Source: an uncultured Gemmatimonadales bacterium (GTDB taxonomy: Bacteria > Gemmatimonadota > Gemmatimonadetes > Gemmatimonadales > GWC2-71-9). From it: a stretch of DNA of 64,000 nucleotides. The translations under genes and the position numbers were made by a program. Location: NCBI GenBank assembly GCA_963795085.1, contig CAWCFX010000004.1:320001-384000 (forward strand). Direction: 5' to 3'. Below are positions 1 to 64,000 of the stretch, in pieces (positions within the stretch are counted from its first letter, which is position 1; the number at the start of each line of letters is the position of its first letter). The notes below the pieces were generated by a model. That model saw nothing but the letters and a program-made list of their open reading frames with translations, was not told the origin of the DNA and made no database searches.

Positions 1-235
1 TGACGGGACGGCGACCGATCCGGTCGCTGAGCCGTCCCCACCACGGAGCCACCAGGAACTGAAGGAACGAAAAGCTTGCCACCAGGGCCCCGATCGCCGT
101 CTCGCTGGTGCTGAACTCGGCGGCATAGGCGGGCAGCAGCGGCAGCACGATCCCGAACCCGATCAGGTCGATCAGGACAATGACAAACAGGATCCGTCCG
201 GCCAGGGGGCCGGTGCGGGGCTCGCGGGGTTTCAA
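1..235 (-). CDS. MFS transporter, TetA/DHA1-like (N-terminal part; runs off the window start)
   Basis: Manual translation from TTG at 235: [37 protein letters not shown]...[13 protein letters not shown]. Contains MFS motif A (GxLSDRxGRRPV) and a TetA-like TM1. Not in the ORF track. Confidence 0.85.
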
Positions 236-266
236 GGGGTGGCTATCTTCAGGAAGGATCCGGCGG

Positions 267-530
267 TCAGTGGCGGTATGGCTTCTCCGGGGGGGCCTCC
301 GGCGAGGTTCCGCCGCTCACCGCGAGATAGACCGCAGAGCGGCCACAGGCTTTGCAATGGAGGGTGATCCGGCCGGTGTCAGGGCTGTCCGGTTTGGGGT
401 CACGGCGAGGCACCCGGTCGATCTCGGCGGCCCCGCAACTGGGGCACACCAGAGGTTTGTGGTCGCGGTCGGCCGCGATCAGTGTCAGCGCCTCTGCTGC
501 CCTGTATTCCTTGATGCCTCGACGTCCCAC
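267..530 (-). CDS. Small zinc-ribbon protein
   Basis: C-terminal part of ORF 267..725 has CPSC and CKAC pairs. The GTG start at 530 is chosen to avoid overlap with 637..1041; start uncertain. Confidence 0.6.
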
Positions 531-636
531 GGTACCGCCCCTTCCAGGCGGGCAGTCGCTTGCAGCCGACCCGCCTTGCCTGAATCTACCCGGAGCACGG
601 CGGCTTCGGCAAATCCTCGGGGGTTGAAACAGAATC

Positions 637-1041
637 ATGAGGATCCTCTTGTTCCTGGTAGTTTGCGCAGGCCCGGGGTTGGCCGCGGTAACCATTGACT
701 CCCGGATCCACACCATCAGGCTCATTGGGAACTCCGAAAACGGAGAGTTCCGTTTCAGCCCGGCCCAGGTAACGGCCAGCCGGGGGGATACGCTGGCCTT
801 CGTCGCCGCCTCGGGTGGTCCCCATTCCCTTGGTCTCGATCCGGCTGGAGTTCCCCCCGCCGCGCAGGAGGCCTGGAACCAGGCCTTTTCCCGGCGGACT
901 GGACGGCTGCGCAGCCCTCTCCTCAGGGACGACCAGGCCTACCAGCTCCAGGTCCCTCGCGGCACTCCACCGGGGAAGTACCGGTTCTTCTGCCTGGCCC
1001 ACCGGGCCTACGATATGCGGCTGGAAGTAGAGGTAAAGTAG
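637..1041 (+). CDS. Secreted blue-copper (plastocyanin/azurin-like cupredoxin) protein
   Basis: Signal peptide, then FxFSP...GDT, PH, and C-terminal YRFFCLAHRAYDM (type-1 copper ligands H, C, H, M). Confidence 0.85.
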   Translation: MRILLFLVVCAGPGLAAVTIDSRIHTIRLIGNSENGEFRFSPAQVTASRGDTLAFVAASGGPHSLGLDPAGVPPAAQEAWNQAFSRRTGRLRSPLLRDDQAYQLQVPRGTPPGKYRFFCLAHRAYDMRLEVEVK

Positions 1042-1110
1042 GCCCCACTGGCCCGCAGGCCCTTCGGCCGGTACATTGGCGGAACCTCATTTATTGAATC
1101 CAAAGGCCTT

Positions 1111-2445
1111 ATGTACAGCATGCGTCCTCTTTTCGTGGCGGGCATGGGTGCCCTGCTGGCGGGGTGTGCCGGCTCGGTCCAGTCTCCGCCGGTGGGACCT
1201 GCCGACGTTGCCGCCCTGGAGGCGGAACGGCAGGAACGGCCCAATGATCCGGCGGTGCTCACCCGCCTGGGGATCGCCTACTACGAGGCCGGGGACCACG
1301 CCCGGTCGCGGGATGTGTTGCGCACCGCGGCGGTGATCGAATCGCAATCCTTTCCCGCGGCCGTCTATCTCGGGCTTGCCTATGAGGAACTGGGAATTCT
1401 CGATTCGGCGCGGGCCAGCTACACCCGGGCCTCGGGGCTCACTCGCTCCTCGCCCCAGCGGGCCGAGATCGGCGACCGCCTCACGCTGCTGACGCGGAAG
1501 GAAATGCAGCAGGATGCCCGGACGGCACTGAGCCAGGAGTCCACGCTGGCGAACACGCCTCCAGTGGAAAACACCATCGCGGTGTTCCCCTTCCGGTACC
1601 GGGGCGCCAACGAAGAACTCCGCCCGTTGGAACGGGGGCTCTCCCACCTGGTCCTGACCGATCTCAGCAAGGTCTCCCGGCTGCGGCTGCTGGAGCGGGA
1701 GCGGGTGCAGTTCCTGCTCGATGAGATGCAACTGGCCGATTCCAACCGGGTCGTGACCTCGACCGGTGCACGGTCGGGACGGATGCTGCGCGCCGCCCGC
1801 GTGGTGCAGGGTTCGCTGCAGGACCAGGCAACCCAGCTCCGGCTCGACGCCAACGTGGTCGATGCCACCAGCTCCACCGTCACCGCCACCGGGGCGGCCA
1901 CCGACCGGCTGCAGCAGCTCTTCGAGGTCGAGAAGCAGGTGGTTCTCCAACTCGTGGAACGGATGGGCATTACCCTGTCCGCGGCCGAGCGCCGCGCGAT
2001 CAGCGAGCGGCCCACCGCCGACCTCCAGGCCTTCCTGGCGTTCAGCCGGGGGCTGGAGGCCGAGGACCGGGGAGACTTCCAGGAAGCGGCGAACCAGTTC
2101 AATGCCGCTCTGCAGCGGGATCCCAATTTCCGGAGCGCGCGGGACAAGCGGGCCCAGAATGTCCGGCTGGCTTCCGCGGTCACGGTGACTGCACCCCAGT
2201 TGGCCGGCATCCAGGAAGGCATAAGCGACCGGCCCGCCCGCCCCGGCAACGAGGCGCCCCGCACGATCACCCTGCGGAATGTCATCAGCGGTTCAGTCCC
2301 CAGTCACGGCGGTCTTATCCAGGCCCAGGTCCCGGGCGGAAGGCCACCGGTCGTCCGGCCGCCGCTGCCTGAGGCGCTGCAGCAGGACGATCCGCGGATT
2401 CCCGGCCTGACCGGTACCGTCATCATTATCATCACGCGCCCATGA
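1111..2445 (+). CDS. Lipoprotein with TPR repeats and a CsgG/TolB-N-like domain
   Basis: Lipobox LAGC; TPR-like LGIAYY / YLGLAYE; IAVFPF...LTDLSKV...LLERE...GRMLRAARVVQGS segment typical of the CsgG/FlgO-like fold. Confidence 0.75.
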   Translation: MYSMRPLFVAGMGALLAGCAGSVQSPPVGPADVAALEAERQERPNDPAVLTRLGIAYYEAGDHARSRDVLRTAAVIESQSFPAAVYLGLAYEELGILDSARASYTRASGLTRSSPQRAEIGDRLTLLTRKEMQQDARTALSQESTLANTPPVENTIAVFPFRYRGANEELRPLERGLSHLVLTDLSKVSRLRLLERERVQFLLDEMQLADSNRVVTSTGARSGRMLRAARVVQGSLQDQATQLRLDANVVDATSSTVTATGAATDRLQQLFEVEKQVVLQLVERMGITLSAAERRAISERPTADLQAFLAFSRGLEAEDRGDFQEAANQFNAALQRDPNFRSARDKRAQNVRLASAVTVTAPQLAGIQEGISDRPARPGNEAPRTITLRNVISGSVPSHGGLIQAQVPGGRPPVVRPPLPEALQQDDPRIPGLTGTVIIIITRP

Positions 2446-3539
2446 GACCCATCATGCGATCCGCCTTGGTCCTCGTTCCGGTCCTGCTGGCCACTGGCCC
2501 GCTCGCGGCCCAGGAGAACATGGTCAGCAGCCGGTCGGTCATAACCGGCGTGCAGGCGCGGAGCTACTCCATCGAGGACGGCACCGAGACCCGGCAGTTC
2601 GCGTTCCCCATCGCGATCGCGATGCCGGTGACCGACCGGCTGTCGGTCGATATCGGCGCGTATTACGCCAGCACGGAATCCGGAGATCGGACGCTCTCCG
2701 GGATGACCGACACCCAGGTGCGGGGCTCCTACGTGTTCGGCCGGGACGCCCTGGTGGCGACCATCATGGTCAACCTGCCCACCGGCAAGACCCAGGCGTT
2801 CGACCAGACCGCCACCAGCGGTGCCGCGGCCGCGAACTTCCTGTCCTTTCCGGTGAACGCCTATCGCACCGGCACTGCGGTTACCGGGGGACTGGCTGCG
2901 GCCACCGCGCTGGGTTCCTGGAACATCGGCCTGGCGGGAAGTGTCCGGTACAGCGGGGAATACGAGCCCTTCAACGACATCGACACCCGCTATTCCCCGG
3001 GCACCGAAGCCCGCCTCAAGCTGGGGATGGACCGCCTGCTGGGCTCCTCTCGCCTGAACGCCGGATTTACGTTCAGTACCTTTGGCAACGACAATTTCGA
3101 GGACCTCGGTGGCGGTGGGTCGGGGCAGTATCAGCCTGGCAACCGGTTTATCGGGGAATTGTCGCTTGCGTTCCTGGCGGGCAACGGCAGCATCACCGGG
3201 TACGTCTGGGACTATTACCGGGCCAACGCGGGCGGGTCGGCGGCCGCCAACAGCGAGAATATCCTCTCCATCGGGGCGAGCGGCTCCTGGCCCATCGGCG
3301 GCAGCATGCGGCTGGAGCCGTTGGCCGAGGTCCGGTTCTGGTCTCCCGAAAACGGTAACGGAAGGCTGTTTGGCGCGGGTGCCGCCCTCCAGATCCCGGT
3401 CGGCGAGCGGTTTACTCTCTCCCCCTCGGGGCGCTTCGATTTTGGAAGCACCCAGTTTCCTGATCCACCGATCAGCGATGGCAGCAAGCACGACATTACC
3501 GGCTGGGGTTTTTCGGTGCTTCTACGGTATGGTTGGTAG
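2442..3539 (+). CDS. Putative outer-membrane beta-barrel protein
   Basis: Signal peptide ending PLAA-Q, alternating amphipathic strands, C-terminal aromatic (LRYGW); ATGA overlap with the upstream gene. Confidence 0.7.
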   Translation: MRPIMRSALVLVPVLLATGPLAAQENMVSSRSVITGVQARSYSIEDGTETRQFAFPIAIAMPVTDRLSVDIGAYYASTESGDRTLSGMTDTQVRGSYVFGRDALVATIMVNLPTGKTQAFDQTATSGAAAANFLSFPVNAYRTGTAVTGGLAAATALGSWNIGLAGSVRYSGEYEPFNDIDTRYSPGTEARLKLGMDRLLGSSRLNAGFTFSTFGNDNFEDLGGGGSGQYQPGNRFIGELSLAFLAGNGSITGYVWDYYRANAGGSAAANSENILSIGASGSWPIGGSMRLEPLAEVRFWSPENGNGRLFGAGAALQIPVGERFTLSPSGRFDFGSTQFPDPPISDGSKHDITGWGFSVLLRYGW

Positions 3540-3619
3540 GTCTCGTGTAAGCAGCCATACAATAATGAGTTAGGCCAGCCCTACGGGGCTCTGAAGGGGC
3601 CTCCCGGTGGCTCACTCGC

Positions 3620-3648
3620 TTGACGCCACCGGGGGGCCCTTGTACGTT
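3620..3648 (+). promoter_or_regulatory. sigma70-like promoter for 3716..4111
   Basis: TTGACG-17 bp-TACGTT, overlapping a GC-rich inverted repeat (~3597-3640). Confidence 0.5.
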
Positions 3649-3715
3649 GCCGCCGGTTCGGGGGGTCCCCCCCGGGACCGGATCCGGCCGCTGTGGCCCC
3701 TCCGGCGGTTAGTGG

Positions 3716-4111
3716 ATGTCCCATGGAGGCAGACCCGTGACGGATCTTGGCGGCTCCCAGATTTCGACCCTGCTCGAAACGCTGCCGGGTATTGCCCACG
3801 TTCTGCGCAGCCCGGTGGCCGATGCCCTCGTCAACGTCATCCGGGCAGCGGCCCGGGTGGGGGAATTTTCAGCCTCCGATGCCGAAGAACTGATCAAATA
3901 CGCAACGAGGCGAGGGTTGGTGGCGCAGGATGAGGGGGACAGGGTACTGGCGGAGGTTCACGAGGCCCAGAAGCGGAAGCAGGACAAGGCCGCGGAGCGG
4001 GTCAAGGCCTCGAAGAGCCGGCCCAAGCCCAAGCCGAAACCCAAGCCAACGCCCAAGGCCAAAGTGGTGAGGAAGCCGCCCAAGGCCGCGGCAAAGACCA
4101 AGCGGCGTTAA
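3716..4111 (+). CDS. Hypothetical protein with Lys/Pro-rich basic C-terminal tail
   Basis: Helical N-terminal part, then RPKPKPKPKPTPKAKVVRKPPKAAAKTKRR; followed by a terminator. Start uncertain. Confidence 0.7.
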   Translation: MSHGGRPVTDLGGSQISTLLETLPGIAHVLRSPVADALVNVIRAAARVGEFSASDAEELIKYATRRGLVAQDEGDRVLAEVHEAQKRKQDKAAERVKASKSRPKPKPKPKPTPKAKVVRKPPKAAAKTKRR

Positions 4112-4145
4112 AGGGGGGCCCGGGAAGAATTCCCGGGCCCTTTTC
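4111..4145. terminator. Probable bidirectional intrinsic terminator
   Basis: gggcccgggaa-gaa-ttcccgggccc hairpin flanked by A and T runs between convergent genes. Confidence 0.75.
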
Positions 4146-5838
4146 AGGTGCGGAAGTCCGCCACCAGGGCCGTCAGACGATTGGCGCCCGATAACAACTC
4201 GCTCGCCGCCGCCGCCATCTCTTCGGTGGCGGCGTTCTGCTGCTCGGCCGCGGCCGTTACCGATTCACTGGACGCGGCGTGCTCGGAGGCCGCTTGCGCG
4301 GCCTGGGTGGTCGTCGCGGCGAGTTCGTCCACGATGGTCCGGTTGAGCGTAGCTTCCTGCTCTACCTGGGCGGCGGCCATCTGGATCTCCTGCACCGCCT
4401 GGGCGATCTCCTCCAGGCCCCGGGCCGCCGCCTCCGCCACATGCTCAATGCCCTCCACCTTGCCGCTGCCTATCTCCATGGTGGCGGAGGTCTCCCGCAC
4501 CTGGGTGAGCAGGACCTGGACGGTCTTGGTAACGTCCTCGGCGGCGCGAGCGCTGGAGTCGGCGAGGTTGCGGACCTCCTCGGCGACCACCGCGAACCCG
4601 CGCCCCTGTTCCCCCGCGCGAGCCGCTTCGATGGCGGCGTTGAGCGCCAGCAGGTTGGTCTGGGAAGAAATCTGCTTGATGAGGTCGATGAAGGCGGTGA
4701 TCGACGCGGATAACTGGGCCAGCTGCCGGACCTGGGAGGCGGAGGTGCGGACGACCTCGCGGACGTCCAGCAGGGTGCGCCGCGCCGCGTCGACGTCGCC
4801 ACGGTGCTGGGCGGCGACCCTGCGGATATCCTCGCCGACCCGGACCACCCGGCTGGCCGCCTCGCCGGTCGTGACCGAGGCCTGGCGCAGTTCTCCCAGT
4901 GCCTTGCCGGCCTTGTCCATGCCGCGGACCTGGGATTCGGCGCTGGTAGAAACTTTCACCATGGCGGTGGAGATCTCGTGGCCGCTCGCGGCAAGCTCCT
5001 CGCTCATGGCGGAAAACTCCCCGGCGCTGGTTCCGATCTGCTCCGCCTCTCTGATGACTTCCGACACCACGGTGCGGAGCCGGGCGCCGGTGGAGTCGAG
5101 CGTCATCGCCAGCTGGTTGAGTTCGGTGGGCATGTCGCCCAGCTGCACCGGCCGGAGGTCGCCGGCGCCGAACCGTTCGGCGGACCCGACCAGCCGGCGG
5201 AGCGGCACGTTGACCGACTGCCGGGTAATGAAGATGGTCGCCAGGCCGCCGGCGATGATGCAGAGGATGATGAGGCCCAGCACGATCTCGGCCCGGGACG
5301 CCTGGCCTCGCAGCATCTCGGCGCGAGCCATCGCGTCCTTGGCCTGGCCGCTGGTGAGGCCGCGGACCAGGTGAACCAGGCTGTCGGCCGGGACGTGCGC
5401 GGCGCGGGCCTGGGCCAGGGCGGCGTCGGGGCGGCCGACATCGGCCAGCGCGTGAGCCAGCGCGTAGGCGACTTCGATCTCGGCCTGCCGGGTGGCGATC
5501 CGGTTGAGGGTTACCCGTTCGTCGTTGGTCAGGCTCCGGAGATCGCGGAATCGGCGCTGCGCCGCATAGGCGGAATCACCATCGGCGATGAACTCGGACT
5601 TGAGCTCCTCCGACGGGGTGAGCAGGTATTGCTGGGCGGCCCGGATCTCGCCGATGACCGAGGCCACCAGTGCGCTCCCAACGTCGGTCTCCTGGGCGAG
5701 ATTGGTCAGCTCGTCGTCGGCGGAGCGACCCAGCGACTGGATCGAGGAATAGCTGATCCACCCCACGACGAGGACAAGCGCCAGCAACGCGAACATTGCG
5801 ATGCTGATCCGGTTGGTCAGGCCCCTGAAGAAATTCAC
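4144..5838 (-). CDS. Methyl-accepting chemotaxis protein
   Basis: Two TM segments, periplasmic domain, HAMP, and the signature [37 protein letters not shown]. Confidence 0.95.
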
Positions 5839-6950
5839 TGCTCCTCCGCTGGTCTCAGCATGCCATTGCGCACGACACCGATCTGGATGTCGAGTTGGGG
5901 GACATCGCCGTTCTCGTCAAACCCGATGGCGCCGGTCACCCCCTGGAACGCCGGCGTCCCCCGCCCGATGTCGGCGACGGCGTCGCGGAGCGCCCGGCGG
6001 TCCGGCCCGGCCCGGAGCAAGGCATCCCGGAGGAGATAGACGATGTCATACGTGGCGGCCGCGGAGTAATCCACCGGGTTGCCCAGCGGGTGCCGGGCCC
6101 GGTAGGCCTCCAGGAATTTCCGGTTGGCCTCGGTGTTCATGGTGGGCAGGTAGACCGTGCTGGCGTAGATCCCCTCCGTGAAGGCGCCCATGTCCTCCAT
6201 GCCGTCAAAGCCGTCCCCGCCCATGATGGGAAGCCGGATGGCCCGGTCCCGGATCTGCCGTACCACCACGGCACCTTCATCGATGTTGGCGGCGACCACG
6301 ATGAACTCGGCCCCGCTTCGGACGGCGCGGTCGAGGTACGGCCCGACCTGGGGAGCCTCCTCGAGGAAGGGGTCCACGTCGGTCACCGTTCCGCCCAGCC
6401 GGCGAAACTCCTCGCTAAAAGTCCGCCGGATGCCCCGTCCGTAATCGTTGTTCACATAGAGCACCACGCCCCGGCCGAGCCCCAGCGACGTGCGGGCAAA
6501 CCGGGCCAGCGCCCCGCCGTACTGGAGGTCGCTGGGGCAGACGCGGAAAGTGTAGTCACCCGCCAGCGTAATGCTCGGCGACGTGGCCGACTGAGAGATC
6601 TGCAGCACCGGTTCCCGGGGGTCGTTATAGACCGGCGCGGACGCGAGCGTGGTACTGGAGTAGATGTGTCCGATCACGGCGACGACGCCGGAGTCCACCA
6701 GCATGGAGGCAACCCGCACGGCGGAATCGGCGTCGCCGCCATCCTCCAGGACCACCAGCCGGAGGGGCTGACCCCGGATGCCGCCCTGCCGGTTGATCTC
6801 TTCGACCGCGAGTTCCGCGGTGTGCAGCGAAGGGGCGACCGTCGAATCGGCGAGGGGACCGCCGCCCCAGCCGATCAGGATGGGTTCGGCGGCATCGCCG
6901 CACCCGTACAGGGTCGCGACGACCAGCAGCAGGCAGGCGCGCCCAATCAT
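5835..6950 (-). CDS. LivJ/LivK-type periplasmic binding lipoprotein
   Basis: Lipobox [41 protein letters not shown] at 6950 chosen; GTGA overlap with the MCP start. Confidence 0.9.
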
Positions 6951-7217
6951 GCGCAGGGACGCACCTGATCCGGGACGCTGATCGATGTAATGGGGCAGAG
7001 TTCTATGATTCAAGGCTACGCGACATGATACGGACGTCCTTGGACTCTCATGGCCGAGGTTCTGGCTGGGTACCCCTGAATCTGAGCCTCATATTTTCTA
7101 TGGGGCGTGGGCCAGCGCGGGGAGAAACCCTTCTGCCGGCGGGTCTTCGTCGTTGCGGAAGTTGGGATGCAAACGTTAGTCATTTTCGACGGTCTGCGCA
7201 ACAAAAAAACGGCCGAA

Positions 7218-7772
7218 CTAGGGCGTGCGGGGCCGCCGCTGGGCGCCCCAGCCGTCGAGGACCCTTCCATCGACCAGGCTTACGGAGGCGGTGGTGCCGC
7301 CCTGCTCGCGGCGCCAGGTCAGCCTGATCATGCGGCCGCGGCGCACCCACTGCATCATGCGCTGGGGCCCCTGGACCTGGGTGGGCACGGCGCCGTAGCG
7401 GCGCTCGAGATCGTGCCGCCACCGCTCCAGTTGCGTGACGGAGCCGGCATGGGTGAAGGTGACGATGCCGGCCACGCTGTCGATGGCGCTGAGCCAGAGT
7501 TCGACGGCATTCCCGGTCACGCTGTCGGTGAAGCGGCCCCGGCAATCCTGGACCGAGCGGTCCTGGCGGGAGCCGACACAGCGGAGAGGGCGGCCTCCCA
7601 TGGTCCGGATCCGGTGGGCCAGGGGGTCGAGGGAAGGGCCCGCGGGAACGTCGTAGAGGGAAAGCGGGGTGGTATCACGCATGACTACCTGCGAGGCGGC
7701 GGCCTGCGGAAACATCGCCAGCGCCAGCAGGAGGGGCGCGACCGCCGCGCCCCGGCGCTGGTGCTGGTTCAC
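7218..7772 (-). CDS. Secreted hypothetical protein
   Basis: Signal-peptide-like N-terminus (LLLALAMFPQAAASQ); two Cys. Confidence 0.6.
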   Translation of the reverse strand: MNQHQRRGAAVAPLLLALAMFPQAAASQVVMRDTTPLSLYDVPAGPSLDPLAHRIRTMGGRPLRCVGSRQDRSVQDCRGRFTDSVTGNAVELWLSAIDSVAGIVTFTHAGSVTQLERWRHDLERRYGAVPTQVQGPQRMMQWVRRGRMIRLTWRREQGGTTASVSLVDGRVLDGWGAQRRPRTP

Positions 7773-7807
7773 TGTCGTCGTTTCGGGAGGAAAGTGCGAG
7801 GCGCCGT

Positions 7808-8008
7808 TCAGGCCTTGCGGACGTTGGAGGCCTGGAGGCCCTTGGGTCCTTCAACGATGTCGAATTCCACGCTGTCGCCCTCGGCAAGCGACCGGAATCC
7901 TTCGGCCACGATCGCGGTGTGATGCACGAACACGTCCTTGCCGCCATCCTGCGCGATGAAGCCAAACCCCTTGGCATCGTTGAACCACTTCACTGTGCCC
8001 TTCGCCAT
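7808..8008 (-). CDS. cspA: Cold-shock domain protein
   Basis: [18 protein letters not shown]...DVFVHH (RNP1/RNP2 motifs); GAGGT SD before ATG at 8008. Paralogue identity is uncertain. Confidence 0.95.
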
Positions 8009-8246
8009 CGCAAGACCTCTTCGGAAGGGGAGCGCCAGGCTCCGGAATTGCCTAGCCATCGTCGGCTAGCAGAAAAAAAGCCGGCCGGAGGGGAACTCCG
8101 GGCGGCCACTTACTGCCTAAGCGGAATACATCGGGAAAACACCGAGCCATACGGCGGACATGGTTGAAAACTCTGATTTGCCAGGAGTTTTGTCAATACT
8201 GGGGCCGGTTTAGATTAATGGCTTCCGCCCATAACCCGAGGGATCC

Positions 8247-10241
8247 ATGCTCTCTCTTCTCATGGCGCTGGCAGCTCTGCAGCAGCCCGCAACGCCGCCC
8301 TCCCCGGCCCGGCCGGTTCTCCAGGCTTCCCTCATCGCGCGGGTGGCCGTTCAGCCGGCGGAGGCGGCCGTCCAGGCCAACGACACGATCCGCCTGACCG
8401 CGATCGCCTACGATTCCGCGGGCCGCGCCCTGCCCGACACCCGGGTGATCTGGAACATCTCGGGCGGGATGTTCGAAGGCCGGGTCGACTCCACCGGTCT
8501 CGTCACCGGCGGATCCCCCGGAACATTGACGATTTCCGCCATGGTGCGGCCCCTCGGGGGCGGCCGCGGCGGCGTGGCCACGGCCCGGGTCACGGTGCTC
8601 CCCTCGCCGGCCGCCCGGATCGAGGTGTCCCCGTCCGTGCGCCAGATGATGGTCGGGCAGGTGCTGGCGCTGACCGCCGACCCCTACGCGGCGAATCACG
8701 ATCGCCGATACGACCCGGTCTCCTGGAGTGCGGACCGCCCCGCCGTCCTGGCGGTGGACAGCACCGGGCTCCTGACCGCGAAGGCACCGGGCCGCGCCAT
8801 TATTACGGCCCGGGCCGGCCAGGCCAGCTATTCCGCGACCGTGACCGTGGTCCCCAACCTGGTGACCGCTGTCGAACTCTCTCCCTCGAGCGCGGCGGTG
8901 CGGGCCGGCGACGTCGTCCGGTTCGAGTTTCTCGCCCGCACCAGCGCGGGACGCGCGGTGGCCGACCTGCGGCCCCAATGGTTCATCGCTCCCGGGAGCG
9001 GGCTGGTGGATCACGACGGTGGGTTCGTGGCCGACGTGCCGGGCACCTACCGGGTGATGGCCAGTTTCGCCGGCCGAACGGCGGAAGCCGTCGTCACCGT
9101 GCGCCCGCGGGACGCGGCCCGCCCCGCCACCGTGGTGGGCCGGCTGCCGCTCAAGGTGCAGGCGGCGGAGTTCTGGCTCCATCCCGATGGCCGACACGGG
9201 TATCTCACCACCCTGTCCGACCGGATCTACGCCCTGGACGTCAGCGATCCGGCCGCGCCCGTGATCACCGACTCGGTGATGGTGGACGCCCGGGTCATCA
9301 ATGACCTGATGACGACCGAGGACGGCAAGTTCGGCGTGGTCACCCGGGAGGGCGCGTCCACCCGGAAGAACGGGATCGTCGTGCTCTCCTTCGAGGACCC
9401 GGCTCACCCGAGGGCCATCGCCGAGTTTACCGAGACCGTCTCCGGAGGCGTGCACAGCACGTTCATCTACCGCGGCTACGTGTACCTGACCGACGACGCC
9501 ACCGGCTCGATGCGGGTGATCGACCTTCGCGATCCGTACCAGCCCCGGCAGGTGGCCCGTTGGGAGACGCCCCGCACCGAAGCGGGCCGGATGCTGCACG
9601 ACATCGACGTGCAGGACGGGCTGGCCTATCTGTCCTACTGGAACGACGGCCTGGTGATCCTCGACGTCGGCAACGGCATCAAGGGCGGGAGCCCGGAGAA
9701 CCCCCAGCTCGTTTCCCAGTACAAGTACGATCTCAATGCCCTCTACCGCGAAGTCGAAGCCATCGGCGGTCCCGGCTTCATCCGTGGTACCCATACCGCC
9801 TGGCGGGCCGGCCGCTACGTGTTCGTCGGTGACGAAGTCTTCAGTGCCCGCCCGGTGGCCGGGGGGGTGATCGGGCTGGGGCGCGCCTATGGGCGGCTGC
9901 ACGTGGTGGACGTCTCCGATATCCTGAATCCCCGGGGGGTCGCCTACTACGAGCCCCGGGACGGCGGGACCCACAACGTCTGGGTGGCGGGAGACACCCT
10001 GTATCTGGGCGATTACCAGGGGGGCCTCCGGGTGCTGGATATCTCGGGTGAGCTCCGCGGCGACCTGCTCCGGCAGGGCCGGGAAATCGCCCACGTCCAT
10101 ACCGGCGATCCCAAGGGGGTTACCCCCAACTCCGCCAACGCCTGGGGCGCGATCTACCGGAACGGGTATGTCTACGTGCCTGACATGAATTCGGGGCTGT
10201 GGATCGTCCGGATCGAGTCCCAGTCCGCGCTGACCCCGTAG
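8247..10241 (+). CDS. Secreted protein with Ig-like (Big_2) domains and LVIVD-repeat beta-propeller
   Basis: Signal peptide; VDSTGLVT/VDSTGLLT Ig-like repeats; repeated ALDVSDP, VIDLRDP, LVILDV, LHVVDVSD, LRVLDIS. Confidence 0.85.
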   Translation: MLSLLMALAALQQPATPPSPARPVLQASLIARVAVQPAEAAVQANDTIRLTAIAYDSAGRALPDTRVIWNISGGMFEGRVDSTGLVTGGSPGTLTISAMVRPLGGGRGGVATARVTVLPSPAARIEVSPSVRQMMVGQVLALTADPYAANHDRRYDPVSWSADRPAVLAVDSTGLLTAKAPGRAIITARAGQASYSATVTVVPNLVTAVELSPSSAAVRAGDVVRFEFLARTSAGRAVADLRPQWFIAPGSGLVDHDGGFVADVPGTYRVMASFAGRTAEAVVTVRPRDAARPATVVGRLPLKVQAAEFWLHPDGRHGYLTTLSDRIYALDVSDPAAPVITDSVMVDARVINDLMTTEDGKFGVVTREGASTRKNGIVVLSFEDPAHPRAIAEFTETVSGGVHSTFIYRGYVYLTDDATGSMRVIDLRDPYQPRQVARWETPRTEAGRMLHDIDVQDGLAYLSYWNDGLVILDVGNGIKGGSPENPQLVSQYKYDLNALYREVEAIGGPGFIRGTHTAWRAGRYVFVGDEVFSARPVAGGVIGLGRAYGRLHVVDVSDILNPRGVAYYEPRDGGTHNVWVAGDTLYLGDYQGGLRVLDISGELRGDLLRQGREIAHVHTGDPKGVTPNSANAWGAIYRNGYVYVPDMNSGLWIVRIESQSALTP

Positions 10242-10299
10242 CCCTGTATCAGGGTCGCCACACTACCCAGAGGCCTCCGGGGGGAATAGCTTCCGTCCC

Positions 10300-10911
10300 A
10301 TGGCTGAGCCATCTACGCTGGTTGTCCGGACCTTCCTCGATCGGGCGGAAGCACTCGCGCACTTTTTCCACCGGGCCGGGGAGGCGCCCCGCCTGATCGC
10401 GTTCGACGACGCGCTGGGCTGCCCCATGGAAACCGCCCTGGCCGCTCTCGAGTGGACCAACGCGGTCGGGGCGCTCCACGATGACGACCTGCTACACGCC
10501 GCCCGGCTCACCAGCGAGACCGCCGCGGCGGTCATCGAGCGGAAGGCCGATGGGGGGCGGCGATACCTCTACCTGGGTCCCCGGCTGGACGCGCCCCCGA
10601 TGGACGTATTCGAGGGGGCCGTCATCTTCGACGAGCCGGGCGTCAAGGTGGTGGAGTTCTCCCAGCGGGCCCACGGCCTGGCCCATTTTCTCCGGGCCAC
10701 CTCGGGCGTCGGCGCGCTCCTGGCGCTGCTGGGCCGCCGCCCGCCCGAGATTCGCCACATGCGCCGGTGGCTGGGTCCCATCGTGCAGGAACTTGATGCA
10801 CCCCGCCTGCTGGTCGCGGGCTGGTTCGCCGCCAGTTCGGCCGGGTGCCTGTTTTCATCGAAGGAGGATGAACCATCATATCGCTACATCGAAGTCGGTC
10901 TGGAATCCTAG
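10300..10911 (+). CDS. Hypothetical protein with internal duplication
   Basis: Good GC-rich codon usage; two similar halves (see findings). Confidence 0.75.
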   Translation: MAEPSTLVVRTFLDRAEALAHFFHRAGEAPRLIAFDDALGCPMETALAALEWTNAVGALHDDDLLHAARLTSETAAAVIERKADGGRRYLYLGPRLDAPPMDVFEGAVIFDEPGVKVVEFSQRAHGLAHFLRATSGVGALLALLGRRPPEIRHMRRWLGPIVQELDAPRLLVAGWFAASSAGCLFSSKEDEPSYRYIEVGLES

Positions 10912-11468
10912 CCGTTCTCGCCCTGTTCGCCGTTCACCCTCTCGCGGCACAGAGCGGATTCATCAAGCCGGTAATCCTCGATTCTGCAGGCGCCGCAATG
11001 CTGGACAGCTACGCCTCCATCCGCGATACCATCCGGGTCGTCAGCGGCAAGGCCGCCATACTGCAACGTGATGCCCGCTCGGCGTCTGACCCGGTGCTCT
11101 TTTCCCGCGCCCGGAGTCTCACCGGCGCATGCGACGCCTCGCTGCGCCACCTCGACCGGACCCGGCACCTGATTCTCTCGTCCGACCGCGCCGAACGGGC
11201 CCCGGCACCCCGGCGCACGGCGCTGGATCGCTCAGCCATCGCGCTGCGAGCCGAACTGATGAACTGCACGGGGTTCTACCGGGAGATAACCAGGGACCGG
11301 GTGCGCGATATGCGCGGGAAAGGCGTGACCCAGGCGCTCAAGACCCAGGGCGCCATCCGCGACTTCGAAGGTGCCGCGGAAGCCTACCTGCTGAGCGTGG
11401 GCATCAAGGTCCGGCCCCATGGATCCGGCACGGATGTGTACGCTGGGAGTGCCCGCCGGGCGGATTAG
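10875..11468 (+). CDS. Secreted hypothetical protein; probable near-cognate start (ATC 10875 or ATA 10878)
   Basis: The reading frame of ORF 10998..11468 extends upstream to a stop at 10869 and encodes IISLHRSRSGILAVLALFAVHPLAAQ (signal peptide). AAGGAGG lies at 10861-10867. Confidence 0.6.
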   Translation: MISLHRSRSGILAVLALFAVHPLAAQSGFIKPVILDSAGAAMLDSYASIRDTIRVVSGKAAILQRDARSASDPVLFSRARSLTGACDASLRHLDRTRHLILSSDRAERAPAPRRTALDRSAIALRAELMNCTGFYREITRDRVRDMRGKGVTQALKTQGAIRDFEGAAEAYLLSVGIKVRPHGSGTDVYAGSARRAD

Positions 11469-11486
11469 AATGGCTGGCTTCCGGGT

Positions 11487-11530
11487 AAAAAAAAGAACGG
11501 CCACCTGGCCCTCAGACCAGGTGGCCGTTC
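11487..11530 (-). terminator. Intrinsic terminator
   Basis: Perfect 14-bp stem (gaacggccacctgg / ccaggtggccgttc) followed by U8 on the minus strand. Confidence 0.9.
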
Positions 11531-11907
11531 CCACAAAGACTTACCTGAGGTCGGGGCGATGCCGCCGTTCTTCTCTCAACTGCCGCCAGACCGCTTTCGC
11601 TGTCCGGGAGGGCAGGGTGAGGCCTCAGCTTTGATCCCCAGGCCGGATGGCCATCCCACCTGGTTCATCCCTGTGAGCGCTGCGAATCCAACCGGGTCGC
11701 ACCGGTCTTTCGCAGGGCACTCCGAGGCGCCGGATCGGAGTGGATGAAGCCCGCGACGGACTCCATCTGTCGGAGCCGGAGTGATCACCGGGATCTGCGG
11801 CCGCCTGAGCCCTTGGTTGCGTCGGCGACCTCCCCCGATATTCCGCTCAAACTCGCTAAACGCTCGTCCTGGCAAACGCGGGGTTCAACAGCGATCTCGT
11901 TCAGCGG
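11487..11907 (-). ncRNA. Candidate large structured ncRNA of unknown class
   Basis: Own promoter-like element and terminator, no convincing ORF, many nested helices and a 5'/3' closing helix. Confidence 0.6.
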
Positions 11908-11913
11908 TGATAC

Positions 11914-11941
11914 AAGATAGGATATCGAAATAGCCCCGCAA
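11914..11941 (-). promoter_or_regulatory. sigma70-like promoter for the candidate ncRNA
   Basis: Minus strand TTGCGG-16 bp-TATCTT in an AT-enriched patch. Confidence 0.5.
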
Positions 11942-12054
11942 GCGCCTGTCTTTATTCGGTTTACGGCACCTCTACGTGGAACAAATGTGGATTGCTAACT
12001 GCGCGGGCAACGCCACGATAGCTGATCTCTCCACACCCGTGTGGAGAATGTGAA

Positions 12055-13026
12055 TCAGAGTCCCCACGTACTTTTCCCCCGGAAGATCCGGCGCCGGTCC
12101 AGTTGCCAGATGGTTCGGGAGCTGATCGCTTCGCCTTCGGAGAAGTTCTCCGGGTCGGCCAGTGCCCGGACCATGCTGTCGGCCTTGGCGCTGGCATCGT
12201 CCGCGTGGTGCAACAACTCGGCTTCCAGCGTCATGGGGAGCACCGGCGCGCCAAACTCGAGCTTGCCATGGTGGGCAAGAATCAGGTGGTGCAGCAGGTC
12301 CAGTTCGCCGCTGGTGAGGCCGTGGTCGCGGCCGGCGGCTCGCTCCTGCAGCATGAGGCTCCCCAGGACCACGTGGCCGTAGAGATGACCCCGCGGCGTC
12401 ATCTCGAACCCGCGCTGGTATCCGTAGGCCTCCAGCTTGCCGATATCATGCAGCAACACTCCCGCGACCAGCAGGTCGGGATCGGCCGGCGTGGTTCGGC
12501 TCAGGGTGCGGGCGATCAGACCGACCTCCCAGGTGTGCTGGAGTAATCCACCGAGCGCCGCGTGGTGCCCGGCAACGCTGGCGGGACACCGGCCAAAGGC
12601 GCTGCGGAAGAGTTGATCGTCGTAGAACAACGCCAGAAGGTCCCGGATCCCGGGCGCGGCAACCTGGGCGCGCCATCCGTCCAGGGCCTGCCAGTACAGG
12701 GCCGTATCGCCGACGGTCGGCAGCATGTCCGCCCAGTTCACGGAGGTCTCCGGGATGGGCCGAATGCGATGGACCCGCAGCTGCCGACGCTCGCGATAGA
12801 GCGTGATGTCGCCGCAGACTTCGACCACCTGGCCGCGGCGGATCCCGGCGAGGAGGGGCAGGGTTTCGGTCCAGAAGGGCGCACTCTGGATCCGGCCTGA
12901 CCGGTTGCCGAGGGTGAGGACGACAAAGGGCTGGTTGCCGGCGCCTCGCTGGGCGATGTCGCAGACCAGCAGGGTTCCTTCCAACTGGTCTCCGGCGGCC
13001 AGTCCGGGAAGCGGGATCATGACCAT
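12055..13026 (-). CDS. yhaM: YhaM/Cbf1-like 3'-5' exoribonuclease (OB fold + HD domain)
   Basis: N-terminal OB fold; PAS..HHA..GGLLQH, LLHDIGKL, GHV, ILAHHGKLEFGAPVLP..EAELLHHAD. Confidence 0.85.
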   Translation of the reverse strand: MVMIPLPGLAAGDQLEGTLLVCDIAQRGAGNQPFVVLTLGNRSGRIQSAPFWTETLPLLAGIRRGQVVEVCGDITLYRERRQLRVHRIRPIPETSVNWADMLPTVGDTALYWQALDGWRAQVAAPGIRDLLALFYDDQLFRSAFGRCPASVAGHHAALGGLLQHTWEVGLIARTLSRTTPADPDLLVAGVLLHDIGKLEAYGYQRGFEMTPRGHLYGHVVLGSLMLQERAAGRDHGLTSGELDLLHHLILAHHGKLEFGAPVLPMTLEAELLHHADDASAKADSMVRALADPENFSEGEAISSRTIWQLDRRRIFRGKSTWGL

Positions 13027-13115
13027 GCCCCAAGGTAGCGGTGATCGCCGGCGCCACCGTTACCATTTGCACCCGGCACAGGTACAAAAAAGGACGCGGC
13101 ATTATCTTGGGTTTC

Positions 13116-13514
13116 ATGCCCCCTCTGCACTGCGTGGTCGTCGCTGGTTCAGCGGAACGCCGCCGCCTCATGGAAGACGCGTGGCGCGGGGCAGGGCAGG
13201 TGATCGTCCCCGCCAGGGATGCCGAGGAGGCGGCCAATGCCCTGACTGCGCCGGGACTGGATGTCCTCGCCGTGGACCTGGCTCTGCCCCTCCTCGACCG
13301 GGCGGCCCTGCAACGCGCCATCAGTCCGGCTCTCACCCATCCGCCCGAATCACTCGAGGCCGCCGAGCGGCGGCACATCGCGCTGACCCTGGCCTACACC
13401 GGGGGAAACCGGCGGCAGGCCGCCCGGCTCCTGGGCATCGCCCGTTCAACGATGCTCGCCAAGCTTCGGAAGTATGGGCTGGAATCCATCGGCGGAACCA
13501 CCGGGAGCGACTGA
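13116..13514 (+). CDS. Degenerate receiver-like domain fused to a Fis-type HTH (no AAA+ domain)
   Basis: C-terminal SLEAAERRHIALTLAYTGGNRRQAARLLGIARSTMLAKLRKYGL; N-terminal DVLAVDLALP. ATG at 13116 chosen. Confidence 0.8.
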   Translation: MPPLHCVVVAGSAERRRLMEDAWRGAGQVIVPARDAEEAANALTAPGLDVLAVDLALPLLDRAALQRAISPALTHPPESLEAAERRHIALTLAYTGGNRRQAARLLGIARSTMLAKLRKYGLESIGGTTGSD

Positions 13515-13517
13515 GCC

Positions 13518-14093
13518 ATGCGGATGCAACTGGTTCTCCTCGGTACGCTTCTGGGTATGCCGGCCTGGTCGGGAGCTCAGCAGGCGGTGCGGGATGGTAG
13601 CGTGGCGGAAGGGACGCTCAGTTTCGATGGCCGGGCCACGGTCGGTAATTTCACGGGGACGACGTCCACCGTCACCGGCCGGTTGACCGGCGGCAGCGAT
13701 CTCGCCCAGGCACGGGGCTGGATCGAGGCGCCGGTGGAGTCGCTCAAGACCGGCAACGGCCGGCGCGACCGCGACCTTAACAAGTCCATGGAGTCCGACC
13801 AGTTCCCCGTCCTCCGGTTCGATCTCGCGGGCGTCGTGCCGGGGGTCACCCGGGGCGATTCGACCGCAGTCACCCTGACCGGCTCGTTTACGATTCACGG
13901 GGTGGTGCGTGAGGTCGCAGTGCCGGCCACCGTGATCCGGCTGCCGGGGCACCTCCGGCTCCGCACCAGTTTTCCGATGAACCTGGTCGATTACCAGATC
14001 GGCGGGCTGAGCAAGATGCTGGGCTTGCTCAAGATGTATCCGGACATCACGGTGCACGTGGATCTGCTGTTCTCGCAACCGACCGGCTCTTGA
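13518..14093 (+). CDS. YceI-family lipid/polyisoprenoid-binding protein
   Basis: Signal peptide; SLKTGNGRRDRDL...MESDQFP, GSFTIHGV motifs. Confidence 0.9.
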   Translation: MRMQLVLLGTLLGMPAWSGAQQAVRDGSVAEGTLSFDGRATVGNFTGTTSTVTGRLTGGSDLAQARGWIEAPVESLKTGNGRRDRDLNKSMESDQFPVLRFDLAGVVPGVTRGDSTAVTLTGSFTIHGVVREVAVPATVIRLPGHLRLRTSFPMNLVDYQIGGLSKMLGLLKMYPDITVHVDLLFSQPTGS

Positions 14094-14199
14094 CCGGGAG
14101 CGGTGCTACGATCCACAGGGACAGGGTACCCCGCCCTGTGGATCTCGATCAGACGACTTGGCCGTCAAAGTGGGTCGCCGATCTATTTCCTCGACATTC

Positions 14200-14634
14200 C
14201 TAGGGAGTGATACGCACCCGCCCAAGGCGGGAGACAACGACCTGGCGGCGGGCGCTGCCGCGGGTGACCACGAAGGTGGCGTTGGCAAAGCCCAGCGTCA
14301 CGCCGGTCGGGGCGAAGCGAAGCGTCCGGGGCGGCGAGGCCATGGCGGCACCCCGGGGTACCGGTCCCGGCGCCGCCCAGGCGGGGCTCATGGCCCCCCC
14401 GGCCTGAGTCACCCGGAGAATCAGGGAATCGGCGCGGATCTCCAGTTCGGTGGATCGTCCCTCCAGGACGGCGCGGATCCGGGCCCGCTGGTGGCTCCCC
14501 GCAATGTCTGCCGCGACGGCCTGGACGATGTATCGGTCGCGGAATCGGCCGGCCAGCGGCGCGGCCAGCGACGAGATGAGGCCCACGAGAACCAGCGCCA
14601 GGGCCACCTCCACCAGGGTCATTCCGTTCTTCAT
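14200..14634 (-). CDS. Type IV prepilin-like protein (GspH/FimT-like)
   Basis: N-terminal KNG/MTLVE prepilin cleavage motif with a hydrophobic helix; C-terminal VVVSRLGRVR. Confidence 0.88.
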   Translation of the reverse strand: MKNGMTLVEVALALVLVGLISSLAAPLAGRFRDRYIVQAVAADIAGSHQRARIRAVLEGRSTELEIRADSLILRVTQAGGAMSPAWAAPGPVPRGAAMASPPRTLRFAPTGVTLGFANATFVVTRGSARRQVVVSRLGRVRITP

Positions 14635-14777
14635 GGCCCAACCTTAGGCGGGTCGCTGCAAAGACCGGCATCCTATTATCGCAAGACGCAACACAATTAC
14701 GCGGCAGGGTCCCGCAGGCCATATTCGAGGGCCTTGTCAAACAACGAGTTGGATACCCTTTGCCCGGGGCAGGGGCA

Positions 14778-14793
14778 GGGCACGGTTTCTGCC
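14778..14793 (+). promoter_or_regulatory. Putative sigma54 (-24/-12) promoter upstream of the TPR gene
   Basis: GGGCACGGTTTCTGC: GG (14779-80)-N10-GC (14791-92), close to the consensus TGGCACG-N4-TTGC. Confidence 0.5.
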
Positions 14794-14919
14794 AAACTAC
14801 CGGGACGTTGCGAAGACCGGTTTCTGCAGGAGCCCTCCCCCTGAGGCCTTGCTCCCCGGCGTCTCATTCGGCATACTAGCCGGAGCGACAACGGCGGGCT
14901 TTTTCTCTGGAGGCGGAGC

Positions 14920-16215
14920 GTGGTTGCTATTCCCTCGTTTGAGCTTTTCTCCCCGGACGACCTCCAGGTCGATTCGACCAGTTTCGGAACTTTTCTCAAT
15001 CGGGCCCGTACCGAGCGGGAGCAGGGCCGGGACGTGCCGGCTCGCATTGCGCTGGGAGCCTACCTGGGCGCCCGGCTGGTGGATCGCTGCCTCAAGCTGA
15101 CCGCCGGGGACGACGAGCAGGAAGGGTTCCGCTGGCAGCTGGAAAGCACCCGCAAGTTCCTGGACGACCTCCCTGCCGGCGATGCCGAAGTGTCCCACCT
15201 GCTGGGGATCATCGACGCCATCACCTCACCGCCCAAACACCGGGATACCGTGCTCCGCATGGCGCTGGTGGCCTACGGCTATTTCCTGGAATACGAGGCC
15301 CGGCTCGAGGAGGCCCTCGAGGTCCTCGGCCTGAGCGCCCGCACCTACCGCGCCGACCTCCCGCTGGTAGATGCCGCTACCCTCTCGCTATTCGTCGCCC
15401 GGCTGAACCGGATGCTGGCCCGGTGGGACCGGGCCACCCGGGCGTATGCCATGGCCGAGCAGGCCGGCCTCGAGGCCCGCGACCTCAGCACCGTGATGCT
15501 GGCCCGGATCGGCAGGGCCAACACCATGTGGGGCCAGGGTAACCTGCCGGCCGCCCGTGCCGCGCTGGAAGCGGTCGTGGCCGAAACAGATTCTCCTGAA
15601 CTGTTCGATTGCCGGGGCCGCGCCCTGAGCGATCTCTCGGTAGTTCTTGAGCGGCAGGGATACCTGCTGGAGGCGATCCGGACCCGGTACGATGCCCTGC
15701 GCACTCTGCGCGACGAGGTGCAGCGGACCCGCGCCTTTGGCGACCTCGGTATCACCTTGCGGATGGTCGGGGAGTACGACGCGGCTCGCCGCAGCCTGGA
15801 GATCGTCATGCGGTCGGACGCGGGCCTTCTCCTCCGGGCCAACTCCTGCCTGGAAATGATGGAACTGGAGTCCGCGGTCGGCAACCGGATGGCCTTCGAG
15901 CGCTATCGCCAGGAAGCGCGCACCTTCGAGGACCGAATGCCCCCCTCTATGGCGATCGATTACCGCTATAAAGTAGGCATCGGATTCGCCCGGTTTGGCA
16001 AGGAGGCCAAGGCTCGGTCCATGTTGCGGGAAGCGCTGGCCCTGTCGGAGGCCCACGGGTTGAACCAGTGGTATTTCAAGGTGGACCGGGTGCTGAATGG
16101 TCTGGCCCTCTGCGAGGAGCAGACCCAGGAAACAGCCGCAACCACCGAGTCCAGTGAAGTGGCCTCGGCGGCTGCGGAGATCGTGGCGGGACTGCTCGAG
16201 CTTACCGGAGTGTAG
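14920..16215 (+). CDS. Cytoplasmic all-helical TPR-like protein (candidate peptide receptor)
   Basis: 431 aa, no signal peptide; TPR-like units (ARIGRANTMWGQGNLPAAR, RALSDLSVVLERQGYLLEA, RAFGDLGITLRMVGEYDAAR, VGIGFARFGKEAKAR). Confidence 0.8.
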   Translation: MVAIPSFELFSPDDLQVDSTSFGTFLNRARTEREQGRDVPARIALGAYLGARLVDRCLKLTAGDDEQEGFRWQLESTRKFLDDLPAGDAEVSHLLGIIDAITSPPKHRDTVLRMALVAYGYFLEYEARLEEALEVLGLSARTYRADLPLVDAATLSLFVARLNRMLARWDRATRAYAMAEQAGLEARDLSTVMLARIGRANTMWGQGNLPAARAALEAVVAETDSPELFDCRGRALSDLSVVLERQGYLLEAIRTRYDALRTLRDEVQRTRAFGDLGITLRMVGEYDAARRSLEIVMRSDAGLLLRANSCLEMMELESAVGNRMAFERYRQEARTFEDRMPPSMAIDYRYKVGIGFARFGKEAKARSMLREALALSEAHGLNQWYFKVDRVLNGLALCEEQTQETAATTESSEVASAAAEIVAGLLELTGV

Positions 16216-16224
16216 ACCTTCCGG

Positions 16225-16368
16225 TTACTGGCATGAACGGCCGCCGGAACCCTGGGTTTCCGTGCAAGGTGCGGTATCGGGCCGGGGTCCGCTGGCGTCA
16301 GCGCAGGCGGCGGTCCCAAACAGGGTGAGCGTGACCAGCAGAAGGGCGAGGCGCTTGGTGGTGGACAT
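16225..16368 (-). CDS. Unannotated 47-aa small lipoprotein/peptide precursor
   Basis: MSTTKRLALLLVTLTLFGTAACADASGPRPDTAPCTETQGSGGRSCQ*. AAGGAG SD 6 nt before ATG; n-region KR, hydrophobic core, lipobox-like TAAC. Below the ORF-track length cutoff. Confidence 0.85.
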   Translation of the reverse strand: MSTTKRLALLLVTLTLFGTAACADASGPRPDTAPCTETQGSGGRSCQ

Positions 16369-16408
16369 CGTTAGCTCCTTGTAAGCTAGGTTCCTGGGGG
16401 GCGCCCTT

Positions 16409-16476
16409 ATTATCGGGCGGACCGATGGCCCTGTTTAGGCCCTTTTTACGACATTCAGGGACGGTTTTGCGACATT
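16409..16476 (-). promoter_or_regulatory. Peptide-gene promoter with tandem direct repeats
   Basis: Minus strand TAAACA (16437-16432)-17 bp-GATAAT (16414-16409); direct repeats TTTTaCGACATT (16444-16455) and TTTTgCGACATT (16465-16476), 21 bp apart. Confidence 0.55.
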
Positions 16477-16477
16477 G

Positions 16478-17269
16478 ATGCTGCTTCTGGCGGTGGTGCC
16501 CGGTCTTCGGCTGCATCAACTCCGTACAGCTGATCCAAAGCTGTACAGCTTTCTTGGGCTGCCGTCGTGGGCCGAGGTGGTGGATACCATCCGGCACCGC
16601 CCGGTTGAGATGGTGGTGGTGGACCCGTTGCTGGACGGGCACATGCGGACCCGTGAGATCGAACGGCTGCGAGTGCTGTTTCCATCGCTGCCAATTCTGA
16701 TCTACACCAGCCTCACGCCGGAAGCGCCGAGCGCGTTGCTGGAGTTGGGCCGGATCGGGATCCGGCGGGTCATTCTGGCCCGTTTCGACGACAGCCCGGC
16801 GAACCTGCGGGTCATTCTGCGGGACGAGCTGGAGTGCACGGTCTCCCGCAAAGTGATCCAGGGAGTGGAACCCCTGCTGGTCGGCCTGCCGGCGCAGGCC
16901 CGGTGGGCGCTGGCGTCCCTGCTGCACGCCCCGTCCGAGGTGGCCACGGTGACGGAGCTGGCCGAGCGGGTTCGGATCAAGCGGCGAACCTGTGAACGCT
17001 GGTTTGCGCGGGTTGGATTGCCCTCTCCCCGAATGGTCCTGGTGCTGGCGCGGCTGCTCTACGCCCATCGGCTGCTCCAGGATCCCGGGTACACGGTCGA
17101 GGACGTGGCGGTGAAACTCGGCTATGGCCGGACCCGGAGTCTGCAGTCCCAGTTCAAGGAGATCTTCGGCCTGACGGCGGGTGAGGTGCGGCTTTCGCTG
17201 ACCGTGGAGGAGGCGCTGGACTTGGTAACCAAGCGGTATTTTGCCGGACTCAACAAGGCGGCATCGTAA
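16478..17269 (+). CDS. AraC-family regulator with a receiver-like N-terminal domain
   Basis: C-terminal VTELAERV..RRTCERWF..GLPSP...AHRLLQDPGYTVEDVAVKLGY...FKEIFGLTA; N-terminal VVVDP...PILIYT. Confidence 0.9.
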   Translation: MLLLAVVPGLRLHQLRTADPKLYSFLGLPSWAEVVDTIRHRPVEMVVVDPLLDGHMRTREIERLRVLFPSLPILIYTSLTPEAPSALLELGRIGIRRVILARFDDSPANLRVILRDELECTVSRKVIQGVEPLLVGLPAQARWALASLLHAPSEVATVTELAERVRIKRRTCERWFARVGLPSPRMVLVLARLLYAHRLLQDPGYTVEDVAVKLGYGRTRSLQSQFKEIFGLTAGEVRLSLTVEEALDLVTKRYFAGLNKAAS

Positions 17270-17670
17270 TGGCCAGGGTACTGCTCATCGACGATGAACC
17301 CTCGGTGCGGAATGCGCTGGAACGCGCGCTTCGGTATTTCGGCTACGACGTGATGTCGGCCGCGGGGGGGGACTCCGCCTATGAGCTGCTGCAGCACGAG
17401 ACCTTCGATGCGATCCTGCTGGATATCCGGATGCCGCTCATGTCGGGTGACGCGCTCTTCCTTGCGCTGGTGCGCAGGTGGCCCGAGCTGCGCGACCGCA
17501 TCATCCTGATGAGCGGCGACCCCGACAATGCCACCGAGGGCTGGTCGGCCGAGCTGAAGAGCCGTCCGCTGCTGGCCAAGCCGTTCACACTGGACGCGCT
17601 CAAGCACTGCCTCACCAGCGTCCTGTCCCGCCAGGTTCAACCCCGTCCCAAGTTCGGCAACGGCGCATGA
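17269..17670 (+). CDS. Single-domain response regulator
   Basis: VLLIDDE, ILLDIRMP, MSG, KPF motifs; TAATG overlap with the AraC gene. Confidence 0.92.
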   Translation: MARVLLIDDEPSVRNALERALRYFGYDVMSAAGGDSAYELLQHETFDAILLDIRMPLMSGDALFLALVRRWPELRDRIILMSGDPDNATEGWSAELKSRPLLAKPFTLDALKHCLTSVLSRQVQPRPKFGNGA

Positions 17671-18323
17671 CCGGATCGAATCCCGGTGCGCCGGGTGCCG
17701 ATCCGCTGCGAGTTCTCCGGGAGTACCGTGCGCTGGCTCCGTGGAGCCTGCGGGATCTCGCCGCCCTGGCCGGTTCCATCCTCGACGCCTCCGCCATCTT
17801 CCCCCTCAATGTGTCGGCCCGGGCCCGCCCCACCGAACGGACTATCCGGTACTACGTGGCGCAGGGACTGGTGAGTCCCCCCGAGGGGCGGGGTACCGCC
17901 GCGACCTATAGCTACCGCCATCTGCTCCAGGTGCTGGCCATCAAGCTCCGCCAGATGGAAGGCTCCACCCTGGAGACGATTACCCGGGACCTGGCCGACC
18001 AGGGCGGCGACGTGATCGAGCGGCGAGTCGCCGCGGCGCTGGGGGCTGGACTCCCGGCACCGTCCCTGATCACCGTGACCCAGCCGGGCGCCCCGCGCGG
18101 CCGGGTGGGCCGAGCCATCCAGGACTGGCAGTGGGGCAGCAGCAACGGCGACCTGGAGCCTCCCTCCAGCTGTCGCCGGATTCCCCTGGGCCATGGCATA
18201 GAGTTGCTGATGGATGAGCGGCATCCGCTGCTGCTGGCCAACCCGGACGAGCAGGCGATCGTCAGCGCCTTTCGCGCGGCCCTGGCGGAACTGGCGGGAG
18301 CGGACCTGCCGGCAGACCGTTAG
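17667..18323 (+). CDS. MerR-like HTH regulator
   Basis: RTIRYYVAQGLVSPPEGRGTAATYSYRHLLQVLAIKLRQ; ATG at 17667 in an ATGA overlap. Confidence 0.85.
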   Translation: MTGSNPGAPGADPLRVLREYRALAPWSLRDLAALAGSILDASAIFPLNVSARARPTERTIRYYVAQGLVSPPEGRGTAATYSYRHLLQVLAIKLRQMEGSTLETITRDLADQGGDVIERRVAAALGAGLPAPSLITVTQPGAPRGRVGRAIQDWQWGSSNGDLEPPSSCRRIPLGHGIELLMDERHPLLLANPDEQAIVSAFRAALAELAGADLPADR

Positions 18324-18346
18324 CACTCTCTTGAGCGAGGAGTTCC

Positions 18347-18904
18347 ATGGGTACCATTCTCGTGATTGTCGTCCTGGCCGTGCTGGCGCTGTGGATCATC
18401 GGCGCCTATAACGCCCTGATCGCCCTCAAGAACCAGGTGATGAACGCCTGGAAGCAGATCGACGTGCAGCTCAAGCGGCGGCACGACCTGATTCCCAACC
18501 TGGTCAGCACCGTCAAGGGCGCCATGACCTTCGAACGGCAGACCCTGGAGGCGGTGATCACGGCCCGTAACCAGGCGGTCGGCGCCCAGGGCGTGGCGGC
18601 GACCGCCCGGGCGGAGGGTGAGTTGACGCAGGCGCTGGGCCGGTTGTTCGCCCTGACCGAGGCCTATCCCGATCTCAAGGCGACCGGGAATATCGCGCAG
18701 CTGCAGGAGGAAATTACCAGCACCGAGAACAAGATCGGCTTTGCCCGGCAACTCTACAACGACACGGCCACGGCGTACAACACGAAGCAGATGCAGTTTC
18801 CCACCAACCTGGTCGCCGGATTGGCCAAGGCGGTACCGGCCGAACTGTGGGAGATCGACGACGCATCCGAGCGGGCGGTCCCCAAGGTCGACCTCTCCAC
18901 ATGA
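18347..18904 (+). CDS. lemA: LemA family protein
   Basis: YNALI...AWKQIDVQLKRRHDLIPNLV, EAYPDLKA, ARQLYND...FPTNLVA; GAGGAG SD. Confidence 0.95.
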   Translation: MGTILVIVVLAVLALWIIGAYNALIALKNQVMNAWKQIDVQLKRRHDLIPNLVSTVKGAMTFERQTLEAVITARNQAVGAQGVAATARAEGELTQALGRLFALTEAYPDLKATGNIAQLQEEITSTENKIGFARQLYNDTATAYNTKQMQFPTNLVAGLAKAVPAELWEIDDASERAVPKVDLST

Positions 18905-18985
18905 TGACGGTCAGCAGCCGGCAGTAGGCTGTGCGCGGGGCCTTCCTGCGCACCGCGCGCTTCTCACTGCGCACCCCTCGCTTCT

Positions 18986-19996
18986 ATGTCGGACTCTAAT
19001 CTTTTCTCCCAGCAGGAGAGCAACCGGAAGCGAACCCGCTGGCTGGTGGCCGGCTTTCTCCTGTTCTTTGGCTGGGTCGGCTTCGGAGGGGATCTCGGCC
19101 TCTACCTGCTGACGGCGGAGCAGCAGTCCGGATACCGGCACACGGTTCCGTTGATCGGCATCGTGATGACGCTGGCAGCCGGCGCCATCTGCTGGTCCTC
19201 CTTCCGCAAAGGCCCCGCCCGGGTCCTGTGGGCCGCGGGCGCCTCGGAGGTGGTGGAGGCGGTGACCCCGGCGCACCGTCAGCTCGCCAACGTGGTCGAG
19301 GAAATGGCGATCGCCTCCGGCGTGCCGGTGCCGAAGATCTGGGTGGTGCCGGATCCCGATCCCAACGCCTTTGCCACCGGGCTCGATGCCCAGCGGGCCA
19401 ACATCGCGGTGACCGAAGGCCTGCTGCAGCTGCTCGATCGCGATGAGCTGCAGGCGGTCATCGCGCACGAGATGGCCCATATCAGAAATCTCGACGTGCG
19501 GCTGATGACCATGCTGGCCGCGATGGTCGGCGCCATCGCGCTCATATCCGATGGCATGGGACGGATGCTGGGGCGGGGGGTCCGGGTCGGGGGCGGGGGG
19601 AAAGGCCGCGGCGGCAAGAAGGGCAATCAGCTTGCCATCATCATCCTGGTGCTCTGGGTACTGACCCTCCTCGTGGCTCCGCTGATCACCCGGCTCCTCG
19701 CCATGGGGGTAAGCCGGAAGCGCGAATTCCTGGCCGACGCCTCGGCCGCCCAGTTCACCCGTAACCCTGACGCCCTGGCCAGCGCCCTCGAGAAACTGGA
19801 CGGCGCCCCCGGCGCCACCCGGGCCATCACCCGCGGCGCCGCCCATCTCTGTATCGTGGACCCCGGCGAACGAAAGCTCTCCCAGCGGGACGGACTGCTG
19901 GGCGACATCTTTGCCTCCCACCCGCCCATCCGGCACCGGATCACCCGGCTCAAGGGGATGGCGTACCAGCAGGCGAACGCAACCAGCGACCGGTGA
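18986..19996 (+). CDS. htpX: M48 membrane zinc metalloprotease, HtpX-like
   Basis: PNAFATG, AVIAHEMAHI (HExxH), SRKREFLADA, FASHPP. Confidence 0.92.
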   Translation: MSDSNLFSQQESNRKRTRWLVAGFLLFFGWVGFGGDLGLYLLTAEQQSGYRHTVPLIGIVMTLAAGAICWSSFRKGPARVLWAAGASEVVEAVTPAHRQLANVVEEMAIASGVPVPKIWVVPDPDPNAFATGLDAQRANIAVTEGLLQLLDRDELQAVIAHEMAHIRNLDVRLMTMLAAMVGAIALISDGMGRMLGRGVRVGGGGKGRGGKKGNQLAIIILVLWVLTLLVAPLITRLLAMGVSRKREFLADASAAQFTRNPDALASALEKLDGAPGATRAITRGAAHLCIVDPGERKLSQRDGLLGDIFASHPPIRHRITRLKGMAYQQANATSDR

Positions 19997-20035
19997 GCCG
20001 ACGTCGTTATCGCGCCACTCGTCACGGGATTGTTC

Positions 20036-21082
20036 TTACCGCCCCTGTTCCATCGCCCTCAGGATCTCCTCGGTAAATGATCCCGGATCGAATGGCAGGG
20101 CGACGGTGTGGTCGGCCCCGGCGGCACGCTCGGCCTCCCCGCTGCCATCCACCAGCGCGACCACGGCGTAGGCGCGGGCGACCGCCGGGCGAAATCCTGC
20201 CAGCGGGGACTTGTCCTGGGCCGGCTGGCAGATGACGACCAGGCTCACGCCCAGGGTCTCGGCTTCTGCCGCCAGGGTCTCCCCGTCGGGAACCCGCCGG
20301 ACGGAGAAGCCGGCGTGCTTGAGAAGCAGCGCGACGATCCGCGCCGTGTCGTTCTCGTCGACCCAGAGCAGGGCCTCGCCCGGGGAGATGCCTGCCGGTT
20401 GGGCCCCCGGCGCCTGCAGGTCGATCATGCCTACATCCCCGACGTACTGCCGGGCGCTGGCCTGGCTCAACCCGCCGACCCGTCTGAGCACGCCGGCGAT
20501 CCGTGCCAGCGCGTCCCGGACCGCCTCCAGTGAACACCGGGTCTCGTCGTCCAGGGTTCCCTGCAGCAGCAGCTCGATCTCCACCCCGGCCGCCATGAGG
20601 GGATTGTTGATCTCGTGGTGCAGGGTGACGTTGAGCTGCCCCACCGCCGCCAGGCGTTCGGCCCGTACCAGGTCCTCTTCCGCCGCCGCCAGCGCGCTGC
20701 GGAGCGCGCGGGTCCGGCGCACCCGTTCCAGCACCTGGGGCAACAGCTTGGGCAGCGAGGCATCCTTGATGAGATAGTCATCCGCGCCCTGTCGGAGAGC
20801 GGCGGCTGCGAGCGCTTCATCCCCGTTGCCGGTGATCAGGATGATCGAAGGGCGGCCGGGGCGGGCCCGGAGCGCGGGGATGGCCTCGAGACCCGTGGTA
20901 TCCGGCAACTGGTGATCCAGGAGGACGATGTCAAAGGGCCCGGCCGCGGCGAGCGCCTCCCTCCCGGTCGTCACCACCTGCGGATCGGTGGCCGCCTGGG
21001 CGCGCACCAGCTGGCGCAGCATGGCGCCCATTGCGGGGTCGTCATCGACCACCAGGAGCCGCAGCAGGGTCCGCTCAGGCAC
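20036..21082 (-). CDS. Receiver-HisKA-degenerate receiver protein (no HATPase domain evident)
   Basis: N-terminal REC (VVDDD, LLDHQLPD, ITG, YLIK), ERLAAVGQLNVTLHHEINNPL H-box, C-terminal degenerate REC. GTG at 21082 chosen. Confidence 0.8.
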   Translation of the reverse strand: MPERTLLRLLVVDDDPAMGAMLRQLVRAQAATDPQVVTTGREALAAAGPFDIVLLDHQLPDTTGLEAIPALRARPGRPSIILITGNGDEALAAAALRQGADDYLIKDASLPKLLPQVLERVRRTRALRSALAAAEEDLVRAERLAAVGQLNVTLHHEINNPLMAAGVEIELLLQGTLDDETRCSLEAVRDALARIAGVLRRVGGLSQASARQYVGDVGMIDLQAPGAQPAGISPGEALLWVDENDTARIVALLLKHAGFSVRRVPDGETLAAEAETLGVSLVVICQPAQDKSPLAGFRPAVARAYAVVALVDGSGEAERAAGADHTVALPFDPGSFTEEILRAMEQGR

Positions 21083-22640
21083 GGTTGGGACCCGATTCGG
21101 TCCGGAACCCGACCCGGGCAAACTTCTCCCACGTGGTCTTGCCGCGCCAGGCGTCCCACAGACCCCGCAGCCGCCAGTAGAGCGTGATGTGCCGAAAGCT
21201 GAACGGGAGATTCTCCAGCACCGAGTAGAGCAGCAGGATCAGCACATCCCGCTTGCGGCTGAACGGCAGCAGCCCGCGCTGCAGCCGGTCGGCGAGCCCG
21301 AACCGGAATCGCCACGCCCCGACCAGGACGGCGAAGAGGTTGACCAGGATGCCGTAGCCCAGCGAGGCGAGGAAGAACGCCACTGCGTACGCCTCGTTGA
21401 GGAAGTTGACCCCCAGCGCATACTCCAGGATCAGAAAGACGATGACGAACAGGTAGCCGACGATCTCGATGATCGGCCCCCAGTACTCGAATAGCCAGAA
21501 GGTGGGGAGCGCGAACCAGCCGATGCGGCCGAACTTCCGCCGGAACAGCATGTCCCGGTGGTAGTGCAGCGACTCCCGCAGGCCGCGGTACCAGCGGCCC
21601 CGCTGCTTGCGCAGGGAGTCGAGCCGCTCCGGCACTTCGGTCCAGGCCACCGGGTGGGGCAGAAAGGCGATGCGCTTGTCCCGCATCTTGTCCCGCACGA
21701 ACCGGTGCAGCCGCACGATGATTTCCATGTCCTCGCAGACGGTGCCGGTCCGGGCCCCGATATACTCCTCCACGATCCGGTGCGTGACGAAAGGGGTCAG
21801 GTACCCGCCGGCCCGGATCACCGTTTCCTTCTCGAACACCGCGAACACGCCGGACAGGATGAGAATGGCGTCCAGCTTGTCGAGACCGGTCCGCCCGGTG
21901 GTGAAGGACCGCAGGTACTCCACCATCTGGAACCGGGCCAGCGGGTTGGACGGCAGCCCCACGCTCACCACCCGCCCGTTGCGGATGGCGCATCCGTTGG
22001 CGATTGCTACCTGGCCGCCGACGGCAACTACCCGGGGATCCTCCTGGATGACCCGCATCAGCTCCTTCAGCGCCCGCTGGTCGAGGATCGAATCGGCGTC
22101 GAGCGAAACGAAATAGGGTGCGGTGGACGCGTTGATCCCCGCGTTGAGCGCATCGGCCTTGCCGGCGTTCTCCTTGTCGATGACCATCACCTTGGTGACG
22201 TTCTTCGGCAGGGGGATGGTGGCCTCGTAGGTGGCTCGGACCCGGGCGGTGCCGATGGCGTCGCGGTAGGCGAGGTCGGTACGGCGAAGCCGGAACGCCT
22301 GCTTCAGCACCTCCAGAGTACGGTCCGCCGAGCCATCGTTGACGACCACCACCTCGAACCGGGGATAGTCCACATGGATGAGGTTGGTCACCGAGTCCAC
22401 GATGGTGACCTCCTCGTTGTACGCCGGTACCACCATCGTGATCGGCTTGGTGGAGTCGTGGGCGTCGATCAGGTCGAGGTCTTCGATGAAATGTCCGGCC
22501 ACCCGCCGGCGGACCTGGCGGGCCGACAGGATGATGAGCGAGAGGGTATAGGTATTGTACAGGATGAAATAGGCCAGGAAAAAGGGCTGCAGCACCAGGG
22601 CCACAACCCCGACGACCAGGATGACCTGTTCCCGGCTCAC
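21075..22640 (-). CDS. Membrane-bound processive GT2 glycosyltransferase (PgaC/IcaA-like)
   Basis: VPAYNEE, NDGS, GKADALN, DADS, EDME, QRGRW (D,D,D,QxxRW) and TM helices. Confidence 0.92.
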   Translation of the reverse strand: MSREQVILVVGVVALVLQPFFLAYFILYNTYTLSLIILSARQVRRRVAGHFIEDLDLIDAHDSTKPITMVVPAYNEEVTIVDSVTNLIHVDYPRFEVVVVNDGSADRTLEVLKQAFRLRRTDLAYRDAIGTARVRATYEATIPLPKNVTKVMVIDKENAGKADALNAGINASTAPYFVSLDADSILDQRALKELMRVIQEDPRVVAVGGQVAIANGCAIRNGRVVSVGLPSNPLARFQMVEYLRSFTTGRTGLDKLDAILILSGVFAVFEKETVIRAGGYLTPFVTHRIVEEYIGARTGTVCEDMEIIVRLHRFVRDKMRDKRIAFLPHPVAWTEVPERLDSLRKQRGRWYRGLRESLHYHRDMLFRRKFGRIGWFALPTFWLFEYWGPIIEIVGYLFVIVFLILEYALGVNFLNEAYAVAFFLASLGYGILVNLFAVLVGAWRFRFGLADRLQRGLLPFSRKRDVLILLLYSVLENLPFSFRHITLYWRLRGLWDAWRGKTTWEKFARVGFRTESGPNRA

Positions 22641-25600
22641 CGGGGCTCCCGTCCCGGTTCGAGGACCGCGCCCACCGCCTCGCGGACCTCGTGGACCGGA
22701 TCGTTCCGGGCCACTTCGCCCGCCAGCGGATCGTCCATCAGGGCCAGCGCGATGCCCGCCGCGATCCGTCGCCGCGCCTCGGGACTGGTCCGCGCCACGG
22801 TCTGCAACTCCTCCAGGCCCGCCACCTCCCGGAGGGCGGCAGCTGCGGTCTCCCGCCCGAAACTGTCTGGCAGGTCGATCCGGGCGCCCCGAAGCAGCTG
22901 GGCGCTCCAGGCCGCGGCCCGCACGCCCTCGTCAGGATCCCGTAATAGTGGCGCGGTATCCGGGCCCTGGGTGCTCGAGGCCAGGGCGAGCGCCGCCCGG
23001 CGCCGGACATCCGCTTCGGGATCGGTGAAGAACGAAGCCAGCCGATCGAACTGCCCCGCGGCGGCCCACGCCGCTACTGCGGCGAGCCGTACGGCCGGGA
23101 CCGGATCCATGCTCAGGGCGCGAAGGCTCTCTTCCGACACCAACTCGGGCCGGTGCCGCCAGAGCAGGGCCAGTTCCTCCCGCACCTCCGGGCTGGCGCT
23201 CCGGCCGATGGTCGTCAGCAACGACGGGAGATCGGGGTGGTTGATGTAGCGGGCGATGCGCGCGATGACGACGCCCTCGTGGGAACCCGGCGCCGCCCCC
23301 ATGGTCAGGTCCACGAAGGCGTGAAAGGCCTGCTCGGCGTGGCGGGCCACCGCCTGCAGGACCACGATGTCATCGTCTTCCGCTCGAAGCAGGCGAATCA
23401 GCAGGGGGAGCGCCTGCCCCGGCTCCATCCGCGCGAACAGGGTCACCGCGACGCGGCGGACCGCCGGATGCGGATCGGTCACCGCCCGTCGCGCCGAGAG
23501 GAATAATTCGTCCGGGTCCAGCAGATCCGCCACGGCGGCCAGGGCCGCGGCCCGCACTTCGGGGCTGGGATCGCTGCGTACGGCATACACCAGCGCCCGC
23601 CGGCTTCGCTCGCCTTTGAAGGCCTGGATCGCGGAGACCAGCCGCACTCGCTCCCGCGGGTCCAGCACCCCCCGCATGCCTTCCACCAGGGAGGCCTCCA
23701 TCTGTTCCCGGTTCAGGCTGCCCAGCGCGCGCAGTTCCACCTGCTGAGCCTCCTTGAGGCGCTGCCGGATCTGGCGAAACCCGGGATCATGCTGCAACCG
23801 GTCGCGCAGGAACTCCCGGACTGGTTCTTCATCCATCATCTGCAGAACCTGGGCGACGATGCTCTCCTGGTCAAAGGCACCGATGCCGAGGGCGGCCGCC
23901 GCCCGTACGTTGAGCGGCTCCTCCGAGCGGCAGGCCGCCAGCAGGGCGGCATCGCCGCCGGGCACCCGGAGCAGCCCGGTGGCCAGCGCGGCGCGCTCCC
24001 GCACCCGCGCCGACGGATCGCCCTGGAGCAGCCCGAGAATCTCCGGTCCCGCGCGGGTCGCCCCGAAGCGGGAGAGTGCCTCGACCGACTTGGCGCGGAC
24101 TTCTTCGTCCGGGTCGTTGAGTCCCTGCTGCAGCAACTCCTCACTGCGCTCGCCGCCGAGGTGGACCAGAGCGTCCACCGCCAGGGAGCGGACCACCGGG
24201 TCTTCGTCCTTCCACACGATCTCCAAGAGTCCAGCCGAGGCCGGCGAGTGGATCCGGGCGAGGATCCGTACGATGGCCAGCCGGGCCTCGCGGTCGCGGG
24301 ATTCCATCAGGATATCGAGCAGGGCGGGGAGGGCATTGACGTCGATCCGGGCCACCGCATCGGCGATGACCTCGCGGAGGTCGGCACTGCCGGTCTGGAA
24401 GGCCCGTACCAGCGCCGGCAGGATGGGCGGGCCCCCCACCCGCCCCAGCGCGTGTGCGGCGCTGCGCCGGGCATGCGGGTCCGAGTCCACCAGCAGCTTG
24501 AGCAATTCGGGGACGGCCCACGATCCACCCCCATCGGCGACGCCGTCGGCCGCCGCGGCGCGTACCTCGGGCACCGGGTCCTTGAGCAGGCGGGCCAGTT
24601 CGGGCTGGGCATCCTTCGCCTGGATCTGGCCGAGGGCGCGGGCGGAGGCGGCCCGGACCATCGGCTCGTAGTCGCCGGTGCGAGGCCGGATCATGCTGGC
24701 CACCTCGGCCTCGCCCAGTTCGCCGACCAGTTGCATCGCGGCGGTGCGGACATGCTGGTCCGCATCGCCCAGCCCGTCGAGCGCCGACGGGACGGCGTCC
24801 TTGATGCCCAGGTGCCGGAGCGCATTGTACGCTTCGGCCCGGATTTCCGGTTCGGCGTCGTGGGTGGCCACGTGGATCAGTTCGATCGCCAGGTCCCGCC
24901 GGCCGGCCTGCATGATCGCGGTGATGACGGTCTGGCGGACCATGGTCGAGGGATGGGCCAGCTGCTCGGCCAGCAGCTCCCGGGCGCCGGCCAGGCCGAA
25001 CTTGGTCAGGATCTCCATCGCCTCGGTGGAGGCGGTGCCGGACTCGATCTGGCTGATGATCCGGTTGGGCACGCCCAGCCGCTCCAGGGCGACCGCGGCA
25101 CGAATCCGGATCTCCGGGTCGGTGTCGTCGAGGGCCAGCATGAGAGGGCCTTCCGAGACCGCTCCGATCTGTTCCAGCGCCTCGACGCTGCGCATCCGGA
25201 CCCACCAGGCGGGATCGCCCAGGGCGCGAACCAGGGTGTCGATGACCTCGGTATCGTTGAACTGGCCCAGCGCACCGGCGATGCGGGCACGGACAAACGG
25301 CGCCGGATCGGTGAGCAGGTGGTCGAGGAGATAGGTGACGGCGCGGTGGTCGCCCAGTTTGCCGAGGGAGGCGGCCGCCTTGGCCCGGACTTCGTCATCG
25401 AGGTCGTCCAGGGCGCGCACCAGGGCAGGAAAGGCGCGAGTGGCGCGTACCTCCCCCAGGATGTTGGCCGCCCAGGCGCGGGCTGGATGTTGGGACGGTT
25501 CCTCCAGGAAGCCGATCATCGGCTCCACGACCATGTCGCCGTGGCGGGCCAGGATGTCGGCGATGCGGGGGGCCAGCCACACCTCGGCTTTCTTGAGCGC

Positions 25601-26128
25601 CTCGGAAAGCGGGCCGACCGCCCGCGGATCCGCGATCCTGGCCAGGGCGCGGAGGGCAATCTCGCGGACATCGGCGTCTTCGGCCCGGGTGGCCTGGATG
25701 GTTTCCAGCAGGACGGGGACCGCGGCGGCGTTGCCCACCCGGCCCAGCAGCTCGGCGGCAAAGGCGCGCTCCCGCCACTTCTTGGCGTGGCGCAGGCGGT
25801 CGATGTATTTGGTGACCAGCCCCAGCCGGTCATATGCGTCGAGCAGCCAGTCGGGGCGTTCGGTCTGGCCCCGGGCCTGTTCTTCGAGAACGGCCTCCAG
25901 CGCGGAGAAGTCGCGCAGTGTCCGGGCCTGGTGGAGGACCGGCTCCAGGAGGGCCCGGTCCCGGGTGGCGAGTCCCGCGACGAGGTCACGATAAAACCCC
26001 TTGCGGACGGACAGCCGGCGCTCCAGCCGGGTCAGATACGTGGTGTAGATCAGCCAGACGGCCACCGCCACCACGCCCATAACGGCGAGGCCGGCGGCAA
26101 CCACCAAGATGATATCGAGAAAGGTCAC
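22637..26128 (-). CDS. Membrane-anchored giant HEAT-repeat protein (1163 aa)
   Basis: N-terminal TM helix, then dozens of L.D.d..VR..AA.aLG repeats. Confidence 0.9.
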   Translation of the reverse strand: MTFLDIILVVAAGLAVMGVVAVAVWLIYTTYLTRLERRLSVRKGFYRDLVAGLATRDRALLEPVLHQARTLRDFSALEAVLEEQARGQTERPDWLLDAYDRLGLVTKYIDRLRHAKKWRERAFAAELLGRVGNAAAVPVLLETIQATRAEDADVREIALRALARIADPRAVGPLSEALKKAEVWLAPRIADILARHGDMVVEPMIGFLEEPSQHPARAWAANILGEVRATRAFPALVRALDDLDDEVRAKAAASLGKLGDHRAVTYLLDHLLTDPAPFVRARIAGALGQFNDTEVIDTLVRALGDPAWWVRMRSVEALEQIGAVSEGPLMLALDDTDPEIRIRAAVALERLGVPNRIISQIESGTASTEAMEILTKFGLAGARELLAEQLAHPSTMVRQTVITAIMQAGRRDLAIELIHVATHDAEPEIRAEAYNALRHLGIKDAVPSALDGLGDADQHVRTAAMQLVGELGEAEVASMIRPRTGDYEPMVRAASARALGQIQAKDAQPELARLLKDPVPEVRAAAADGVADGGGSWAVPELLKLLVDSDPHARRSAAHALGRVGGPPILPALVRAFQTGSADLREVIADAVARIDVNALPALLDILMESRDREARLAIVRILARIHSPASAGLLEIVWKDEDPVVRSLAVDALVHLGGERSEELLQQGLNDPDEEVRAKSVEALSRFGATRAGPEILGLLQGDPSARVRERAALATGLLRVPGGDAALLAACRSEEPLNVRAAAALGIGAFDQESIVAQVLQMMDEEPVREFLRDRLQHDPGFRQIRQRLKEAQQVELRALGSLNREQMEASLVEGMRGVLDPRERVRLVSAIQAFKGERSRRALVYAVRSDPSPEVRAAALAAVADLLDPDELFLSARRAVTDPHPAVRRVAVTLFARMEPGQALPLLIRLLRAEDDDIVVLQAVARHAEQAFHAFVDLTMGAAPGSHEGVVIARIARYINHPDLPSLLTTIGRSASPEVREELALLWRHRPELVSEESLRALSMDPVPAVRLAAVAAWAAAGQFDRLASFFTDPEADVRRRAALALASSTQGPDTAPLLRDPDEGVRAAAWSAQLLRGARIDLPDSFGRETAAAALREVAGLEELQTVARTSPEARRRIAAGIALALMDDPLAGEVARNDPVHEVREAVGAVLEPGREPR

Positions 26129-26496
26129 GCCGCTCCAGCAAGGCGGTTCACCGCCTGAATGAGGGCAGCGGACTCCACCGGCTTGGTGAGGAATTCGTCG
26201 GCGCCGGCCTGGGATGCCCAGAACTGGTCGGCCGGCTCCTGCTTGGTGGTGACCATAAGAATCGGGATGGCGGCGGTTTCAGGGTTCAGCTTGAGCGCCC
26301 TGGCGGTCTGGTATCCGTTCAGCCGCGGCATCATCACGTCGAGGATGATCAGCTTGGGGCGAAGGGCGACTGCGGTATCGAGGCCGGCTTGGCCGTCACT
26401 GGCGGTCACGACCCGGTGCCCCGACGCGGTCAGGGTGCGCTCCATCAATCTCCGCTGATCCGGGTCATCTTCAATGACCAGTATCACGTTGGCCAT
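26125..26496 (-). CDS. Single-domain response regulator, PilH-like
   Basis: LDVMMPRLNGYQTAR...PETAAIPILMVTTK...DQFWASQAGADEFLTKPV resembles PilH. Confidence 0.88.
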   Translation of the reverse strand: MANVILVIEDDPDQRRLMERTLTASGHRVVTASDGQAGLDTAVALRPKLIILDVMMPRLNGYQTARALKLNPETAAIPILMVTTKQEPADQFWASQAGADEFLTKPVESAALIQAVNRLAGAA

Positions 26497-26622
26497 GGCT
26501 CCCCGCCCCCCATCTTTCGTAAGGTGTTACAATAGCTCGGTTTAGGCATTCTCGCCAACCGGCCCCCAAAACTAAACGAGGCCGCCCTCCGGCGGCCTCG
26601 GACTCCGGTGGCCGGAGCGCCC

Positions 26623-27681
26623 TCACGAGGCCGCATCGTCCAGGAACACCAGGGCCTGGCGCCGCTGTACCACGGCGAACAGCGCGGCATGCACCATCGG
26701 GTCGAGCACCGTCCCCACCAGGTCGCGCATTCGTGCCACCGCCAGCTCAGGGCTCATCTTCTCCTGGTACGGCCGGGAGGTGGTCAGGGCGTCGTAGATC
26801 TCGGAGGCGCAGAGCACCCGGGCGCCCAGCGGAATCGTCTCGCCGGCCAGCTGGTCGGGGTACCCCTGCCCGTCCCACCGCTCGTGGTGGTTCCGGACGA
26901 AGCCGATGATCTCCTTGAGGTGGGTGAGGGGGGAGAGAATCTGGGAGCCCACGGTCACGTGCTGCTTGACCTGTTCGTATTCCTCCGCGGTCAGCGGACC
27001 TTCCTTGTTGAGGATCTCCTCGCGGATTCCGATCTTGCCGATATCGTGGAGCCGGCCGGCCATGCGGATGGCATCCACGTTCTCATCGGGCAGCCCCATC
27101 TGGGCGGCGATCATGGCGGAGAGATCGGCCACCCGGGCGGAATGGCCCCGGAGGTAGGGATCCTTGGCTTCCAGCGCGTTCACCAGGGCCTCCAGGGTGG
27201 CCACCGACAGGCGCTCCAGCTTGGCCCGCTCGTTGTGCACCTCGGCGGTCCGGACCGCGACCTCTTCCTTGAGCCACAGGTTGAGGTTCTCCTGCTCCAG
27301 CAGCGTGGCCCGGCGCCGAAGCGCCCGCTGGATGGCGCGCGACAGCTCGCTCAGTTCGATGGGCTTGGTGAGGTAGTCCATCGCCCCCCGCTGCATGCAC
27401 AGCGCGGCCGCCGTCGCGTCGTTGACCGCGGTGAGCATCAGCAGCGCAATGCTGGGTTCCGCCGCCATGACCAGGGGAACCAGGTCCACACCGCTGGTGC
27501 CTGGCAGCTTCACGTCCAGCAGCATGCAGCCGACCTTCTGCTGCTGCAGGACGTGAAGGGCCTCCTCGCCAGTCGCGGCGGTGGAGACGTCGTAGCCATC
27601 CTGCGTCAGATACTTCTTGAGCGCCGTGCGGATGGGTTCTTCGTCGTCGCAGACGAGGACGCTCGCCTTGGCTTCGGTCAT
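26623..27681 (-). CDS. Receiver + HD-GYP cyclic-dinucleotide phosphodiesterase
   Basis: REC domain, then EAKDPYLRGHSARV, LHDIGKIGI, HHERWDGQGYP, RPY. Confidence 0.93.
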   Translation of the reverse strand: MTEAKASVLVCDDEEPIRTALKKYLTQDGYDVSTAATGEEALHVLQQQKVGCMLLDVKLPGTSGVDLVPLVMAAEPSIALLMLTAVNDATAAALCMQRGAMDYLTKPIELSELSRAIQRALRRRATLLEQENLNLWLKEEVAVRTAEVHNERAKLERLSVATLEALVNALEAKDPYLRGHSARVADLSAMIAAQMGLPDENVDAIRMAGRLHDIGKIGIREEILNKEGPLTAEEYEQVKQHVTVGSQILSPLTHLKEIIGFVRNHHERWDGQGYPDQLAGETIPLGARVLCASEIYDALTTSRPYQEKMSPELAVARMRDLVGTVLDPMVHAALFAVVQRRQALVFLDDAAS

Positions 27682-27723
27682 GGGGGCAAGGTACGGGTCA
27701 GGGAAAGGGTCGTCAATGCGATT

Positions 27724-28581
27724 TCAGCCGACAAAATCCACGTCCACCTGCTCGGGAATCAGCTCGGCCCCATAGGCCCGGTCCAGCAGGGCCTGGACGG
27801 CCTCGCGCCCCCGGGCGCCATAGTCCACGGTCCACTGGTTGACGTACATGCCGACGAAGGTGTCGGTCCGTTCGTCGCCAATCCCGCGATTGTACTGGCG
27901 GGCGTGGGCCAGGGCGGGGGCCCGGTGCTCCAGGCCGTACACGATGCTGGCCTTGAGATCGCGGGCGACCTGCGCGACGATGGCGTCACCCAGGTCACGG
28001 CGCACCACGTTGCCGCCCAGCGGCAGGGGGAGCCCGGTGTCGGCCAGCCACCAGGCGCCCATATCTTCCCAGAGATGAAAGCCGGCATCGGCGTAGGTGA
28101 GTTGCCCTTCATGGATCAGCAGGCCGACGTCCACGTCCCCGCGCGTCACGGCCGCCTCGATCTGGTCGAACGGGAGCACCACTTCCTCGACGTCCGGCTG
28201 GTAGAGCTTGAGCGCCAGGTAGGCGGTGGTCAGCTTGCCCGGGACGCCGACCCGGAGTCCCCGGATCGCCTCCTGGGGCTGGTCGGGGCGGTGCTCCCGG
28301 GAGACCAGCCGGGGGCCGTAGCCGTCTCCCATCGACGAGCCGCTGTTGAGCAGGGCATAGGTGCGGTGGAGGTAGGCGTAGGCGTGAATGGAAACGGCGG
28401 TCACCTCCAGCTCGCCGTTCAGGGCCCGGCGGTTGAGCGATTCGATATCGGACAGTTCGTGCCGGTACTGCAGCCCGCCGGTGTCCAGCTTGCCCTCCGA
28501 GAGGGCATAGAACATGAACGCGTCGTCGGAGTCGGGGCTATGCGCGACGTGGATGATCCGCGGGGGGGTGGCCTGGTTCAC
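27724..28581 (-). CDS. mqnD: 1,4-dihydroxy-6-naphthoate synthase (futalosine menaquinone pathway)
   Basis: AHSPDSDDAFMFYAL, GDGYGP, LIHEGQLTY, TGLPLPLGG, MYVN motifs. Confidence 0.9.
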   Translation of the reverse strand: MNQATPPRIIHVAHSPDSDDAFMFYALSEGKLDTGGLQYRHELSDIESLNRRALNGELEVTAVSIHAYAYLHRTYALLNSGSSMGDGYGPRLVSREHRPDQPQEAIRGLRVGVPGKLTTAYLALKLYQPDVEEVVLPFDQIEAAVTRGDVDVGLLIHEGQLTYADAGFHLWEDMGAWWLADTGLPLPLGGNVVRRDLGDAIVAQVARDLKASIVYGLEHRAPALAHARQYNRGIGDERTDTFVGMYVNQWTVDYGARGREAVQALLDRAYGAELIPEQVDVDFVG

Positions 28582-28604
28582 GGTAGACTCGCTTCTCTCG
28601 TCGT

Positions 28605-29372
28605 TCAGTTCTGGACGGCGGCTGTGGCGTTGGCCCGGAACTCGTCCACCACCGGCTTGTGGTCGAGATACTCGACCCGGTTGGCCGCCATTTCCCGGTC
28701 GTAGCTGGACTGGAACCCCAGGTAACTTCGGCGGAGCGCGGCGTCGTCGTCCTGGGCGCTGGCCACGTTGCCGCGGATCATGGCCGCGAAGAGGTGGCCC
28801 GGGACGGCGGACTCGATGGTGTCGGCCAGTGCCAGCGAGCCGGTGAAATCGCCGACGTTGAACCGCAGCATGGCGGCATGGAACCGGGCGTCGTTGCTGA
28901 TACTGTCCAGCTGCGCGTAGGCGCCGAGGGCCATCGGGGTGAACTGCATGACCTGGATGCTGTCACCGGCAGAGGCGGCCCGGGTGACCCGGTCGAAGAG
29001 CCGGTCGAACCGCTCCTGCGGCGACAGGTTGCTGATGTCGGGCGCCCGGCCCGGGACCGTCGCGCCTCCGACGCTGCCGGGGTTGGCCATGTCGGGGGTG
29101 ACTGGTTCCGGCGCGCCCCGCACCAGCACCCAGATAATGGCGCCGATCAGCACCGTGGACGTGACGCCCGCCACGATCCAGGCCCGGTTCTCCGCCCGGC
29201 GGGGGACGGTCCCGCCCGCCGCGTTCCCGCAGCGGTGGCAGAAGCGGGCACGGGCGGAGAGAGGCGCCGAACAGGAGGGGCAGAGCCGGGGACCCAGCGG
29301 AGCGCCGCAGGCATTGCAGAAGTTGCCGCCGGCGCTCAGCGCGCCGCATGCCGAACAGGTAGGGCTGGTCAT
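28605..29372 (-). CDS. Double zinc-ribbon membrane protein
   Basis: CSAC, CNAC, CPSC, CHRC, then a TM helix and a helical extracytoplasmic domain. Confidence 0.85.
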   Translation of the reverse strand: MTSPTCSACGALSAGGNFCNACGAPLGPRLCPSCSAPLSARARFCHRCGNAAGGTVPRRAENRAWIVAGVTSTVLIGAIIWVLVRGAPEPVTPDMANPGSVGGATVPGRAPDISNLSPQERFDRLFDRVTRAASAGDSIQVMQFTPMALGAYAQLDSISNDARFHAAMLRFNVGDFTGSLALADTIESAVPGHLFAAMIRGNVASAQDDDAALRRSYLGFQSSYDREMAANRVEYLDHKPVVDEFRANATAAVQN

Positions 29373-29453
29373 TGGGGTGCAAGTTAGTCGGCAGGGGGGC
29401 CGGACGGCAGGACGCGCTCTCGCGCGGCGCCCATTCTTCTGCTATTCTCAAGC

Positions 29454-29714
29454 ATGCCCCAGCCCCAACAGCTTCCCGGGTCGCCCCGGGCCCAGCACCT
29501 GGGCGACCTGGCCCGGGCCGATACCCGCTGGCACGTCTACCTGGAGACCACGGCCGAGGGCACCTCCGCCCGGGGCCGGGTCCACTTCGTAAGCGGAGCG
29601 AGACACCGGACCTCGGGATGGATCTTCCTCGAATGGAGCGAGCAGGCGATCTACGACCGGTTTGCCGAGTTCAGCCCGGCGGAATTGTGGAAGCTGCTGG
29701 AATCGCTGGCCTAG
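29454..29714 (+). CDS. Small hypothetical protein
   Basis: 86-aa ORF with protein-like composition, divergent from the zinc-ribbon gene. Confidence 0.65.
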   Translation: MPQPQQLPGSPRAQHLGDLARADTRWHVYLETTAEGTSARGRVHFVSGARHRTSGWIFLEWSEQAIYDRFAEFSPAELWKLLESLA

Positions 29715-29777
29715 CTGTCTGGACTGTTGCGCGGGGCCGGCCCTGACAGGACACGAAAACACGATGTCTCGACAAAA

Positions 29778-30032
29778 GCCTGACCGGCGATGGCGGGTGT
29801 AGCCAACGAGCCGGAGCAGGCACTTCTCGCCTGGACCTTTCTCGTTTTGTAGTGCTGCTGTTTTTCCGCCCTCCTTGTCCAGACAATTATTCTCGGGCCG
29901 CTCGTGATTTCGTGGAACACGACCACAGAATGACGAAGAATGGCCTGACTAGCGATGGCTGGTGTAGCCAACGAAGCTGGAGCGGACACTTCCCCGTTTC
30001 GGCCGTTTCTCGTCTTGCAGTTCTGCTGTTTT
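29778..30032. repeat. Degenerate ~88-bp direct repeat, two copies 165 bp apart
   Basis: 29778-29865 and 29943-30032 share gcctgac..gcgatggc.ggtgtagccaacga..gc.ggagc...cactt...tttctcgt.ttg.agt.ctgctgtttt. Confidence 0.8.
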
Positions 30033-30269
30033 CTTTTTGTTGTCCCGCGGCTGCTGTTGCCTGCCTCTTGGCGTGGTCATCGTGCTGGTTCGGTGGCTTC
30101 GCGATGACCTTGCATTTTCTGCACAGCGAGTCGCCGTCTTCATCAATTTTCCCCATATTGTCTGCAAATGTGACCCAGTTTTTGGGCCGCTTTTGCAATT
30201 TCCGAGTCCACCTGTTACCTTCCGCGGCTCCTGGAACCGACCCTTTTTACCTCTCCGCAAGGACCCGGC

Positions 30270-31646
30270 ATGGCCGCCAAACCCCGCCCCCACATTACCG
30301 AGTTTCCCAAGAGCCTGTCCGGTAGTCGGAAGGCCGATATCATGAAGCTGGCCAACCAGTTCGGGGTGGACTTCCTGCGCCTCCAGTTCACCGACATCCT
30401 GGGGGTGAACAAGAACGTGGAAGTGCCCCGGAGCCAGTTCGAGAAGGCGCTGGAGGGCGAGATCATGTTCGACGGCTCCTCCATCGAGGGGTTCGTCCGG
30501 ATCGAAGAGAGCGACATGCTGCTCAAGCCGGAACTGGACACCTTCCGGGTCCTCCCTTACGAGGACGAAGGCGGGCGGGTCGCCCGGCTGCTCTGCGACA
30601 TCTACACCCCGGACGAGAAGCCCTTCCCCGGCTGCCCCCGGATGACCCTCAAGCGCCAGATGGAGAAGGCCCGGAAAATGGGCTATGCCATGATGGCCGG
30701 GTGCGAGGCGGAGTTCTTCCTCTTCGAGAAGAACGCCGAGGGCGACGCCACCACCGACACCCACGACTCGGGCGCCTATTTCGACCTGACGCCGGTGGAC
30801 AAGGGCGAGGAGATCCGGCGGGTGATCGTCGAGCAGCTGGAGGTGATGGGTTTCGAGGTGGAAGCCGCGCACCATGAAGTCGCCATGGGGCAGCACGAGA
30901 TCGACTTCAAGTACGCCGACGCGCTGACCACCGCCGACAACATCGCCACCTTCAAGTTCATCGTGCGCGACGTGGCCCACCGCTATGGCTTCGTCGCCTC
31001 GTTCATGCCCAAGCCGATCCAGGGCCAGAACGGCAGCGGCATGCACACCCACCAGTCGCTGTTCAAGGGCAAGGAGAACGCCTTCTACGACACCAGGGCG
31101 GAGCACCAGCTCAGCAAGACCGCGCTCAGCTACATCGAGGGCCTGTTGCAGCACGCCCAGGGCTTCTGCGCCATCACCAATCCGCTGATCAACAGCTACA
31201 AGCGGCTGGTGCCGGGCTACGAGGCCCCGGTCAATGTCGCGTGGAGCATGCGGAATCGCTCCCCCCTGATCCGGATTCCCGACCGCCGCGGTCTCGGTAC
31301 CCGCTGCGAACTCCGGATGCCCGACCCCTCGGCCAACCCCTACCTCGCCCTGTCGGTGCAGCTGGCCGCCGGCCTGGACGGTATCGAGCGCAAGCTGACT
31401 GCCCGGGAGCCGGTCAACAAGAACATCTTCGAGATGAGCTACCGGGACCGCCGCAAGTACAAGATCGACGAACTGCCCCGCGACCTGCACGAGGCGCTGG
31501 AGTACCTCGAGAAGGACGACGTCGTCACCGGCGCGCTGGGCGAGCACCTGACCGAACGGTTCCTGGAAGCCAAGCGGGCCGAGGTGCTGCAGTACAACCT
31601 GCAGGTTTCCAAGTGGGAGATCGACAACTACCTGGGACGCTACTAG
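30270..31646 (+). CDS. glnA: Glutamine synthetase type I
   Basis: FDGSSIEGF, HHEVA.GQHEI, FMPKPI.G.NGSGMH, NSYKRLVPGYEAP, ELRMPDPSANPYLA. Confidence 0.97.
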   Translation: MAAKPRPHITEFPKSLSGSRKADIMKLANQFGVDFLRLQFTDILGVNKNVEVPRSQFEKALEGEIMFDGSSIEGFVRIEESDMLLKPELDTFRVLPYEDEGGRVARLLCDIYTPDEKPFPGCPRMTLKRQMEKARKMGYAMMAGCEAEFFLFEKNAEGDATTDTHDSGAYFDLTPVDKGEEIRRVIVEQLEVMGFEVEAAHHEVAMGQHEIDFKYADALTTADNIATFKFIVRDVAHRYGFVASFMPKPIQGQNGSGMHTHQSLFKGKENAFYDTRAEHQLSKTALSYIEGLLQHAQGFCAITNPLINSYKRLVPGYEAPVNVAWSMRNRSPLIRIPDRRGLGTRCELRMPDPSANPYLALSVQLAAGLDGIERKLTAREPVNKNIFEMSYRDRRKYKIDELPRDLHEALEYLEKDDVVTGALGEHLTERFLEAKRAEVLQYNLQVSKWEIDNYLGRY

Positions 31647-31718
31647 GAAAAGTGAGGCGGGAGAGGTGAGCGGGGCGCCTCGCTCACCTCCCCTCTCTCA
31701 CTCCTCACCTCTCACTCG

Positions 31719-32546
31719 ATGTCTCCCGCCTACCTCTTCGACCTCGACGGCACCCTCTACCAGGGCGACGCGGCGATCCCCGGTGCCCCGGAGCTCATCG
31801 CCCGGCTCCGCCAGGAGGGGGCCGGGTTCCGGTTCGTGACCAACACCACCTCCCGGCCCCGGTCCGCCATCGTGGCGCGGCTGCGGGGCTACGGATTTGC
31901 CGTTGCTGAAGACGAGGTGTTCACGGCGCTGCTGGCCGGCGCCCGGGTGGCCCGGGAGATGGGCTGCACATCTCTCCTGCCGCTGGTAACCGCCGCGGCG
32001 TGCGCCGACCTGGATGGGTTCAGGCTGGTGGGTGGAACCGCGGGCGGGCGCGCGCAACCGGTGCCCGCCGGTGCGCCCGACGCCGTGATCGTGGGTGATA
32101 TCGGCCCGCTCTGGTCCTTCGACCTGGTGCAGCAGGCCTTCACCGCGCTGATGGGCGGGGCCCGGCTGATCGCCCTCAGCCGTGACCGCTACTGGATGAG
32201 CGCGAATGGGTTGACGCTCGACTGCGGCGCCTTTGTGGCCGCACTCGAGTACGCGTCCGGGGCGGAATCGGTGCTCGCGGGAAAGCCAAGTCCGGCGTTC
32301 TACCACGCCGCCGTGGCCGGCCTGGGCCTGGAGCCAGGCGCGGCCGAGGTCATCATGGTCGGCGACGACCTCCGGAGCGATGTCGGCGGGGCCCAGCGGG
32401 CCGGGTACCATGGTTACCTGGTACGGACCGGCAAGTTCCGGGAGGACGCCCTCGCGGCAAGCGGCATCGTGCCGGACCGCATTCTCTCGAGCATTGCCGA
32501 CCTCGCCCCGCCTGCGGGGTCGGCGCGCCCGCCGGGTGCCCATTAG
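31719..32546 (+). CDS. HAD-superfamily subfamily IIA hydrolase (LHPP/NagD-like)
   Basis: FDLDGTL, VTN, GKP, VGDD..SDV.GA..AG, VRTGK. Confidence 0.92.
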   Translation: MSPAYLFDLDGTLYQGDAAIPGAPELIARLRQEGAGFRFVTNTTSRPRSAIVARLRGYGFAVAEDEVFTALLAGARVAREMGCTSLLPLVTAAACADLDGFRLVGGTAGGRAQPVPAGAPDAVIVGDIGPLWSFDLVQQAFTALMGGARLIALSRDRYWMSANGLTLDCGAFVAALEYASGAESVLAGKPSPAFYHAAVAGLGLEPGAAEVIMVGDDLRSDVGGAQRAGYHGYLVRTGKFREDALAASGIVPDRILSSIADLAPPAGSARPPGAH

Positions 32547-32576
32547 ATTCCGCACTCCCAGAACCGGAGCCCGGCC

Positions 32577-34178
32577 CTGCTTTCGCGTAGTACGCTCGCC
32601 CTCCTCCTCACGGTCGCCAGTCCCGCTCTCGTCGCCGCACAGGTCCCGGACGACTCCGCCAGCCGGACCATCCGCGCCCTCTCCATCCAGCGGAACGACA
32701 TCTTCGATCCGGCCGAAAGCACCAGCTGGTTCACCCGGCTGGCCAACCGGCTGCATATCACCACCCGGGAGGGCGTCGTTCGCCGGGAGCTGCTGCTCCA
32801 GCCGGGCGAGCCGTACGACTCGGCCCGGGCCGCGGAGACGGCCCGGAACCTCCGGGCGCTGGGCGTCTTTCGTCAGGTCGGCGTGGATACCGTGCGAGGA
32901 GACTCCGGGCTGACCCTCCGGGTGGTCACCCGGGATGGCTGGAGTACCCGCCCCGATTTCCGGTTCCGCAGCACCGGCGGCGAAACCGAGTACACCCTCG
33001 CCTTCATTGAAGACAACGTCCTCGGTACCGCGACGCAGGCGTCAGTCAAGTATCGAAAGACGCCCGACCGCACCTCGACCTCGCTGGCATTCCTGCAGCC
33101 CCGGTTCATCTCCCGCACGATCCGGCTGGGCCTGGAATACCAGGATCGCTCCGATGGCCGCCGCTTCGCCGTACTGGCGGGGCAACCGTTCTATTCGCTC
33201 AGCTCACGGGCCAGCCTCCTGGTCCGGGCCGAAGACCGGCAGGAGCGGGTGCTGCGGTTCCTCGAAGGGAACCGGGCGGCCCGGGATACCCTGCGCCGGG
33301 AGTTCCGGCTGCTGCGGGCGGAGACGGGACTCGCATTCGGTGCCTCGCCCCGCGGGTATCTGAGGGCGGGGCTGATCGGCCAGGTCCGCGAGGATGGATT
33401 CCAACCCGAGGGTGCCGGCCCCATCACCGGAAACACGACCGGCGCCCTCGGCCCCTACCTGGAATGGCGGCGGGCCCGGTTCATCCTGGCGCGCGGTTTC
33501 GTCGGGTTTGGCCGGGAAGAGGACGTGGATGTCAGTACCGCGGTGCGCGTGGGCGCGCTGGCCGCTCCCGCCGCCTTCGGGTACGACCGGGATGGAGTGG
33601 CGCCATTCATCGCCGGCCGGGCGGGAACCTCGTTTGGGGCGGGGTTCGTCTTTCTCGACCTGAAGGCCAACGGGCTCTACGATTCGGGCGGGCTGGACTC
33701 GGGTTCGGTCACGGTGGGCGGCACCGTGGTACTGCAGCCGGGCGACCGCCATACCGTGGTGGTCCACGGCGACGCCGGCTGGATCCGGAATCCGCTGCCG
33801 GGGGAAGAGTTTGACCTGGGGCCCGGCACCGGGCCCCGGGCGTTTCGATCGCATGCCTTCACCGGCGACCGCTCCTTCTTCACCACGGCGGAGTATCGCT
33901 ACACCCTCATCGACGAATTGTGGAAGGTCGTGGGCGTGGGCGTGGCGGGATTCGTGGACTACGGCGGCGCCTGGTACGACGGCTCCCCCCGGCGCACCGG
34001 CTGGGATGCGGGCATCGGCCTCCGGCTCGGCGCCAGCCGGGCGGCGGGGGTGGAGGCGATCCGGCTGGACCTGGCGCACCGGTTTGGCAACGACGCTGAA
34101 GGGGGTGGGTGGCTCCTGGTGGTCGGCAAAGGCCTGACCTTCTCCACCACGCCGGGCGTGGGGAATAGGGGAGATTGA
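32577..34178 (+). CDS. BamA/TamA-like outer-membrane protein with POTRA-like domain; probable CTG start
   Basis: The frame of ORF 32883..34178 extends upstream through a POTRA-like segment (TTREGVVRRELLLQPGEPYD...ETARNLRALGVF) and a signal peptide. GPRAF, TAEYR, FVDYGGAW, GIGLR barrel motifs. GGAG lies 7 nt before CTG 32577. Confidence 0.8.
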   Translation: MLSRSTLALLLTVASPALVAAQVPDDSASRTIRALSIQRNDIFDPAESTSWFTRLANRLHITTREGVVRRELLLQPGEPYDSARAAETARNLRALGVFRQVGVDTVRGDSGLTLRVVTRDGWSTRPDFRFRSTGGETEYTLAFIEDNVLGTATQASVKYRKTPDRTSTSLAFLQPRFISRTIRLGLEYQDRSDGRRFAVLAGQPFYSLSSRASLLVRAEDRQERVLRFLEGNRAARDTLRREFRLLRAETGLAFGASPRGYLRAGLIGQVREDGFQPEGAGPITGNTTGALGPYLEWRRARFILARGFVGFGREEDVDVSTAVRVGALAAPAAFGYDRDGVAPFIAGRAGTSFGAGFVFLDLKANGLYDSGGLDSGSVTVGGTVVLQPGDRHTVVVHGDAGWIRNPLPGEEFDLGPGTGPRAFRSHAFTGDRSFFTTAEYRYTLIDELWKVVGVGVAGFVDYGGAWYDGSPRRTGWDAGIGLRLGASRAAGVEAIRLDLAHRFGNDAEGGGWLLVVGKGLTFSTTPGVGNRGD

Positions 34179-34250
34179 GAATTGAGGGAATTGAGGGAAT
34201 TGAGGAATTGAGGGAATTGAGAGAATCGGGGAAGTGAGGGATTGAGAGAT
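34174..34250. repeat. Purine-rich short tandem repeat (ATTGAGGGA)n, degenerate
   Basis: attgagggaattgagggaattgaggaattgagggaattgag directly after the stop codon. Confidence 0.9.
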
Positions 34251-34277
34251 TGTCGCAGCCGGTGCACATTCAGGCCC

Positions 34278-34706
34278 ATGAGCCAACCCAATCCGCCGGT
34301 CGAAGGTCCTGAAGCGTCCCCCCCTCGCGGATGGAGCCGGAAGACCAAGGTCGTACTAGCCGCAGTGGTACTCTCCCCGCTCGTGATCTTTGGCCTCTAC
34401 ACGCTGCTGGTGCTTACCTGGAGCTATTCCGACGGCTGGCGGGCCGGGGTGCTGCAGAAGTTTTCGCACAAGGGATACGTCTGCAAGACCTGGGAAGGCG
34501 AACTGGCCATGACCCCGGTGCCGGGCGCGGCGCCCCAGATCTGGCTCTTCAGCGTGCGGGACGAAGCGGTCTCCCGGGCCATGAGCGAAGCGGTGGGGCA
34601 GCGGGTTCGCATCCATTACCGCGAGCACCGAGGCGTACCTTCGGAATGTTTTGCCACCACCGACTACTTCGCGGACAGCCTCGTCGTGGAGAGTGCTGGT
34701 CCATAA
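34278..34706 (+). CDS. Membrane-anchored hypothetical protein
   Basis: TM helix, then YSDGWRAGVLQKFSHKGYVCKTWEGELAM; ATG at 34278. Confidence 0.8.
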   Translation: MSQPNPPVEGPEASPPRGWSRKTKVVLAAVVLSPLVIFGLYTLLVLTWSYSDGWRAGVLQKFSHKGYVCKTWEGELAMTPVPGAAPQIWLFSVRDEAVSRAMSEAVGQRVRIHYREHRGVPSECFATTDYFADSLVVESAGP

Positions 34707-34789
34707 GCCTCAATTCTGCAATAGCTTAGAATCTACCCAGCAGGTCCCTGCGGCTGGGCCACACCCGTCCCGGCACCGCCACGGGGGTG

Positions 34790-34839
34790 TTGACAGTTTG
34801 TAACAGAATTCGTATATGATGTAATCTGAAACTCTGTCA
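34790..34839 (+). promoter_or_regulatory. susC promoter/operator region
   Basis: Perfect TTGACA (34790-95), AT-rich TATATGAT downstream, and an interrupted inverted repeat TGACAG.TTT..CAGA / TCTG.AAA..CTGTCA. Confidence 0.55.
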
Positions 34840-34924
34840 GGGCCAACTCTCCATTTTTTCTCCTCACGTTTTTCCCCCATACGGTCGGTCGAGGACGTCA
34901 GGTCCTCGCCGGGAGTAAACACCA

Positions 34925-37834
<2,910 letters not shown>

Positions 37835-37836
37835 AC

Positions 37837-39159
37837 ATGAAAACCAGACGCCTTCTCCTGGCGCTGCTCATCGGGGCGACCGCCTGCGAGTTTGAAGTAG
37901 CCAACCCGAACAGCCCCGATCCGATCGGTGATAACCCGAGCCGGGAACAGGTCGCCGCCGCCGCCATCGGCCTGCTCATCGGCGCGCAGCAGGATGCCGC
38001 CGACTGGATCGTGGACGTAGGCATCATCGGCCGCGAAGCGTATCGGTTCGACGGCTCGGATCCCCGCTTTACCTCCGAGCTCCTCACGGGCTCTCTCGAT
38101 GCCGGCGGCGGCGCCTTCGGCGGCGACCACTGGCTGGAACAGTACCGGACCATCCGGACCGCCAACAATCTGATCCGGGTGCTGCCGACCGCCTCGGCGC
38201 TGTCGGCGGCGGAACAGAGCGCGGCCGCCGGGTTCGCCCGCACCCTGAAGGCCTACAGCTTTCTGATCGTGGTGAGCGGCCATATCCAGGACAGTATTCC
38301 GATCGACGTGGACATCGCCCCCGAGGGGCCGCCGGCTCCCTTCGTGAGCAATGCCCAGGCCTACGCGTACATCGTGGCCCTGCTCGATTCGGCCCAGGCC
38401 GACCTGCTGGCCGGCGGCGGCAACTTCCCCTTCTCGCTGAGCAACGGGTTCACCGGGTTTACGACCCCGGCGGCCTTCAACCAGTTCAATCGCGCGCTGC
38501 GCGCCCGGGTCGCGGTGTACGAGGGCAACTTCGCGGACGCGCTCACCGCGCTGGGCGCATCGTTCATTGACACGCTGCCTCCGTTCGACCTCCAGGCCGG
38601 CGCGTACCACAGCTTCGGCACCGGTCCGGGCGAGCTGCCCAACGCCCTGGCGCTGAATCCCCAGACCGGCGAGAACTACGCCCACCCCTCGCTGGTGACC
38701 GACGCCCAGCAGCAGCCCGGCGGCGCCCTGGACCAGCGCTTCCTCGACAAGGTGGTGACCCGCCCCTCGGCCACGGTGGACAACCTCACCTCCGACCTGG
38801 GCTGGATCCGCTACCCCAGCCCGTCGTCCCCGATCCCGATCATCCGGAACGAAGAACTGATTCTGCTCCGGGCCGAGGCGAATATCGGGCTCAGCAACTT
38901 CGTGGACGCCGCGGCCGATATCAACTTCGTGCGGGTCAACTCGGGGGGGCTGGCGCCTATCGCGGTCCCGGGAGGACAGACGGCGGCCCTCGACGCGCTT
39001 CTGTACGAAAAGCGCTATTCGCTGCTGTATGAAGGGGGACACCGCTGGATTGACCTGCGGCGCTACGGGCGGCTTTCCGAAATTCCGCTGGACCGGGCCG
39101 GGGACCTGGTCTATACCACGTACCCGATCCCGACCAACGAGATTCTGCCGAGACAGTAG
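37837..39159 (+). CDS. susD: SusD/RagB-family lipoprotein
   Basis: MKTRRLLLALLIGATAC lipobox, IRNEELILLRAEA, EKRYSLLYEGGHRWIDLRRYG, YPIP..E. Confidence 0.93.
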   Translation: MKTRRLLLALLIGATACEFEVANPNSPDPIGDNPSREQVAAAAIGLLIGAQQDAADWIVDVGIIGREAYRFDGSDPRFTSELLTGSLDAGGGAFGGDHWLEQYRTIRTANNLIRVLPTASALSAAEQSAAAGFARTLKAYSFLIVVSGHIQDSIPIDVDIAPEGPPAPFVSNAQAYAYIVALLDSAQADLLAGGGNFPFSLSNGFTGFTTPAAFNQFNRALRARVAVYEGNFADALTALGASFIDTLPPFDLQAGAYHSFGTGPGELPNALALNPQTGENYAHPSLVTDAQQQPGGALDQRFLDKVVTRPSATVDNLTSDLGWIRYPSPSSPIPIIRNEELILLRAEANIGLSNFVDAAADINFVRVNSGGLAPIAVPGGQTAALDALLYEKRYSLLYEGGHRWIDLRRYGRLSEIPLDRAGDLVYTTYPIPTNEILPRQ

Positions 39160-39343
39160 AGGGATTGAGGGAATGGGGGAATTGAGGGAATTGAGGGAAT
39201 GTTGGAATTGAGGGAATGGGGGAATTGAGGGAATGGGGGAATTGAGGGAATTGAGGGAAATGTGGAATTGAGAGAATAAAGGGAATTTGATTCAATTCCA
39301 ACATTCCCTCAATTCCCTCAATTCCACATTTCCCTCAATTCCT
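39160..39343. repeat. Tandem GAATTGAGG/GAATGGGG array with an inverted complementary arm
   Basis: Forward array ~39160-39290, complementary (TCAATTCCC)n ~39292-39343, between convergent genes. Confidence 0.9.
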
Positions 39344-40378
39344 TCAGCAGATCCCTCCCGCCAGGAACCAGCAGCTGGCGTGGCTGCTGGTCTTGAAGAA
39401 GCCGAGCAGCAGGTTGGCGACCTTGGTCTCGCCGGAGGTGGAGGGGTGGGTGCCGTCGGACTGAAAATCCCCGGGCGACCAGGTCAGGCCGTCGCCCCGG
39501 GGATTTTCTCCGTCCGCCCACAGGTAGGGTCCCCACGCCAGCCAGGGGGCGACGGTGTCGTAGTTGAGGCTGCCGGCCCGGGGGTCCACCACGGTGCCGC
39601 CGTTGGCCATCTGGGCGATCTGGGCCTCGATCAGCCATTTCACCGAGAAGCCGGTTTCGTACGCGAAGGGCTCCGGGTTGAGCTGGACCGAGGCGTACCC
39701 CGCATAGATCCGGCTGGAGAGGAAGACGATCTGCAGGTTGGGATACCGTGACTTGAGCGCCCGGGCGATCGCGGCCAGGCTGGTCTCCAGCGCATAGGCG
39801 TCCGCGCTGGCGGAGGGCAGGCTGGTGGTGGGGCCAGGATTGGCCTCCTTGAGCCACACCGCCTGCACCTGCGCCTCGGTGAGGCCCAGCGGGGCCAGCA
39901 CCTGGTCGCGAACCCGGTCGTAGTTCGGATCGGAGGGGGCATCCCAGGCGGTGGCGGTCTCGCTGCCCTTGGCGCCGTTGGCGATGACCAGGGTGCCGTG
40001 ATTCACCGCGCCGTCCGCCGCGGCCCGCGCCGAGAAGGTCCAGGCGTTACAGGGACTGGTCTGCACGCCGCACCACTCCTGGGTGGTGTTGGACATGCCC
40101 ACCGAGAGCAGGACGTACTTGCCGTTGGCGCTGGGAGCGCCGTTCACTCCCCGCGGTTGAATCCGACCCGCGCGCACCCGGCCGACGCTGTCATGCATGA
40201 ACGGCATGGTGTTGAGCCCGCCGGGGTAGAGCCCGCCTTCGAACCTGCCGAGGTAGTCGCCGGGGCCCAGGTCGCTGAGGGCGCGGCCCGTCGAGCCGGG
40301 AGAGGGATCGGTGCTGCCGCAGGCCGCGAGCGCGGCAACCACGAGGAAGACAGCCAGGCGCAGGGTCAGCCGGGACAC
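39344..40378 (-). CDS. Lipoprotein, putative SGNH/GDSL-like hydrolase
   Basis: Lipobox LAAC; SVGMSNT (GxS-like nucleophile block), NGA.G, and C-terminal DGTHP (DxxH). GTG at 40378 chosen. Confidence 0.7.
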   Translation of the reverse strand: MSRLTLRLAVFLVVAALAACGSTDPSPGSTGRALSDLGPGDYLGRFEGGLYPGGLNTMPFMHDSVGRVRAGRIQPRGVNGAPSANGKYVLLSVGMSNTTQEWCGVQTSPCNAWTFSARAAADGAVNHGTLVIANGAKGSETATAWDAPSDPNYDRVRDQVLAPLGLTEAQVQAVWLKEANPGPTTSLPSASADAYALETSLAAIARALKSRYPNLQIVFLSSRIYAGYASVQLNPEPFAYETGFSVKWLIEAQIAQMANGGTVVDPRAGSLNYDTVAPWLAWGPYLWADGENPRGDGLTWSPGDFQSDGTHPSTSGETKVANLLLGFFKTSSHASCWFLAGGIC

Positions 40379-40452
40379 AAGACGCTCCGGAGAAAGGCTG
40401 CGATAGGTTACCCCTAGCCGCCGCCCGCTGGCAAGTGCTATTCTTCGCCACC

Positions 40453-40812
40453 ATGACACAGCACGGCTGGGCCCGGGCAACAACCAAGGCGGCCGACACG
40501 CTCCGGCGAGGCGCGTGGTATCCCATCGTGGACCAGGCGGAGGACGGCCGGGTCGTCGTGGTGGAGGTAGACCGCAAGCCGGTCCAGGTCAGCCGTGACG
40601 ATGTGCATGTGCGGCAGGACCCGCCCAACTGCTGGAGCGTGGTGTATCGTACCGGGGTCATGCGTCCCACCTTCGGCGGTGTCGCGCCGCTCCCGACCTA
40701 CGCCGTCTGCCCGAACTGCCGGGAACGCCAGGAGTTCGAGGGCAAGCCGGCCCGGATGGCCTGCCAGCGATGTAAGAACGAATCAGATATTGACTGGACG
40801 GATACCTGCTAA
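40453..40812 (+). CDS. Small protein with C-terminal zinc ribbon
   Basis: YAVCPNC...CQRC; ATG at 40453. Confidence 0.75.
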   Translation: MTQHGWARATTKAADTLRRGAWYPIVDQAEDGRVVVVEVDRKPVQVSRDDVHVRQDPPNCWSVVYRTGVMRPTFGGVAPLPTYAVCPNCRERQEFEGKPARMACQRCKNESDIDWTDTC

Positions 40813-41025
40813 GTGGGTCAGTGGGTCAGTGGGACAAAAGCAAAGGGGCCAGTGGGATACTTCCCACAGGCCCCTTCATCATGTTACCTCCTGACCCACC
40901 GACCCACCGACCCACCGACCCACCGACCCACCGACCCACTGTCCCACTGACCCACTGTCCCACTGACCCACTGTCCCACTGACCCACTGTCCCACTGACC
41001 CACTGTCCCACTGTCCCACTGTGCC
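40813..41025. repeat. Octamer tandem repeats (GACCCACC / GACCCACT / GTCCCACT) with a short complementary arm
   Basis: (GTGGGTCA)n at ~40814-40835 and (GACCCACC)n then (GACCCACTGTCCCACT)n at ~40893-41021, between convergent genes. Confidence 0.9.
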
Positions 41026-41040
41026 CCTGTCCCCCTTCTC

Positions 41041-42582
41041 TCAGGCCAGCTTCACCATCGGCTGGGCGTTGAGATAGGCCAGGTGATCGTGGTAGATCGC
41101 GCCCTCGGGGAGGGCGTCGTAGAACACGCCCAGCTCGGCCTTGATCCGCTGGTGGTAGAACTCGGGCAGGATGGTGGATTCCCCATCGAAGTACTTGCGC
41201 ACCGTGGGATCGGTGTCGAGCAGGCCCCGGATGGTCGAATAGTACTTGATCCGGCCGTACCCCTCGGCCGACACGGCCCGGAGGGCGTTCATCCAGGCGG
41301 GAATCCGCTCGGTGTTGGCCCGGAAACGCCGGTAGATGCTCCGCATCGAGAAGGCGTACTTGGTCAGGTCGATGACGTAGCTGTAGAACTCCTTCCACTC
41401 GTAATTCTTGGGCTTCACGTTCATCGAGTGGTAGTTGTTGATGAAATGGAACGGGAACGGAAGCACCCGGCCGTCCCGCTGCAGGTCGATGTTGAGCGGC
41501 GCCGCCTGTCCGAAGGCGGAGAGCAGGGAGTAGGCCGGGAAGGCGCCCGGAGTCAGGTCGATGAAGCGCTTGCTCAGCTCGAACGGCTCCGGTCCCGAAT
41601 CCATGTCCAGGCCGAGCACGAAGTTGGTCTGGATGAACGGGATGTAGCGTTGCATCATGTTGACGTGGTCGGACACTTGCTGGACCTTGTCCATGCCGGC
41701 GGACTTGCCCGTCTTGGACTTGTTCCCCAGCGCATACCACGATTCCACGCCCGGCAGGATCCCCTTGAAGCCGTTCTTCTGCAGCCGCTTCAGGTGCGGT
41801 TCGTTGAGCAGTGACAGGCTGCTCTCGGCGATGAAGTCCATGCTGCCGGCGGGCACCGCTTCCTCAATCGCGCCCATGTAGTCTTCAAACCGCACCCCGA
41901 AGTTGGGGTCGTGCCAGCCGACCCGGGGCCGCTTCATCCTGGTCAGGAGGAACTTGAGATCTTCCCGCATCTGGTCGAAGCCGAGCGGCTGGAAATCCAC
42001 CGTCGAGTCGATGCAGAAGTGGCAGGTATAGGGACACCCCAGGCTGCCGATCATGGGGACGATCTTGAGCGCCGGCGCCTTGGCCAGCGTCTGCTCCACG
42101 AACTTCCATCGTTCCCGGACGCCGGGTAGCGTCGCCGGCTGCTGCCGGGCCGAGATCTGCATGCCCTCGGGCCGGTGCTGGCTGCAGTCCTGCAGCACTT
42201 CCTCGATGACGGCCTTATCGGTGAAGCCGAGGACGTAGTCGAAGTACTTGGCGGCATCCTGCGGATAGCACCGCGCGTGCGGCCCGCCCAGCACCGTGAT
42301 CGCGCCCCGCTTCCGGTACAGGTTGCTCAGCGCGTAGGTGAGCAGGGCCGCCTGGGTAAAGGCGCTGAAGAAGACGATGTCGGCATCGCCCGCTACTTCC
42401 TTCTCGAGGTCTTCAAACCCGGTATAGGCGATGAAGCGGACGTCATGTCCGGCTTCCTCGCACCACACGCCGACCACCTGGGGCATGATGCTGGCGTAGT
42501 TCGGGTGCATGAGCCGGGCCCACATCGCGTTAGTGGGTCCCCGACAGGTGAAATCAATGATGGTTACTCGGAGACGTCGCAT
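41041..42582 (-). CDS. B12-binding-domain radical SAM protein
   Basis: TVLGGPHA (B12-binding-domain motif), SLGCPYTCHFC (CxxxCxxC), GVES, FVLGLD. Confidence 0.9.
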   Translation of the reverse strand: MRRLRVTIIDFTCRGPTNAMWARLMHPNYASIMPQVVGVWCEEAGHDVRFIAYTGFEDLEKEVAGDADIVFFSAFTQAALLTYALSNLYRKRGAITVLGGPHARCYPQDAAKYFDYVLGFTDKAVIEEVLQDCSQHRPEGMQISARQQPATLPGVRERWKFVEQTLAKAPALKIVPMIGSLGCPYTCHFCIDSTVDFQPLGFDQMREDLKFLLTRMKRPRVGWHDPNFGVRFEDYMGAIEEAVPAGSMDFIAESSLSLLNEPHLKRLQKNGFKGILPGVESWYALGNKSKTGKSAGMDKVQQVSDHVNMMQRYIPFIQTNFVLGLDMDSGPEPFELSKRFIDLTPGAFPAYSLLSAFGQAAPLNIDLQRDGRVLPFPFHFINNYHSMNVKPKNYEWKEFYSYVIDLTKYAFSMRSIYRRFRANTERIPAWMNALRAVSAEGYGRIKYYSTIRGLLDTDPTVRKYFDGESTILPEFYHQRIKAELGVFYDALPEGAIYHDHLAYLNAQPMVKLA

Positions 42583-42749
42583 CGAAACTCCGGTATGAAC
42601 CGCACTACATGTTAGAACCCGAAGAGACCAGCCGGGGGCCCTGAAAGGGGAATGTCGGGAGAGGTGCTGGGGGATAATACCGGAAGAATACCCGCCCGGC
42701 TAGGGTAATACTGACAGCTGGTCAGGGGATTCCTGACGGGGATCCCTTC

Positions 42750-43112
42750 TCAAAGCGGTATGTCAAAAGGACTTACGCTCTGGGCCAGGCAGTCCAGGGG
42801 GATCCACCCCTGCCGGTCATCATTCGTGGTGACGAGCGCCCATCCCAGGGCTTCCTCGACCACGTGAACCATCTCTCCACTCTTCACACTGAGTTCATGC
42901 GCCCGGTAGTCGCGCAGCGCTTCTCCCTCCTCGCCAGATACCCGAAGAAACGATTCAGGAATCCAGCCGCTTCTGCCGTCGCGGGCCGAGGTGCCCCAGA
43001 TCCAGCCGGGATACTCGATGTCGCGGGCGCCCAGCCGCACCCGTTCGCCCGCCTTCAATTCAATGGGATCAGGATACTTGGGATCGTAGTTCCGGATTAC
43101 CTGGGCTGGCAT
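42750..43112 (-). CDS. Tandem SH3-domain protein
   Basis: Two SH3-like repeats: LKAGERV...GWI...GWIPESFL and ELSVKSGEMV...GWA...GWIPLDCL. Confidence 0.85.
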   Translation of the reverse strand: MPAQVIRNYDPKYPDPIELKAGERVRLGARDIEYPGWIWGTSARDGRSGWIPESFLRVSGEEGEALRDYRAHELSVKSGEMVHVVEEALGWALVTTNDDRQGWIPLDCLAQSVSPFDIPL

Positions 43113-43214
43113 GGATGCGTCAACTGCTGGGGGAACCGGTCGGAGCTTGCGGACTGCCGGAAAGGTACTGCCGGTTGACCGGCGAACAAGGCAGGCCCTG
43201 GCGGGTGGGGGTTG

Positions 43215-43658
43215 TCAGCCTGCCAACGGCAACGGCCGCTTGCCGACCACCGGGCCGCGGCTGTCCCGCCGGTTCATTGAAAGAAAGAGATTGAGCGCGA
43301 AGCACCACGCGCCCACCGTTTCCAGGAAGCCGCCAAGGACGAGGAGGCCGCTGCCCCACGCGGCGCCGCCAGGGCGCCCGAAGAAGCCGGTTACCATGGC
43401 AATGAGCCCCAGGTTGGCGAGCCACCAGTGCGCCACCGCCATCCGGGGGCTGTAGAGCCCATAGCCCATCATGCGGGGCAGGATCTGGTACCCCACGCCG
43501 AAGATGATCATGGCCACGAAACCCAGCAGGTTCATGTGCACGTGGGCCGGCCGGTAGATGATCCAGGCCGGCTCGATCGCCATGGCAAGGCCGAGCGCGG
43601 CACCGGCGCATAGCCAGGCCAGGCCGGATTTCACGAATGTTCGGGGTGCCCAATCCAT
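43215..43658 (-). CDS. Small four-TM membrane protein (heme-copper-oxidase-like His motif)
   Basis: Four hydrophobic helices, PAHVHMNLLGF; GAGGAG SD before ATG 43658. Confidence 0.75.
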   Translation of the reverse strand: MDWAPRTFVKSGLAWLCAGAALGLAMAIEPAWIIYRPAHVHMNLLGFVAMIIFGVGYQILPRMMGYGLYSPRMAVAHWWLANLGLIAMVTGFFGRPGGAAWGSGLLVLGGFLETVGAWCFALNLFLSMNRRDSRGPVVGKRPLPLAG

Positions 43659-43818
43659 AAGGTCTCCTCGTGCCGCGGATACGGACCGGCGGAATGGCAA
43701 AGCTCAAATCATGGTGGTCAGGGAGGGAAGTCGGCGGGAAAACAGTCTGAAGAAGACTTCATGTCAAGATGGCCACGACCGAGCCCACTCGCGGGACTTC
43801 GCCTGCGGCAATGGCTGG

Positions 43819-44361
43819 TCAGGTGACGGCGTCTGAGATCGGCGGCGCAACCGGCCGTACCAGGATGTGATCAGTCTGCGGGTCCGCGCCAACCCTGAAC
43901 ACCTGTTCCCCCGCGTTCACAAAGCCGAACTTGTGGTAGAACGCCTTGGCCCGCCCGTTGCGCTCCCACACGCCAAGCCACAGCGTTTGTACGCCGCGCA
44001 GATGGGCTTCGGCCTCCACGCTGGCCATGAGCGCCTGGGCAATACCCCGGCCCTGCCATGGCCGGGCAACATAAAACCGCCATACCTCAAGCGGCGACGC
44101 GCCTGTGACGCACGCCGGAGCCGGTCCGGCGCGCAGCTGCGCATAGCCGGCCAGCTCCCCGTCGGCCTCGACCAGGAGCGTGGCGATGCCGGGATCGGCA
44201 AGCTCCCGGCCCTGCTGCGCGGTCCCATACGCCCCAGCGATGTGAAGTGCCATGTCTTCCGGGCGATTATCGGGCGCAAAGGTCTCGCGAAACGTGCGGG
44301 CTGCCAGTTCAGCAAGCGTGGCCGCATCAGCCGCGACACCGCGTCGAATCATGATGTGCAT
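43819..44361 (-). CDS. GNAT acetyltransferase (PaiA-like)
   Basis: RFYV..PWQGRGIAQALM, WLGVWERNGRAKAFYHKFGF; GAGGAG SD before ATG 44361. Confidence 0.92.
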   Translation of the reverse strand: MHIMIRRGVAADAATLAELAARTFRETFAPDNRPEDMALHIAGAYGTAQQGRELADPGIATLLVEADGELAGYAQLRAGPAPACVTGASPLEVWRFYVARPWQGRGIAQALMASVEAEAHLRGVQTLWLGVWERNGRAKAFYHKFGFVNAGEQVFRVGADPQTDHILVRPVAPPISDAVT

Positions 44362-44477
44362 GTTGATACTCCTCGAGCCGGATGCTCGTGCTGCCACCTG
44401 GTCCTGATGCCTGCTCCACCGGTTGTCCGGCTGACCGCTGGGGATCCTGGAGAGGCCGGTTCGTACCCCTCGGTCGG

Positions 44478-44510
44478 GAAAGAAAAAGGGCCCCTGTTCT
44501 GGGCCCTTCG
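44478..44510 (-). terminator. Terminator downstream of tRNA-Cys
   Basis: Minus strand aagggccc-agaacagg-gggccctt followed by a U run. Confidence 0.7.
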
Positions 44511-44526
44511 TCCTTGTCCTTCATAG

Positions 44527-44598
<72 letters not shown>

Positions 44599-44648
44599 GG
44601 GGAAACAAAGAAAGGGGGCCAGGGGGCCAGCGGGCAAGGGGGGAATAA

Positions 44649-44690
44649 AGTGGGTCAGTGGGCCAGTGGGTCAGTGGGCCAGTGGGTCAG
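44649..44690. repeat. (GTGGGTCA/GTGGGCCA)n octamer repeat
   Basis: About five units; same family as 40813-41025. Confidence 0.8.
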
Positions 44691-45532
44691 CGGGGGTAGT
44701 GGGGCTTGGGTCCGGGTTTCCGGTGGGCCTCGCGAAACGAGCGGGGGGTCGTGTTGAAGTGGCGCTTGAAGCAGCGGGTCAGGTGGCTCTGGTCCGCGAA
44801 CCCCGATCCGATCGCGATGGTCGCGATGGCTTCCGTCCCGTCCGCCAGCCGGTGCGCCGCCCGCTCCAGGCGAACCCGCCGGGCATACTCCCCGATGGAA
44901 GTGTGAAAATGGCGCCGGAAGGCCCGGGCCAGGTACCCCGGATGGACCCCCGCCGAGTCGGCCAGGGTTCCCAGGCGGAGGGCGGCGCCAGGCTCCTCGT
45001 GGAGCATCTCCTGGATCCGGCCGAGCCAGGCGGGCGGCCCCTGGCGGTCCCCACCGGGCGCTGCCCGGCTGGCGGTGACCAGCATCTCCAGCAGAAACGC
45101 CTCCATGGCCAGCGCGCTCCAGCTGTCGGGGGTTTGTACCTCGAGCGCCAGGCGTGACGCCATCGCCGATATGCCGCCGTGGCGCATGAAGGCGATGCCG
45201 TCGAAGAGGGGCCGGAACGGCCGCCACAGCTCGGCCTCCTCCAGCCCCGGCATGAGCACCAGCACCTCGGCGCCGCCGGATCCGACGTAGTTGGCGTGGC
45301 TCTCTCCCGCCGGCTCGACCGCGATGCTGGTGGGGGTGCAGTCGAAGGTTCGTCGGCGGAACGACAGGTCGAACGACCCGCCCAGCATCACGGCGAACGT
45401 GGGATGGTCGTGGGTATGCCGGGCGATGGTGGACCCGGGCGGGAACCACGCGTGCACGATCCCGCATCCCCTTACCGAAGCATGCTGAAACCGGGGACTG
45501 CCCAGGGTCACTGGTACCGGTGTGTCTGGCAT
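44687..45532 (-). CDS. AraC-family regulator with cupin sensor domain
   Basis: HTHDH cupin motif; GVHPGYLARAFRRHF...GFADQSHLTRCFKRHFNTTP. Confidence 0.92.
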   Translation of the reverse strand: MPDTPVPVTLGSPRFQHASVRGCGIVHAWFPPGSTIARHTHDHPTFAVMLGGSFDLSFRRRTFDCTPTSIAVEPAGESHANYVGSGGAEVLVLMPGLEEAELWRPFRPLFDGIAFMRHGGISAMASRLALEVQTPDSWSALAMEAFLLEMLVTASRAAPGGDRQGPPAWLGRIQEMLHEEPGAALRLGTLADSAGVHPGYLARAFRRHFHTSIGEYARRVRLERAAHRLADGTEAIATIAIGSGFADQSHLTRCFKRHFNTTPRSFREAHRKPGPKPHYPR

Positions 45533-45679
45533 GGCAACCTCCTGTCAAGGCGACGAGCGGAGGAGCCCTGCTTGCACCGTCTCGAGGTTACAGGCGTTCC
45601 AGAACTCACACCCGGTTCAAGACGCCCTGCCCGCCCTCCCCTATCGTGGGTCTCCAACGACCTTTCACCAGGAGATCCT

Positions 45680-46318
45680 ATGTCCTTCCATCGTCACTAC
45701 TTGGCATCCATGGCCCTGGGCGCAATGCTCGCCGCCTGCGGGGAACCTGCCGACCCGGCCACGACAGGCGCCGGCTCGGCCTACGGGGTGCCCGCCGAGG
45801 CCTCGGCAGTCCCGGCGCAGGCTCGCGCCACTGCGGCGGCCGCCCGCCTGGAAGCGGAGTATGATTTCCTCGTTCCGGCCAGCTTCAACGGCGGGATCTT
45901 CGGCGTGGACATCGAGAACCGGGTCAGCGTGAACGCACGGCTGAGCGCCAACGGGGAAATCTCGGGGCGGTATCACTACCGGCAGAGCGTCGAGGGGGAG
46001 GATTTCATCTTCGCGGGCAACGTGACCTGCTTCCAGGTCTATGACACGCCGGTGCTCCAGCGGTTCCCCGGCATTCCGGCCATGACCGCAAACCGGGCGA
46101 AGTGGGGCGGCCTGATCGTAGAATCCAACGACCCCACGCTGCCGGCCGGTGGCTACATCTGGTTCCAGTCCATTGACAATGGAAGTTTCACCGACGTCAG
46201 CACGCTCAGCGGCTTTGGGGATGAGGCGGCCAACGAGGCATTCTGCGCCAGTGCCAATGTTCCCAACGCGAACTTCGGCCCTCACGCCCTGCGGCGAGGA
46301 GACATCCGAGTGCAGTGA
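45680..46318 (+). CDS. Hypothetical lipoprotein
   Basis: AGGAG SD before ATG 45680; lipobox LAAC; beta-rich body with two Cys. Confidence 0.8.
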   Translation: MSFHRHYLASMALGAMLAACGEPADPATTGAGSAYGVPAEASAVPAQARATAAAARLEAEYDFLVPASFNGGIFGVDIENRVSVNARLSANGEISGRYHYRQSVEGEDFIFAGNVTCFQVYDTPVLQRFPGIPAMTANRAKWGGLIVESNDPTLPAGGYIWFQSIDNGSFTDVSTLSGFGDEAANEAFCASANVPNANFGPHALRRGDIRVQ

Positions 46319-46407
46319 AACCGCACGAATGAGCAGTGAGCCGGACTGGTGCCTGATGCTGGTGAACTGCCAGCCAGGCATCAGTCCCGCTCTCTCCTCA
46401 CCTCTCA

Positions 46408-46902
46408 CTACACATGCACTTCCCTCGCCCCTTCCACCTCCAGGCACTGTTTGGCCAGGCCGACCCGGTCGTCGTGCGCGTTGACGCCCACCAGGACGCC
46501 GCCGGACCGAATTTCGTCGGCGTAGAGCTTGGCCTCGTGTTCGGGGATGCCCATGCCGGCGATGGCGCCGATGATGCCGCCGGCGGCTCCCCCGGCCCCG
46601 GCACCGGCCAGGGCGGCCACGATCGGGCCGGCCGCCAACAGTCCCAGGCCGGGAAGCGCAATGGCTCCCACCGCCACGAGGGCGGCCGCGGCAGCGCCGA
46701 GGACCCCGCCGGTTGCGGCGCCAAGGGCGGCTCCTTCCGGCGCCTTGGTGCCGGTATCGACCCCGAACTGCCGTCCCGGCAGGGTCGAATCCGCGGCAAG
46801 GGCGCTGATGTCGTCGCGGGAAAATCCGGCCTCCAACAGCCGGTCGATGGCCAGCCGGGCGGTATCGCGGTCCCGGTAAACGGCGGTCACTGCTTTGGAC
46901 AT
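46408..46902 (-). CDS. General-stress/glycine-zipper membrane protein
   Basis: AIDRLLEAGFSRDDIS, GAALGAATGG, GPIVAALAGAGAG, GMGIPEHEA..Y...G.VLV. Confidence 0.85.
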   Translation of the reverse strand: MSKAVTAVYRDRDTARLAIDRLLEAGFSRDDISALAADSTLPGRQFGVDTGTKAPEGAALGAATGGVLGAAAAALVAVGAIALPGLGLLAAGPIVAALAGAGAGGAAGGIIGAIAGMGIPEHEAKLYADEIRSGGVLVGVNAHDDRVGLAKQCLEVEGAREVHV

Positions 46903-47011
46903 AAGGCCTCTTCAGAGATTGGATGATTCGTCATTCGCGAATAGCTTCCGTCCAGCCCGATCGCATCCGCTAATCGCCAAACACTAATCGCTAATCTCCA
47001 CCCCCCGCACC

Positions 47012-47890
47012 GTGACCTCTCTCACGCCCGCCGTCACGCGCTTCGCCCCGTCCCCCACCGGACACCTCCACTTGGGGCACGTGGTGAACGCGCTCTATGT
47101 CTGGGGCGTGGCCAGGGCGTCGGGCGGGAGGGTACTGCTCCGGATGGAGGACCACGACCGCCAGCGGAGCCGCCCGGAGTACGAGCGGTCCATCCTGGAG
47201 GACCTGGGCTGGCTGGGGCTCGAAGCCGATGGGCCGCTGGTGCGTCAGAGTGAACGGGGAGCGATCTACGCCGAGCACCTGGAGCGGCTGGAACGGCGCG
47301 GCCTGGCCTATGCCTGCATCTGCTCGCGGCGCGACGTCTCCCTCGTCTCGCCGGTGGAACCGGGGCAGGAACCACGTTATCCGGGGACCTGCCGCGGCCA
47401 GGGGGTGGCCTGGGAGCCGGGGTTGAGCCGGCGCGTCATCCTCAGCGAAGACCCCGTGGTGTTTTCCGATCTTCGGCTGGGAAGGCAACACCAGGTCCCG
47501 GCGGAGCAGTGCGGCGACCTCCTGGCCAAGGACCGGCTGAGCAACTGGACCTACCAGTTTGCCGTGACGGTGGACGATTACCTGCAGGGCGTGACCCTGG
47601 TGATCCGGGGTGAGGACCTGCTGCCGTCCACCGGGCGGCAGATCCTGCTGGGGAAGATGCTGGGGCGGAGCCAGCTGGCGGCGTTTCTCCATCACGGGCT
47701 GATCCTGAACCCGGACGGCGAGAAGCTGAGCAAGGCCCGGCGGGACACCGGGATCCGGGAACTCCGGGCCGCGGGGGAGAGTCCTCGGCGGGTCCTGGGC
47801 CGAGCGGCCCATGCGGTGGGCCTGATCGACGCCGTGCGCGACCTGGGCCTGGACGAGCTCCCGGGGCTCGTGGGTCCCGTTAGCGGATGA
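47012..47890 (+). CDS. gluQ: Glutamyl-queuosine tRNA(Asp) synthetase (GluRS catalytic-domain paralogue)
   Basis: TRFAPSPTGHLHLGH, CICSR, YPGTCR, YQFAVTVDD, IRGEDL, KLSK; no anticodon-binding domain. Confidence 0.88.
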   Translation: MTSLTPAVTRFAPSPTGHLHLGHVVNALYVWGVARASGGRVLLRMEDHDRQRSRPEYERSILEDLGWLGLEADGPLVRQSERGAIYAEHLERLERRGLAYACICSRRDVSLVSPVEPGQEPRYPGTCRGQGVAWEPGLSRRVILSEDPVVFSDLRLGRQHQVPAEQCGDLLAKDRLSNWTYQFAVTVDDYLQGVTLVIRGEDLLPSTGRQILLGKMLGRSQLAAFLHHGLILNPDGEKLSKARRDTGIRELRAAGESPRRVLGRAAHAVGLIDAVRDLGLDELPGLVGPVSG

Positions 47891-49139
47891 ATTCCACTTC
47901 TTCCGGCGCGGCCACCAGGTCGTACTCTCCTTCCCAGCGGGCCATGACCGCCGTCGCGAGACAGTTGCCCACCAGGTTGACCGTGGTCCGCGCCATGTCC
48001 ATCAGCTCGTCCACGCCGAGGATCACGGCCACGCCTTCAAGCGGCAGGCCGAACTGCACCAGCACGCCGGAGAGGATGACCAGCGAGGCGCGGGGCACCG
48101 CGGCCACGCCTTTGCTGGTAATGAGCAGGGTCAGCATCATGATCAGCTGCTGTCCCATGGTCAGGTCCACTCCCGCGGCCTGGGCCACGAAGATCGCGGC
48201 GAGCGAGAGATAGAGCGTGGAGCCGTCGAGGTTGAACGAGTACCCCGTGGGCAGTACGAAGGCGACGATCCGGCGCGGCACCCCCAGCCGCTCCATGTTC
48301 TCCATGGCCTTGGGCAGGGCCGCTTCCGACGAGGTGGTGGCAAAGGCGATGAGGGCCGGTTCCTTGACCAGCCGGAAGAACTTGCGGAACGGCAGCTTGA
48401 TGATCAGCGCCACCGGCACCAGTGCCACCAGGATGAACACGATCAGCGCGCCGTAGAGCGTCAGCACCAGCAGCAGCAGGTTCTTGAGCACCCCGATGCC
48501 GCTGTGCCCCACCGTCACCGCGATCGCCGCCCCGATGCCGATGGGGGCGTATTTCATGACGATCCCGGTGAACTTGAACATCACCTGCGTCAGTCCTTCG
48601 CAGAAATTGAGCATCGTCTCCTTGGGCTTACCCTTGACCTGGGAAAGCCCGATCGCGAACAGGATCGAGAAGAAGACGATCTGCAGCACTTCGTTCCTGG
48701 CTGCTGCTTCGAAGAAGCTCTGGGGGACGGTGTGCTCCAGGACGCTCCCGAAGGTCGGCTTGGCCGCCGCGAGTGCGCTGGTCTGGGTCGTGTCCACGCC
48801 CTCGGGGGCGCTCAGCACCACCCCGACGCCGGGCTTGGTGATGTGAACCGCGGCCAGCCCCACCACCAGCGCCACCGTGGTGACGATCTCGAAGTAGATG
48901 ATGGCCTTGAGCGCCAGCTTGCCGACCTGCTTCATGTCGTCGCCGTGACCGGCGATGCCAATCACCAGGCTGCCGAAGATGATCGGCACGATGATGGACT
49001 TGATCATCCGCAGAAAGACCGTGGACAGCGGCTTGAGGTTCTGGGCGGTATCCGGCCAGGCCCAGCCCACCGCCGCGCCCACGATCATCATGATGATGAT
49101 CCACTTGGTCAGCGAAATGCTCTTCAGGAAATTCCACAT
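47880..49139 (-). CDS. gltP: Dicarboxylate/amino acid:cation symporter (GltP/DctA family)
   Basis: FATTSSEAALP, PTGYSFNLDG, SKGVAAVP, DMARTTVNLVGN. Confidence 0.9.
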   Translation of the reverse strand: MWNFLKSISLTKWIIIMMIVGAAVGWAWPDTAQNLKPLSTVFLRMIKSIIVPIIFGSLVIGIAGHGDDMKQVGKLALKAIIYFEIVTTVALVVGLAAVHITKPGVGVVLSAPEGVDTTQTSALAAAKPTFGSVLEHTVPQSFFEAAARNEVLQIVFFSILFAIGLSQVKGKPKETMLNFCEGLTQVMFKFTGIVMKYAPIGIGAAIAVTVGHSGIGVLKNLLLLVLTLYGALIVFILVALVPVALIIKLPFRKFFRLVKEPALIAFATTSSEAALPKAMENMERLGVPRRIVAFVLPTGYSFNLDGSTLYLSLAAIFVAQAAGVDLTMGQQLIMMLTLLITSKGVAAVPRASLVILSGVLVQFGLPLEGVAVILGVDELMDMARTTVNLVGNCLATAVMARWEGEYDLVAAPEEVEFIR

Positions 49140-49256
49140 GGGGAACCGGGCTTTCTCTGGCGTCGGATGTGCGGCCGCCCCGGGGCCGTGGTTGGCGGGC
49201 GGGGCGGGTACGGAGGAAGAAACGGTGGAGTTGAACGGCCGGCGCCCGGCGGCGCC

Positions 49257-50363
49257 TCAGCGGCCGGCGAGCGCCTCGGCCTTGGACTCGATGCCGGCCA
49301 GCAGGGATTCGTAGGAGGCCGCGAAACTGGCCACGCCTTCGGTCTCCAGCTCGGCGGTGACCCGGTCCAGGTCAACACCGGCGGCCTTCAGGCCGGCAAG
49401 CTGGCCGGGAGCCCGGGCCATCCCGTCCCGGATCCGGACTGCCGGGTCGCCGTGGTCGCGATAGGCCTCGAAGGTCGCCGGCGGGAGCGTGTTGACCGAG
49501 CGGGGCGCCACCAGCGCCTCCACGTAATAGATGTCGGGGTAGCGCTTGTCCTTGGTGCTGGTCGAGGCCCAGAGGGGCCGCTGTACCTGGGCGCCCTCGG
49601 CCTCCAGTTTCTGCCAGCGGGCGCCGGCGAACTGCCGCTCGAAGAGCTCATAGGCCATGCAGGCGTTGGCGATGGCGGCAGTGCCGCGGAGGCCCTGCGG
49701 GTCTCCCTTCGCATCGAGCAGCGGGTCCACCTTGCCATCGACCCGGCTCACGAAGAAACTGGCGACCGACCGGATCCGCTCGACCGAACCGCCGGCCTTC
49801 AGCCGACGCTCCAGGCCGGAGAAATAGGCTTCGATGACCCGGGCGTAGCGGTCCAGCGAGAAGAGCAGGGTGACGTTGATGCTGATGCCCTCGGCCAGGC
49901 TGGCCGCGATGGCTTCGAGGCCCGCCTCGGTGCCCGGAATCTTGATCATCACGTTGGGCCGGTCCACCGAGCGCCAGAGCCGGGCGGCTTCCTCGATGGT
50001 GCGCGCGGTGTCGTGGGCCAGCGCCGGCGATACCTCCAGCGAGACCAGGCCGTGAAGCCCGTCACTGGATTCATACAGGGGCCGGAACTCGTCGCAGGCC
50101 TCCTGCACGTCGGACACCGCGATGGCTTCGAAGATTTCCTGCGGCGAGTGGCCCGCGGCCGAGAGCCGCCGGATGTCGCCGTCGTAGAGGTCGCTTCCGC
50201 CAATCGCCTTCTCGAAGATGGTGGGATTGGAGGTCATGCCCTGGAGCGAGTCCGCCTGGATCAGCCGGGCCAGCTCGCCCGAGTGCACCAGGTCGCGGGT
50301 GATGAAATCGTACCAGGGGCTCTGGCCCAGTTCGGCCAGCCGCGCGAGCGGGTTCTTTTCCAT
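49257..50363 (-). CDS. tal: Transaldolase
   Basis: From ATG 50363: GQSPWYD, GMTSNPTIF, VSLEVSP, NVMIKIP, INVTLLFS, SFFVSR, RPLWASTSTK. Confidence 0.95.
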   Translation of the reverse strand: MEKNPLARLAELGQSPWYDFITRDLVHSGELARLIQADSLQGMTSNPTIFEKAIGGSDLYDGDIRRLSAAGHSPQEIFEAIAVSDVQEACDEFRPLYESSDGLHGLVSLEVSPALAHDTARTIEEAARLWRSVDRPNVMIKIPGTEAGLEAIAASLAEGISINVTLLFSLDRYARVIEAYFSGLERRLKAGGSVERIRSVASFFVSRVDGKVDPLLDAKGDPQGLRGTAAIANACMAYELFERQFAGARWQKLEAEGAQVQRPLWASTSTKDKRYPDIYYVEALVAPRSVNTLPPATFEAYRDHGDPAVRIRDGMARAPGQLAGLKAAGVDLDRVTAELETEGVASFAASYESLLAGIESKAEALAGR

Positions 50364-52372
50364 TAGCGGGTCCCCCGCACGCGCTTGAACGCGTCGGCCA
50401 TCCGCTCCGCCGTCAGGCCGAACTCGCGGTACAGCACCTCCGCCGGCGCCGATGCGCCGAAGTGATCCAGTCCCAGCACGGTGCCGCCGTCTCCCACGTA
50501 GCGGGACCAGCCGAAGGTGCTCGCCGCCTCCATGGACACCCGCACGGTCAGGGCACGTGGCAGCACCGACTCCCGGTAGCCGGCCGGTTGCTGGTCGAAC
50601 AGTTCCCACGAGGGCAGCGAGACCACCCGGGCCGCGATGCCCTCGGCCGCCAGGAGGTCGGCCGCGGCGAGCGCGATATGGACCTCGGACCCGGTCGCCA
50701 GCAGGATGCCTTCCGCATTGGCGGCATCCCGCAGCACGTAGCCGCCCTGCCGGAGTCCGGCGGCGGGAGCGACCGCCGCGCGATCGAGGATGGGGAGCTT
50801 CTGCCGGGAGAGGGCCAGCACGGTGGGGCCGTCGGTACGTTCCAGGGCGACCCGCCAGGCCTCGACCGTCTCGTTGGCGTCGGCCGGCCGGAGGGTGACC
50901 ACGTTGGGCATGGCCCGGAGCATGGCCAGCTGTTCCACCGGCTGGTGGGTCGGTCCGTCCTCGCCCAGGCCGATGGAATCGTGGGTACCGATAAAGATGA
51001 CGGGGAGCTTCGAGAGGGCGGCCAGCCGCACCGCCGGTTTCATGTAGTCGAAGAAAATGAGGAAGGTGCTGCCGAACCCGCGGAGGCCGCCGTGCGCCGC
51101 CAGCCCATTGAGACATGCGCCCATCGCATGTTCCCGGACGCCCCAGTGGATGTTGCGGCCGGTGGTCTCCGGCCCCATTTCGCCGCCGTTCTTGATCACG
51201 GCCCCGGTGCTGCCCGCCAGGTCGGCCGAGCCCCCGACCAGGTTGGTGACGACCGGGGTGAGGGCGTTGAGCGCCGACTGGGAGGCCTGCCTGGTCGCCA
51301 GCTTTCCATCCTTGGGGGTAAAAACCGGGAAGTTGGCATCCCAGCCATCGGGTAATCGGCCCGACATCCACTGGTCGAATTCCCGGGACAACTCCGGGTG
51401 GTGGGTGGCAAATTCGTCCCTGGTGGCCAACCAGGCCGTCTCGAGATCCTCGCCCCGGCCCTTCGCGTCCAGCATGTGATCCCGCACGTCGGCAGGCACC
51501 ACGAACGGGGCTTCGGTCCACCCCATGACCGCCTTGGTCGCCTTGACCTCCTCGGCCCCCAGGGGGGCGCCATGAGATTCCGGCGTGTTCCGCTTGGTCG
51601 GGGCTGGGTCCGCGATCACCGTCCGCATGACGATCAGCACCGGCCGGGTCGTCTCCGCGATGGCCGCCTCGTAGGCCCCGGCGATGTCGGCCAGGTCGTT
51701 GCCATCCTTGACGTGGAGCACCTTCCAGCCGTATGCCTCGTAGCGCCGGCCCCGGTCCTCGGTGAAGGCGATGTCGGTCTGGCCGTCGATGGTGATCCGG
51801 TTGTCGTCGTAAATCACCTTGAGGTTGCCCAGCCGGAGGTGGCCGGCCAGGGACGAGGCCTCGCTGGCCACGCCTTCCATCAGGTCACCATCACTGGCGA
51901 ACACCCAGACCCGGTGGTTGACCACCGGGTGGTCCGGCCGGTTGAACCGGTCGGCGAGCATCCGGGTGGCGATGCCCATGCCCACCGAGTTCCCCAGTCC
52001 CTGGCCGAGGGGGCCGGTGGTGACCTCGACGCCCTGGGTATGGCCCCGCTCGGGGTGGCCCGGAGTCCGCGACCCGAACTGGCGGAAATGTCGGATATCC
52101 TCGAGCGAGAGGTCGTAGCCGGTCAGGTGCAGCAGGGAGTACAGGAGCATCGAGGCGTGCCCGGCCGAGAGAATGAACCGGTCGCGGTCGGGCCAGTCGG
52201 GATTGGCGGGGTTGTGCCGGAGGTAGCGGGTCCAGAGGAGGTAGGCCGCCGGCGCCAGCGCCATGGGCGTTCCCGGGTGTCCCGATTGCGCCTGCTCTAC
52301 GGCATCCATGGAAAGGGCGCGAATGGTGTCAATGCATCGCTGGTCCAGGCCGGAATCGGAAGTCTGATTCAA
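50363..52372 (-). CDS. tkt: Transketolase
   Basis: [53 protein letters not shown] overlap with tal. Confidence 0.97.
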
Positions 52373-52563
52373 GGGAATCGGGAGGCTGGGAGCGGGAGAG
52401 ATGGTCGTCAGGATTCGTCTCCAGTGATGGGAAATCCGTGGCGCCCTGATCGGGACGTCCCAAAATAATCAGCCATCACCCTCTGGCCTATGGGCAAATC
52501 CGGCGGGAACCGGCTCCGGCCTTCCCGGTATAACTGTAATAGTCAACCAGGGCGCGCAGAACC

Positions 52564-53439
52564 ATGACCAGTACCGGCATCGAACGCACCTACGAAATCA
52601 GCCAGGCAGCCCGGCTCACCGGGCTGGCCCCTTCGCGGCTCCGGGCGTGGGAGCGCCGGTACCAGGTCTTCCGCCCCACCCGGCTTCCCAACGGCTACCG
52701 GGTGTACACGGCGGGCCAGGTCGCCCTGCTGCGCGCCTTTGCCCGGCTGATCGAGCGAGGCGACAAGATCGGCAACCTGGTCAGGCTCCCGCCCGAAGAA
52801 GTCCTGCTGGCTGCGGAGATGGTGGCCTCCGCGGACGCGGCGCCTCCGGTGCTGCTGGAGGCCACGGTCGCGTTGGACCGGGACCGGCTGGAGAGCCTGG
52901 TCAGCCAGGAGATCCTGGATCGGGGCCTGGTGGGCTTCGCGGAAGCCACGGTGATCCCTTTTTCCCAAACGGTGGGGGACATGTGGGCCCTGGGCGTCCT
53001 GCCGGTCGCCGCTGAGCATCTGGCGAGCGAGGTGATCGTGCAGGCGCTGAAGGCGGGAATCCGGGAGTCCCGAGAGACCGGACCGCTGGTGGTCGCCTCC
53101 ACCATGCCGGGCGAGCGGCATGAGTGGGGATTCCTGGCCACCCTGGCGGCGTTACAGGGCCGGGGATGGAGAATCCACTACCTGGGCCCGGACCTGCCGC
53201 TGGGCGACCTGGTCATGGCGGCATGGCGGCTTCGGCCCCGCTGCGTCGCCCTGAGCGCCAGCGATCCGGAGGTCGTGGTGTCCAACCTGGCGGGCCTCTC
53301 GGACCTGCCGCACCGGCTTCCCCCCGGGGCGGAGGCGGTCATCGGAGGCGGCGGCATCGCCACTCACACCCGGCGGCTGGCCGCCTGCGGGTTCCGGCTG
53401 GGGACGGATGCCCGGGCTTTTCCGGGGCAGGAGAGTTGA
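52564..53439 (+). CDS. MerR-type HTH + cobalamin-binding regulator (CarH/LitR-like)
   Basis: LRAWERRY...R.PNGYRVY; W-x9-EH (WALGVLPVAAEH); GERHEWG; YLGPDLP; LSA; IGG. Confidence 0.85.
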   Translation: MTSTGIERTYEISQAARLTGLAPSRLRAWERRYQVFRPTRLPNGYRVYTAGQVALLRAFARLIERGDKIGNLVRLPPEEVLLAAEMVASADAAPPVLLEATVALDRDRLESLVSQEILDRGLVGFAEATVIPFSQTVGDMWALGVLPVAAEHLASEVIVQALKAGIRESRETGPLVVASTMPGERHEWGFLATLAALQGRGWRIHYLGPDLPLGDLVMAAWRLRPRCVALSASDPEVVVSNLAGLSDLPHRLPPGAEAVIGGGGIATHTRRLAACGFRLGTDARAFPGQES

Positions 53440-53516
53440 GGTTCGAATCTCAGATTGAGATTTTCAGACCTTTTTCAGACCTCTGGGAAGGCAGGACCAG
53501 CTGCCCTCTGCCCACG

Positions 53517-53579
53517 CTGCACTCTGCACTCTGCACGCTGCACACTGCACGCTGCACGCTGCACGCTGCACACTGCACG
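53517..53579. repeat. Heptamer tandem repeat (CTGCACN)9
   Basis: ctgcact ctgcact ctgcacg ctgcaca ctgcacg ctgcacg ctgcacg ctgcaca ctgcacg. Confidence 0.92.
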
Positions 53580-53674
53580 CTACAAACTACCCCGCCCCTC
53601 CATCTCTCCCGGCGACCGTGTTATTATCTGCGGCCTGCGGGCTTCTCGGGCACTGACCTCATTGGGAGTGTTTT

Positions 53675-54325
53675 GTGGCGAACGACGAACCGGATTATCT
53701 CAAGGCGCTGAAGCGCACCCAGGAACGAAACAAGAGCGGCGGAACCGCCCGGGTGGTGGCGGGTGCCACGGCTCCCAGAGAGGCGCCGCTGGGCCAGGCC
53801 GAGCGAGAGGCGCTGCGCTGGGCGCGGGAGGTGGCGGGCCAGGATGTCCGGCCGGCGCCTTCGCTGCACGGGGCCAAGTGCGCCTTCCTGTCGCAGCCCA
53901 AGACCTATGACGGCAAGGCGCCCATCATGCTGGACGGGGTCGCCAGCCGGGAGGCCCTGCTGAGCCGGTACGAGGCCGCGACCAGCTTCGGCGACAAGGT
54001 CCTGGGGCTGTATGACGTCACCAGCTCCCGGCCGCTCACGGTGGAGACCAAGGAGGGCAAGACCACCTTTGTGGCCGGGCCGGTGCGGCAGGTGGGCAAG
54101 GCGCTGAGCCCGGAGCAGATGATCCGGAAGGCGGCGGCGGAGGCGGCCCAGCTGGCCAAGACCCGGAAGCCGGACGACCTGATGAAAGGCAACCGGGGGG
54201 CCCGGGGTGGTCCTGGTGGCGCCGGCGGCCGAGGCCAGGGTGGCCGCGGTGGGCAGGGGGGTCGGGGCGGCGGCCCTGGAGGCCCGGGCGGGCCCCCCGG
54301 GGGTGGAGCACCCCGGGGCCGGTAG
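53675..54325 (+). CDS. Hypothetical protein with Gly/Arg-rich (RGG-like) C-terminal tail
   Basis: GGGAG SD before GTG; tail RGARGGPGGAGGRGQGGRGGQGGRGGGPGG. Confidence 0.75.
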   Translation: MANDEPDYLKALKRTQERNKSGGTARVVAGATAPREAPLGQAEREALRWAREVAGQDVRPAPSLHGAKCAFLSQPKTYDGKAPIMLDGVASREALLSRYEAATSFGDKVLGLYDVTSSRPLTVETKEGKTTFVAGPVRQVGKALSPEQMIRKAAAEAAQLAKTRKPDDLMKGNRGARGGPGGAGGRGQGGRGGQGGRGGGPGGPGGPPGGGAPRGR

Positions 54326-54430
54326 GGCGGTCTATGGTCAAACCGGCGTCAATGTTGTACTTTAAGACGTTCCCTGAGCCCTGGGCCGACTGGCCCCGGG
54401 CTCGTAACTTGAACCCCAGTAAGAGTTTTT

Positions 54431-54820
54431 GTGCGTAGAAGACCACCCAGGAAACGTACCTCGCAGGGCAGTTCCTCATCGTTCCAGCGGTCTCCCGGCC
54501 GGTCCCTCCAATCCCATAGAGAGTGGCTCCTCGAGCGCCATGGCCCGGTCTGCGCCTATTGCGGCAAGACCACCTCGCCCGAAGTGATCACCCTGGACCA
54601 CGTCCGGCCGCGCCGCGGCCAGACCGCCTATGACCGTCCGGACAACCTGGTTTTGGCCTGCATTCCCTGCAATGCCGCCAAGGCCGATTCACCCCTCCTC
54701 GCCTTCCTGCTGCAGCAGCGGGCCCGGGGCGTGTACCTCCTTCACTATGGCGACCACCTGTCCGATCCGCTGAAAGACCTGGCGCGGCAGGCGTCGGAAC
54801 GGCCGCTTCTCGAGGCGTAA
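54431..54820 (+). CDS. Small HNH endonuclease
   Basis: CAYCG...TLDHVRP..GQ......NLVLACIPCNAAK. Confidence 0.88.
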   Translation: MRRRPPRKRTSQGSSSSFQRSPGRSLQSHREWLLERHGPVCAYCGKTTSPEVITLDHVRPRRGQTAYDRPDNLVLACIPCNAAKADSPLLAFLLQQRARGVYLLHYGDHLSDPLKDLARQASERPLLEA

Positions 54821-54827
54821 CTGAACG

Positions 54828-54912
54828 GGGCGGTAGAACAGAAGGCGGTAGACAAGCCGCGGTGGAAAGAGGGCGGCAGAAAACAAAGGCGGTAGGTAAG
54901 AGGGCGGTAGGA
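54828..54912. repeat. Spaced GGCGGTAG-like repeats
   Basis: About six (G)GCGGTAG-like cores with short A-rich spacers. Confidence 0.7.
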
Positions 54913-54920
54913 AGACATAG

Positions 54921-54960
54921 GGCGGAGATCCGGGGGAACCAGGATTCCGCCCTTTTTTCT
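54921..54960 (+). terminator. Intrinsic terminator
   Basis: gggcggagatcc...ggattccgccc followed by a T run. Confidence 0.75.
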
Positions 54961-55003
54961 GTTCCTTAGTCCCGGGGTGGCGTGGGTCCGCCTCCCCGCC
55001 CGC

Positions 55004-58000
55004 CTACTTCTTCCGCGCCTTTGACGCCGGCCCGGCCCCTTCCAGCGCATCCGCCACGATCCGTTTCTGCTCCTGCTGGTGCGCCTGGGGATAGCCCTCC
55101 GCCGGGCTCGCCCGCTCCGGCCGCCCGGCGTAGCGCAGCGTAACGCCGGGCGGCATCACGTCACGGAGTTTTTCCTCGATGTAGCGCCAGGCGCCCATGT
55201 TCTTCGGCTCCTCCTGGGCCCACACCAGCTCCTTCATCGCCGCATAGCGGCCGAGGATCTCGCGCATCTCGGGGGCGGGGAAGGGGTAGAGCTGCTCCAC
55301 CCGCACGATCGCGGGGCGCTTCTCCCCCAGCTTCTCCGTCTCCGCCAGCAGTTCGTAGTAGATCTTGCCGGAGCAGAGGACCACCCGGCTCACCACGGTG
55401 GTCTCCCCTTGGAAATGCGGGTCGTCCATTACCGGGTGGAAGCCACCCGTGGCCAGGTCATCCAGCGTCGAGGTGGCCTGGGGATGCCGGAGCAGGCTCT
55501 TCGGCGTCATGATGATCAGCGGACGCTGCCGGTGGACCCGCGCCTGGCGGCGGAGCAGGTGGAAGTACTGCCCCGGCGTGGTGCAGTTGGCCACCCGGAT
55601 GTTGCCTTCCGCCGCCAGCTGGAGAAACCGTTCCAGCCGGGCGCTGGAGTGTTCCGGCCCCTGGCCCTCGTACCCGTGCGGCAGGAGCAGCGTAAGCCGG
55701 GTGGTGACGCCCCACTTGCTGAGGCTCGAGGCGATGAACTGGTCCACCATCACCTGGGCCCCGTTGATGAAGTCGCCGAACTGCGCCTCCCACAGCACCA
55801 GCACCTCCTGGGCGGCGGCGCTGTAGCCATACTCGAACCCGATGGTGGCCAGCTCGCTGAGCGGGCTGTTGTACACCTCGAAGGGCGCCTGCGCCCCCGG
55901 CAGCCGCTGCATGGGTATCAGCTTCTGGCCGGTGGCCACGTCGTGCAGCGCCAGGTGGCGCTGGCTGAAGGTGCCCCGCTCGGTGTCCTGCCCGGTGAGC
56001 CGGATCGGCGTCCCCTCCACCAGCACCGACGCAAACGCCAGCGCCTCGGCGTGGGCCCAGTCGATGCCGCCCTTGTCGCCCGCCGCCGCGCGGCGCCGCT
56101 CCAGCTGCTTCCCGAGCTTGGGATTGACCTGGAATCCCTCCGGCCAGGTCAGCAGCTGGTCGTTGAGCGCGCGGAGCAGGTCGGCCGGCACGGCGGTCTC
56201 GATGTCCATGCCCGGCGTCCGGGATGACTTGGACGACTCGGCCGGCTCGGCGGTGCTGCGGGCCGCCTTGTAGGACTGCTGCACGTCGGTGAGCCGCTGG
56301 TACGCCGCGTCGTAGGATGCCTTCGCCTGCTCCGCGGACACGACGCCCTCGTTCGTGAGCTGGGCGGCGTAGAGTTCCCACACGGTCTCGTGGTCCCGGA
56401 TCCGGCTGTACATGAGCGGCTGGGTGTAGCTCGGCTCGTCGCCCTCGTTATGGCCATGACGCCGGTAGCCCACCAGGTCAATCAGCGCATCCTCCTGGAA
56501 CTTGTCCCGGTACATCATGGCCAGCCGTACCGCGGCGATGCAGGCCTCCGCGTCGTCGGCGTTGACGTGGATGATGGGGACGTCGAACCCCTTGGCCAGG
56601 TCGCTGGCGTAGCGGGTGGACCGCGCATCCCGCACGTCGGTGGTGAACCCGACCTGGTTGTTGGCGATCAGGTGCAGGGTGCCGCCGGTGCGGTAGCCCG
56701 CCAGCGCGCCCAGGTTAAGCATCTCGGCCACCACGCCCTGGGCGGCGAAGGCGGCGTCGCCGTGGATCACCACGGGGAGCGAGACGGTGGGGTCGTGGAT
56801 CGCTTCGCGGCCCCGGCACTGGGTCTGGGTGGCGCGGGCCCGGCCATCCACCACCGGCCCCACGAATTCGAGGTGGCTCGGGTTGGCCGCCAGCGCCACG
56901 GTCACCGCGTGCCCCTTGGTAGTGCGGTAAGCCCCCTCCGCGCCGTGATGGTATTTCACGTCGCCGGTGCCGTCCTCACTGTGCTGGCCGGTCTCCTCGA
57001 CGGGCCGGCTGCCCTCGAACTCGGCGAAGATGGCCTGGTAGCTCTTGCCCACCGTGTGGGCCAGCACGTTGAGCCGGCCCCGGTGCGCCATGCCGATGAC
57101 CACCTCGCGGGCGCCGGTATCGGCGGCGCCTTCGATCACGTGGTCCAGCATGGGGACCATGATGTCGAGCCCCTCGATGGAGAACCGCTTCTGGCCGAGA
57201 TAGGCCTTGTGCAGGAAATTCTCGAAGACCTGCACCTGGGTGAGCCGCTGCAGCAGGGTCTGCTTTTCTTCGGGGGTGAGCGGGGTGCGGTGGGCTCCCG
57301 ACTCGATCATCTGGCGGAGCCAGACCCGCTCCTCGTGGCTGGCGATGTGTTCCACCTCGTACGCGATGGTGCCGCAGTATGTCGCCTTGAGGTGGGGCAG
57401 GGCATCGAACAGGGTCTCGCCCGGTACCGCGATGCGGAGCACGCTGGACGGAATCGTCTTCATCACCTCGGGCGTGAGCCCCAGCGGTTCCGGGTTGAGT
57501 GCCGGATCTCCGGTGGGCTCGCTACCCAGCGGGTCGAGCCGGGCGGCCAGGTGGCCGTGGGTCCGGTGGGCCTTGACCAGCGCCATCGCGGCGGCGACGT
57601 GGGCCAGGTCGTCTACCGACCGGCGGGCCAGGCTGCCGGCCCCGGCCGCGAGCGTCGAGGGAGCCGCCTCTTTCCGACGCTCCGGGACCTTGAGGCCGAG
57701 GCTGGTAAATATCTGTTCGTAGAAGCCCTCCTCGCCCTGGAGCAGCAGGTCCACCGTGCGGAGGAACTCGCCTGACTCGGCACCCTGGATCACCCGGTGA
57801 TCGTAGGTGCTGGTCATCGTCATGACCTTGGAGAGGCCGAGGTCCCGGATGCGTTCAGGCGGGGTGGTGCTGAACTCGGGGGGATAGATGATCGAGCCGA
57901 CCGCGATGATGCTGCCCTGGCCGGCCATCAGCCGGGGGACCGAGGCGCTGGTACCCAGCCCGCCCGGGTTGGTCAGCGTCATGGTGCCGCCGGCGTAGGC

Positions 58001-58687
58001 GTCCGGCATCAGCTTGTTGTTGCGCGCCTTGTCCACCAGCGATTCGTAGGTGGCCAGGAAGCCGGCGAAGTCCATGGCGTCGGCCCCGTGGATCACGGGG
58101 ACGACCAGCCCGCGGCTGCCGTCCTTCCGCTCGACGTCCACCGCGAGGCCGAGGTTGACCTGAGTGGTGTCTATACGGTGGGGCGCGCCATCCACGTCGG
58201 CATAGGTGGAGCACATCATCGGGTGGCGCTTGCCGGCCAGGGCCAGGGCGTACCCGATCAGGTGGGTGAACGAGATCTTCTCCGTGCGGTTGGCTGTCTT
58301 GAGGGCGTTGTTGAGGTCCTTCCGCCGGCTGTCCAGGGTGGCGACGGCCAGCTCGCGGAAGCTCGTGGCGGTGGGGACCTTGAGGCTCTCGTTCATGTTG
58401 GCCGCGAGCCGGGCGGCGGGGCCCTTGATCAGGGTGGCGCCAGCGGGCGGTTCGGCGGAGGCGGTCCCGGGAATAGCCGCGGGGGGTGAAGCGACTGGAG
58501 CGGCGGCCGGCGCGGCGTGGCCGGCGGCGCCGGCGCCGTTCCCCTCGTACCCAGGGTGCTCCCCGACCACGCCGCTTTCGAACAGGCGACGCCATTCGAG
58601 GCTCACCGCCTGGGGGTCGCGGAGGTATTCCTCGTAGATCGCCTGGGCAAACCCGGCATTGGCGGTTTCGAAGACGTTAGGGTCCAC
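55004..58687 (-). CDS. kgd: Multifunctional 2-oxoglutarate dehydrogenase (E2-like acyltransferase domain fused to E1)
   Basis: N-terminal E2-like core (MNESLKVPTATS, TLTNPG, TYDHRVIQGAESGEFL), then E1 motifs (GMAHRGRLN, GDVKYH, HGDAAF, GHNEGDEP, WEAQFGDF, PHGYEGQGPEHSSAR). Confidence 0.95.
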   Translation of the reverse strand: MDPNVFETANAGFAQAIYEEYLRDPQAVSLEWRRLFESGVVGEHPGYEGNGAGAAGHAAPAAAPVASPPAAIPGTASAEPPAGATLIKGPAARLAANMNESLKVPTATSFRELAVATLDSRRKDLNNALKTANRTEKISFTHLIGYALALAGKRHPMMCSTYADVDGAPHRIDTTQVNLGLAVDVERKDGSRGLVVPVIHGADAMDFAGFLATYESLVDKARNNKLMPDAYAGGTMTLTNPGGLGTSASVPRLMAGQGSIIAVGSIIYPPEFSTTPPERIRDLGLSKVMTMTSTYDHRVIQGAESGEFLRTVDLLLQGEEGFYEQIFTSLGLKVPERRKEAAPSTLAAGAGSLARRSVDDLAHVAAAMALVKAHRTHGHLAARLDPLGSEPTGDPALNPEPLGLTPEVMKTIPSSVLRIAVPGETLFDALPHLKATYCGTIAYEVEHIASHEERVWLRQMIESGAHRTPLTPEEKQTLLQRLTQVQVFENFLHKAYLGQKRFSIEGLDIMVPMLDHVIEGAADTGAREVVIGMAHRGRLNVLAHTVGKSYQAIFAEFEGSRPVEETGQHSEDGTGDVKYHHGAEGAYRTTKGHAVTVALAANPSHLEFVGPVVDGRARATQTQCRGREAIHDPTVSLPVVIHGDAAFAAQGVVAEMLNLGALAGYRTGGTLHLIANNQVGFTTDVRDARSTRYASDLAKGFDVPIIHVNADDAEACIAAVRLAMMYRDKFQEDALIDLVGYRRHGHNEGDEPSYTQPLMYSRIRDHETVWELYAAQLTNEGVVSAEQAKASYDAAYQRLTDVQQSYKAARSTAEPAESSKSSRTPGMDIETAVPADLLRALNDQLLTWPEGFQVNPKLGKQLERRRAAAGDKGGIDWAHAEALAFASVLVEGTPIRLTGQDTERGTFSQRHLALHDVATGQKLIPMQRLPGAQAPFEVYNSPLSELATIGFEYGYSAAAQEVLVLWEAQFGDFINGAQVMVDQFIASSLSKWGVTTRLTLLLPHGYEGQGPEHSSARLERFLQLAAEGNIRVANCTTPGQYFHLLRRQARVHRQRPLIIMTPKSLLRHPQATSTLDDLATGGFHPVMDDPHFQGETTVVSRVVLCSGKIYYELLAETEKLGEKRPAIVRVEQLYPFPAPEMREILGRYAAMKELVWAQEEPKNMGAWRYIEEKLRDVMPPGVTLRYAGRPERASPAEGYPQAHQQEQKRIVADALEGAGPASKARKK

Positions 58688-58883
58688 AACTCACTCCGGC
58701 ACAACGGATTGGAAGGATAGAGCCGACCTCGAAAGATAATGGATCGGCAGCCGGCGTGTGGCCCCGCGAAGGTCCTGCGTCAAAGGAAGAGCTTCACGCC
58801 CTTGCGGGATTGCGGCCGATCCCTGAATGTCTGTCATCGACCCAAGAGGCGACTGGACAGATTACCCCTAAGGAGCACGTCAC

Positions 58884-59873
58884 ATGCGCCGATCGATCGC
58901 CGTGATTCTTTTCGTTTCCGGGTCCGCCCTGGCCTGCGGTGGGTCAGATTCGGGCCCCAATCCCCCCGCGACCAGCGTCCTCGCGGTATCCGCCGGGAAT
59001 AACCAGATCGCCCCGGTCAACACGCTGCTGGCCAATCCGCTGTGCGCGGTCGTCACTTCCGGCGGGTCCGCCAAGGCCGATGTCACCGTGAACTGGTCGT
59101 CCACCACCGCCGGGGTGGCGGCGGCCAGCAGTATAAGCGGTTCCGGTGGCGTGGCCTGTACCGACGTCACCACCGGGACCGCCGCCGGGACCCAGACGGT
59201 CCAGGCCGCAGTTTCCGGTGCCACCGGGTCCCCGGTGACGTTCAGCATTTCGGCCGTGGCGGGAGCCGCATTCTCTATTACCGGGGCCGGCGGCGACAAC
59301 CAGTCCGCGTCGATCAGCACGGTACTGCCTCTGCCCCTCACGGTGCTAATCGCCGACCAGTTCGGCAACCCGGTCCAGAACGCCCAGGTGGGCTGGTCGG
59401 TGATCTCCGGCTCGGCGACGGTGGCCCCGCCCTTCGCCACAACCCTGGCGACCGGTATCGCCTCCACGACGGTGACCCTGGGCGGCACGGCGGGCCCCAT
59501 CGTGATCAATGCCACCTCGTCGGGCCTCAACGGATCGCCGCTGCGTTTCGACGCCACCGCGACGGTGCCCCCGCCGCTCCCCACCGCCATCACCATCACG
59601 GTGCAAAACAATTCCTTCTCGCCGGCGGTGGACACCGTCGCGGCCGGCGGAACGGTGACCTGGGACTGGGCCAACACGGCCGGTGTGCAGCATAGTGTGA
59701 CTTCGACGTCTAACCCGACATTTACCAGCGATCCAGCCGGACTCACCGCGAGTCCCCACAGCTACGGCCCGATCACGTTCAGTACGCCGGGGACCTACTT
59801 CTACTATTGCGAGGTTCACGGGGCGCCGGGAAGCCCGCCGACCGGAATGAGCGGGCGGATCGTGGTCCAGTGA
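58884..59873 (+). CDS. Lipoprotein: two Ig-like (Big_1) domains + C-terminal cupredoxin
   Basis: AAGGAG SD; lipobox ALAC; GNNQ/GDNQ and DQFGNPV Ig motifs; QHSV...YYCEVHG...GMSGRIVVQ. Confidence 0.85.
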   Translation: MRRSIAVILFVSGSALACGGSDSGPNPPATSVLAVSAGNNQIAPVNTLLANPLCAVVTSGGSAKADVTVNWSSTTAGVAAASSISGSGGVACTDVTTGTAAGTQTVQAAVSGATGSPVTFSISAVAGAAFSITGAGGDNQSASISTVLPLPLTVLIADQFGNPVQNAQVGWSVISGSATVAPPFATTLATGIASTTVTLGGTAGPIVINATSSGLNGSPLRFDATATVPPPLPTAITITVQNNSFSPAVDTVAAGGTVTWDWANTAGVQHSVTSTSNPTFTSDPAGLTASPHSYGPITFSTPGTYFYYCEVHGAPGSPPTGMSGRIVVQ

Positions 59874-59943
59874 TCAGATGGCGGATCGCTGGTTGGAAGC
59901 AAATCCTTTGGCCTTCACCGATGTTCACCGATTGAGAATGAAC

Positions 59944-60645
59944 ATGCGACCATTTCTTCTGGCACCTTTGGCATTTGCGCTGGCCTGTTCGAGCCCCGAT
60001 GCGCTGCATCCGAACCCGGGTCCCGTGGACAGTGTCACACCGCCGCTAACCGGGCTGGAACTGGATTGGCCGAGGGCGTCCGGGACCGGGCAGGAAGTGG
60101 AGGTGACCCAGCCCGCGCAGGAGCCGCTGGCTGTCCTGGTGCGGGTGGACGGACTGCCGACGGCGGGAATTCCCGTGCGATGGATCAGCTGCTGCGGCTC
60201 CGCCATGGAGCCGGAGGTCGCCATCACTGACATCTACGGCGTCGCGAAAAGCAGTTTCCGCGCCGGGACCCAGGCGATGACGGGGCAAGTGGTCACCGCC
60301 ACCGTGGCTGACAAGTCTCTGGATTATCAGGTCAACGTGCTGGCCGGACCCGTTGCGGCGCTAGGGAAGGTGACATCGGTCCCGGACTCGGTCCCGGTGG
60401 GCGCGAACATCCAACTAACGGTCGTGGCGTTGGACCAGTACGGGAACCGAGCCGGGTCCCACCCCGTGCTGTGGCGGGTGACAGTGACCGGCGAGGCGCT
60501 GGCGCTGTTCAGCGCCCAGACGTCGGCCTCTGGTACGTCGACGCTGTGGGTCCGCCCGGACGCGCCGGGGAAGCAGGTGGACGCCTTCGTTCAGCTTGAT
60601 GGCACCAGCATCGCGCCGGTAACGTTTCACACGAAGTCGTTCTAG
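59944..60645 (+). CDS. Lipoprotein with two Ig-like domains
   Basis: MRPFLLAPLAFALAC lipobox; SGTGQ, TDIYGVA, DQYGN motifs; no cupredoxin. Confidence 0.75.
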   Translation: MRPFLLAPLAFALACSSPDALHPNPGPVDSVTPPLTGLELDWPRASGTGQEVEVTQPAQEPLAVLVRVDGLPTAGIPVRWISCCGSAMEPEVAITDIYGVAKSSFRAGTQAMTGQVVTATVADKSLDYQVNVLAGPVAALGKVTSVPDSVPVGANIQLTVVALDQYGNRAGSHPVLWRVTVTGEALALFSAQTSASGTSTLWVRPDAPGKQVDAFVQLDGTSIAPVTFHTKSF

Positions 60646-61083
60646 AGGGGAACGAAGAAGTCGTCCCAGATGGGAATGGCCATTCGGGGAAGACTTCGTG
60701 ATGAACGTGGAGGCTGGTAGTGCTTCATCACGAAGGCACGAAAAGCCGGGAAGGCTGGATGGCGCTGCATGACTGCCCTGCCTGTTCACCAGAGCTCGAG
60801 GCATCATGGAAGAGACGACAAGCTCTTCTTCTTGTTCTTTCTAGATTCGTGACCAGGCAGAGCCCGCGTCCGGTCCAGGTTTCGGACCGGAAGGATGGAG
60901 CCAGGGGCCAGAGCCGGGGATCCCGGGGCTGGGACGGCTAGTCTCGAAAACAGGAAAACTGAAAAGACAACTACCGGCCTGAGAAGGATTTCCCAACATA
61001 TTTTCTTGGGTTCGTTCGTGTTTCATGACACCTCAGGGCCCGCGTCCAGTACCCTTTTGTGGGTCGCACAACGGTAGACTGAT

Positions 61084-62055
61084 ATGGGTGCCATCCATCG
61101 ACCTCTTCACCTGGGGCTTCTTCTTCTAGCCATTGCCTGCGGTGGGGGCGATGGGGGCGGCGGTCCCGCTCCCGCCGGGCCGATCCTGGCCAAGTCACCC
61201 ACCTTCAGCGGCGACGGCCAGAGCGGGCCGGTGGCCCAGCCGCTCGCGGATTCCTTCCGCGTGGTGGTAACGACGGGACCCGACCCAGCGGCAGGGGTCT
61301 CCGTAAGCTGGGCGGCCTTCAGCAGCGGTGCCGTGATTTCTCCATCCGCCGCCGTCACCGATGCCCAAGGGCGGGCGGCCGCGAGCATGACGCTCGGTCC
61401 CCGGTCCGGGCCGCAGTCAGCCAGAGCCGCGATAAACGGCAGTTCGGTCACGTTCAGTGTCACCGCCAACCCTGGCTTCCCCACCCAATTGATCGTCCTG
61501 TCCGGCCAGGACCAGGCTGCCCTTACCAGCACGCCCCTGGCCGCCCCTCTCCGCGTCCAGGTGTCGGACCAGTTCGGCAACGTGATCCCAGGCACTCCCG
61601 TAACCTGGTCGGTTGCCAGTGGCAGCGCGTCGGTTTCCCCGGGAACTTCCATCACCGCCGGCGATGGCGTGGCCACCGCGACCGTGCTGGCGGGCAGCGT
61701 GGCAGGGACGATTGCCATCCGGGCCGTTAGCGCAGAGGACACGGCCCAGTTCACCGCGTTCGGGGTGAACCTTGTCAGGGATATCCTGGTGCGGAACAAT
61801 TTCTTCGAGAGCGTACGGAACGGCACCCAGGCCCCGGCCATTGACACGATTCCGGCAGGAGAAGCAGTCCGCTGGATCTGGCAAAGCGCCGCCGTTGATC
61901 ACAACGTGTTGAGTCAGGGGACCGAGAGATTCCCGGGATCACCCATCCGGCAGTCGCCCTTTTCGTTCGGGCCGATCGGGATTTCCACACCCGGGACCTA
62001 TCACTACGAATGCAGTCTGCACACCGGGATGAGCGGGGTGATCGTGGTGCAGTGA
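61084..62055 (+). CDS. Lipoprotein: two Ig-like domains + C-terminal cupredoxin (paralogue of 58884..59873)
   Basis: Lipobox AIAC; SGDGQ, SGQDQ, DQFGN; DHNV...YECSLHTGMSGVIVVQ. Confidence 0.85.
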   Translation: MGAIHRPLHLGLLLLAIACGGGDGGGGPAPAGPILAKSPTFSGDGQSGPVAQPLADSFRVVVTTGPDPAAGVSVSWAAFSSGAVISPSAAVTDAQGRAAASMTLGPRSGPQSARAAINGSSVTFSVTANPGFPTQLIVLSGQDQAALTSTPLAAPLRVQVSDQFGNVIPGTPVTWSVASGSASVSPGTSITAGDGVATATVLAGSVAGTIAIRAVSAEDTAQFTAFGVNLVRDILVRNNFFESVRNGTQAPAIDTIPAGEAVRWIWQSAAVDHNVLSQGTERFPGSPIRQSPFSFGPIGISTPGTYHYECSLHTGMSGVIVVQ

Positions 62056-62148
62056 CACGGCAGATTCCAAATTTTGTGAGTGCAGTCCGGGCAGACACGC
62101 TCCCCTCCGAGATCGGCAGTTTGCGCGTCCGTGGACGCCGAGTCCGTA

Positions 62149-62188
62149 TGTAAAGCAGATTTGAACATCAGGTAAAGCAAGCTTTACA
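62149..62188. promoter_or_regulatory. Tandem operator-like palindromes
   Basis: Perfect GTAAAGC-AA-GCTTTAC (62172-62187), preceded by an imperfect copy TGTAAAGCAGATTTGAACA. Confidence 0.65.
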
Positions 62189-62218
62189 TTGCCGGTACCC
62201 CTGACCGGCGCGGATCTC

Positions 62219-62605
62219 ATGGCACAACCCACCCAATCGGCGGTCCCCCTCTTCGGACTCTATCTCCTGGGTGTTGGTGCGGCAGGTGTTGGCAACCTGG
62301 TTTCGCGGCTGGGCGAGCGCGGCGGATGGCTCCCCGGGTGGGGCCGTATCACGGTCGGCATCCTCGCGATCATCCCGCGGGTGGTGGTGGCCATCCTCTT
62401 CTGGCGGATGCTCCGGTCGGAACTGGACGAGATGCTGCAGCGGATCGTGCTCGAGGGCATGGCGTTCGCCCTGGTCCTCTACATTCCGCTGGCTGCGCTT
62501 TATGTCAATCTTCGCACGGCGGGGGCGTGGACGCCGCGGCTGGATCCTCCGGACATCATGATGATCCCCGCTAGCCCGGTCGCGATCGGAGTTGTTTTCG
62601 CGTAG
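62219..62605 (+). CDS. Small membrane protein, possibly with a premature stop near the C-terminus
   Basis: TM helices, DEMLQRI.LE motif; after TAG the frame continues RRYQ-TGA and overlaps the next GTG. Confidence 0.7.
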   Translation: MAQPTQSAVPLFGLYLLGVGAAGVGNLVSRLGERGGWLPGWGRITVGILAIIPRVVVAILFWRMLRSELDEMLQRIVLEGMAFALVLYIPLAALYVNLRTAGAWTPRLDPPDIMMIPASPVAIGVVFA

Positions 62606-62616
62606 CGCCGCTACCA

Positions 62617-62817
62617 GTGAAGAACCGCCTCCCGGTGCTCCGGGCCGAGCGGGGATGGTCGCAGGCGGAGCTGGCCGAACGCCTCGGCGTTTCCCGGCAG
62701 ACGGTCAACGCCCTCGAGCGGGGCAAGTACGATCCCAGTCTTCCGCTCGCCTTCAGGGTGTTCAGGCTGTTCGGAAAGCAGATCGAGGAGGTGTTTGACC
62801 CGGAGGACGAGCGCTGA
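62617..62817 (+). CDS. XRE/Cro-CI family HTH regulator
   Basis: NRLPVLRAERGWSQAELAERLGVSRQTVNALERGKYDPSLPLAF. Confidence 0.93.
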   Translation: MKNRLPVLRAERGWSQAELAERLGVSRQTVNALERGKYDPSLPLAFRVFRLFGKQIEEVFDPEDER

Positions 62818-62851
62818 GCAGACGACGGGAGACCGATGAATCGGCGAATCG

Positions 62852-64000
62852 CTAATCGCTGACCGCGAAATCTGTGTAGTCCTTCGTTCGGGCCGCTCTA
62901 TCTTCCTCGCTCCACCCCAGTTCGGCTCCCATCAATTCCGCCACTGTCCCTGCCGCGGCCAGGCCCCGGTCCCGGGTCTCGTAAAACAGGTGGAGCCGCC
63001 GCACCAGCATGTCTGCCACGGTCTGCGCCATTTCCCGCCGGACGCTGTGGACCACTTCGCCCCGGATGGCGACGTGGTCGGGATGGATCGGCTCGAGCAG
63101 GGAGCGGTCCTCCCGGCCGAGATTGAAGATGGCGGCGGACTCGGTACCGAAGTGGGCCACGATGTGATCCACCGTCTCCACGCCCAGGCCGATCTCCTGT
63201 CCGGCGCGGCGGAACTCGGCCATGTCGCCCGCTTCGCCGCCGGGCAGCGCCTCCCGGTCCGTGGGCGCCCCGGGGTAGGCCGGCCTCCCGAAGGACTTCC
63301 GGAGCTCCCGCGCGACCGCATCTACCAGTTCTGCCGCCATGCTGCGATAGGTGGTGAGCTTGCCCCCGGCGATCGTCCACATCCCGCTGGGCCCCTGGAG
63401 GATCCGGTGCTCCCGGGACACCCGGCTCGCCGCCGTACCCTCGTCCTCGGCCAGCAGGGGGCGAAGGCCGGCCCAGCTTCCCACTATGTCCTCTTCGGTC
63501 AGCCGGGCATTGGGGAAGTAGGAGTTCGCGGTGCGCAGGAGGTAGAGGATGTCCTCGCCGTCAACGGCGATGGACTCGGGCGGCACCGAGGTGTCGGTGT
63601 CGGTGGTGCCGATGATGGACAGGTCGCCCCAGGGCAGGATGAACATCACCCGGTCGTCGATCGGGCTGGTAATGGTCAGGGCTTCGTGGTGGCCCAGCCG
63701 GATCCGGGGGACCAGGACGTGGGCGCCCTTGGTGGGGCGCAGCAGGGGCAGGGCGTGGGGGAACTCCATCCGCCGGATCCGGTCACACCACGGGCCGGTC
63801 GCGTTGACCACCGTGGTGGCCTGGATGAGCCCGGTGTTCCCGCTGAGGCCGTCCACGACCCGGGCGCCACGGACCCGGCCATCTACCACCTCCAGTTGCT
63901 CGACCCGCATATAATTCGCCACCAGGGCCCCATGGGCGATGGCCGAACGGGCGGTGGCCAGGACCAGTCTGGCGTCATCGCACTGGGCATCGTAATATCT
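62852..64000 (-). CDS. glpD: FAD-dependent glycerol-3-phosphate dehydrogenase (5' end beyond the window)
   Basis: YYDAQCDDARLV at the window edge, VVNATGPW.D, KGAH, GTTDT, WAGLRPL, SREH, GGKLTTYR.MA. Confidence 0.92.
   Translation of the reverse strand, partial: RYYDAQCDDARLVLATARSAIAHGALVANYMRVEQLEVVDGRVRGARVVDGLSGNTGLIQATTVVNATGPWCDRIRRMEFPHALPLLRPTKGAHVLVPRIRLGHHEALTITSPIDDRVMFILPWGDLSIIGTTDTDTSVPPESIAVDGEDILYLLRTANSYFPNARLTEEDIVGSWAGLRPLLAEDEGTAASRVSREHRILQGPSGMWTIAGGKLTTYRSMAAELVDAVARELRKSFGRPAYPGAPTDREALPGGEAGDMAEFRRAGQEIGLGVETVDHIVAHFGTESAAIFNLGREDRSLLEPIHPDHVAIRGEVVHSVRREMAQTVADMLVRRLHLFYETRDRGLAAAGTVAELMGAELGWSEEDRAARTKDYTDFAVSD

Follow-up and report, generated by a model that had tools for sequence, protein, structure and literature searches.

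The window, by which we mean the whole stretch of 64,000 nucleotides that was analyzed, derives from an uncultured Gemmatimonadales bacterium and carries on its minus strand a free-standing non-coding gene for a heavily folded RNA, about 420 nt in length (Table 1). The neighbors of this gene are orf203, a small family-less ORF and the genes for a YhaM-like HD protein, a Fis-type HTH protein and YceI. At this locus, PADLOC reported only a generic HD similarity to Cas3.

Table 1. Features of the RNA locus (window positions; P, helix; PK, pseudoknot strand)
Feature	Position	Strand	Description
orf203	10300..10911	+	gene for a 203-aa protein; convergent with the RNA gene in the source genome; candidate partner
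ncRNA transcript	11487..11908	-	about 420 nt; predicted ends, from promoter and terminator; homologs 373-448 nt with the same landmarks
Upstream promoter element	11942..11964	-	GTAAACCGAATAAAGACAGGCGC; family consensus GTAAcCCGAAgAAA-N4-GGCAC; conserved
Promoter	11914..11941	-	-35 TTGCGG 11941-11936, spacer 16 nt, -10 TATCTT 11919-11914
5′ domain, P1-P6	11769..11908	-	variable part of the family; P2, P4, P5 and P6 covary
Core	11676..11767	-	hairpins P7, P8, P9/P10 and two pseudoknots; mean column identity 81% in alignment A2
PK1, 5′ strand	11752..11757	-	GUCGCG in the P7 loop; kisses the P10 loop
PK1, 3′ strand	11696..11700	-	GCGAC in the P10 loop
PK2, 5′ strand	11727..11731	-	GGCGC in the P8 loop; partner GCGCU
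PK2, 3′ strand	11676..11680	-	GCGCU immediately 3′ of P9
3′ domain	11532..11675	-	closing helix P11, P12a, hairpin P13 (conserved YGGCCA loop), P14, stem-loop P15/P16, GAGAAGAAC purine-rich junction, hairpin P17
P14	11623-11628 with 11545-11550	-	CUGAGG with CCUCAG; in the 3′ domain
Intrinsic terminator	11487..11532	-	stem 11532-11493, then U8 run 11494-11487

Promoter and terminator of the RNA gene

A preliminary description of this region had proposed the promoter TTGCGG-16-TATCTT, followed by an RNA of about 420 nt that ended in a perfect 14-bp stem and U8, and a separate hairpin behind the upstream yhaM-like gene. All of these elements are present in the sequence and the length agrees; transcription would start near position 11908. 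We found that GGCACTTGC was carried by 99 of 105 unique homologs of the RNA. Among these 99 sequences the spacer was 16 nt long in 97, TTGCGN and TAnnTT were retained in nearly all, and the -10 box was TATATT in 45 and TATCTT in 28. A consensus promoter scanner called 0 promoters at the RNA gene, and the promoter was accepted because of its conservation among homologs. Most positions of the element that lies upstream of the -35 box were at least 80% conserved in the same 99 homologs, and, with up to two mismatches allowed, the element occurred once in the 3.9-Mb genome (control pattern, 0). We also considered a sigma-54 promoter, as suggested by GGCAC next to TTGC; such promoters have a usual spacing between the two blocks, whereas the two blocks abut here with zero spacer, and this candidate was rejected.

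At the other end of the gene, a scan gave a terminator stem of 18 pairs including G-U, with the perfect 14-bp core inside, and this stem (helix 20) covaries, with two-sided changes in 5 of 7 pairs among homologs. The presence of a strong intrinsic terminator at the end of the RNA speaks against a riboswitch or cis-acting 5′ leader. Besides, the RNA is not a 5′ leader because the next gene downstream is convergent, both here and in most homologous loci examined. A mobile-element RNA or a guide RNA (omega RNA of IscB/TnpB, retron msr-msd, group II intron) was similarly rejected. Such RNAs adjoin the gene of a transposon nuclease or a reverse transcriptase and usually occur in many copies; the present RNA is single-copy in this genome, and its neighbors are those listed above. 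The inverted repeat I3 (11478-11491 and 12072-12085, 14 nt, 86%) flanks the RNA cassette, which is inverted in this genome (see below), but it is probably due to chance: one of its arms falls within the HD reading frame, and the C-terminal end of that frame can still be aligned with relatives.

Structure of the RNA and comparison with known families

The minimum free energy of the RNA was -204.1 kcal/mol, compared with -179.3 +/- 6.3 for 100 shuffled sequences (z = -3.94). RNAalifold predicted 110 pairs, of which 68 were compensatory. Our curated fold contains 20 helices and 117 pairs; it was 94.2% paired, versus 37.6-43.4% when partners were slid, and showed two-sided changes in 74 of the 117 pairs, versus 20-33 with slid partners; in 500 shuffles it was never equaled. 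An alignment of 95 sequences gave the same outcome and supported PK1, PK2 and P14. Covariation across homologs, a check suggested in the preliminary description, was thus abundant, and the fold included two pseudoknots, PK1 and PK2, which were absent from that description.

The fold is tripartite. Its 5′ domain (P1-P6) is variable, its core is nearly invariant, and its 3′ domain (P11-P17) is closed by a long-range helix and followed by the intrinsic terminator. The 5′ domain is shortened or missing in paralogs and in some orthologs, and G091 has a natural mini-version of the RNA. The core consists of three hairpins held together by two pseudoknots, of which PK1 is a kissing-loop and PK2 a loop-to-junction interaction. 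Its structure was 98.7% paired and was equaled by 0 of 500 shuffles. PK1 had 100% standard pairs in the 95 sequences, with an end pair that was G-C in 88 and A-U in 7; A-U was also found in the f1 paralogs L190 and L194. PK2 was detected through mutual information. Its central pair was C-G in 54 and U-A in 41 of the 95 sequences (100% standard), and C-G in 20 and U-A in 6 on alignment A1. In the 3′ domain, compensatory changes were present in P11, P13, P14, P15 and P17, and P16 and P16b were conserved with few or none.

Many short helices proposed earlier agreed with this fold. CUCCGA/UCGGAG (P8), CUGCGAA/UUCGCAG (P9) and ACCGG/CCGGU (P10) were backed by covariation. Other helices stood in part. 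Covariation extended to the outer CC/GG in CCAGG/CCUGG (P12a) and to pairs 1-3 in GGAUG/CAUCC (P13), and what was retained of CUGCC/GGCAG and CCGGAC/GUCUGG was GCC/GGC (P16) and the start of the helix (P16b), respectively, in both cases as conserved pairs with few compensatory changes. The pairing of CUGAGG with CCUCAG (P14) covaries, but it is a plain nested helix and not the pseudoknot that had been offered as one possibility. Two long-range helices had to be abandoned. In the closing helix UCGGGG..GUCGCCG/CGGCGGC..CCCCGA, several columns had only 18-41% standard pairs in the 95 sequences, and its segments pair locally as P4, P5 and P17. In UUCAUCC/GGAUGAA, 5 of 7 columns had 22-67% in the same sequences, and P7 uses UUCAUC as its 3′ strand. 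These two errors leave the interpretation of a free-standing RNA untouched.

No Rfam 15 model (4227 models, gathering thresholds) matched positions 11300-12200, and the sole match at these thresholds in the 64-kb window was a tRNA at 44527-44598. At E ≤10 only chance-level matches to the terminator appeared (best 24.1 bits against a threshold of 81.9), and a search of nine diverged homologous loci yielded no recurrent family. The model set includes OLE, ROOL, GOLLD, raiA, HEARO, 6S, RNase P, tmRNA, SRP and riboswitch classes. The RNA had previously been described as of an unrecognized class and as distinct from RNase P RNA, tmRNA, SRP RNA and 6S RNA, and these statements hold. For the first three, the genome has its own genes elsewhere, all above cut-off: RNase P RNA at C4:201071-201465 (278.7 bits), tmRNA at C1:1227885-1228249 (137.4 bits) and SRP RNA at C3:303237-303336 (43.2 bits). 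The 6S model RF00013 matched neither this genome nor 41 relatives, in a search of low sensitivity, as 6S RNA was recovered in only 5 of 14 control genomes; the multi-branched fold with two pseudoknots likewise differs from 6S RNA. The idea that the RNA replaces 6S RNA was dropped, as RF00013 was found in 0 of 41 genomes in f1, f2 and f3 alike (handles for families of genomes), hence there was no contrast. A full-text literature search on structured or large noncoding RNAs and RNA motifs of Gemmatimonad* returned no description of an RNA of about 420 nt, and Gemmatimon* does not appear in the main text of PMC11109978 and the preprint 10.64898/2026.10.21.760802. Taken with the covariation and the coding test given below, the outcome favored the free-standing large RNA throughout.

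Distribution of the RNA and its linkage to orf203

The RNA is an uncatalogued family that is confined, among the genomes searched, to two Gemmatimonadales families. With blastn, 30 of 41 relatives had the RNA, at identities of 68-80%. A covariance model, R1, of the 139-position core with P7-P10, PK1 and PK2 matched 73 of 151 sampled Gemmatimonadota genomes: 70 of 71 in f1, both in f3, 0 of 31 in f2 and 0 of 46 in f4-f12. The copy in the window scored 134.8 bits (E 1.5e-26, positions 1-139) and is a full-length member of the family; all helices and both pseudoknots were found in its sequence. The record titles of pattern matches were Gemmatimonadales/Gemmatimonadota, and 17 listed pattern matches with titles from other phyla were rejected, with R1 scores of at most 11.7 bits, a chance level. 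A single RNA copy was present in 55 of the 73 genomes and one or two extra copies in the remaining 18; seven extra copies examined were in unrelated contexts. RtcB, a phosphoribosyltransferase, Usp, BON and a hibernation factor are encoded in the surroundings of paralogs. In a viral contig collection there was one match (100.6 bits), on a short contig, and orf203 was not found in the 546 nt upstream of it. At L205, the ORFs in 699 nt were uninformative.

Among the 151 genomes, 73 had both the RNA and orf203, 78 had neither, and 0 were discordant. The f1 genome G102 (97% complete) was without the RNA and without orf203. In 72 of the 73 genomes orf203 was followed on its contig by an RNA copy at a distance of 68-963 nt; in the exception, the RNA was 615 nt from a contig end. 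The two genes were co-directional in 68 genomes and convergent in 4. All six f3 loci examined were convergent, and the RNA was on the strand opposite to orf203 also in the f3 genomes G026 and G028 and in G058. Compared with other genomes of its genus, the source genome has the RNA cassette in inverted orientation, and a further ORF separates orf203 and the RNA gene in this genus. Every genome carrying orf203 had a single match to it. Two genomes departed from the common pattern: in G022 (99% complete) the RNA was kept and orf203 cleanly deleted, and in G005 the RNA (69.9 bits) and orf203 were on separate contigs. The genetic linkage of the RNA to this neighboring gene is thus unusually tight, and since the RNA is almost always beside orf203, the pair probably works together.

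The co-occurrence of RNA and orf203 largely reflects one clade (f1 plus f3), in which related genomes are not independent, and may therefore go back to one acquisition of each gene.

Two more specific proposals were examined and set aside. The RNA of G022, which has lost orf203, is also without P3-P6, and this raised the possibility that P3-P6 is the orf203 binding site; however, G143 (locus L172) has an RNA without P3-P6 beside an intact orf203. The second copies in genus-mates of G143 (L190 and L194) are also without P4/P5. The YhaM-like HD exoribonuclease gene was considered as an obligate partner, but it is not co-distributed with the RNA (18 of 24 genomes in f1, 5 of 8 in f2 and 5 of 8 in f3): it occurs in f2 genomes that are without the RNA and was not found in several RNA-bearing f1 and f3 genomes.

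The orf203 protein is lineage-specific and is without a recognizable family or clear fold match. It had no match in Pfam, NCBIfam, PADLOC or PDB sequences, and a PDB sequence profile gave one designed repeat protein (E 4e-4) and nothing else. For the AlphaFold2 model (pLDDT 83.5), Foldseek against PDB found nothing at E ≤0.001, and the ESM Atlas gave no usable match. The wide VIA search had a best Z of 5.3, to a WGR domain (71 residues aligned, rmsd 3.1), and a second look a best Z of 4.7, values in the range that the tool calls common; the weak matches included the nucleic-acid-binding folds WGR (Z 5.3 and 5.2) and AP2 (Z 5.1). CYTH/triphosphate tunnel metalloenzymes were the top Foldseek rows, which were weak (E of at least 0.0078, TM-score about 0.21), and had VIA Z values of 3.7-4.4 over the full length. 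These enzymes have an eight-stranded tunnel fold and an N-terminal ExExK motif. The first strand of orf203 is LVVRTF, without ExExK, and Pfam CYTH did not match even at E ≤10. The protein has an internal duplication, a calculated pI of 5.5, 18 Arg and no recognizable RNA-binding domain. Within the genus its identity was 92-95%, compared with 55-61% for the YhaM-like neighbor. Eight proteins appeared to be longer fused forms of orf203, two carrying LVIVD, the family to which the upstream gene belongs, and the others without Pfam annotation; we read them as gene-call run-ons rather than true fusions.

Possible functions of the RNA

Bacterial RNAs of large size and intricate fold are rare; where their function is known, they mostly serve as ribozymes or as central machines of the cell. 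The orphan classes OLE, ROOL, GOLLD and raiA are few and are intensely studied structurally. The RNA described here adds a new well-defined class from a poorly studied soil phylum, and it comes with a helix-level fold, two pseudoknots, a minimal core, natural deletion variants and paralogs. We think it rather probable that this independently transcribed RNA gene of a new family acts with the 203-aa protein as a dedicated ribonucleoprotein, a pairing that we infer. RNA and protein would then form a lineage-specific particle, in which the doubly pseudoknotted core may be the functional center (a binding surface or a catalytic site) and the 5′ domain may be a dispensable accessory. As orf203 is the single candidate protein partner, the function is directly testable.

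Several known systems are comparable. tmRNA-SmpB, Y RNA-Ro60 (Rsr) and RNase P RNA-RnpA follow a like logic, i.e. a structured RNA with its own promoter plus one dedicated small protein, which is predicted here; in many bacteria, smpB lies next to ssrA and rsr next to the Y RNA gene. However, orf203 does not match the SmpB, TROVE or RnpA families, and the models of tmRNA, RNase P RNA and SRP RNA, of which the source genome has its own copies, do not match the RNA. The OLE RNA of Bacillota (RF01071) is also a large, intricate, strongly conserved and lineage-restricted non-coding RNA, and oapA is encoded beside its gene. The present RNA differs from OLE in having no Rfam 15 match, in its length (about 420 versus about 600 nt) and in its phylum, and the candidate partner, with its internal duplication and no family, is not an Oap protein. 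According to published work, OLE functions as part of a ribonucleoprotein whose proteins are dedicated to it (PMC7936274, PMC12265935, PMC9723947).

It is also conceivable, if fairly unlikely, that the RNA acts alone, as a ribozyme or an RNA-only assembly comparable to ROOL, GOLLD and OLE, and that its adjacency to orf203 reflects inherited gene order or shared regulation. The very strongly conserved core, the two pseudoknots and the conserved junction nucleotides are consistent with this idea, as strong core conservation with pseudoknots is the usual pattern of catalytic or ligand-binding RNAs. So are the retention of the RNA without orf203 in G022, the extra RNA copies far from orf203, and the acidic nature of orf203 together with its lack of a known RNA-binding fold. 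ROOL and GOLLD, which are of like size class and complexity and have many covarying helices, are large ornate RNAs that form RNA-only multimers, and homo-oligomeric RNA-only particles have been published for other large bacterial RNAs (PMC12286853). In contrast to ROOL and GOLLD, the present RNA has no Rfam match, gave only the one match in the viral contig collection, and is a chromosomal gene in stable order with a protein gene, mostly in single copy. Multimer formation through self-complementary loops was rejected since such loops are not conserved: the P8 loop varies among GGCGC, AGUGC and GGCGCA and the P13 loop is GGCC or GGGC, so that self-kissing through these loops is not indicated family-wide. 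The adjacency in 72 of 73 genomes, which survives inversions of the RNA gene, the loss of both genes in one f1 genome and the fact that other neighbors are not retained in this manner argue against an RNA that acts alone.

A more specific version of the ribonucleoprotein proposal, which we put forward with little confidence, is that the RNA provides the catalysis or the substrate recognition in a ribonucleoprotein enzyme of a new kind, with the core as its active site and orf203 as a dedicated cofactor. If true, the pair would follow the logic of RNase P RNA with RnpA, as a counterpart restricted to this lineage.

We consider it doubtful that orf203 is instead a regulator of the RNA gene, such as a DNA-binding factor at the upstream element, with the RNA as a trans-acting regulator, a sponge or a 6S-like protein decoy. 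Upstream of the -35 box lies an unusually conserved element, about 25 nt long, that is unique in the genome, and a regulator gene beside its target gene is a common arrangement. The weak best structural matches of orf203 include nucleic-acid-binding folds, i.e. WGR and AP2, but these are within the common range of VIA, and orf203 has no helix-turn-helix or other recognized DNA-binding family. Besides, paralogous RNA copies have different promoters. Like 6S RNA (RF00013), the RNA is a stand-alone gene of the abundant regulatory type with a strong promoter, and the 6S role is formally unfilled as the low-sensitivity RF00013 search detected no 6S RNA in the 41 relatives. However, it is about 420 nt long, compared with about 185 nt for 6S RNA, and its multi-branched, doubly pseudoknotted fold contrasts with the 6S rod with a central bubble.

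The RNA is same-strand and downstream of orf203 in 68 of 73 genomes, and it might thus be a cis-acting 3′-UTR or a processed 3′ product of the orf203 mRNA. This is very improbable: a conserved promoter precedes the RNA itself, the two genes lie on opposite strands in the source genome, the six f3 loci, G026, G028 and G058, another ORF separates both genes in the source genus, and unlinked RNA copies occur.

Finally, long chance ORFs and stable folds do arise in G+C-rich DNA, but the view that the region codes for a protein, by way of the 99-codon frame at 11576-11875 (minus strand, 99 aa), or that high G+C content produced its structure by chance is already contradicted: this frame, which had been noted before, has no Pfam match and no codon-pattern conservation, with column entropies by codon position of 0.712, 0.697 and 0.702 bits in 95 homologs and hence no 3-base periodicity, and the fold has its z of -3.94 and compensatory changes in 74 of 117 pairs, as against 20-33 with slid partners.

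Association of the RNA with orf203

We found the RNA sequence to be single-copy in its genome, and blastn gave matches at 68–80% identity in 30 of the 41 related genomes searched. Pattern matches in the species-genome collection carried record titles of Gemmatimonadales or Gemmatimonadota; those titled as other phyla (17 among the matches listed) scored at most 11.7 bits with R1, a covariance model built on the core (139 positions), and were set aside as chance. R1 matched 73 of 151 genomes sampled across Gemmatimonadota, with 70 of 71 in family f1, 2 of 2 in f3, 0 of 31 in f2 and 0 of 46 in nine further families, and it recovered two f3 genomes and one f1 genome missed by blastn. Two unpublished genomes enter these counts: G018 in the blastn (41 relatives), orf203-in-relatives, YhaM-like and 6S tallies, and G083 in the R1, orf203-profile and linkage tallies (151 genomes). 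Without either, each affected count shifts by one and the conclusions are unaltered; both are absent from the full-length and core alignments (A1 and A2), R1 and the 95-sequence alignment, and alignment A4 contains loci of neither.

The orf203 profile and R1 matched an identical set of 73 of the 151 genomes, and one f1 genome was without both RNA and orf203. The RNA core lay downstream of orf203 on the same contig in 72 of the 73 (68–963 nt, median 360), on the same strand in 68 and on the opposite strand in 4; in the single exception the RNA was at a contig end. In G005, RNA and orf203 were on separate contigs. This association is a new result of the analysis, and the best-supported reading is that this lineage-specific large structured RNA would work with the adjacent 203-aa protein, a partnership shown genetically and presumed at the physical level. 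Because the genomes counted are related, they are non-independent observations, and most of the co-occurrence may stem from one ancestral gain. The rival reading, that the RNA acts alone, has this co-occurrence against it and two observations for it: the further RNA copies have no linkage to orf203, and in G022 (99% complete; L015/L202, G022:C50) a clean deletion has removed orf203 from between the LVIVD-repeat gene and the small ORF, with the RNA kept, minus helices P3–P6, as the sole RNA-without-protein case seen.

The protein itself had no relatives in Pfam, NCBIfam, PADLOC or PDB sequences. An exhaustive HMMER search gave only 123 representative clusters, all of at least 42% identity and many of them fragments; those sources that give them a name list hypothetical proteins of Gemmatimonadales. 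Its two halves are related: when a single sequence was searched, residues 3–93 matched 112–200 with 29% identity and E 0.008. The AlphaFold2 model was confident (pLDDT 83.5, pTM 0.81), and Foldseek gave no structural neighbour at E ≤ 0.001, the best VIA Z of 5.3 being unconvincing. Against a partnership with the RNA, the protein is acidic (pI 5.5), and a known RNA-binding domain was not found in it. A second rival is that orf203 regulates the RNA gene; the differing promoters of RNA paralogues speak against it.

Convergent order of orf203 and RNA is the rule in f3 (6 of 6 loci), and in the present genome the RNA cassette is inverted as a unit, promoter through terminator, compared with the comparable same-genus genomes G001, G003 and G004 (loci L002, L003 and L005), whose order is orf203, small ORF and RNA on the same strand, followed by a convergent yhaM-like gene. 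Therefore the linkage survived several rearrangements and is independent of co-transcription. A third rival, that the RNA is a 3'-UTR element, has the prevalent same-strand order on its side; this independence and the RNA's own promoter speak against it. Of 8 f2 genomes without the RNA, 5 had the YhaM-like gene, which was not detected in several RNA-bearing genomes. The imperfect inverted repeat flanking the cassette is probably due to chance.

The RNA gene and its surroundings

The RNA interval is contained in a 586-nt intergenic gap.

Features of the RNA gene and its neighbourhood, in window positions
Feature	Position	Strand	Remark
ORF, 635 aa	8193-10100	-	opposite the Big_2/LVIVD gene
Big_2 + LVIVD repeat protein, 664 aa	8247-10241	+	upstream of orf203
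orf203	10300-10911	+	candidate partner gene
Convergent ORF, 156 aa	10998-11468	+	one side of RNA gap; between orf203 and RNA
Imperfect inverted repeat, 14 nt	11478-11491 and 12072-12085		flanks RNA cassette
RNA transcript	~11908 to ~11487	-	predicted; would measure ~420 nt
Terminator stem	11532-11493	-	then eight U
99-codon ORF over the RNA	11576-11875
-10 TATCTT	11919-11914	-	16 nt from -35
-35 TTGCGG	11941-11936	-	read in window sequence
OB-fold + HD-domain protein (YhaM-like)	12055-13026	-	other side of RNA gap
Fis-type helix-turn-helix protein, 157 aa	13041-13514	+	divergent from yhaM-like gene
YceI-like protein	13518-14093	+	next to the 157-aa gene
tRNA	44527-44598		sole Rfam match in window at gathering thresholds

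The promoter proposed in the preliminary description is present, in both boxes and their spacing, and is conserved among homologues; the 3' stem and U run that it had described are likewise there, as a terminator. The promoter was not called by a consensus promoter scanner, and the case for it therefore rests on conservation. It is common to 99 of 105 unique homologues, with a -35 of TTGCGN, a 16-nt spacer in 97 of the 99 and a -10 of TATATT or TATCTT in 73. These homologues also share a block 5' of the -35 (consensus GTAAcCCGAAgAAA-N4-GGCAC), which occurs once in this genome.

Among the neighbours, the OB-fold + HD protein gave a full-length alignment to the YhaM 3'-5' exoribonuclease model at a score under the cut-off. 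The helix-turn-helix, which is C-terminal, was all that was recognized in the 157-aa protein, whose homologue was found again within 1.5 kb of 11 of the 30 loci. The 156-aa ORF had no family match and was confined to 8 of the 30 loci; its G022 homologue starts with a signal-peptide-like segment. The 635-aa ORF has the look of a shadow frame, common in high-G+C DNA.

Fold, covariation and novelty

The minimum free energy of the RNA was -204.1 kcal/mol (z = -3.94), the value for 100 dinucleotide shuffles being -179.3 ± 6.3. For 26 full-length sequences, an alignment omitting L014 (its genome is unpublished) and L023, L027 and L029 (divergent 3' halves), RNAalifold predicted 110 pairs, 68 with compensatory changes. 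A second alignment was filtered from 147 loci through 130 nhmmer hits, 123 with full core, 119 with full flanks, 105 unique and 99 with a canonical promoter to 95 with the promoter at standard distance, and mutual information in it was curated into 17 helices and two pseudoknots. PK1 is a kissing interaction of the P7 loop (GUCGCG) with the P10 loop (CGCGAC), with 100% standard pairs and a G-C to A-U change in 7 sequences; an independent occurrence of this change is seen in L190 and L194, paralogues from f1. In PK2 the P8 loop pairs with the junction 3' of P9, the central pair being C-G in 54 sequences, U-A in 41 and unpaired in none. The CUGAGG/CCUCAG pairing, earlier thought an alternative helix or pseudoknot, proved to be an ordinary nested helix, P14, in which four positions carry compensatory changes; it takes the place of a UGGGG alternative whose variation is wobble only. 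Two other proposed helices, the long-range closing helix and UUCAUCC/GGAUGAA, did not hold, several of their columns having just 18–67% standard pairs.

Scored on the 26 full-length sequences, the curated fold comprised 117 pairs in 20 helices. Paired cells amounted to 94.2%, versus 37.6–43.4% with partners slid by 1–3 columns, and both-side changes occurred in 74 pairs versus 20–33 when slid; 0 of 500 shuffles reached the observed values. The 99-codon ORF had no protein family match and no 3-base periodicity in column variability (95 sequences). With codon periodicity absent and such an excess of both-side changes, the remaining rival, that the region is coding sequence or chance, is effectively excluded.

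In Rfam 15 no family was found for the RNA: at gathering thresholds the whole window gave only the tRNA, permissive filters over 11300-12200 gave at best 24.1 bits, such matches falling on the terminator hairpin, and nine diverged homologous loci had no recurrent family. RNase P RNA, tmRNA and SRP RNA are carried elsewhere in the same genome, all over their cut-offs. 6S RNA was not found in this genome or 41 relatives, which says little because the search was insensitive. Full-text literature searches yielded no description of the RNA, and Gemmatimonadota are unmentioned in the main text of recent surveys of bacterial non-coding RNA (PMC11109978; 10.64898/2026.10.21.760802). OLE RNA with its Oap proteins and other orphan "ornate" RNAs are the known systems closest in kind, without homology. 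The early proposal of a free-standing large structured RNA of unrecognised class was upheld by the conserved promoter, the covariation, the non-coding character and the lack of an Rfam family.

Copies and natural variants

Two or three RNA copies were found in 18 of the 73 genomes. The paralogues inspected (L190–L196, from G158, G082, G166 and G075) keep the core and 3' domain; their 5' domain is shortened or replaced and their promoters differ. G091 has a mini-version of ~190 nt (L197, G091:C40) adjoining orf203 and consisting of promoter, core P7–P13 and terminator, and, at an unrelated locus, a full-length copy under that promoter too (L195, G091:C16); the two form a natural deletion series usable experimentally. 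P3–P6 are missing from some orthologues. Since all these variants keep it, the core with PK1 and PK2 is the constant part of the RNA.

Another family member, L205 (100.6 bits with R1), matched near the end of a short (3248-nt) contig from the viral collection IMG/VR. Its flanking DNA has lower G+C, its P7 loop is without the GUCGCG of PK1, and there was no orf203 within 546 nt upstream. As to paralogue contexts, the neighbouring genes may point to stress or dormancy. The L191 copy is directly 3' of an rtcB RNA-ligase gene, L193 and L196 adjoin phosphoribosyltransferase genes and have genes for Usp, BON-domain and hibernation-factor proteins close by, and L194 adjoins a Na+/H+ exchanger gene.

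Follow-up and report, generated by a model that had tools for sequence, protein, structure and literature searches.

A small predicted lipoprotein gene paired with a TPR protein gene in Gemmatimonadales: a conserved family and a possible peptide-signalling cassette

Results

A 47-codon gene between TPR protein and regulator genes

The window, by which we mean the whole stretch of DNA analysed here, spans 64,000 nucleotides of contig CAWCFX010000004.1 from an uncultured soil bacterium of the Gemmatimonadales. A 259-bp gap between two of its well-supported genes is filled by a small open reading frame (ORF) on the minus strand (16225..16368), running from an ATG start at 16366-16368 to a TAA stop at 16225-16227, in which the reading of the frame, its orthologues, pN/pS and third-position GC content point to the coding sequence of a 47-aa prepropeptide. 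Six nucleotides separate the start codon from a Shine-Dalgarno sequence, AAGGAG, at 16375..16380 on the same strand, whose 5' end coincides with the limit that the original prediction had set for the feature. At 47 aa the ORF falls below the 60-aa default of the ORF lister, which is probably why it is missing from the ORF track.

Residues 1-21 (16306..16368, minus strand) form a predicted signal peptide, assigned by motif and in keeping with a lipobox pattern found across the family: the peptide sequence shows an n-region with Lys5 and Arg6, an h-region, with residues 7-21 uncharged, and a lipobox in which T-A-A precedes Cys22. The codon of Cys22 (16303..16305, minus strand) would specify the lipidated residue that opens the mature peptide; this cysteine is invariant in our alignment A1, and the genome encodes one copy each of Lgt (PF01790 at 1.7e-52) and of LspA, or signal peptidase II (PF01252 at 4.4e-34), as well as four DsbA-like proteins and four Opp/Dpp-type binding proteins. 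The predicted mature part of 26 residues begins with a linker (residues 23-34; 16267..16302, minus strand) that is Pro-rich over residues 27-34 and has a conserved A-D-x-S/T-G-P start, in which Asp24 and Pro28 are invariant in A1. Finally, Cys35 and Cys46 (16231..16266, minus strand) enclose a polar core of ten residues (36-45), which the sequence, A1 and the family survey mark as a candidate disulfide loop, and Gln47 is the last residue. The original prediction had described the same ribosome-binding site, signal peptide with its TAAC lipobox, and 26-residue mature part with a Pro-rich linker and two Cys around ten residues, and all of these are borne out.

The stop codon of the peptide gene lies 9 nt from that of a convergent gene on the plus strand (14920..16215), which encodes an all-TPR protein of 431 aa, predicted to be cytoplasmic and identified by its structural model, profile and fold matches; no terminator-like site was found between the two genes in the window. 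Divergent from the peptide gene on its other side is a gene for a regulator of 263 aa, counted from its ATG, with an N-terminal receiver fold and a C-terminal AraC-type helix-turn-helix (HTH) (16478..17269, plus strand), followed by one for a stand-alone receiver protein of 133 aa (17269..17670, plus strand) that is syntenic in most loci. The conserved neighbourhood comprises the TPR protein, two receiver proteins, a MerR-like protein and LemA. The AF2 model of the regulator has five beta-alpha units followed by helical HTH domains, its top Foldseek matches are FixJ, RcsB and PorX, and Pfam HTH_18 matches at 1.5e-14. At phospho-pocket positions assigned by eye from the model, Asp49 and Thr77 are invariant in the regulator alignment A3, and this alignment contains neither an acidic pair after beta1 nor an invariant Lys in the phospho-acceptor pocket.

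Upstream of the peptide gene is a sigma-70-like promoter match, TAAACA - 17 nt - GATAAT (16409..16437, minus strand), assigned from its likeness to the consensus; it was the one site returned by a promoter scan, against a mean of 0.2 in shuffled sequence. Two direct repeats 21 bp apart, TGTCGCAAA and TGTCGTAAA (16445..16474, minus strand), directly precede the -35-like hexamer, at a distance of 4 nt from the ATG of the regulator gene. We consider them a candidate activator site from this position and from their uniqueness, the two-repeat pattern occurring once in the 3.89-Mb genome and its reversed control not at all. By eye, in loci with enough upstream sequence, a similar element, whose half-sites vary (to TGCCGCAAA or TGTCCCAAA, for instance), precedes the peptide gene in various genera, and it is also seen in loci without an adjacent regulator gene (L025, L027, L031 and L050).

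Conservation, selection and spread

The loci of 12 further relatives contain an orthologous ORF that has an ATG and a GGAG-type site, and the set of orthologous loci came to 78 overall. As the orthologue filter required an initial methionine, a purine-rich site and a lipobox, these three features are present by construction; GGAG or GAGG lies 4-14 nt upstream in 46 of the 78. The median pN/pS is 0.29 and all 114 equal-length pairs lie below 1, values biased downward by the pre-selection of pairs with at least 60% amino-acid identity; one pair, L052 and L055, is 98% identical in protein and 87% in DNA. Across the 78 loci, GC content by codon position is 0.57/0.61/0.80 in the proposed frame, and the three antisense frames are open in just 45, 37 and 18 loci. 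Taken together, this comparative evidence indicates that the 47-aa ORF is a real, conserved gene, a small one under purifying selection, whose peptide product is probably exported and probably lipid-anchored.

A profile search of 1.84 billion representatives returned 139 proteins at E<=1e-3 (14 at E<=1e-10), and the proteins matched are nearly all stand-alone, 38-66 aa long and aligned end to end. At E<=1e-5 there are 577 clusters (90% identity), none with a Pfam domain; the source names among the clusters listed are nearly all "hypothetical protein", apart from one evidently stray jgi name, "Flp pilus assembly protein TadD". Neither Pfam nor NCBIfam holds a family for the peptide, the best NCBIfam matches having E>=0.018 and involving single members only. 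The orthologues span many genera of one Gemmatimonadales family, the relatives being Gemmatimonadales metagenome-assembled genomes, and at E<=1e-7 the family was not found outside it, save for one doubtful match. By these searches, the ORF is the founding member of an unnamed family that is confined, as far as we searched, to one family of Gemmatimonadales. Within its own genome, the search for paralogues that the original prediction had proposed gave nothing beyond chance (next best E 0.04). Among public sequencing runs, seven DNA runs from three studies contain part of the stretch, with shares of at most 0.26, and no RNA run is listed with it.

A constant lipobox, a variable core and an occasional loop

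Common to almost all members are a lipoprotein signal, a mature part beginning C-A-D-x-T-G-P, and a polar C-terminal core of 7-8 residues, of a Q-G-S/A-N/G-N/T type that varies between lineages. Of 137 short family representatives, 136 fit a lipobox regular expression modelled on the PROSITE lipobox rule. Position +3 is Asp in 98 of 136 representatives, and a motif of the [ST][GA]P type occurs within ten residues in 130. Such a start is no general property of lipoproteins in this organism, as a crude regular expression finds C-A-D-x-x-G-P in 2 of 122 large candidate lipoproteins of the same genome.

The cysteines are less constant. Exactly two further Cys are present in 116 of the 136 representatives and none after the lipobox Cys in 16; the two-Cys members have loops of 7, 8, 9 and 10 residues in 46, 30, 17 and 12 cases, and their chain ends 0-2 residues past the last Cys in 81 of 116. 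Among the 41 intact genes of LemA-anchored loci (see below), only 5 have a Cys pair. These counts and the Cys-less members exclude the loop as a family-defining feature, and we regard it, from the sequence comparison, as a decoration of the core in a subfamily. The same variation disposes of a metal-binding reading, suggested by two Cys with a terminal His and by the MerR-like neighbour: the last residue varies or is absent, and some members have no Cys pair at all.

An exact internal repeat of at least 5 aa, mostly the core, is found in 15 of 136 representatives. Precursors with two or three exact core copies occur, as in locus L096 with two in tandem; the second copy closes the protein, and in these duplicated-core variants it is linear.

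The peptide and TPR genes travel together

The two genes are arranged tail-to-tail in all 76 loci that hold both, the TPR protein being about 430 aa long, and in 75 of these the stop-to-stop distance is -4 to 66 nt (-4 nt in 24 loci and 0-12 nt in 28 more); since related genomes are not independent, these and the following locus counts overstate the support. Among 28 loci (counted without L024), the TPR gene adjoins in 27, the missing case being cut by a contig end, and the receiver-AraC gene adjoins in 23. In a sample of loci anchored on LemA, and hence chosen independently of the peptide, 41 of the 43 that include a TPR gene carry an intact small lipobox ORF between it and the regulator gene; the two exceptions are L089, with a frameshifted peptide gene and a decayed TPR gene, and L079, where the arrangement is different. 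Absence is likewise shared: three peptide-less genomes, 98-99% complete, also have no TPR protein, and the fourth genome in this check combines the TPR protein with a peptide that is divergent and Cys-less.

Duplication follows the same pattern. In genomes with more than one profile match, all ten cassette loci that we fetched have their own adjacent TPR paralogue, and eight have their own regulator (absent in one, contig end in one). Six genomes (G097, G185, G136, G031, G221 and G107) hold two cassettes each, the second with a different core. In the TPR tree, five cassette copies fall in one clade with support of 100/99, namely the second, non-LemA-linked cassettes of G031, G107, G185 and G136 and one G221 copy; its sister comprises cassettes from G007, G031, G185 and G136 (100/99). 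Each TPR clade keeps its own core type, with the N-S-N-T label on a single branch. The peptide and TPR genes are thus convergent without exception, and they are passed on and duplicated together.

The TPR partner protein

The AF2 model of the TPR protein (pLDDT 89) is an all-helical repeat of about 20 helices, with no signal peptide and no HTH. A profile search of the PDB returned consensus TPR proteins at 1.6e-15, and Pfam TPR models match below their gathering scores only (TPR_12 at 9.3e-5). Its best bacterial structural matches are Rap proteins: the Rap of pLS20 has a Z-score of 22.3 over 326 residues, followed by RapI (20.8), the phi105 Rap with peptide (20.8), RapH (20.1) and NprR (19.6), and Rap/NprR-type proteins take ranks 12-48 in Foldseek; PlcR matches at 16.5. 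As unrelated TPR superhelices score equally well, at Z 18-24 (LGN 23.9, Pins 22.5, OGT and APC subunits 18-19), this likeness falls short of establishing homology to RRNPP receptors. In sequence, the 60 PDB matches listed include no Rap, NprR, PlcR, PrgX or AimR, and a related-locus search seeded with the TPR protein returned no relative. A complex prediction for the TPR protein and peptide residues 18-47, run without controls, scored 0.02 against a mark of 0.32, which we count neither way.

Discussion

All RRNPP systems known to us are from Bacillota or from mobile elements of that phylum, and pheromone circuits of this sort are so far known from Gram-positive bacteria only. PMC10075063 defines an RRNPP signature by a propeptide of 10-100 aa, a secretion signal, a receptor of 250-500 aa that is built of TPRs, and direct neighbourhood of the two genes; the paper accepts an SPII signal at a "relaxed" level only, describes intragenic duplication as frequent in propeptide genes, and reports a survey of Firmicutes and viruses only. 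The cassette described here shows all five features of this signature, with a peptide of 47 aa, a lipoprotein-type Sec signal by motif, a TPR protein of 431 aa, and stop codons 9 nt apart. In the open-access literature that we searched, no paper joins Gemmatimonadota with a small lipoprotein, or RRNPP with a Gemmatimonad.

The explanation that we favour, while holding it at somewhat short of an even chance, is that the peptide is the propeptide, or signal half, of an RRNPP-like cassette of three genes, the others encoding a cytoplasmic Rap-like TPR protein and a receiver-AraC activator. The motif and the enzymes present in the genome suggest that the precursor would be exported by Sec, lipidated at Cys22 by Lgt and cleaved by LspA. 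In the subfamily represented here, periplasmic oxidation of Cys35 and Cys46 would then display the ten polar core residues as a loop. A protease that cuts in the A-D-x-T-G-P or Pro-rich linker, or beyond it, could free the C-terminal core, as the precursors with several core copies suggest, and, by analogy, the core would be re-imported, with an Opp-type permease as one possible route, and would bind in the TPR groove. As the host is a diderm, a released peptide would have to cross or bypass the outer membrane. The TPR protein, which has no DNA-binding domain, would work through the adjoining receiver-AraC regulator; this in turn may bind the two 21-bp-spaced repeats by the -35 region and drive the peptide gene in a feedback loop, a proposal based on the position and uniqueness of the repeats. 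The original prediction had seen in the peptide a tethered or released cyclic signal or ligand: the signal or ligand part of this idea fits the variable, sometimes duplicated core and the coupling to TPR protein and regulator, whereas "cyclic" could apply to the window's own copy, which has the Cys pair, and is not general.

Rap-Phr pairs of Bacillus, its plasmids and phages offer the closest comparison. Both systems have a small Sec-exported propeptide beside a cytoplasmic TPR protein of about 380-430 aa without a DNA-binding domain, a short polar part at the precursor's C-terminus (the active part in Phr), core duplication in some genes and several divergent cassettes per genome; moreover, response regulators are the targets of Rap proteins, and genes for a receiver-AraC protein and a stand-alone receiver adjoin the pair described here. 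There are also differences: the host is a diderm of the Gemmatimonadales and not one of the Bacillota, the signal is of SPII type, its lipobox being invariant and the motif after the Cys conserved, the genes are convergent with overlapping ends instead of co-directional, and the core often lies between two Cys. There is no detectable sequence similarity, the likeness in fold is no higher than to generic TPR proteins, and the system here is known from sequence and models.

Other systems share single traits. Enterococcal pheromones of the cCF10 type derive from lipoprotein precursors, and in PrgX/PrgQ convergent or overlapping transcription serves to regulate the genes for peptide and receptor. 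The cassette has both a lipoprotein precursor and convergent, overlapping genes; however, the enterococcal pheromone comes out of the signal peptide of a lipoprotein of normal size and PrgX has an HTH domain, whereas here the signal peptide looks ordinary, what is distinctive and variable is the C-terminus of a tiny lipoprotein, and the TPR protein has no HTH. NprR-NprX and PlcR-PapR likewise combine a TPR sensor with a neighbouring propeptide gene, but NprR and PlcR bind DNA themselves, a role that would here fall to the separate receiver-AraC protein. As for that protein, activators of the AraC/XylS type bind two direct repeats about 21 bp apart that abut the -35 region, and our candidate site has the same spacing, lies by a -35-like hexamer and is next to an AraC-type regulator gene; the N-terminal domain of this regulator is a receiver fold, in contrast to the sugar- or effector-binding domain of AraC/XylS. 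Lastly, entericidins, Lpp and OsmB are made as precursors of about 40-80 aa with a lipobox, and serve envelope functions as helical or Gly-zipper proteins that are membrane-active or structural. The peptide resembles them in size and lipobox, but has no sequence match to them in Pfam or NCBIfam, and they have neither a variable, duplicable core nor a coupling to a TPR protein.

A rival explanation, rather unlikely in our estimate, is that the 26-residue mature part stays tethered in the inner or outer membrane, either showing its loop to a partner in the periplasm or at the surface or modulating the envelope, with the TPR and receiver-AraC proteins controlling its expression only, and with neither re-import nor TPR contact. 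The lipobox is practically invariant (136 of 137), and the lipobox Cys with the residues after it, Asp24 and Pro28 among them, is the best-conserved section of the mature part, ahead of the core, which is unexpected for a disposable export tag and suits a tethered peptide. Lgt, LspA and DsbA-like proteins are at hand, and the candidate operator is placed as for an activator of the peptide gene, which fits the peptide as the regulators' output. Strict co-inheritance, moreover, could reflect peptide-gene regulation or convergent-transcription coupling and not recognition of a ligand by its receptor. What a tethered peptide does not readily explain is the exact duplication of a 7-8-residue core (15 of 136 representatives; L096) with the second copy terminal, a feature typical of released peptides. 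Nor does it account for cores that differ between paralogous cassettes, each staying with its own TPR lineage, and one would not expect a plain target gene to be duplicated along with a cytoplasmic TPR protein in ten of ten fetched loci.

Perhaps the core varies because of an arms race, the peptide being a secreted antagonist or modified peptide akin to a bacteriocin or RiPP, with neighbours that regulate it; a small precursor, a variable core, occasional multi-core forms and Cys near Ser/Thr would all agree with this, but we think it improbable, as the conserved cassette has no modification enzyme, immunity gene or dedicated exporter, the short core is polar and uncharged or acidic, unlike membrane-active bacteriocins, and a Sec/lipobox signal would export the peptide ahead of cytoplasmic RiPP enzymes. 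We give marginally less credence still to a coupling mainly at the RNA level, in which transcribing the small gene would affect the 3' end of the TPR mRNA, by interference or as antisense, and the peptide itself is minor. The convergence in 76 of 76 loci, the stops that overlap by 4 nt in 24 and lie 0-12 nt apart in 28 more, and the failure to find a terminator-like site between the genes would favour it. Against it stand the purifying selection on the protein (median pN/pS 0.29) and the start codon, lipobox, linker motif and core that are kept over wide DNA divergence; such coupling may well be present besides, but by itself it cannot be a full explanation. Chance might be suspected of having left a frame open in GC-rich intergenic DNA, as high-GC genomes are rich in spurious ORFs, and several overlapping frames are open at this site; the evidence from conservation, selection and composition makes this so very improbable that we consider it refuted.

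Returning to the cassette as a signalling unit, we can extend it to a broader conjecture, which we regard as doubtful: that this is a peptide "language" native to a diderm phylum, in which lipoprotein sorting carries the precursor to or across the outer membrane, the core is clipped off and returns to the cytoplasm, a Rap-like TPR protein with control over a receiver-AraC activator reads it, and duplicated cassettes with different cores serve as channels that do not cross-talk. This would be an RRNPP-style circuit outside Bacillota, either independent in origin or anciently related.

Even if the peptide is tethered, it belongs to an unnamed family of mini-lipoproteins with hundreds of members, annotated only as hypothetical. 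The small size of the cassette, three genes and one operator, would allow it to be rebuilt in a laboratory host. How would a peptide signal leave a diderm cell and re-enter it? The lipoprotein-type precursor suggests one answer to this question, and the same five-point signature in Gemmatimonadales, an abundant and poorly studied group of soil bacteria with an outer membrane, would widen the search for peptide communication.

Results

A small lipoprotein gene between a TPR gene and a regulator

The peptide ORF lies at 16225-16368 on the minus strand (47 codons and a TAA stop), its ATG (16366-16368) standing six bases behind a Shine-Dalgarno AAGGAG (16375-16380, minus strand). The product carries Lys5-Arg6, an uncharged stretch and then T-A-A-C, with Cys as residue 22; the predicted mature peptide of 26 residues consists of a Pro-rich linker followed by ten polar residues between Cys35 and Cys46. 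Everything that the original prediction of a hidden lipopeptide had listed, i.e. the ORF, the AAGGAG site, the signal with its TAAC lipobox, the 26-aa mature part, the linker and the Cys-enclosed 10-mer, is present in the sequence. The ORF occupies the 259-bp gap between a TPR gene (431 aa; 14920-16215, plus strand) and a regulator gene (ATG at 16478, plus strand), and a candidate sigma-70-like promoter, identified by consensus match only, lies on its own strand at 16437-16409 (TAAACA, 17 nt, GATAAT). A 95-aa antisense ORF (16097-16384, plus strand) spans the entire peptide gene; it is a spurious frame typical of GC-rich DNA. Among 78 related loci, the equivalent antisense frames stay open in no more than 18-45.

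We have very little doubt that the peptide ORF is a real gene. A single-sequence search of 61 related genomes returned small frames that match it both within the genus and in further genera of the family, and at the loci of 12 further relatives each frame has an ATG behind a GGAG-type site and a stop a few codons from the last Cys. A profile built from 12 family members (A1) matched 139 proteins among 1.84 billion cluster representatives at E<=1e-3, nearly all of 38-66 aa and aligned end to end, and 577 clusters at 90% identity at E<=1e-5; none of these 577 contains a Pfam domain, and the source names shown are nearly all 'hypothetical protein'. Median pN/pS is 0.29, with all pairs below 1, across 114 equal-length pairs of at least 60% protein identity, a preselection that biases the ratio downward; in one pair the proteins are 98% identical, versus 87% for the DNA. 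Across the 78 loci, in which M, the purine-rich site and the lipobox are present by construction because the filter demanded them, GC by codon position in the proposed frame is 0.57/0.61/0.80. The peptide gene is conserved and under selection. Of the public sequencing runs listed as containing the locus, none is an RNA run.

Constant and variable parts of the peptide family

The lipobox is conserved across the family: our regex, written after the PROSITE rule, matches 136 of 137 representatives of at most 120 aa. Among these 136, residue +2 is Ala in 86 and residue +3 is Asp in 98, and 130 have a [ST][GA]P-type motif no more than ten residues further on. Exactly two additional Cys occur in 116 of the 136, enclosing loops of 7, 8, 9 or 10 residues (46, 30, 17 and 12 representatives, respectively), and the C-terminus falls 0-2 residues past the last Cys in 81 of these 116. 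A further 16 have no other Cys, and here the polar core (Q-G-S-G-T or Q-G-A-N-N type) is the end of the protein. The predicted Cys-enclosed 10-mer is thus found in the window copy but does not extend to the family as a whole: since both the Cys pair and the loop length vary, it is the long version of a subfamily feature. Exact internal repeats of five or more residues, mostly of the core, occur in 15/136, usually as one core inside the Cys pair plus a linear copy at the protein end, or as two to three tandem cores, of which the related locus L096 is a further case. What stays constant is the lipoprotein signal, the C-A-D-x-T-G-P start of the mature part and a C-terminal core; the cores themselves are lineage-specific and sometimes duplicated. 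One profile-matched protein, P0133 (916 aa), consists of many identical repeats of ~70 residues, and its match rests on a short A-C-A-C-A-D stretch; it is unrelated to the family and probably an artefact, in assembly or in translation, of repetitive DNA.

The relatives holding loci anchored on the nearby LemA gene are Gemmatimonadales MAGs. In a phylum-wide sample searched at E<=1e-7, which takes in one unpublished genome (G095), the profile matches 40 of the 125 genomes that represent the window's own family, a lower bound because it is weak on the Cys-less subfamily, and 1 of 69 in a second family, within a 378-aa frame that is probably a larger lipoprotein; it matches 0 of 106 genomes in ten other families. 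At E<=1e-3, 152 of 201 genomes in a family sample (four of them unpublished) match, the weakest being only signal peptides of large lipoproteins.

The peptide and TPR genes travel together

The TPR gene adjoins the peptide gene in 27 of 28 loci found with the profile (L024 left out), the remaining locus being cut by a contig end, and the regulator does so in 23. A second sample is independent of the peptide because its loci were picked through LemA: of 43 loci with the TPR gene, 41 carry an intact ORF for a small lipobox peptide, placed between the TPR gene and the regulator gene (36 via the profile, 5 via inspection). The other two are L079, with the TPR gene in another arrangement and no peptide, and L089, with a frameshifted peptide gene and a decayed TPR gene. 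L089 (~100-2300) is a decaying copy of the cassette: the frameshift falls after the linker, the regulator match is partial, and the TPR match is reduced to residues 68-301 at 34% identity. At L088, from a near-identical genome, all three cassette genes are intact.

Peptide and TPR genes are convergent in 76/76 loci, a count which, like our other locus counts, overstates the support because related genomes are not independent. The distance between their stop codons is -4 nt (an overlap) in 24 loci, 0-12 nt in 28 (9 nt in the window), and at most 66 nt in all loci except one mis-extended case. Ten cassette loci come from genomes that the profile matched more than once; all ten have their own adjacent TPR paralogue and eight their own regulator paralogue, and six genomes hold two cassettes each, earlier loci counted. 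A maximum-likelihood tree built from 28 TPR proteins groups five of the cassette copies (the second, non-LemA-linked cassettes of G031, G107, G185 and G136, and one copy from G221) in one clade (support 100/99), sister to the cassettes of G007, G031, G185 and G136 (100/99). As each sister clade carries its own core type, a single old duplication copied peptide and TPR gene jointly, and the pair has not separated since, its cores now differing. The peptide profile matched nothing in five genomes of the window's family: three (98-99% complete) lack the TPR protein too, the fourth has it with a divergent Cys-less peptide, and in the fifth the one TPR relative is distant and lies in a different context. 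The convergent pairing is strictly conserved, and the pair is co-duplicated and co-inherited; we consider a functional link between the peptide gene and the TPR protein likely.

The partner proteins, a candidate operator and neighbouring genes

The TPR protein is modelled with confidence (pLDDT 89.2, pTM 0.82) as ~20 helices and has neither a signal peptide nor an HTH. It matches consensus TPR proteins by sequence profile (1.6e-15), Pfam TPR models scoring only below their cut-offs. An all-against-all structural search placed LGN (Z 23.9) and Pins (22.5) at the top, then pLS20 Rap (22.3, 326 residues aligned), RapI and phi105 Rap with its peptide (both 20.8), RapH (20.1), SprE (19.9), and NprR and MalT domain III (both 19.6), with unrelated TPR proteins at 18-19; Foldseek gave the same picture. 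The modelled fold is consistent with a Rap-like peptide sensor, and is no proof of one.

The regulator model (pLDDT 86.4) comprises a five-stranded receiver fold, a long linker helix and an AraC-type HTH (HTH_18, 1.5e-14), with FixJ, RcsB and PorX as best structural matches. Both Asp49 and Thr77 are invariant, but no acidic pair is seen after strand 1 in the alignment, and the regulator may therefore have an atypical receiver.

Classical AraC/XylS activator sites consist of two direct repeats spaced by 21 bp beside the -35 region. Upstream of the peptide gene, at 16445-16474, two direct repeats (TGTCGCAAA and TGTCGTAAA) are spaced by 21 bp; they directly precede the -35-like hexamer and lie four bases away from the ATG of the regulator. 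Across the 3.89-Mb genome the paired pattern has this one occurrence (reversed control, 0), making this a unique two-repeat site beside an AraC-type regulator. By eye, the element recurs with variant half-sites upstream of the peptide gene across genera, including four loci without an adjacent regulator. Three cassettes, L025 (G031), L027 (G124) and L031 (G107), lack the receiver-AraC gene and retain the operator; the second cassette of G031 includes a regulator, and the second locus of G107 stops at a contig end. Since regulator-less cassettes keep the operator in genomes with second cassettes (G031, G107), cross-regulation in trans is suggested as possible.

Beyond the regulator, a predicted MerR-type ORF (17478-18323, plus strand; 281 aa from a GTG start) shares ~190 nt with the end of the stand-alone receiver gene. 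Its relatives align only from residue ~60-75 on, so its true start is probably near 17660-17700, which would put the MerR HTH near the N-terminus, its usual place. Next come LemA and a probable M48/HtpX-type peptidase, a 336-aa membrane protein bearing an H-E-x-x-H motif (18347-19996, plus strand); most relatives keep these two genes in synteny with the cassette. On the other side, ahead of the TPR gene, are a YceI-like protein (13518-14093, plus strand) and a GspH-like pseudopilin with an N-terminal methylation motif (14200-14634, minus strand), the latter adjoining the cassette in several other genera too (L052, L058, L059).

Discussion

How might these parts act together? The peptide would be exported, lipidated at Cys22 and closed by a Cys35-Cys46 disulfide; its core would then be released, re-imported and bound in the TPR groove, whereupon the TPR protein could act on the receiver-AraC protein. 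From the two repeats, this activator would switch on the peptide promoter and so establish feedback. The window's genome (G000) encodes Lgt, LspA, four DsbA-like proteins and four Opp/Dpp-type binding proteins, which are necessary for this path and not specific to it. That the peptide is a ligand of the TPR protein is a reading we hold tentatively, stopping short of belief. The main rival, which we consider rather unlikely, is that the lipopeptide does its work while anchored in the envelope, its neighbours doing no more than regulate it: a near-invariant lipobox and a conserved post-Cys motif favour such a role, but the duplication of cores within precursors and the co-duplication with a cytoplasmic TPR protein argue against it. 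Coupling at the RNA level through the overlapping 3' ends may come in addition.

A ligand role for the peptide invites comparison with RRNPP systems, and in the open-access papers searched we found nothing joining 'RRNPP' with 'Gemmatimonad', or 'Gemmatimonadota' with 'small lipoprotein'. As outlined for RRNPP_detector, applied to complete genomes of Firmicutes and viruses, the signature comprises a small propeptide, a Sec signal, a receptor of 250-500 aa, TPRs in that receptor and direct adjacency; SPII signals count at its 'relaxed' level, and intragenic duplications are described as frequent in propeptide genes (PMC10075063). All five features, as outlined there, are found in the Gemmatimonadales cassette; however, it departs from the taxonomic expectation, and its likeness to known receptors falls short of established homology. 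For these two reasons we do not file the cassette as a member, and propose instead that it would work like an RRNPP system.
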